Assembly: GCF_004376175.1 (NCBI RefSeq)
Contig: NZ_SNUY01000086.1
Location: 1 to 12,849, forward strand
Length of the DNA stretch: 12,849 nt
Direction of reading: 5' to 3'
DNA from: Halalkalibacterium halodurans
GTDB taxonomy: Bacteria > Bacillota > Bacilli > Bacillales > Bacillaceae_D
This document shows positions 1-12,849 of the stretch, one piece after another. The notes beneath the pieces were generated by a model. It did not search any database. It saw nothing but the letters and a program-made list of their open reading frames with translations, and was not told where the DNA came from. How positions within the stretch are numbered: the first letter of the stretch is position 1; each line of letters begins with the position of its first letter. A program made the position numbers and the translations under genes.

Positions 1-166
1 AATCACCAAGCCATGTAGTTACCGAAGAGAGATCAGTTATCCAAAGCTTTTTAATTACTGGCCAATCCTTATTAACAAGGGTAAGAATGCCGCCAGAATA
101 ATGGGCATTTAACTGATTTAGAACGAAGTTTTGATAAGTTTCGTGTGCAATAAACGTTGGTTTCAT
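1..166 (-). CDS. Hypothetical protein, N-terminal 55 codons only (continues beyond the left edge)
   Basis: Not in the ORF track because it runs off the window. The reverse strand reads GAGGTG (172-177), ccaaa, then ATG (166-164). 55 open codons follow: MKPTFIAHETYQNFVLNQLNAHYSGGILTLVNKDWPVIKKLWITDLSSVTTWLGD. No family recognised by eye. Confidence 0.45.
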   Translation of the reverse strand, partial: MKPTFIAHETYQNFVLNQLNAHYSGGILTLVNKDWPVIKKLWITDLSSVTTWLGD

Positions 167-250
167 TTTGGCACCTCAATCACAAGTAGTAAGGGAAAAT
201 AATCCCTTCACCGGCGATTATTGTGGTGTTTTTGAAAAGTCAAGTGTTTC

Positions 251-280
251 TTGTCGAATTCGAGAAAATATTTTGATAAT
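251..280 (+). promoter_or_regulatory. Weak sigma-A-like promoter candidate that could feed the rfbB remnant, rfbD and rfbC
   Basis: TTGTCG (251-256), 18 nt, GATAAT (275-280). These match TTGACA/TATAAT at 4/6 and 5/6, and the spacer is one nt longer than optimal. It is the only plausible hexamer pair I see upstream of the + strand rfb genes. Confidence 0.25.
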
Positions 281-307
281 TAATTTCCAGTTTTAAAAAA
301 TGAACAT

Positions 308-336
308 TAAAAAATCCCACCTAAAATAGGAGGGAT
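308..336 (-). terminator. Rho-independent terminator oriented for the minus strand, with no adjacent upstream minus-strand gene
   Basis: The minus strand reads ATCCCTCCT-atttt-AGGTGGGAT (9-bp stem with one T:T mismatch) followed directly by TTTTTT. On the + strand the stem is followed by GAAATAAA, so it is effectively unidirectional. Confidence 0.45.
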
Positions 337-349
337 GAAATAAATTGGT

Positions 350-559
350 TTGAGGAAAATCCTTGAACCACAAAGCTCGGCGAATGCCGAGAGTCTATTT
401 AACTATGTGGAGGATCGTAAAGGTCATGACAGGCGTTATGCGATTAATTGGGGAAAGATTCATAAACAGCTCGGGTGGAGACCGCTCGTTGCCTTTGAGG
501 ATGGGCTAGTCGAAACCGTTCAATGGTACAAATCTCGATTGGCACAAGGAGGTCATTAA
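350..559 (+). pseudogene. rfbB: C-terminal remnant (about 69 codons) of dTDP-glucose 4,6-dehydratase
   Basis: The translation contains [41 protein letters not shown]. This is the conserved C-terminal block of RfbB/RmlB/SpsJ enzymes, which are over 300 aa. No Rossmann GxxGxxG or YxxxK catalytic part appears in any frame of 167-349. Only a TTG without an SD is available as a start. Confidence 0.8.
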
Positions 560-1410
560 TGACACACCTTCTCATCACGGGAGCCAATGGCCAAGTAGGC
601 ATGGAGTTAAGCAAACAGGGGAAGCAGCATTTTCAAGTAACGGCTCTTACGAAGCAAGAGTTAAATATACTTGTTCAAAACACGGTGATGAACAAGATTA
701 AAGGCGTGAACCCGGATTGGATTATTCATGCAGCCGCTTTTACCGCTGTTGACCAATGTGAGGACGAACAACGCAAAGCCTATCACGTGAACGGGCTAGG
801 CGCTGCGAATGTGGCCAGAGCTGCACGGGAAACGGGAGCGAAATTAATTTATATTAGCACCGACTACGTCTTTGACGGGAACAAAAACAGTCCCTATGAA
901 ACGTGTGACCTGCCAAACCCATTGAATGTGTATGGAAATAGTAAGTGGCTAGGGGAACGGCTCGTCCAAAAATATGTAAAAACGTGTACAATCGCCCGAA
1001 CCTCTTGGTTATATGGCCACTACGGAGGCAATTTCGTCAAAACCATGCTTCGCCTCTTACGTAAAGGAGAACCGATCGAAGTCGTAGCAGACCAAGTCGG
1101 CTGTCCAACCTATGTGAACGATCTTGTTTATTATTTATTTTCGTTAATGGAAAAACCTGGCGGAATCTATCATATTAGCAACCGCGGGTCATGCAGTTGG
1201 TTTGAGTTTGCTAGAGCGATTGCTAAAAATGCAGGTTATGATCCAAGCTTAATTAGGGCGACAACAACGAAAGCCTTTGCAGCAAAAGCCCGCCGCCCGA
1301 AATATTCGGTTATGAGCCATCAACAGCTGGAATTAGCAGGTTTGCAACCCCCAAGGGAATGGGAGCTGGCTCTAAAAGAGTTTATACAGGAGGAGACATG
1401 TCATGATTGA
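559..1410 (+). CDS. rfbD: dTDP-4-dehydrorhamnose reductase (RmlD/SpsK-like), 283 aa
   Basis: Start moved from the track ATG 523 to ATG 559. AAGGAGG lies at 546-552 with a 6-nt spacer, and the start overlaps the remnant stop as TAATG. Motifs seen: MTHLLITGANGQVG Rossmann N-terminus, ISTDYVFDG, YGNSK (YxxxK). Confidence 0.93.
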   Translation: MTHLLITGANGQVGMELSKQGKQHFQVTALTKQELNILVQNTVMNKIKGVNPDWIIHAAAFTAVDQCEDEQRKAYHVNGLGAANVARAARETGAKLIYISTDYVFDGNKNSPYETCDLPNPLNVYGNSKWLGERLVQKYVKTCTIARTSWLYGHYGGNFVKTMLRLLRKGEPIEVVADQVGCPTYVNDLVYYLFSLMEKPGGIYHISNRGSCSWFEFARAIAKNAGYDPSLIRATTTKAFAAKARRPKYSVMSHQQLELAGLQPPREWELALKEFIQEETCHD

Positions 1411-1858
1411 AGGTGTCAAAGTAAAAAGACTAACAAAGTATTGTGACGATCGCGGTTTTTTTGCTGAGCTTGTACGTGATGATGAACATTTGCTTGAACA
1501 CTTTGGGCAAGCCTCGGTTTCAATGAGCTACCCTGGTGTGATTAAAGCCTTCCATTATCACAACGAGCAAGATGATCTTTGGTATTTTCCTTCTGGAAAT
1601 GCCCAAGTCGTCCTTCACGATTTGCGCCCCAACTCGAAAACAGCTGGGATTACAGATGTCTATTATATGGGGGAGGAAAATCCGATCCTATTGCTCATAC
1701 CGAAGGGAGTAGCCCATGGGTACCGGGTGTTAGGTGGGAAGCCCGCGACGATTATTTATTTTACAACAAAATCTTATAATCGTAAGTCACCTGACGAAAA
1801 AAGACTGGCATGGGATGATCCATCGATTAACTTCGATTGGACGACAAAGCATCGGTAA
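1403..1858 (+). CDS. rfbC: dTDP-4-dehydrorhamnose 3,5-epimerase, short SpsL-type cupin, 151 aa
   Basis: ATG 1403 overlaps the rfbD stop (ATGATTGA), with AGGAGGAG at 1388-1395. Motifs seen: DDRGFFAE, FHYH, GVAHGY. The size matches the short Bacillus SpsL form. Confidence 0.9.
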   Translation: MIEGVKVKRLTKYCDDRGFFAELVRDDEHLLEHFGQASVSMSYPGVIKAFHYHNEQDDLWYFPSGNAQVVLHDLRPNSKTAGITDVYYMGEENPILLLIPKGVAHGYRVLGGKPATIIYFTTKSYNRKSPDEKRLAWDDPSINFDWTTKHR

Positions 1859-1860
1859 CG

Positions 1861-2562
1861 TTATTCTGTATCTTTTTCAACCCATGGTTTTTTTCCACTA
1901 GCCATTTTCGCTTGAACGCCTTTCGGATGGATTCGATGCTCATCTGTAATCACATTAACCGGATGAAAGCTCCAATATTTCACTAGCTTTCTAAAAAACC
2001 CAGCATCAGCATTCGGCCAAAGCGACGGATGATCATCCCAATTTTTTACTTTTTTAAAACAGGACGCTCGATGCATAAAAGAATTGTGGTCGACTTTTCC
2101 CATAGGATGCTTTGTTACTCCTACAAGAGGTCGTACGAATGTCTTGATCACTTGCCCACGTTTATTGTACTTGAACACGCGTTGCCGTCCATAGACGACA
2201 TGAATGCGCGGATTCCGTTTAAATACTTTGACCATACTTTGAAAGCGTGTAGGATAATACAAATCATCATCGGTTAAGTAGGTGACAAGATCACCAGTAA
2301 TATGGGGGATTGCTAAGTTAATACACGTTGCGTAGCGTGCCGTTTTATAACGGTCTTTATCGGTCACGCTTGATTGAATGAGGGTAATCCGTGGATCATG
2401 ATTGGCGATTTGCCTTAACAGTTGCCGCGTTTGTTCGTTCGAGTGATCATCGACAATGATGAGTTCCCAGTGAGGGTATGTTTGTTTCTGTACACTGGAA
2501 ATGGCCTCCTTTACGCCGTTAGGACGATTATAACTTGTTAGAATACAGCTTATTTTTAACAT
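1861..2562 (-). CDS. Family 2 glycosyltransferase, SpsA-like, 233 aa
   Basis: Start moved from GTG 2595 to ATG 2562, which is preceded by GTAGGGGAACC. MLKISCILTSYNRPNGVKEAISSVQKQTYPHWELIIVDDHSNE plus YLTDDD (DxD) and a later DHNSFMHR block parallel my recollection of B. subtilis SpsA (VIMTSYNK, MDDNSNE, TDDN, DHCSVMHR). Confidence 0.88.
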   Translation of the reverse strand: MLKISCILTSYNRPNGVKEAISSVQKQTYPHWELIIVDDHSNEQTRQLLRQIANHDPRITLIQSSVTDKDRYKTARYATCINLAIPHITGDLVTYLTDDDLYYPTRFQSMVKVFKRNPRIHVVYGRQRVFKYNKRGQVIKTFVRPLVGVTKHPMGKVDHNSFMHRASCFKKVKNWDDHPSLWPNADAGFFRKLVKYWSFHPVNVITDEHRIHPKGVQAKMASGKKPWVEKDTE

Positions 2563-2604
2563 GGTTCCCCTACTTTCTTCGATCTTTTCTGTCACAGCTA
2601 TTCA

Positions 2605-2631
2605 TATGGTATGAAAACAATGTGAATCGGT
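2605..2631 (-). promoter_or_regulatory. Sigma-K-type promoter candidate for the SpsA-like GT2
   Basis: The minus strand reads AC (2631-2630), 16 nt, then CATACCATA (2613-2605). This fits the sigma-K pattern AC-N16/17-CATA-N3-TA. It sits about 43 nt upstream of ATG 2562. Confidence 0.3.
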
Positions 2632-2686
2632 ATAGGGATCTGTACGAGTTTTCGGAAGATTTCATCACAAAAAGTCAGGTGATAAC

Positions 2687-3811
2687 ATGGTAAGCCTATC
2701 TCAAGGAACAGCGTTAAGCATAACGGCTTATGAAAACATTTGCGAACAAAAAGAAATACAAGATTTTACCCTCGGTCCTATTCAAAGGAATTATCTCTAT
2801 TTCGCCGGCTCCCCAGAGACAGTGAAAATCAAGCCTCCAATACGCCCTTTCCCCAATCAAAGCATACCGTCACATTGTGAAACGAAACCTTTTTATCTCG
2901 CAAGTATTAAACAGCCAATGTGTGTCAAACACCAAGTGATCCTATACAAACAAACATCTTTATTACCTGATAGCTTCCGGCATGAAACACGAGATGACTT
3001 CCATCAAGCCCTTCACTATGATCTAAAAACTAAGCAGTATCGGATCAAAAGGTTGGAGGAGACGACTCGCTGGCTTCCGGGGGATAGCCTTTTCCTTAGC
3101 GGCGAATTTTCAGGGGAGTATGGTCATTTTCTTTTAGAAATTCTCTCGAGATTATGGATTACAGACTTTATTCAGATTCAATCGCTTCCCATTTTAATGA
3201 ACCCAACCGATCGAAAGCAATGGCAGCTTGATTTATTGAAACCTTTTGGCATTAAGAAGCCGCAAATCGTTCCTTTGCATCAACCTACCGTTTGTGAACG
3301 GCTTCATATTCCGGTTCAATCTTTTTCTCTACGCCGTTATACATCTTCTTTTGCACACAAAGTTTGGAAAACAATCGGTGACTATTATGATACAGGTAGC
3401 CAACAGGTACCCGACAAAATTTATGTGTCAAGGTCCCGGCTTAAATCAAACCGAAGACGCTTGATAAATGAGACCGATGTTGAGCGTCTCTTTAGCCGCA
3501 ATGGATTTCAGATCATTCATCCTCAGGAGCTGACAATCAAAGAACAAATCAATCTTTTTCGTCATGCTCAAGTGATCGCTGGTCCCCTCGGTTCAGCGAT
3601 GTACAATTGTGTTTTTCAAACAAAACCAACAAAAAAATTGCTACTGACCTATGAAAAATTCATCAAAATGAGCGATCTGTTGATCAACACGTCTACAAAT
3701 GGGTTGCTTTATTATTTTGCAGGAACTGAACATAAACAAAACAAATCTCCTAGTAACACTGAATGGTCCATTAATCTTAATCAGCTCGCAGCTTATCTTG
3801 AAAACTTTTAA
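2687..3811 (+). CDS. GT61/DUF563-family glycosyltransferase, 374 aa
   Basis: AGGTGA at 2677-2682, 4 nt before the ATG. The GEYGHFLLEILSRLW motif and the C-terminal block IYVSRSRLKSNRRRLINETDVERLFSRNGFQIIHPQELTIKEQINLFRHAQVIAGPLGSAMYNCVF are characteristic of the DUF563/GT61 (EOGT-like) family. Confidence 0.85.
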   Translation: MVSLSQGTALSITAYENICEQKEIQDFTLGPIQRNYLYFAGSPETVKIKPPIRPFPNQSIPSHCETKPFYLASIKQPMCVKHQVILYKQTSLLPDSFRHETRDDFHQALHYDLKTKQYRIKRLEETTRWLPGDSLFLSGEFSGEYGHFLLEILSRLWITDFIQIQSLPILMNPTDRKQWQLDLLKPFGIKKPQIVPLHQPTVCERLHIPVQSFSLRRYTSSFAHKVWKTIGDYYDTGSQQVPDKIYVSRSRLKSNRRRLINETDVERLFSRNGFQIIHPQELTIKEQINLFRHAQVIAGPLGSAMYNCVFQTKPTKKLLLTYEKFIKMSDLLINTSTNGLLYYFAGTEHKQNKSPSNTEWSINLNQLAAYLENF

Positions 3812-4467
3812 AAATGCTTTAACGAATGATCCAAAAACAGACGTACATCATCTAGACGCTTCTTTGGCGCTCGCCCTAACCGTTGATTCACTGCTGCTAC
3901 CAACTCGTCTGGATGCTGCAATAGATCGCTGAAGTGAACGTCAATGATATCCGCTCCTTCCTCTACAAGCTGCTCGCGAATGCGCTGTTTATTTCCTAGG
4001 TATGGTAGCAAAATTTGTTGCGCCTCTAATTCTGTCATATCATTTCGTCTAACCAAGGATGCAATCGATTCTTTTATTGGACGATGGACAATAATATATG
4101 TGATGTCGGCCACTCTTTCCATTGGCCCTTTCCACAGGTCAAAAGTTAACAACATCCGTGGATCTTTTATGCCCCATGCAGGTTTGGCATGCTGTAATAA
4201 AAAAGTCTTTACCTGCCTTCTCGGTATTTTTAATTGTTTAATAAGTTCAGGAGAAGGCGGTTTTTTCCAACTCCCACCGATAGTGTGTAAAATCCGATCA
4301 TTTACCGCAACGAATTCTTCGTTCTCAAAATGCCCCTTAGGGTTCCATTCATTTTCCTTTAGTAGATGTTGTCCCATATGAACACCTAAATGATACAAAA
4401 CCCCTGCAGTTGCACTTGAGCCTGATCGATGTAGCGTCAAAATAAGGAACAGTTTTGATCGTATCAT
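3808..4467 (-). CDS. Sulfotransferase (RSGSS P-loop type, Sulfotransfer_3-like), 219 aa
   Basis: Start moved from 4617 to ATG 4467, with GGAAAGGGGGGAGAG immediately upstream. Motifs seen: MIRSKLFLILTLHRSGSSATAG, NPKGHFENEEF, WGIKDPR, IVHRP..ES..SL. The CDS overlaps the convergent GT61 by 4 nt. Confidence 0.8.
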   Translation of the reverse strand: MIRSKLFLILTLHRSGSSATAGVLYHLGVHMGQHLLKENEWNPKGHFENEEFVAVNDRILHTIGGSWKKPPSPELIKQLKIPRRQVKTFLLQHAKPAWGIKDPRMLLTFDLWKGPMERVADITYIIVHRPIKESIASLVRRNDMTELEAQQILLPYLGNKQRIREQLVEEGADIIDVHFSDLLQHPDELVAAVNQRLGRAPKKRLDDVRLFLDHSLKHF

Positions 4468-4570
4468 CTCTCCCCCCTTTCCTCTTTTTATACCTTTATG
4501 TGAAGCGAATGTTTTTCGTGTGTACATGTTGTTCCCGATTTCTAAGAGAAAAGCAAAAAAGCGAAATAGA

Positions 4571-5335
4571 TTATCTATCCCGCTTTCCATGGAACCCTTG
4601 TTGATGTTTACGCTCAAAACGCTTTAATCGATAGGCAGACAATGGGTCCAACGCTCGAATCCGTTTGGTCAATAATTCCTTTGCGAACGCATAAAGTTCA
4701 AGGTCAGCTTCATTATTTTTAGCAATTTTCTCCAGTAGATTAGGGGAGATTTCCTCCTTTGATCGCCGTTTTTTCGTTACGTTGTATTTTTGATAAGCGA
4801 CCTGCTTCCAGTTGAACATCTCCTTCATTAAAAAGAGCGAAGCGTCAAACTTTTCGGTTAAGCCTACAACGGCAAAGTGATTTTTTAAAATGTTCTTTGC
4901 CCGATTAACTTCCGTCACGGACGTCAGCTGCCCCCCTAAAATATATCGCGTTTGCAAATTCCGATTCTTCGGAAGTGCCTGATATTCTTCTAAACTCATC
5001 TTCATGACCGACTCATGTAAATTATGCCATTCGATATTGCGAATAAAATAGTACTCTGAAATGACTCGATCGACCGGATCACGCAACATTGTAATATAGG
5101 TCGTGGGACGGTTGAAATATTCATGTACCCCGAAAGGCAAATGACCCTGAACACATTCAATGTTTTGCTTTGATAAACCTTTGAAAATCCCAGGTAATTT
5201 ATGATGCTCCTCGTAAACATCCACACTTTTGCGGCTATCATAATTTCTCTTGATAATTTTTTTTAATGTTGTTCCACCTGTTTTCGGCATATGGAGATGG
5301 ATGAGTACGTTTGCTGAATGATTTCGGTTATCCAT
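4571..5335 (-). CDS. Carbohydrate sulfotransferase, PKTGG type (Sulfotransfer_2-like), paralogue 1, 254 aa
   Basis: HLHMPKTGGTTLKKII is a 5'-PSB motif and TMLRDPVDRVISEYYF a 3'-PB motif. Start chosen at ATG 5335 (MDNRNHSANVLIHLHMPKTGG). This gives the same N-terminal length and the same total length (765 nt) as paralogue 2, and it overlaps that gene's stop as ATGGATAA. No clear SD, so translational coupling is assumed. Confidence 0.82.
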   Translation of the reverse strand: MDNRNHSANVLIHLHMPKTGGTTLKKIIKRNYDSRKSVDVYEEHHKLPGIFKGLSKQNIECVQGHLPFGVHEYFNRPTTYITMLRDPVDRVISEYYFIRNIEWHNLHESVMKMSLEEYQALPKNRNLQTRYILGGQLTSVTEVNRAKNILKNHFAVVGLTEKFDASLFLMKEMFNWKQVAYQKYNVTKKRRSKEEISPNLLEKIAKNNEADLELYAFAKELLTKRIRALDPLSAYRLKRFERKHQQGFHGKRDR

Positions 5336-6092
5336 GTGGACCAAATCCATTTTGATCTTGTAAAAACTGTTGCAGTGCTTTCCTTGCACCTGAATCTAAC
5401 CGTTTGATGTGTTCCTGTAGCTTTTCCTTTGCTGTTTCATAAAGATGAAGGTCCAATGGATTCTTTCGTTTAATGATTTCGATGGTATCTAATCCTATGT
5501 CTGTTTGTCGTTTCCTTTTCTTCGTTACATTCTTTTTTTGATAGGAAATATGATCCCATCCTAATTTCTTCTTCATGATAAATAATGATTCATTATAAAG
5601 CTCTGTGATTCCGACGACAGAAAAGTGTGCGTCCATATGTTGTAACGCTTTGTTTAAATTAGGCTTCCTTTCACCAGATAGATACCTCGTTTGATGATTT
5701 GTTAGTGGCACTTGCAAGTCTGGATCTGTCGACCGCACAAACTGTTCAAAGGTGAGTGGTTTCACTTTTTGATGCATCCGATTTCTCTCATTTTGTAAGA
5801 TGAAATAATAAGTCGATATGATCCGTTCAACTGGATGTCGAAGCATCGTGATATATGTGAAGGGCTGTTGAAAATATTCGTGTACCCCAAAGCGATGATG
5901 ACCATACACACATTGGAGCTCCTTTATGTTTGCGCCTTTTTTCTGTAAATTGTCCAGCTTATTCTTTTGAGGCAGCCTTAAAATGTGCTCAGATCGGTAT
6001 TGTTGATCAAGAATATTCCGTAACGTGATCCCACCCGTTTTTGGTATGTGCATAAAAATAACAAGTGGGATTTTGGTTGATTCGTGTTTCAT
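5328..6092 (-). CDS. Carbohydrate sulfotransferase, PKTGG type (Sulfotransfer_2-like), paralogue 2, 254 aa
   Basis: Motifs seen: FMHIPKTGGITLRNIL and TMLRHPVERIISTYYF. Start moved from ATG 6161 (no SD) to ATG 6092, which has GGAG at 6103-6100 with a 7-nt spacer. Confidence 0.82.
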   Translation of the reverse strand: MKHESTKIPLVIFMHIPKTGGITLRNILDQQYRSEHILRLPQKNKLDNLQKKGANIKELQCVYGHHRFGVHEYFQQPFTYITMLRHPVERIISTYYFILQNERNRMHQKVKPLTFEQFVRSTDPDLQVPLTNHQTRYLSGERKPNLNKALQHMDAHFSVVGITELYNESLFIMKKKLGWDHISYQKKNVTKKRKRQTDIGLDTIEIIKRKNPLDLHLYETAKEKLQEHIKRLDSGARKALQQFLQDQNGFGPHG

Positions 6093-6230
6093 AAGAACAC
6101 TCCAATCAGCAGTCTTTATACCATTAGTATATTTTTCAAAAAACAAGATCGTTCTAGGCATACCGATTAATGATCTGCTTCAACGTTATGAATGGGTATC
6201 AGCGGGAAGAGAGGCGTTAGCGACTAACGT

Positions 6231-6279
6231 TGAAATACAAAATACCCCAAGTGTTAGATTTATGCTCTAACACTCGGGG
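6231..6279 (-). terminator. Rho-independent terminator downstream of the PHP gene
   Basis: The minus strand reads CCCCGAGTGTTAGA-gcataaa-TCTAACACTTGGGG (14-bp stem, one mismatch) followed by TATTTTGTATTT. A smaller hairpin ACCGTTC/GAACGGT (6286-6305) lies between the stop codon and this stem. Confidence 0.7.
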
Positions 6280-6314
6280 TGCAGCACCGTTCCAACAAGA
6301 ACGGTTCTCTCCTG

Positions 6315-7121
6315 TCATTCTTCATCCGCCTTCCATCCAAACTGTCCTAACGAATGTTCATCCGTATGGAAATCAGATCCACCTGTCTTTATAAGTGCAA
6401 ATTCTGTCGCTAACATTTTATACTTCTCCTGGTCGGTCTCGTCATGATTCCGATGCCACACTTCGATACCATCAAAATCAAGGGCTAACAATTCCCGGAC
6501 TAGCGTATCTTCTAAATAAACCGGATGGGCCAATATAGCTTTTCCACCTGCTTCGTGTATCAGCTTGATCCCTTCTTCTGGAGTCAAGATCATTTTGTCG
6601 ATAGCACATGGCTTACCATCTGCCAAATACTCATCAAAAACAGTCTGATAATCTAGAACATACCCTTTTTTGACGATTGCTTTCGCAATGTGAGGTCTTG
6701 CGATGACTCCATCCTCACTAAATTGTTTCACTTCATCGAGGGTAATTGTAAACCCAATGTCATTAAATTTTTCAATGATTTGCATCGCCCGTCCTTCTCG
6801 ATGCTTTTTTAACTGGACAAGGATTGCTTGTAATTTCTCACTCGCTTTAACGTTATACCCGAGAATGTCAACATTTGTTCCTTTGTATTTTGTAGTGAGT
6901 TCAATCGCAGGAATGACGTTAATACCGTGGCGCTTGCCAGCAATAACCGCTTCCTCAATCCCATCAAGTGTATCATGGTCTGTAATCGCGATTGTCCGTA
7001 ACCCGATCTCCTTGGCTTTCTTTACGATAGCTGTCGGCGAATATTCCCCATCGGAGGCTGTCGTATGAATATGCAAATCAAACGCGCCAGCTTGCACAAT
7101 TTCTTTTAAATCCATGTTCAT
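6315..7121 (-). CDS. PHP-domain metal-dependent phosphoesterase, TrpH/YciV (COG0613)-like, 268 aa; candidate 3',5'-bisphosphate nucleotidase
   Basis: Motifs seen: DLHIHTTASDGEYSP, IAITDHDTLDG, E at IELT, ILAHP, GGSDFH. Together these form the PHP metal-ligand pattern. AAGGAG lies upstream of ATG 7121. Confidence 0.88.
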   Translation of the reverse strand: MNMDLKEIVQAGAFDLHIHTTASDGEYSPTAIVKKAKEIGLRTIAITDHDTLDGIEEAVIAGKRHGINVIPAIELTTKYKGTNVDILGYNVKASEKLQAILVQLKKHREGRAMQIIEKFNDIGFTITLDEVKQFSEDGVIARPHIAKAIVKKGYVLDYQTVFDEYLADGKPCAIDKMILTPEEGIKLIHEAGGKAILAHPVYLEDTLVRELLALDFDGIEVWHRNHDETDQEKYKMLATEFALIKTGGSDFHTDEHSLGQFGWKADEE

Positions 7122-7240
7122 TCCTCATTTCTCCTTCGGCAGCTAAGAACAGCAAACGCATCATCCCACGGATGTTGTTCATCTTCCTTTTTTATTAAAT
7201 TAACATAAATCGCTAGGGTTCATGAACAAAAAGAAAAATC

Positions 7241-8551
7241 TTATGATGAAGTGTTAAATCGTGGCTGACACTTGTTCGTTTTCCATTCAATGGTCTCGCC
7301 TTGCTCGTACCTACCGATGGCACGGCTATCTAAAAAGACGGCGTTCTTTATTTGCAAATTTAGCTTCTTCATTACTCTTGATTTAATCGGGTATAGCCGG
7401 TTGTTTCCACTAAGATAGAACTTAAAGCCACAGCGAACAAGAAGACCTTCAGGTAACGGATGCTGATTGTTAACATGAGCTGAAATGGGGGGGCCTGTAG
7501 GAATAGAATCTAAAAAGGAACGGCTTACCTCCACCACTTCACTCGCACGGAATTTATACAACCGAAACTCTTTATGGGTCAAAATGTGACGCTTCCGATG
7601 GTTTTCAACATAATAGATGTGAGGCTCTTGGGAGGCTTTGATTAATCGATGGTTCGGAAAAAACTTCCTCTGCTCCCAAATGTGCTCATCAATAGCTGGC
7701 CCTTCCTTATATTTGAACAAAACAGGATCAGGAATATGAACAACATTTTCTTCACGATAGTGTAATTGTTGAAACATAGTAGGTGTAATGGCTCGTCGGT
7801 GGTTATCTTCTATTAAGTAAACATCCGCTCCTAATCCTTTCACTAACGTACCAGAAGGTAGGTACTCAGGAAGAAATGCGTTTAATGCTTGAAAAGATGT
7901 TGGGCTTTTTAAACATACATCGAGAACCTCATTGATCGGATAAAATAATGCGAATGCCGAAAGTCGGTTCCAGAAGAATGCATCTCCATTATGCCAACAG
8001 ATCGGATCATCATTCCAATAACTTCCGTACGTTTCGTACACCTTCTCGGCCAAACTTCGCCTGTGCATGACCGAACAGTGATCCACTATATTTTCTGCAT
8101 ACCGAATTGTTCCTTTCGTCGGACGAATACGTTCCGCTTGGGTGATCAACTGATTATCTACCGTTCTCACCAGCTGCTTTGAGTAAACGACATCGACACT
8201 CGGATACCGGTCTAAATATTGAACCATTTTCTGCAAGCGCTCTGGTAAATAGTAATTATCATCGGTTAAATAGCAAAGATAGTCACCTGTAGAGCGTGGA
8301 ATGGCTTCATTAATCAATGTAGCATACCGAGTCGACTTGTGCCGTTCTTCATCCTTAACTTGGCTGTTATAATAATAAACGTTCGGATAGAGCATATAAG
8401 AGTCGATCACTTGCTGCGTCTCTTCATTTGAAGCATCATCCATAATCCACAGTTCCCAATCTTGAAAAGGCTGAGACAGCACGCTTTCAATCGCAGCGCC
8501 GACTGTATTTGGCTTATTGTAACTCGTCAAAATAACCGTAACTTTTGCCAT
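7241..8551 (-). CDS. Two-part protein: SpsA-like GT2 domain (aa 1 to about 225) plus a triple-repeat C-terminal region, 436 aa
   Basis: AGAAGGTG lies 7 nt upstream of ATG 8551. MAKVTVILTSYNKPNTVGAAIESVLSQPFQDWELWIMDDASNEE, YLTDDN, DHCSVMHRRSLAEKVYETYGSYWNDD closely parallel SpsA. The C-terminal 200 aa have no counterpart in SpsA. Confidence 0.88.
   Translation of the reverse strand: MAKVTVILTSYNKPNTVGAAIESVLSQPFQDWELWIMDDASNEETQQVIDSYMLYPNVYYYNSQVKDEERHKSTRYATLINEAIPRSTGDYLCYLTDDNYYLPERLQKMVQYLDRYPSVDVVYSKQLVRTVDNQLITQAERIRPTKGTIRYAENIVDHCSVMHRRSLAEKVYETYGSYWNDDPICWHNGDAFFWNRLSAFALFYPINEVLDVCLKSPTSFQALNAFLPEYLPSGTLVKGLGADVYLIEDNHRRAITPTMFQQLHYREENVVHIPDPVLFKYKEGPAIDEHIWEQRKFFPNHRLIKASQEPHIYYVENHRKRHILTHKEFRLYKFRASEVVEVSRSFLDSIPTGPPISAHVNNQHPLPEGLLVRCGFKFYLSGNNRLYPIKSRVMKKLNLQIKNAVFLDSRAIGRYEQGETIEWKTNKCQPRFNTSS
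7289..7861 (-). repeat. Three tandem, diverged ~57-60-aa protein repeats in the C-terminal half of the long GT2
   Basis: R1 is aa 231-287: LPSGTLVKGLGADVYLIEDNHRRAI...KEGPAI. R2 is aa 298-356: FPNHRLIKASQEPHIYYVENHRKRHI...PTGPPI. R3 is aa 366-421: LPEGLLVRCGFKFYLSGNNRLYPI...EQGETI. Shared pattern: [LF]P..xL[VI][KR], aromatic-Y-[LYV], N[HN]R, I, then G..I at the end. Confidence 0.55.
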
Positions 8552-8590
8552 GTGAGGACACCTTCTTTAAGCGATGATTGTTCATACCTT

Positions 8591-8617
8591 TATCGTATGA
8601 TTTTCACCGCTCCACGT
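8591..8617 (-). promoter_or_regulatory. Sigma-K-type promoter candidate for the long GT2 and PHP unit
   Basis: The minus strand reads AC (8617-8616), 16 nt, then CATACGATA (8599-8591). It sits about 40 nt upstream of ATG 8551 and immediately downstream of the split sulfotransferase stop. Confidence 0.3.
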
Positions 8618-8624
8618 GTATCGG

Positions 8625-9486
8625 TTAGATCGCTTTAAAGCCCAACGTCCGTACCTTTTCTAAATCGTTTGGATGAAACTTCCTTAAATCAGCTTCTTTA
8701 TATTTCAACGTCGCTGCTGCCGGATCGATTTTCTCGCTCCATTCATCGAATGCGCCATCATCTACTGCTAAAGATTCAGCCAATTTCTGCAACTGTGGTG
8801 TTGGATTGACACAAAGCTGGTCAAAATGAATAAGCAAAAACCGGTCTTTCATCTGTTTTGTTCCATACATAACCGCTCGTTCGTTTGCCTTAATCCAATA
8901 CGTTAGTGATGCATTAGGGATCATCATAGAATTGTTTGGAATCGTTACACCAAATAATGGCCCCCAATTGAATAACTGCTGTTGATTTTTACTAAAAGCC
9001 ATATTTAATCCATTTCGGATCACATGAATGTACCTTACATTGGGAAAATAGCGATGAATGTAAGGCAAATATAGGTGAGCATTTGGCTCCTTCCACCCCC
9101 ATCCCTGATAGAGTTGCCTGTTTATCGGGTTCGGGGATAGCATGTTCCTTTTTATTTTTTGTGCTAACAAATCTCCATTCCGATAAGTCTGTGCAGCCTT
9201 TTCAATAAATTTAATGTCGTTACCGGTTAATTTTTTGAGTGGTTAGCCTGTTTTCTAAAATTTTAAGTCCGCGAAAAATTTCCTGTTCATTCAAGTTTAC
9301 AACCTTCGAAAACCAAATCGGTCGCTTAAATAACAAACTAAAATACAACAAATCCTTTGATTGATTTAGCATGTCCCCGAGATAAAAACCCATATCCATT
9401 ACAATTTCGGCAATGAGCCTCGTCCCGCTCCCACCAACACCACCAATGACAATAGGACCTTGCTTTGCAAAATCAGGCACAATCAC
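8625..9486 (-). pseudogene. Sulfotransferase (GGSGTR type) split into two ORFs by a 1-nt frameshift in an A6 tract
   Basis: ORF 9220-9486 gives the N-terminus with IVIGGVGGSGTRLIAEIV (PAPS P-loop). ORF 8625-9170 gives WGWKEPNAHLYLPYIHRYFPNVRYIHVIRNGLNMAFSKNQQQ. The second frame is open back to 9242, so the two frames overlap only across 9223-9242, which contains T6 on + (9231-9236). Removing one A gives a continuous ...RLTTQKLTGNDIKFIEKAAQTYRNGDLLAQK..., about 287 aa. Confidence 0.75.
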
Positions 9487-9630
9487 ACCTGCACTACTTC
9501 ACTCGATTATTTTATGAAGAAAGCTAGATACTTGCGTTACGGCAGACGTGGATCATTTGTGCCGCACCACAAAATAAGAAAACTAACTAGATCGGAAGTC
9601 ATATGAGAGGAATAGCTTGGTTAAGAGGAG

Positions 9631-10435
9631 GTGTTACACCGTGCCATCAAACTTAGAAACGGTTCTTTTTTGCACATCCCAAAAACAGGCGGTCTCACGC
9701 TACGGGGGATTATTGAGGATCAATACTCTAAAGATGAGCGATTGAAGTACCCGAGGTTACAACCAGCACGCTTCCATTCACTCATCAAGGACACCGCGTT
9801 TAATCCTCCTTTGTATCTTGGGTTACAACCAGCACGCTTCCATTCACTCCCTAAAAGAAAATTAACATCCTTAAGATGCGTGTACGGTCATTTTGGCTAT
9901 GGCATTCATTCCACACTTCACCAACCGTTTACTTACATTACCATGCTGCGTGACCCCGTGGAACGAGTTATCTCCACGTACTATTTTGTTTTACAAAACC
10001 CGCAAAATCGCCTGCACCATCAGGTGAAGCAGATGAGCTTCGAACAATTTGTTGCTAGTGATCTCCCAGTCGTTAGTAACCATCAAACCCGTCTCATTTC
10101 AGGGAAACCAATCCCGCATCTAGCCCTTGCCAAAAAGCATTTAAACCAACATTTTTCTATCGTCGGGATTACGGACATGTACGCACAATCCATTTTCTTA
10201 ATGAGCCAACGATTTGATTGGAAAAACGTCCAGTACACAAAGAAAAACAAGACAAAACACCGATTAAAACAAGAGGACTTTTCACAAGAAACCATTGCCA
10301 ACATTCGTAAAACGAAATGAGCTGGACCTTGCGCTGTATGATTACGCAAAAGACCGATTGCAGAGGCAGCTTCATTCTCTAGATTCTGTGAGTCAACGAG
10401 GGCTAGAGAAGTTTATCAAACGTCAACTGGTTTAA
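9631..10435 (+). pseudogene. PKTGG-type sulfotransferase paralogue 3, disrupted by two homopolymer frameshifts and a 66-bp in-frame insertion
   Basis: The best SD, GAGGAGGTG (9625-9633), serves GTG 9641, which is in the +1 frame (MPSNLETVLF...). One extra T in the T6 run 9666-9671 would give MPSNLETVLFLHIPKTGG, matching paralogues 1 and 2. The track ORF stops at 10320. The +1 frame then continues KRNELDLALYDYAKDRLQRQLHSLDSVSQRGLEKFIKRQLV to TAA 10433-10435, matching the paralogue C-termini. That shift is at the A4 run 10309-10312. Confidence 0.75.
9755..9849 (+). repeat. Perfect 29-bp direct repeat (2 copies, 66-bp period) flanking a 37-bp unique segment inside paralogue 3
   Basis: GGTTACAACCAGCACGCTTCCATTCACTC occurs at 9755-9783 and 9821-9849, read directly. 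It encodes LQPARFHSL twice. The paralogue 2 alignment shows exactly 22 extra codons here. Confidence 0.95.
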
Positions 10436-10442
10436 TATGTAT

Positions 10443-10487
10443 AGAGAGCAGGCTGCTCTAAGCAAAACAGCCTGCTCTCTTTTCGTT
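10443..10487 (+). terminator. Rho-independent terminator between convergent genes (possibly bidirectional)
   Basis: AGAGAGCAGGCTG (10443-10455) and CAGCCTGCTCTCT (10468-10480) form a perfect 13-bp stem with a 12-nt loop, followed by TTTCGTT. An A-rich tract precedes it for the opposite direction. It lies between TAA 10435 and the epimerase stop at 10489. Confidence 0.75.
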
Positions 10488-10488
10488 A

Positions 10489-11571
10489 TCATGAAAATAG
10501 AATATCTAAAATCTTTTGACTTACACCATGATTTCCGTACGGGTGTTTCCAGTTTGCTTGGTTCGTTCGGATGCTTTCCACACATTGAAGGATGGATTGG
10601 GTTTCAAAACCAGCTAGTTGGTTCGCGCCACATTCAACCGTTTCTGGTCGTTCTGTATTTAAACGTAAGGTGATACAAGGTGTACCAATGATACATGCCT
10701 CTTCTTGTATCCCTCCACTATCAGTTAAGATTCCTTTGGCATCCCGTTGAAGCAACAGAGCGTTAACAAAATTTGTAGGGGGATCAATGAGTATAATGGC
10801 CTCGTTTGTTTTTAGCCGTTCATAAAGGTTATTTTCAATTAACTTTTGTTTCGTTCGAGGGTGTAAGGACAAAACAACTTTCTCCGGGCCTTCCTTTGCT
10901 ACACGATCAAGAGCTTTTACGATTGATGAGAGCCTAAGAGGGTTGTCTGTATTTTCTTGACGATGGACAGTTACAAAAAAATAGGATTTGGGCTGAAGAT
11001 TGAAGGCTTGTAGCAGTTTAGTCGATTGGACATGGCTTTTAATGAAGTGTACTGCATCAACAATCGTTTGACCTGTTTGATAAACCCCATTAACGATCCC
11101 CTCTTTGGCCAAATTTTCCCCTGCTTGCTGTGTAGGTGTGAATAAATACTGAGCGATATGATCAACAAGCACCCGATTAATTTCCTCAGGCATGCTACGG
11201 TCATAGCTTCTTAATCCCGCTTCCACATGGGCAATTTTCACATTGAGCTTTGCTGCAGCTAAGGTCCCACCAAGGGTCGTATTCGTATCCCCATGAACAA
11301 TAACCAGATCAATCTTCTCCCGCTGAATAATTTCTTCAACTCCTGTTAATATTTTTGCCGTCGTTGAAGCATGGGAGCCAGACCCAACCTTCAAATGATA
11401 ATCAGGCTGTTGCAAGTGAAATGTATCTAGAACCGCTCCATCCATTGAATAGTCGTAATGTTGACCTGAATGGATAAACAAATGATGAGGATCTAAGCTC
11501 TTAAGCACCTTTATAAGAACCGCCATTTTAATGAGCTCAGGTCGCGTTCCGACGATGACAGCCGCTTTCAT
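10489..11571 (-). CDS. wecB: UDP-N-acetylglucosamine 2-epimerase (non-hydrolysing), 360 aa
   Basis: AAGGAGAG lies 5 nt upstream of ATG 11571. Motifs seen: MKAAVIVGTRPELIKMA, VHGDTNTTL, HVEAGLRSYDRSMPEEINR, TDSGGIQEEA. These are hallmark WecB/MnaA motifs. Confidence 0.9.
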   Translation of the reverse strand: MKAAVIVGTRPELIKMAVLIKVLKSLDPHHLFIHSGQHYDYSMDGAVLDTFHLQQPDYHLKVGSGSHASTTAKILTGVEEIIQREKIDLVIVHGDTNTTLGGTLAAAKLNVKIAHVEAGLRSYDRSMPEEINRVLVDHIAQYLFTPTQQAGENLAKEGIVNGVYQTGQTIVDAVHFIKSHVQSTKLLQAFNLQPKSYFFVTVHRQENTDNPLRLSSIVKALDRVAKEGPEKVVLSLHPRTKQKLIENNLYERLKTNEAIILIDPPTNFVNALLLQRDAKGILTDSGGIQEEACIIGTPCITLRLNTERPETVECGANQLAGFETQSILQCVESIRTNQANWKHPYGNHGVSQKILDILFS

Positions 11572-11585
11572 GTAATCTCTCCTTC

Positions 11586-11624
11586 TAACTAGAATTATCC
11601 TGCCATTCGTGATGATTCTAGTTA
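11586..11624 (-). promoter_or_regulatory. Perfect 10-bp inverted repeat between the candidate -10 and the epimerase SD (operator or 5'-leader hairpin)
   Basis: TAACTAGAAT (11586-11595) and ATTCTAGTTA (11615-11624) are separated by a 19-nt spacer. One arm abuts the SD (11577-11584) and the other overlaps the end of the CATAGGATA element. Confidence 0.35.
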
Positions 11625-11650
11625 TCCTATGAGAAATAGAGAGATCTGGT
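11623..11650 (-). promoter_or_regulatory. Sigma-K-type promoter candidate for the epimerase
   Basis: The minus strand reads AC (11650-11649), 17 nt, then CATAGGATA (11631-11623). It sits about 52 nt upstream of ATG 11571. Confidence 0.3.
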
Positions 11651-11713
11651 TTGTTTTTTTACCTAATGGCTCTACCTCAATTTGTAGATTTTTTCAGTCC
11701 ACACCATCCTCTT

Positions 11714-12706
11714 CTAATTAGTATAATAAAGCTTGTAAATAATCGGTAACGATGATTTCGCTCTCATCTCATTTGTCATTTCCAAAAGGTTTTGACAGAT
11801 CTTTTGTTTTTTTTCTAACAATGCTTCAATTTTTTCATGAGTTATTGTCTCTTCTACATACCAGTCACTTAGTTGAAGATCATCCATTAAAAATTTAACC
11901 TTAGGTGTACTCTTTAACATTATTGTTGGTACACCATGACTAATGGAAACTAGTCCAGCATGTAACCTACTAGTGATAGTTAAATCACCAGCTGCAAGAC
12001 AGGCCCCTTTTTCTTCTAAACTAATAGAATCGGGAATAATTCTTCGATTTCTTTGATTCGTCGCTTGAATGTTATAATAAAAATCAAGTGATGTATCTTG
12101 CATTGAAATGATATTTTCATTGATCTGTGTCGTTACTTGAGATAATGCCTTTTTGAGGTTATTTCTAAAGTTGGCCGAATAGGCATTAAGTGCAATTAAT
12201 ACGTTCTTTTTACTTTTTGGTAACGGATAGGGCTTTGTTTTAAAGTTCCAAATCGCCTCAGGTACTACATCACAGTCTATGTTTAGATGTTTGTTCAATA
12301 ACACTTTATCCCCAGTCGTACGGACAGTCACTTCTGCTGCTTTTTGTAGTACATATTTTAACTTTGAGCACGCTTCTTCTTTTACTACACGATCATCTAC
12401 TCCTACACGACTAAAGATATATGGCTTTTTGATCCCCTCGTCTAAAAAGGTAAAAAAGTGAGCGCCTAAATAAATTAATCCTCCCCCACCAATAACTATT
12501 AAATCATAAGTGTTTAATTCCTTTCTAAATTCTTCAATCGCTTGATGTGCGGCTTTGACTAACGGATATTTAGGCTTCATGAATGTGTGCCATAAAGATC
12601 TGCTGTATACTGTAATTTCAGATAAAGGGACATTTTTTTTTATATTTTTGATCATCTCTAAAAGATTAATTTCATCACCAAAATTGTTATAGCCTGAATT
12701 ATTCAT
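11714..12706 (-). CDS. Polysaccharide pyruvyl transferase family protein (CsaB/WcaK-like), 330 aa, possibly N-terminally compromised
   Basis: Motifs seen: SGYNNFGDEINLL near the N-terminus, DLIVIGGGGLI, TSRLHAGLVSISHGVPTIML. There is no SD before ATG 12706. An in-frame TAA lies 10 codons upstream. Confidence 0.78.
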   Translation of the reverse strand: MNNSGYNNFGDEINLLEMIKNIKKNVPLSEITVYSRSLWHTFMKPKYPLVKAAHQAIEEFRKELNTYDLIVIGGGGLIYLGAHFFTFLDEGIKKPYIFSRVGVDDRVVKEEACSKLKYVLQKAAEVTVRTTGDKVLLNKHLNIDCDVVPEAIWNFKTKPYPLPKSKKNVLIALNAYSANFRNNLKKALSQVTTQINENIISMQDTSLDFYYNIQATNQRNRRIIPDSISLEEKGACLAAGDLTITSRLHAGLVSISHGVPTIMLKSTPKVKFLMDDLQLSDWYVEETITHEKIEALLEKKQKICQNLLEMTNEMRAKSSLPIIYKLYYTN

Positions 12707-12771
12707 AAAAAATCTTTGATAACCAAATAATGCTTATCTATCAAGGTATTGAGCTAAATGGTCCATGCATC

Positions 12772-12842
12772 AAATAAATGAAAAAAGAATCCATTTCTGA
12801 TATGGTTAAAGCAACGATGAAATAACCACAGAAAGGATTCTT
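12772..12842 (-). terminator. Long imperfect hairpin plus T-tract; probable terminator of a minus-strand gene lying beyond the right edge
   Basis: On the minus strand AAGAATCC/GGATTCTT, TTTCTG/CAGAAA and TGGTTA/TAACCA pair, giving about 20 bp with small bulges. TTTTCATTTATTT follows. Confidence 0.4.
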
Positions 12843-12849
12843 ATAATGG

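Follow-up and report, generated by a model that had tools for sequence, protein, structure and literature searches.

An sps/cge-type locus of Halalkalibacterium halodurans with a candidate glycan-sulfation module

Does an sps-like glycan cluster of Halalkalibacterium (Bacillus) halodurans encode the means to sulfate its product, and would that product belong to the spore? The window analyzed here is an entire 12.8-kb contig (12,849 nt), with counterparts BH3368–BH3373 in strain C-125. A sequence-only reading had proposed that it holds five sulfotransferase loci of three sequence types. Motif, Pfam, and structure checks confirmed both the loci and the types, with every quoted motif found in its place. 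Each computational check put forward with that proposal as a possible refutation was carried out or looked up, and none overturned it; HMM and structure searches placed all five ORFs among sulfotransferases. The enzyme identities are solid.

The gene cluster and its sulfotransferases

The neighboring genes were as listed earlier. At the contig end lies a truncated 3′ remnant of rmlB (spsJ-like dTDP-glucose 4,6-dehydratase; 395–559, + strand); blastn matches to other strains (L001–L006) begin at position 395, and the contig sequence before that point diverges from them. Next are rmlD (spsK-like dTDP-4-dehydrorhamnose reductase; 523–1410, +; an ORF whose L001 ortholog matches PF04321, RmlD_sub_bind) and rmlC (spsL-like dTDP-sugar 3,5-epimerase; 1403–1858, +; PF00908 on an identical ortholog). 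A 233-aa SpsA-like family-2 glycosyltransferase (GT2; 1861–2562, −; PF00535 at 1.9e-24) matched B. subtilis SpsA (PDB 1H7L) at 1.1e-39, with the next PDB match only at 1e-8. It is followed by a GT61 (DUF563) glycosyltransferase (BH3368; 2687–3811, +; PF04577 at 1.3e-27). The second GT2, of 436 aa (BH3373; 7241–8551, −; PF00535 at 4.2e-25), has full-length relatives named CgeD across many Bacillaceae, and BH3373 has been given as a cgeD ortholog (PMC517825). The last two genes encode a non-hydrolyzing UDP-GlcNAc 2-epimerase (10489–11571, −; PF02350 at 2.1e-99), present in two strains only, and a polysaccharide pyruvyl transferase (11714–12706, −; PF04230 at 9.1e-19); both lie in a strain-variable part of the locus. 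Judged by homology, with a SpsA homolog, a published cgeD ortholog, and rmlCD, the cluster is of the sps/cge-like type. The window had been described as lacking an exporter, and this description held more widely: the window and the 10-kb flanks of four other strains contain neither a flippase or polymerase nor an ABC exporter or priming transferase.

Type 1 comprises 1a (BH3370; 4571–5335, −; PF03567 at 9.7e-11, PF06990 at 2.5e-6), 1b (BH3371; 5328–6092, −; PF03567 at 4.1e-9, PF06990 at 3.7e-7), and the pseudogene 1c (9631–10435, +; PF03567 Sulfotransfer_2 at 2.5e-6); Pfam matches of these loci and of type 3 were counted as above gathering thresholds. The paired motifs are HMPKTGG and TMLRDPVDRVISEYYF in 1a, HIPKTGG and TMLRHPVERIISTYYF in 1b, and HIPKTGG and TMLRDPVERVISTYYF in 1c, spaced by ~67 residues. 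Profile matches were to heparan sulfate 6-O-sulfotransferase (1.9e-14) and 2-O-sulfotransferase (1.6e-9), and the 5′-PSB (HIxKTGGT), 3′-PB (TMLRxPxxRxxS), and GH catalytic histidine aligned with those of the heparan sulfate enzymes. The closest solved relatives, the animal heparan sulfate 6-O- and 2-O-sulfotransferases (PDB 5T03 and 4NDZ), share H-I-x-K-T-G-G-T, I-T-M-L-R-D-P-V-x-R-x-x-S, the same histidine, and a C-terminal N-x-L-D-x-x-L-Y-E-x-A-K helix. The animal enzymes sit in the Golgi as type II membrane proteins and modify glycosaminoglycans, whereas the bacterial type 1 proteins are soluble and of ~254 aa. By these alignments, type 1 is clearly nearest to the heparan sulfate 6-O-/2-O-sulfotransferases, that is, to carbohydrate sulfotransferases.

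Type 2 (BH3369; 3808–4467, −) belongs to an orphan family that has no Pfam model; it carries LHRSGSS, NPKGHFEN, and WGIKDPR and gave no match in Pfam or NCBIfam profile searches. Its homologs number only 25, among them a B. cereus group "sulfotransferase family protein" and one distant member bearing PF13469, and HRSGSS and R129-x7-S137 are invariant among them. An AF2 model (pLDDT 92) was compared with the PDB by Foldseek. The best 14 matches were all sulfotransferases (TPST1/2, Stf0, Stf1, and CurM ST), and at E ≤ 1e-3 sulfotransferases were matched exclusively. Tyrosylprotein sulfotransferases 1 and 2 ranked best, at TM-scores of just ~0.5–0.57, and the trehalose sulfotransferase Stf0 was nearly their equal. 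The modeled type 2 protein thus has a sulfotransferase fold together with PAPS-binding motifs.

Type 3 (8625–9486, −) carries GGVGGSGTR, WGWKEPN, and IHVIRNGLNMAFS and matches PF13469 (Sulfotransfer_3) at 2.7e-11 on its C-terminal part; an intact ortholog from another strain matches over its full length at 8.7e-14. Against PDB sequences, TPST1 was the best match of the intact protein, weakly, at 7e-3. The sequence-only reading had not marked type 3 as broken, but it is frameshifted in the strain under study: the poly-A tract at 9231–9236 is A6 rather than A8, which splits the gene into 9220–9486 and 8625–9170. The same reading was right that 1c is disrupted, but underestimated the damage, with three or four lesions instead of one. 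These include a T7-to-T6 change at 9666–9671, a 66-nt in-frame insertion between 29-nt direct repeats (9755–9783 and 9821–9849), and AAA-to-AAAA at ~10312. Type 1c is unbroken in L002 (256 aa), and L001 has a separate, independent 10-nt deletion. With types 3 and 1c inactivated, this strain has at most three functional sulfotransferases. Types 1a, 1b, and 2 and the PHP-domain gene described below were unbroken in all strains seen, and types 3 and 1c in most. The intact copies are under purifying selection, with pN/pS of ~0.1 for type 1a and 0–0.12 for type 2. Paralogue number is what suggests that sulfation may be regio-specific.

A candidate PAP phosphatase and the supply of PAPS

The gene at 6315–7121 (−; BH3372, "TrpH"), absent from the earlier gene list, encodes a PHP-domain phosphoesterase and belongs to the system. 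It is predicted to share one transcription unit with cgeD, closed by an intrinsic terminator with a 15-bp stem and T tract (6244–6280, −). The best NCBIfam match of the protein was 3′,5′-nucleoside bisphosphate phosphatase (4.7e-55), at 187 bits against an equivalog cut-off of 400. PDB matches were 7UG9 (RNase AM; 1.4e-33) and 2YB1 (Cv1693; 1e-31). Of these members of the PHP family (COG0613), C. violaceum Cv1693 is a 3′,5′-bisphosphate nucleotidase that hydrolyzes 3′-phosphoadenosine-5′-phosphate (PAP) (PMC8268124), and E. coli RNase AM/YciV, the nearest solved relative by E-value, is a 5′-3′ exoribonuclease (PDB entry, PMC9410882). Compared with both, at ~33% identity, the protein keeps eight of nine metal ligands, the 5′-phosphate pocket (R108, R111, and R142), and the stacking F162 (PMC9410882, PMC8268124); its Firmicute subfamily has Asp in place of the metal ligand His83 and lacks an equivalent of Arg201. 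Unlike Cv1693 and RNase AM, this subfamily is tied genomically to APS kinase and sulfotransferases. In two genomes (L022 and L025), an ortholog and APS kinase form a single in-frame fusion. Orthologs have sat, APS kinase, TauE, or sulfotransferases as neighbors in at least nine other spore-formers, and adjoin sat, cysC, TauE, and sulfotransferases in L012, L014, L019, L090, and L093. From the profile matches, conserved residues, and genomic linkage, the product is most likely a PAP phosphatase.

Sulfation by these enzymes would also need PAPS. Neither sat nor cysC lies within the H. halodurans locus; the synthesis genes do exist in the species, since C-125 has both elsewhere, as BH1487 (sat) and BH1489 (APS kinase) in a published ortholog table (PMC517825 supplement). 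ATP sulfurylase and APS kinase are encoded inside the same locus in related and sister genera; of 40 Firmicute loci with a type 1 homolog, at least 22 have sat and/or APS kinase within 10 kb of it, the nearest genera among them (L010, L027, and L034).

Promoter context and a proposed sporulation pathway

Promoters were called as consensus matches only. Three exact sigma-K-type sites occur in the whole window against 0.73 expected, all intergenic, on the correct strand, and 40–52 nt upstream of start codons: AC-N16-CATACCATA (2605–2631, −), 43 nt from the spsA-like start; AC-N16-CATACGATA (8591–8617, −), 40 nt from cgeD; and AC-N17-CATAGGATA (11623–11650, −), 52 nt from the epimerase gene. Near-consensus sites with one mismatch precede type 1b by 33 nt (6125–6152, −), type 3 by 22 nt (9508–9535, −), and type 1c by 23 nt (9582–9608, +). 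Allowing one mismatch within 80 nt of starts, six sites were found against ~0.85 expected; upstream of type 2 there is no sigma-K-like site, exact or with one mismatch. Good sigma-70 sites were not enriched. In other genomes, the exact motif lay upstream of 8 of 61 sulfotransferase genes of spore-former loci (shuffle mean 0.74), four of the eight being tandem paralogues of one genome, and of 0 of 47 genes of non-Firmicute loci. Three Paenibacillus species have a sigma-K motif ahead of an APS-kinase–sulfotransferase operon, and in B. subtilis a sat/APS-kinase operon is expressed under sigma-K control in the mother cell (PMC517825). Together with the cgeD ortholog and the SpsA match, the predicted sites make the spore link appear stronger than was visible to the sequence-only reading.

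The reading that we favor, at slightly better than even odds, is late, PAPS-dependent O-sulfation of a spore-surface glycan in the mother cell, with PAP recycling, by an sps/cge-type locus with a built-in sulfation module. For timing, compartment, spore location, acceptor, and chemistry, we infer the following course. Late in sporulation, the mother cell would transcribe the locus from sigma-K-type promoters. In its cytoplasm, dTDP-rhamnose (rml genes), probably ManNAc (epimerase), and other sugars would be assembled by the SpsA-like, CgeD-like, and GT61 glycosyltransferases onto outer spore-layer components, so that an exporter would be unnecessary. Up to five sulfotransferases, three resembling heparan sulfate 2-O-/6-O-sulfotransferases (1a, 1b, and 1c) and two small and TPST/Stf0-like (2 and 3), would add sulfate esters from PAPS to the glycan or, less likely, to an attached protein. 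PAPS would come from sat and cysC elsewhere in the genome, or from inside the locus in sister genera. The PHP-domain enzyme, co-transcribed with cgeD, would turn the inhibitory by-product PAP into AMP and phosphate.

Alternative readings and related systems

The same enzymes might instead sulfate a vegetative cell-envelope polymer, whether of the secondary cell-wall type or capsule-like, perhaps adding negative charge to the alkaliphile wall. Acidic wall polymers are important for alkaliphily in H. halodurans, and the pyruvyl transferase adjoins the UDP-GlcNAc 2-epimerase, a pairing that is likewise characteristic of secondary cell-wall polymer pathways in vegetative cells (pyruvylated-ManNAc modules). 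In Effusibacillus and Desulfofarcimen, moreover, PHP with TauE or APS kinase occurs in polysaccharide loci with a priming transferase (Bac_transf) or a Wzx-type flippase. The H. halodurans locus and its flanks have no such export or priming genes, however, and the SpsA and CgeD homologs and the enrichment of sigma-K-type but not sigma-70-type sites make a vegetative product unlikely. It is also quite unlikely that the sulfotransferases, or at least types 2 and 3, act on Tyr, Ser, or Thr of spore coat or crust proteins, or on a small molecule. This acceptor is suggested by the resemblance of both types to tyrosylprotein sulfotransferases, type 2 in structure and type 3 in sequence, but the type 2 scores are low and Stf0 is almost as good a match, the type 1 enzymes are clearly carbohydrate-type, and all the sulfotransferase genes sit amid glycosyltransferase and nucleotide-sugar genes.

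Decay offers another account, in which the module is a non-functional remnant in H. halodurans and the PHP protein a housekeeping nanoRNase or 5′-3′ exoribonuclease unrelated to sulfation. The broken type 3, 1c, and rmlB genes in this strain, the independent hit to 1c in L001, a locus devoid of sat and cysC, and RNase AM as the top PDB match of the PHP protein all fit that account. The integrity of types 1a, 1b, and 2 and the PHP gene in every strain seen, the low pN/pS values, the intact types 3 and 1c in most strains, and the tie of the PHP subfamily to PAPS genes across many genera, gene fusion included, render it very improbable.

The favored spore-glycan reading has its closest parallel in B. 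subtilis spsA-L and cgeAB/cgeCDE, with which the locus shares SpsA, CgeD, and SpsJKL/RmlBDC homologs, the lack of an exporter, and sigma-K-type consensus sites. No legionaminic-acid genes (spsC-G) turned up in the H. halodurans window, which in turn has GT61. We know of no sulfotransferase or PAP phosphatase in the B. subtilis loci, and none was found in the literature searched. Their products are polysaccharides of the outermost spore layer (PMC7439481, PMC517825). The best-studied bacterial glycan sulfation system, xss (synechan) of Synechocystis PCC 6803 (PMC8205485), is likewise a polysaccharide cluster with several glycosyltransferases, and its two sulfotransferases come from separate Pfam families (PF00685, PF03567 or PF13469). 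It differs in its Wzx/Wzy/PCP export machinery and XssQRS regulator, whereas the H. halodurans locus has no export machinery but has sporulation-type promoters and a dedicated candidate PAP phosphatase. Rhizobial NodH/NoeE and mycobacterial Stf0 also carry out PAPS-dependent sulfation of bacterial glycoconjugates, but they are remotely related in sequence, act on lipo-chitooligosaccharides or trehalose, and have no sporulation context.

No sulfated spore-surface glycan locus of this kind was described in the literature searched. If the proposal is true, some bacterial spores carry sulfated sugars, until now reported almost only for cyanobacteria. The wps-1 cluster of Actinoplanes missouriensis has two sulfotransferases, and genetic work from 2026 proposes that a sulfated polysaccharide is part of the sporangium matrix (PMC13390465). 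Both cases place such a polysaccharide in a spore or spore-enclosing structure of a Gram-positive bacterium by genetic or genomic inference, but the actinomycete forms exospores in sporangia and uses an exported Wzx/Wzy pathway with an unrelated gene set.

Sulfotransferase genes of three types

The window (12,849 bp) spans one complete contig of Halalkalibacterium (formerly Bacillus) halodurans. RefSeq labels all five ORFs "sulfotransferase family protein" (NCBI protein accessions for the window, TES47494-TES47501), and the family assignment is therefore not new; what is new is the biological reading of the locus. Every sulfotransferase motif quoted in the sequence-only reading was found where that reading had placed it. 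Its proposal of five sulfotransferase loci of three types also held, on HMM matches for types 1 and 3 and on predicted fold and invariant motifs for type 2.

The type 1 genes occupy 4571-5335 (1a, minus strand), 5328-6092 (1b, minus strand), and 9631-10435 (1c, plus strand); 1a and 1b are equivalent to BH3370 and BH3371 of the reference strain C-125. All three scored above the PF03567 (Sulfotransfer_2) gathering threshold of 22 bits, with 42.7 bits for 1a, 37.4 for 1b, and 28.3 for 1c, and the intact 1c of another H. halodurans locus (L002) scored 41.4 bits. The Pfam search also gave secondary matches to Gal-3-O-sulfotransferase. The proteins contain a PKTGG[T/S]T 5'-phosphosulfate loop with the catalytic Lys, an R-x7-S 3'-phosphate motif, and a catalytic His, and residues K18, H65, and R85...S93 are invariant across the type 1 alignment (A3). 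Comparison of a profile of the type 1 paralogues with the PDB identified heparan sulfate 6-O-sulfotransferase (1.9e-14) and 2-O-sulfotransferase (1.6e-9) and no other clear relatives. The alignment to these enzymes spans the 5'-PSB loop, the 3'-PB motif, the GH catalytic histidine, and the C-terminal helix. Together, the profile matches and motif alignment identify the type 1 proteins as predicted carbohydrate-type O-sulfotransferases.

The C-terminal part of the type 3 protein (8625-9486, minus strand) scored 44.6 bits on PF13469 (Sulfotransfer_3; gathering threshold 27 bits), and an intact orthologue scored 52.7 bits over profile positions 1-213 of 216. The motifs quoted and the sulfotransferase assignment made from the sequence alone were upheld for this locus, but a frameshift had been overlooked: the ORF is split in the window strain, in which a poly-A tract is A6 vs. 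A8 in four other strains.

The type 2 gene (3808-4467, minus strand; BH3369 in C-125) gave no Pfam or NCBIfam match at E<=0.01; its sole match in the HMM libraries was Stf0, at 0.14. A PDB sequence search found nothing, and hhalign of type 2 against type 3 was weak (29% probability). Homologues were detectable in 25 cases, mostly from the B. cereus group, with PF13469 matched by one distant homologue. HRSGSS, R129, and S137 (a canonical R-x7-S) are invariant in the type 2 alignment. The question was settled only by structure prediction and Foldseek. The AlphaFold (AF2) model has a pLDDT of 92, and all 14 PDB matches with E<=1e-3 (14/14) were sulfotransferases (TPST1/2, Stf0, Stf1, and CurM-ST), consistent with a predicted sulfotransferase fold.

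The 1c gene had been described as disrupted. It is indeed a pseudogene in the window and intact in other strains, but the lesions are more extensive than reported. They include a one-nucleotide indel near the start (T7 to T6, at about 9672), another near the end (AAA to AAAA, at about 10312), and an in-frame insertion of 66 nt between perfect direct repeats of 29 nt (window 9755-9849). The insertion was found in the window strain only; 29 nt of it are the repeat, and the other 37 nt (ATCAAGGACACCGCGTTTAATCCTCCTTTGTATCTTG) are unmatched. Against the closest strain, which is 99.6% identical, about 9 kb contained no indels outside the type 3 and 1c lesions, and 24 other homopolymers of >=6 nt were unchanged. 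Because the indels are confined to the two affected genes and the other homopolymers are unaltered, the frameshifts in type 3 and 1c are more likely to reflect real inactivation than random sequencing error.

A candidate PAP phosphatase and the supply of PAPS

The sequence-only reading left the PHP-domain phosphoesterase gene at 6315-7121 (minus strand; BH3372 in C-125) outside its proposed system; here it is read as an overlooked component of it. An identical protein is present in complete and draft H. halodurans genomes. The best NCBIfam family is the 3',5'-nucleoside bisphosphate phosphatase NF041577 (Cv1693-like; 4.7e-55, 186.7 bits), with a score below the equivalog cut-off of 400 bits, and its closest matches in the PDB are E. 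coli RNase AM and Cv1693. Cv1693 hydrolyzes PAP, the by-product and inhibitor of sulfotransferases (PMC8268124). The protein keeps eight of nine metal ligands (H17, H19, D24, H49, E74, H199, D250, and H252), as well as the 5'-phosphate-pocket arginines R108, R111, and R142 and the stacking phenylalanine F162. These residues correspond to trinuclear-site ligands, phosphate pocket, and stacking residue described for RNase AM and Cv1693 (PMC9410882). Across the Firmicute-wide subfamily (alignment A7), Asp occupies the position equivalent to metal-ligand His83, and the Arg201 equivalent is absent (AHPxLI vs. AHPGRY). The subfamily is a clade of its own, and its metal site or specificity may be different.

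Genomic context was the deciding evidence on this gene. In two Bacillus sp. genomes, PHP is fused to APS kinase in one ORF of 487 aa (L022:12452-13915 and L025:12472-13848). In Bacillus sp. JJ1521, an APS kinase domain is joined in frame to the orthologue (about 60% identical), and the neighboring genes encode ATP sulfurylase, a TauE-family transporter, and two sulfotransferases; JJ1566 is arranged likewise. In such a fusion, one polypeptide would help make PAPS and also destroy PAP. Fusions are rare, with none among the 120 closest PHP homologues. Exact look-ups of the fusion protein and of the Sat and APS kinase of H. lacteus returned no entries.

PHP genes adjoin APS kinase, sat, TauE, or sulfotransferases in five loci of other genomes (L012, L014, L019, L090, and L093); in L092, TauE lies about 0.8 kb from PHP, and in L091 the distance to sat/APS kinase is about 6 kb. 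The gene order in Lederbergia citrea is YheC/D-like ATP-grasp genes, PHP, sat, APS kinase, TauE, and three sulfotransferases. Besides those of JJ1521, JJ1566, and L. citrea, four homologues were sampled for context: in Desulfofarcimen, APS kinase is followed directly by PHP; a Paenibacillus has PHP with three sulfotransferases on one side and APS kinase on the other; in Effusibacillus, it sits beside TauE within an rml/glycosyltransferase locus; and in Cytobacillus, sat and APS kinase are 6 kb away. On the strength of this association, both the APS kinase fusions and the PAPS and sulfotransferase neighbors, we consider it quite probable that BH3372 is a PAP phosphatase dedicated to the sulfation module. 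The subfamily is a probable new clade of PAP phosphatases.

Neither sat nor cysC was found in the window or in the 10-kb flanks of the loci in other strains. The sequence-only reading had proposed a search for PAPS-synthesis genes, and these are indeed listed for the species: the orthologue table of Eichenberger et al. gives BH1487 (sat-like) and BH1489 (APS kinase) in C-125 (PMC517825 supplement). Elsewhere, among 40 Firmicute loci retrieved by type 1 homology, at least 22 have sat and/or APS kinase within 10 kb. The nearest genera (Halalkalibacter urbisdiaboli, H. lacteus, and Bacillus solitudinis) carry these genes immediately ahead of the sulfotransferases, as part of the same rml/cgeD locus. 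Late mother-cell PAPS synthesis has a precedent in the sigma-K-dependent yitBA-yisZ operon of B. subtilis (PMC517825).

Proposed link to spore-surface glycosylation

The small GT2 (1861-2562, minus strand) matched the B. subtilis SpsA structure at 1e-39, with the next match at 1e-8. The 436-aa GT2 (7241-8551, minus strand; BH3373 in C-125) is a full-length member of the family named CgeD in Bacillaceae, and BH3373 is given as the cgeD orthologue in published work (PMC517825). The window also holds a GT61 gene (BH3368 in C-125), rmlC, rmlD, and a truncated rmlB; rmlA and rmlB are present in other strains. With homologues of SpsA, CgeD, and SpsI-L (RmlA-D), the locus can be classed by sequence as sps/cge-type, with a predicted sulfation module in addition.

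Three exact matches to the sigma-K consensus AC-N16/17-CATANNNTA were found in the window vs. 0.73 expected, counting consensus matches only. All three are intergenic and on the correct strand, and they precede the start codons of the spsA-like, cgeD, and epimerase genes by 40-52 nt. Sites with one mismatch occur 22-33 nt upstream of types 1b, 3, and 1c, and six sigma-K-like sites with <=1 mismatch were counted in about 1 kb of upstream sequence vs. about 0.85 expected. The cgeD and PHP genes apparently form one unit with a strong terminator at its end. An Rfam scan of the window gave no riboswitch or other RNA. An exact sigma-K motif occurs in the 200 nt upstream of 8 out of 61 sulfotransferase genes from spore-former loci (shuffled controls averaged 0.74, and 0 of 1,000 shuffles reached 8), although four of these genes are tandem paralogues from a single genome; the count for non-Firmicute loci was 0 of 47. 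Three Paenibacillus species have the motif ahead of an APS-kinase-sulfotransferase operon.

The best-supported reading is that a spore-surface glycan would be O-sulfated late in the mother cell, with PAPS as donor and PAP recycled alongside. It builds on the observed enzyme families, motifs, operon layout, cross-genus conservation, and linkage of PHP to APS kinase, from which we infer the timing, compartment, and acceptor of the reaction and the existence of sulfate esters. A vegetative wall polymer remains a rival target; a sigma-70 promoter scan gave 25 sites vs. 31.9 expected and so no enrichment. As another rival, types 2 and 3, which are TPST-like, may sulfate proteins directly; the type 1 enzymes are those with carbohydrate-type relatives. 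Decay of the sulfation module is a further alternative that remains. Type 3 and 1c are frameshifted in the window strain, and 1c of another strain carries a separate 10-nt deletion; pN/pS between strains is 0-0.12 for types 2 and 1a.

The cassette is found repeatedly in Bacillaceae, Paenibacillaceae, and some Clostridia, and a positive result would therefore apply well beyond this species. The broader proposal is tentative, and we rate it somewhat short of an even chance: that sulfated glycans cover the spores of many endospore-forming Firmicutes and are produced in the mother cell by a cassette under sigma-K control, comprising sat, cysC, a dedicated PHP-type PAP phosphatase, several sulfotransferases, and in many cases a TauE-family transporter. 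If true, this would be the first sulfated glycan system of Firmicutes and a previously unrecognized determinant of spore surface charge, adhesion, and ion binding. Spore-surface glycans control hydrophobicity, surface adhesion, and dispersal, properties relevant to food hygiene and ecology. A sulfate ester, strongly anionic and charged at any pH, would markedly alter these properties and could be especially relevant for alkaliphiles. The idea is now directly testable in the sequenced, culturable model strain C-125 (BH3369-BH3373).

The searched literature, which covers few subscription journals and in which absence is not proof, described neither sulfotransferases in sps/cge loci nor sulfated spore glycans, in agreement with the initial statement that no sulfated spore-surface glycan was known to be described in Firmicutes. 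According to two recent primary papers, bacterial sulfated polysaccharides are reported only from cyanobacteria (PMC8205485, PMC13390465), and the second of these, a 2026 study, itself proposes one in Actinoplanes sporangia on genetic grounds.

Strain variation and related cassettes

At the left end of the contig, positions 1-394 match none of six other H. halodurans loci in the rmlB region; the match stops at 395, leaving the last ~55 codons of rmlB. A minus-strand ORF from about 165 (MKPTFIAHETYQNF...) runs off the contig end, and the 55-aa N-terminus encoded there gave no Pfam or NCBIfam match. This end may be an insertion or rearrangement junction. The flank past 1c (window 10436-12849, compared with positions 1-6700 of L001-L004, loci of other H. 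halodurans strains) also differs among strains. The window strain and one other lineage carry a UDP-GlcNAc 2-epimerase and a pyruvyl transferase, and in other strains the flank holds GT4 glycosyltransferases together with an epimerase and additional sulfotransferases (Sulfotransfer_1 or a fourth type 1), which suggests strain-specific glycan structures. A 2-nt indel at 6119-6120, in a putative promoter region 27 nt upstream of type 1b, and a 3-nt in-frame indel at 5948 within type 1b set the window strain and its nearest relatives apart from L001-L004.

In the B. cereus group, an island (L009:10001-14398, B. thuringiensis konkukian AE017355; also L007 and L008) contains a type 2 homologue, TauE, two Sulfotransfer_2-like genes, and a CgeB-like glycosyltransferase, with DUF421/DUF1657 genes adjoining; it may be a sulfation module for the exosporium. 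In Candidatus Frackibacter sp. WG13 (L015:7400-10800), four tandem type 1 genes each have their own exact sigma-K-type motif (AC-N16-GCATAAnnTA) in front of them; downstream of the four are a fifth type 1 gene and a type 2 homologue. YheC/D-like ATP-grasp genes adjoin the sat-cysC-PHP-TauE-sulfotransferase cassette at L012:2188-4850 and L014:13145-16969. A HipA_2-like kinase and two Pfam-less proteins (about 207 aa and about 245-265 aa) recur beside the sulfotransferase/PAPS cassette in a Bacillus (L022:6697-9004) and a Paenibacillus (L093:2569-4803).

Follow-up and report, generated by a model that had tools for sequence, protein, structure and literature searches.

A 268-amino acid protein of Halalkalibacterium halodurans, encoded on the minus strand of the 12,849-nucleotide stretch of DNA that we analysed (the window), is a PHP-domain phosphoesterase of a subfamily that lies almost always beside genes that make or use PAPS, and for this reason it most likely removes inhibitory pAp. 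We consider it probable that this is a PHP-fold, trinuclear-metal enzyme that converts pAp to AMP and phosphate, clearing pAp from the neighbouring PAPS-using sulfotransferases. The fold, the residues and the genomic linkage of the protein are established here. The enzyme class and the logic of pAp removal are already known; the sharply defined Firmicute subfamily, distinguished by residues D85 and R224, is new, and no description of it or of its linkage to sulfation genes was found in the literature searched.

Sulfotransferases and several RNA-processing enzymes are potently inhibited by the product pAp, and a pAp sink is therefore needed in every pathway that uses PAPS. The PHP subfamily, whose genes accompany those of APS kinase, ATP sulfurylase, sulfate permeases and sulfotransferases in several Firmicute families, is a concrete candidate for such a sink, and it also flags glycan-sulfation loci in spore-formers. 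On the practical side, engineered bacterial systems for sulfation could suffer less product inhibition if such an enzyme were co-expressed.

The PHP gene and its neighbours in H. halodurans

Analysis of the window identified the following features.

3808..4617, minus strand: divergent sulfotransferase-like protein, 269 aa, below Pfam thresholds (Sulfotransfer_3, E 0.16)
4571..5389, minus strand: Sulfotransfer_2 sulfotransferase, 272 aa, overlapping the gene at 5328..6161 (PF03567, E 1e-10)
5328..6161, minus strand: Sulfotransfer_2 sulfotransferase, 277 aa, downstream of the PHP gene, predicted PAPS user and pAp producer (PF03567, E 5e-9)
6280->6244, minus strand: intrinsic-terminator-like hairpin, 15-bp stem with 7 GC pairs and a T-rich tail, 35 nt past the PHP stop codon (consensus match only)
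6315..7121, minus strand: PHP-domain phosphoesterase, 268 aa, D85/R224 subfamily of COG0613, predicted pAp 3'-phosphatase (sequence, Pfam, NCBIfam, PDB and AF2 model)
7132..7137, minus strand: Shine-Dalgarno-like AAGGAG (7137-7132), 10 nt upstream of the ATG at 7121 (read from the sequence)
7241..8551, minus strand: GT2 glycosyltransferase, 436 aa, with the GT2 domain at residues 5-147 and a long C-terminal extension, upstream of the PHP gene (domain search)
8625..9486, minus strand: Sulfotransfer_3 gene, split in this strain by a 2-bp deletion into fragments 9220-9486 and 8625-9170 (Pfam and sequence)
9631..10320, plus strand: Sulfotransfer_2 family gene, 229 aa, with a duplicated LQPARFHSL peptide (Pfam)

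The initial annotation had placed the PHP gene between sulfotransferases and a glycosyltransferase on a single strand, and this placement was confirmed: the minus strand carries all of them, the GT2 gene upstream of the PHP gene and the two Sulfotransfer_2 genes downstream of it. The GT2 and PHP genes are separated by 119 nt with no predicted terminator, and the terminator-like hairpin follows the PHP stop codon, ahead of the sulfotransferase genes, indicating that the PHP gene probably ends a GT2-PHP transcription unit and is outside the sulfotransferase operon. A scan for sigma-70 promoters returned 12 sites against 15.6 expected from shuffled sequence, a number not above expectation, and for this reason no promoter is claimed. 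Neither sat nor cysC was found within 10 kb of the PHP gene in this genome, which, like the hairpin, counts against the proposed role. Relatives of the product of the gene at 3808..4617 were found in other sulfation loci.

Family, fold and active site of the PHP protein

The protein is 100% identical to a H. halodurans protein and matches the Pfam PHP domain (PF02811) with an E value of 3e-13. The top NCBIfam matches were NF041577 (nucleoside bisphosphate phosphatase, 186.7 bits) and NF047791 (RNase RNM, 176.4 bits), and both scores are less than half of the respective equivalog cut-offs, which are at least 400 and at least 375 bits. Sequence comparison with the PDB retrieved 7UG9, 2YB1, 9ETK and 3E0F with E values of about 1e-29 to 1e-34, the best match being RNase AM (7UG9, E 1.4e-33), and Cv1693 was also among the closest. 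The AF2 model of the protein (pLDDT 91.6) fits the COG0613 fold, in which a distorted (beta/alpha)7 PHP barrel carries an inserted helical lobe. Its best Foldseek match was 2YB1, the structure of Cv1693 with Mn, AMP and Pi (TM 0.88, rmsd 1.9 A), and the top five were completed by 9ETK, 3E0F, 3O0F and 7UG9 (about 260 alignment columns). Query-normalised TM values were 0.85-0.88 with the four full-length structures, falling to 0.63 with the truncated chain of 7UG9. The best NCBIfam matches, the closest PDB sequences and the Foldseek results thus agree on membership in the TrpH/YciV (COG0613) family of PHP proteins, as first annotated.

The classical PHP type in Firmicute polysaccharide loci (e.g. 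PMC10816263) is the CpsB/YwqE-type protein-tyrosine phosphatase, which regulates polysaccharide export in Gram-positive capsule loci, and the present gene does lie in a glycan locus. However, only PF02811 and COG0613-type models matched the protein, with no Pfam or NCBIfam match to CpsB/Cap8C-type models, no CpsB or YwqE structure appeared among the Foldseek matches, and the protein carries the nucleotide-binding insertion lobe of Cv1693. In addition, no BY-kinase or Wzz gene is present among the genes of the window, and in Oceanobacillus the linkage to cysC and sat is observed even without an adjacent glycosyltransferase. A tyrosine phosphatase of the CpsB type is effectively refuted by the family assignment, and we regard this function as extremely improbable.

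It is also very improbable that the enzyme acts on sugar phosphates, lipid-linked intermediates or histidinol phosphate, in the glycan pathway or in amino-acid metabolism, even though histidinol phosphatases occur among PHP enzymes, the locus contains glycosyltransferases and a weak N-terminal match to NF004981 was detected (E 2e-10). This match is confined to the HxH region (residues 14-76) and scores 40 bits where the cut-off is 117, the full-length fold and the pocket fit nucleotide-binding COG0613 enzymes, and no his genes are nearby. Histidinol phosphatases of the HisJ/HisK type were rejected on family evidence, with no match to a full-length HolPase model.

The canonical trinuclear site, as described for RNase AM, has nine metal ligands (H13/H15, D20, H45, E72, H83, H198, D255 and H257; PMC9410882). 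Eight of them are identical in the H. halodurans protein (H17, H19, D24, H49, E74, H199, D250 and H252), where they form the motifs H17-I-H19, D24, D48-H49-D50, E74, H199 and D250-F-H252. The ninth position, occupied in RNase AM by the Mn-beta ligand His83, is Asp85 here, an amino acid that is able to ligate metals and may do so in this site, and that is invariant in all 120 clade members among the best 120 homologues. The full PHP metal-ligand pattern originally reported therefore stands for the eight ligands that had been listed, but the list omitted the ninth position, which is substituted.

The residues of the 5'-phosphate pocket (R108, R111 and R142) and the base-stacking F162 align to R107, R110, R141 and F161 of RNase AM, for which the roles of the pocket and ligand residues have been described (PMC9410882), and the protein has the three Arg and the stacking aromatic residue of the COG0613 nucleotide pocket. 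These four residues, H144 and the eight shared ligands are all invariant in the 120 closest homologues. In RNase AM (R201) and Cv1693 (R194), an Arg located three residues behind the beta-5 His touches the scissile phosphate; the H. halodurans protein, which reads A-H199-P-V-Y-L, lacks it. An Arg within five residues after this His is present in 26 of 151 sequences and is missing from most non-proteobacterial relatives, so it may mark the proteobacterial branch only. Given the change of His to Asp85 and the lack of an equivalent of R201/R194, the substrate specificity could differ.

Asp85 co-varies with R224, located at the C-terminal end of a strand predicted in the AF2 model (218-223), and both residues are invariant in the subfamily. 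In a comparison with 150 representatives, D85 and R224 alone were specific to the clade. Two other candidate markers were rejected: W222-H223, since an aromatic residue followed by His or Tyr at 222-223 is common outside the proteobacteria, and the missing Arg after His199, whose absence is common there as well. Because of the ligand substitution and the scores below the equivalog cut-offs, we place the protein in a subfamily of its own and not among the orthologues of Cv1693. The distribution of the clade seems patchy, as no PHP match from the B. subtilis or B. cereus groups was among the best 120 homologues.

We infer that pAp is the substrate. It would arise each time the neighbouring sulfotransferases consume PAPS, and its clearance by the PHP enzyme would relieve product inhibition. 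If the protein works like its homologues Cv1693 and RNase AM, its insertion lobe, which spans about residues 95-180, would grip the 5'-phosphate via Arg108, Arg111 and Arg142, with Phe162 stacking on the adenine, and the 3'-phosphate would be placed on three metals coordinated by H17/H19/E74/D250, E74/D85/H199 and D24/H49/H252, where a metal-bridged hydroxide would attack it. Asp85 would take the place of the His of the beta metal, and Arg224, located where the neighbouring strand ends, may balance the charge or contact the phosphate.

Linkage to sulfation genes in relatives

To define the genomic linkage we used 14 species-level orthologue contexts from within the clade (51-72% identity), belonging to Bacillaceae, Paenibacillaceae, Thermoactinomycetaceae and the clostridial Desulfofarcimen, and 79 loci of more distant homologues (35-45% identity) from shorter metagenome contigs. 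Among the sources of these loci were a protein scan of genome contigs (3 loci) and exact-sequence contig look-ups. Divergent sulfotransferases were missed by tblastn (e.g. in loci L015 and L096), and its results were supplemented by Pfam and iterated HMMs. Sulfotransferase, APS kinase or ATP sulfurylase genes were present within 10 kb in 13 of the 14 in-clade contexts and, by the same criterion, in 8/79 of the distant ones, for which the sulfotransferase counts may still be slightly low (Fisher p about 1e-9, uncorrected for phylogeny). Conserved linkage of the orthologues, the test set beforehand for the initial annotation, was thus observed; the link to sulfotransferases that it proposed is present, but the link to APS kinase and ATP sulfurylase is at least as strong. 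Together with the family and the invariant nucleotide pocket, these data corroborate its prediction of a cluster-associated enzyme that would remove pAp.

Within the clade, the sulfation genes often directly adjoin the PHP gene and their order varies. In Desulfofarcimen, cysC is 18 bp upstream of the PHP orthologue, and the order is cysC-sat-PHP in Oceanobacillus, ST-GT2-PHP-sulfate permease-sat in Caldalkalibacillus (ST, sulfotransferase) and ST-ST-x-ST-PHP-cysC-sat in Peribacillus, with a 4-bp overlap at the PHP gene. The pair sat-cysC is convergent in Lederbergia, and a sulfotransferase gene lies 18-55 bp upstream of the PHP orthologue in Cohnella and in the metagenome locus L015. Linked genes were also detected in Neobacillus, Desmospora, Paenibacillus, Halalkalibacter and Cytobacillus; the exception was Effusibacillus, with a TauE permease alone nearby. 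That the gene order differs from genus to genus speaks for selection on the linkage, and against an explanation by inherited synteny only. No PAPS reductase domain was listed in any in-clade locus, which suggests that the linked PAPS is probably for sulfotransfer. Several loci carry spore-coat genes of the YheC/D, CotZ and YkvP types.

The same data bear on whether the protein could be a 5'-3' exo-oligoribonuclease or diribonuclease like RNase AM, serving housekeeping RNA turnover or rRNA 5'-end maturation, with an incidental position in a glycan locus. RNase AM is the top PDB sequence match, the score of the RNase RNM model is close to that of the phosphatase model, and the 5'-phosphate pocket would also suit 5'-phosphorylated RNA. 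A Pfam scan of 136 immediate neighbours of the distant homologues revealed RNase Y (6) and RNase III (4), and no sulfotransferase family among the 25 commonest. Against this, RNase or ribosome-biogenesis neighbours occur in 0/14 in-clade contexts, the sulfation linkage survives changes in gene order and spans families, the apparent patchiness of the clade is unexpected for a housekeeping RNase, and even RNase AM is reported to be most active on pAp in vitro (PMC11528712). We therefore consider an RNase function unlikely.

Removal of pAp has also to be weighed against hydrolysis of PAPS or APS, for instance by a PAPS 3'-phosphatase that tunes the pool of sulfate donor, or of another 3'-phosphorylated nucleotide such as products derived from 3'-phospho-CoA. 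The linkage to PAPS synthesis genes equals that to sulfotransferases, and the altered active site (D85, R224 and no Arg after His199-Pro) leaves room for a changed specificity. However, the pocket residues are the same as in plain 5'-phosphate binders and do not suggest a pocket widened to take a phosphosulfate, the destruction of PAPS beside its makers and users would be wasteful, and no PAPS-specific member of the family was reported in the literature searched. Such substrates thus appear quite improbable, and we favour pAp.

More tentatively, the D85/R224 subfamily may be the physiological pAp phosphatase of PAPS-using Firmicutes and a genomic marker of a widespread, essentially unstudied sulfation of envelope or spore-surface glycans in Bacillales, Paenibacillaceae and some Clostridia, with the coupled change of His to Asp and the new Arg representing a metal site re-tuned for pAp; we hold this as a working idea that is somewhat more likely to fail than to hold.

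Comparison with known enzymes

Cv1693 of Chromobacterium violaceum (PDB 2YB1/2YB4) is a PHP-family (COG0613) phosphatase of 3',5'-nucleotide bisphosphates (Cummings et al. 2014, as cited in PMC9410882). The H. halodurans protein is about 31% identical to it over the full length and has the same fold with the insertion lobe, the same three Arg in the 5'-phosphate pocket, the Phe that stacks on the base, His144 and eight of its nine metal ligands. It differs in that His74 of Cv1693 is Asp85, Arg194 after His-Pro is missing and an invariant Arg224 is new, and in that it belongs to a Firmicute subfamily with a near-obligate linkage to sulfation genes, unreported for Cv1693 in the literature searched.

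RNase AM of gamma-proteobacteria (YciV/TrpH/Rnm; 7UG9, 9ETK) has the same catalytic architecture and 5'-phosphate pocket. The E. coli enzyme is reported to show enhanced activity toward pAp in vitro (PMC11528712), and RNase AM acts in the maturation of rRNA 5' ends and in the clearance of diribonucleotides (PMC7261194, PMC11528712), whereas the H. halodurans clade carries the D85/R224 substitutions and has no neighbours from RNA metabolism.

The classical pAp phosphatase of bacteria is CysQ, a member of the inositol monophosphatase superfamily. The predicted reaction and the logic of removing PAPS-derived pAp are the same, but fold and metal chemistry are unrelated, so that the two are analogues and not homologues. 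NrnA, a DHH/DHHA1 protein, is likewise of unrelated fold; an earlier proposal, summarised in PMC9757072, gave it the task of dephosphorylating pAp in B. subtilis, it is able to complement cysQ of E. coli, and the initial annotation had taken it as the housekeeping pAp phosphatase of Bacillus. This assignment is contested, since Weiss et al. 2022 found the hydrolysis of pAp by NrnA to be about 100-fold poorer than by CysQ and doubted its physiological role (PMC9757072). The role of pAp phosphatase in Firmicutes is therefore not firmly assigned, which raises the relevance of the PHP subfamily described here.

Position of the PHP gene and strain variation

The PHP gene lies on the minus strand between a glycosyltransferase gene upstream and two sulfotransferase genes downstream, all of the same orientation, and its placement in the initial annotation is confirmed. 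Its product matches a Halalkalibacterium halodurans protein at 100% identity. The features around it are as follows.

6315..7121, minus: PHP ORF, 268 aa, ATG start; PF02811 (PHP) over the N-terminal part (Pfam, E 3e-13)
7137-7132, minus: Shine-Dalgarno-like AAGGAG, 5' of the PHP ATG
6280 to 6244, minus: strong terminator-like hairpin, 15-bp stem and T-rich tail, 35 nt past the PHP stop codon
7241-8551, minus: GT2 glycosyltransferase, upstream of the PHP gene
5328-6161, minus: Sulfotransfer_2 gene, downstream of the PHP gene, overlapping the 4571-5389 gene
4571-5389, minus: Sulfotransfer_2 gene, downstream of the PHP gene, overlapping the 5328-6161 gene
3808-4617, minus: divergent sulfotransferase-like gene, 269 aa, below the Pfam threshold (Sulfotransfer_3, E 0.16)

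Elsewhere the window carries a glycan locus, made up of rmlD, rmlC, GT2, GT61, wecB, a gene for a CsaB-like pyruvyl transferase and two more genes for sulfotransferases. Since the terminator-like hairpin lies 3' of the PHP gene, the sequence suggests that this gene is the end of a GT2-PHP unit outside the sulfotransferase operon. The gene is clustered with its presumed client sulfotransferases, probably in a separate transcription unit. Relatives of the 3808-4617 protein recur in other PHP-linked sulfation loci, such as that of Desmospora (L097:1505-2356), and together they may form a divergent sulfotransferase-like family missed by Pfam.

The core formed by the GT2, PHP and sulfotransferase (ST) genes is 98.6-99.2% identical in nucleotides between the window and three other H. 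halodurans strains (L004-L006). Around it several differences were observed. Compared with L005, where the counterpart is intact (285 aa, L005:7640-8497), the Sulfotransfer_3 gene at 8625-9486 (minus) has lost 2 bp (AA), which breaks it into ORFs of 88 and 181 aa; it is likely a frameshifted pseudogene in the window strain. In the Sulfotransfer_2 gene at 9631-10320 (plus), the peptide LQPARFHSL is tandemly duplicated, and the product has 229 aa versus 256 aa in L005. At the window start, about 47 last codons of rmlB (dTDP-glucose 4,6-dehydratase; 1-559) are left, inside ORF 350-559, and positions 1-394 have no match in the three other strains, which carry a full rmlA-rmlB before rmlD; the rhamnose operon therefore appears truncated or rearranged there, with rmlD and rmlC intact. 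Finally, L004-L006 lack counterparts of wecB (10489-11571) and of the CsaB-like gene (11714-12706) within 10 kb and carry GT4/GT1 and other sulfotransferase genes instead, making about 10400-12849 a strain-variable arm beside the conserved core.

Family, fold and active site of the D85/R224 subfamily

The best NCBIfam matches, both full-length, were NF041577 (3',5'-nucleoside bisphosphate phosphatase, 186.7 bits) and NF047791 (RNase RNM, 176.4 bits), each score being below half of the respective equivalog cut-off (400 and 375 bits). The nearest PDB sequences were E. coli RNase AM (7UG9, E 1.4e-33), the Chromobacterium violaceum pAp phosphatase Cv1693 (2YB1, 1e-31) and then V. cholerae RNase AM (9ETK), with the Bifidobacterium protein 3E0F also among them. 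A confident AlphaFold2 model built from 31 orthologues (pLDDT 91.6, pTM 0.85) had its best Foldseek match in the Cv1693 structure that contains Mn, AMP and phosphate, at TM 0.88 and rmsd 1.9 A over 259 columns. Over its full length the protein resembles nucleotide-binding COG0613 enzymes in fold and pocket, in agreement with the family proposed initially. CpsB-type enzymes are the usual PHP proteins of Gram-positive capsule loci; a CpsB-type tyrosine phosphatase was ruled out by family and fold, no CpsB/YwqE being found among the Foldseek matches. A histidinol or sugar phosphatase was also rejected, its sole basis in the NCBIfam matches being the shared HxH motif.

Residue roles described for RNase AM (PMC9410882) were carried over through the HMMER alignment. 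In that enzyme Mn-alpha is bound by H13/E72/D255, Mn-beta by E72/H83/H198 and Mn-gamma by D20/H45/H257, while R107/R110/R141 form the 5'-phosphate pocket, F161 stacks and R201 contacts the scissile phosphate (PMC9410882). The aligned sets in the PHP protein are H17, E74 and D250 (alpha), E74, D85 and H199 (beta) and D24, H49 and H252 (gamma); R108, R111 and R142 align to the pocket and F162 to the stacking residue. All the motifs claimed at first (H17-x-H19, D24, D48-H49-D50, E74, H199, D250-x-H252) were found, but the metal pattern described as full keeps eight of nine canonical ligands. By this alignment, the nucleotide 5'-phosphate pocket and those eight ligands are intact. Two differences separate the protein from RNase AM and Cv1693: the beta-metal His (RNase AM H83) is replaced by Asp85, and the scissile-phosphate Arg (R201 in RNase AM, R194 in Cv1693) has no counterpart.

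Among the best 120 homologues (54-100% identity), D85, W222, H223, R224, the remaining ligands, the pocket arginines and F162 are kept in all 120, in genera that include Halalkalibacter, Cytobacillus, Neobacillus, Peribacillus, Oceanobacillus, Paenibacillus, Cohnella, Desmospora, Effusibacillus and Desulfofarcimen. When library sequences are clustered at 50% identity, a single representative (360 bits) and three outliers (260-230 bits) are left of this clade, beyond which a continuum runs from 214 bits down (2,415 representatives in total at E <= 1e-30). Within the 150 nearest representatives D85 (12/150) and R224 (6/150) are rare, and they co-vary, R224 accompanying Asp in 5/12 cases versus His in 1/138 (Fisher p ~8e-6, kinship ignored). 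An aromatic residue followed by His or Tyr at 222-223, and the lack of Arg after His199-Pro, were discarded as clade-specific traits, both being common in the same 150. In the model, strand 218-223 has R224 at its C-terminal end, and the C-terminal ends of strands are where active-site residues are placed in the PHP fold. It is a reasonable inference that D85/R224 is a coupled change, in which Asp would add first-shell negative charge and Arg would compensate for it or contact the phosphate.

Genomic contexts of the clade and of distant homologues

Orthologues were picked by genus diversity and contig size, before their contexts were known.

Contexts of D85/R224 clade members (cysC, APS kinase; sat, ATP sulfurylase; ST, sulfotransferase)
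H. halodurans, three further strains: core GT2-PHP-ST-ST-ST, same as the window
Halalkalibacter alkalisediminis: sulfate permease-cysC-sat operon, divergent from PHP
Cytobacillus firmus: sat and cysC at 6-7 kb from PHP
Desulfofarcimen acetoxidans: cysC upstream of PHP, gap 18 bp
Oceanobacillus sp.: cysC-sat-PHP; also sulfotransferases, TauE
Neobacillus mesonae: GT2-PHP-GT2; also two sulfotransferases, sat, cysC, TauE
Caldalkalibacillus uzonensis: ST-GT2-PHP-sulfate permease-sat
Cohnella yongneupensis: Sulfotransfer_1 gene upstream of PHP, gap 18 bp
Desmospora profundinema: three sulfotransferases upstream of PHP
Lederbergia citrea: sat-cysC convergent with PHP; also TauE, three sulfotransferases
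Peribacillus simplex: ST-ST-x-ST-PHP (4-bp overlap), next cysC-sat
Paenibacillus sp. yr247: three sulfotransferases, cysC, PHP
Metagenome locus L015 (52% identity): Sulfotransfer_1 (E 4e-36) upstream of PHP, gap 55 bp
Effusibacillus dendaii, sole exception: TauE-family permease 0.8 kb upstream only; rhamnose-glycan cluster

Linkage to sulfotransferase or PAPS-synthesis genes was found in 13 of 14 species-level contexts, in at least four distinct local gene orders; the lack of conserved sulfotransferase linkage that would have counted against the initial annotation was not seen. Soft extra support comes from PHP and cysC matches whose longest contigs agree in length for at least a dozen organisms, some of these contigs being just 35-140 kb long. 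None of the clade loci inspected has a PAPS reductase among its listed domains, so the PAPS made there would most simply be destined for sulfotransfer.

For comparison, a metagenome scan gave 80 loci, one with the clade signature (L015), and two genome loci brought the out-of-clade homologues to 81 (35-45% identity, nearly all with His at position 85), representing 79 distinct contexts once duplicate contigs were set aside. There, cysC or sat was near the PHP gene in 8/79, often immediately adjacent (4/20 where both flanks reach at least 5 kb), and a sulfotransferase in one, using sulfotransferase HMMs trained on Firmicute sequences. Compared with 13/14 in the clade, this gives a Fisher p of ~1e-9 (with kinship ignored and control contigs shorter). 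A Pfam scan of 136 immediate out-of-clade neighbours gave RNase Y (6), peptidase M19 (6), APS kinase (5), RNase III (4) and DksA (4), and no sulfotransferase family was among their 25 commonest Pfams. Based on these linkage counts and neighbour families, the wider COG0613 family seems split between RNA-processing and PAPS contexts, and members of the D85/R224 clade lie almost only beside sulfation genes. The reading of the protein as a housekeeping RNase AM-like enzyme is weakened, since the linkage speaks against it, RNA-metabolism neighbours are absent from clade contexts and the clade distribution is apparently patchy. Five His85-type homologues from unrelated metagenomic lineages (L017, L024, L071, L092, L093) directly adjoin APS kinase or ATP sulfurylase.

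Proposed function and comparison with known enzymes

We consider the protein quite probably a pAp phosphatase, on the basis of its fold, its metal site (one ligand substituted), the intact 5'-phosphate pocket and a tight linkage to genes of PAPS synthesis and use that persists through rearrangement. Enzymes of the family hydrolyse pAp, and even RNase AM is described as showing enhanced activity toward it (PMC11528712). PAPS-dependent sulfotransfer yields pAp, which is inhibitory to sulfotransferases (PMC8268124). In the proposed mechanism R108, R111 and R142 would clamp the 5'-phosphate of pAp and adenine would stack on F162, while the 3'-phosphate would sit on three metals, where a metal-bridged hydroxide would free Pi and AMP; pAp removal would then keep local sulfotransferases clear of product inhibition. 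Much less probably, the protein may be a PAPS or APS phosphatase; its pocket is the same as in enzymes that bind a plain 5'-phosphate.

Spore-coat-type genes (YheC/D ATP-grasp, CotZ, YkvP-like glycosyltransferases) lie beside PHP, sat, cysC and ST genes in five Bacillales loci (L007, L014, L095, L097, L098), which hints that the sulfated product is a spore-surface glycan; no paper on sulfated spore glycans turned up in our literature search. In Oceanobacillus, Neobacillus and Lederbergia, sat, cysC and PHP are accompanied by a permease of the TauE family (sulfite/sulfonate exporter-like), and in Effusibacillus such a permease is the sole sulfur-related gene near PHP. It may be an anion transporter of sulfation loci.

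A PHP-family pAp phosphatase is an already known kind of enzyme, from Cv1693. For the Firmicute D85/R224 subfamily and its sulfation linkage we found no description in a limited literature, mainly on gamma-proteobacterial RNase AM. The premise that NrnA is the housekeeping pAp phosphatase of Bacillus is contested by Weiss et al. 2022 (PMC9757072), who detected no pAp hydrolysis with 5 nM NrnA while 5 nM CysQ was active, needed about 100-fold more NrnA and noted that another pAp phosphatase may exist. Since the role of NrnA in pAp removal is contested, the PHP subfamily is a more interesting pAp phosphatase candidate than was initially assumed.
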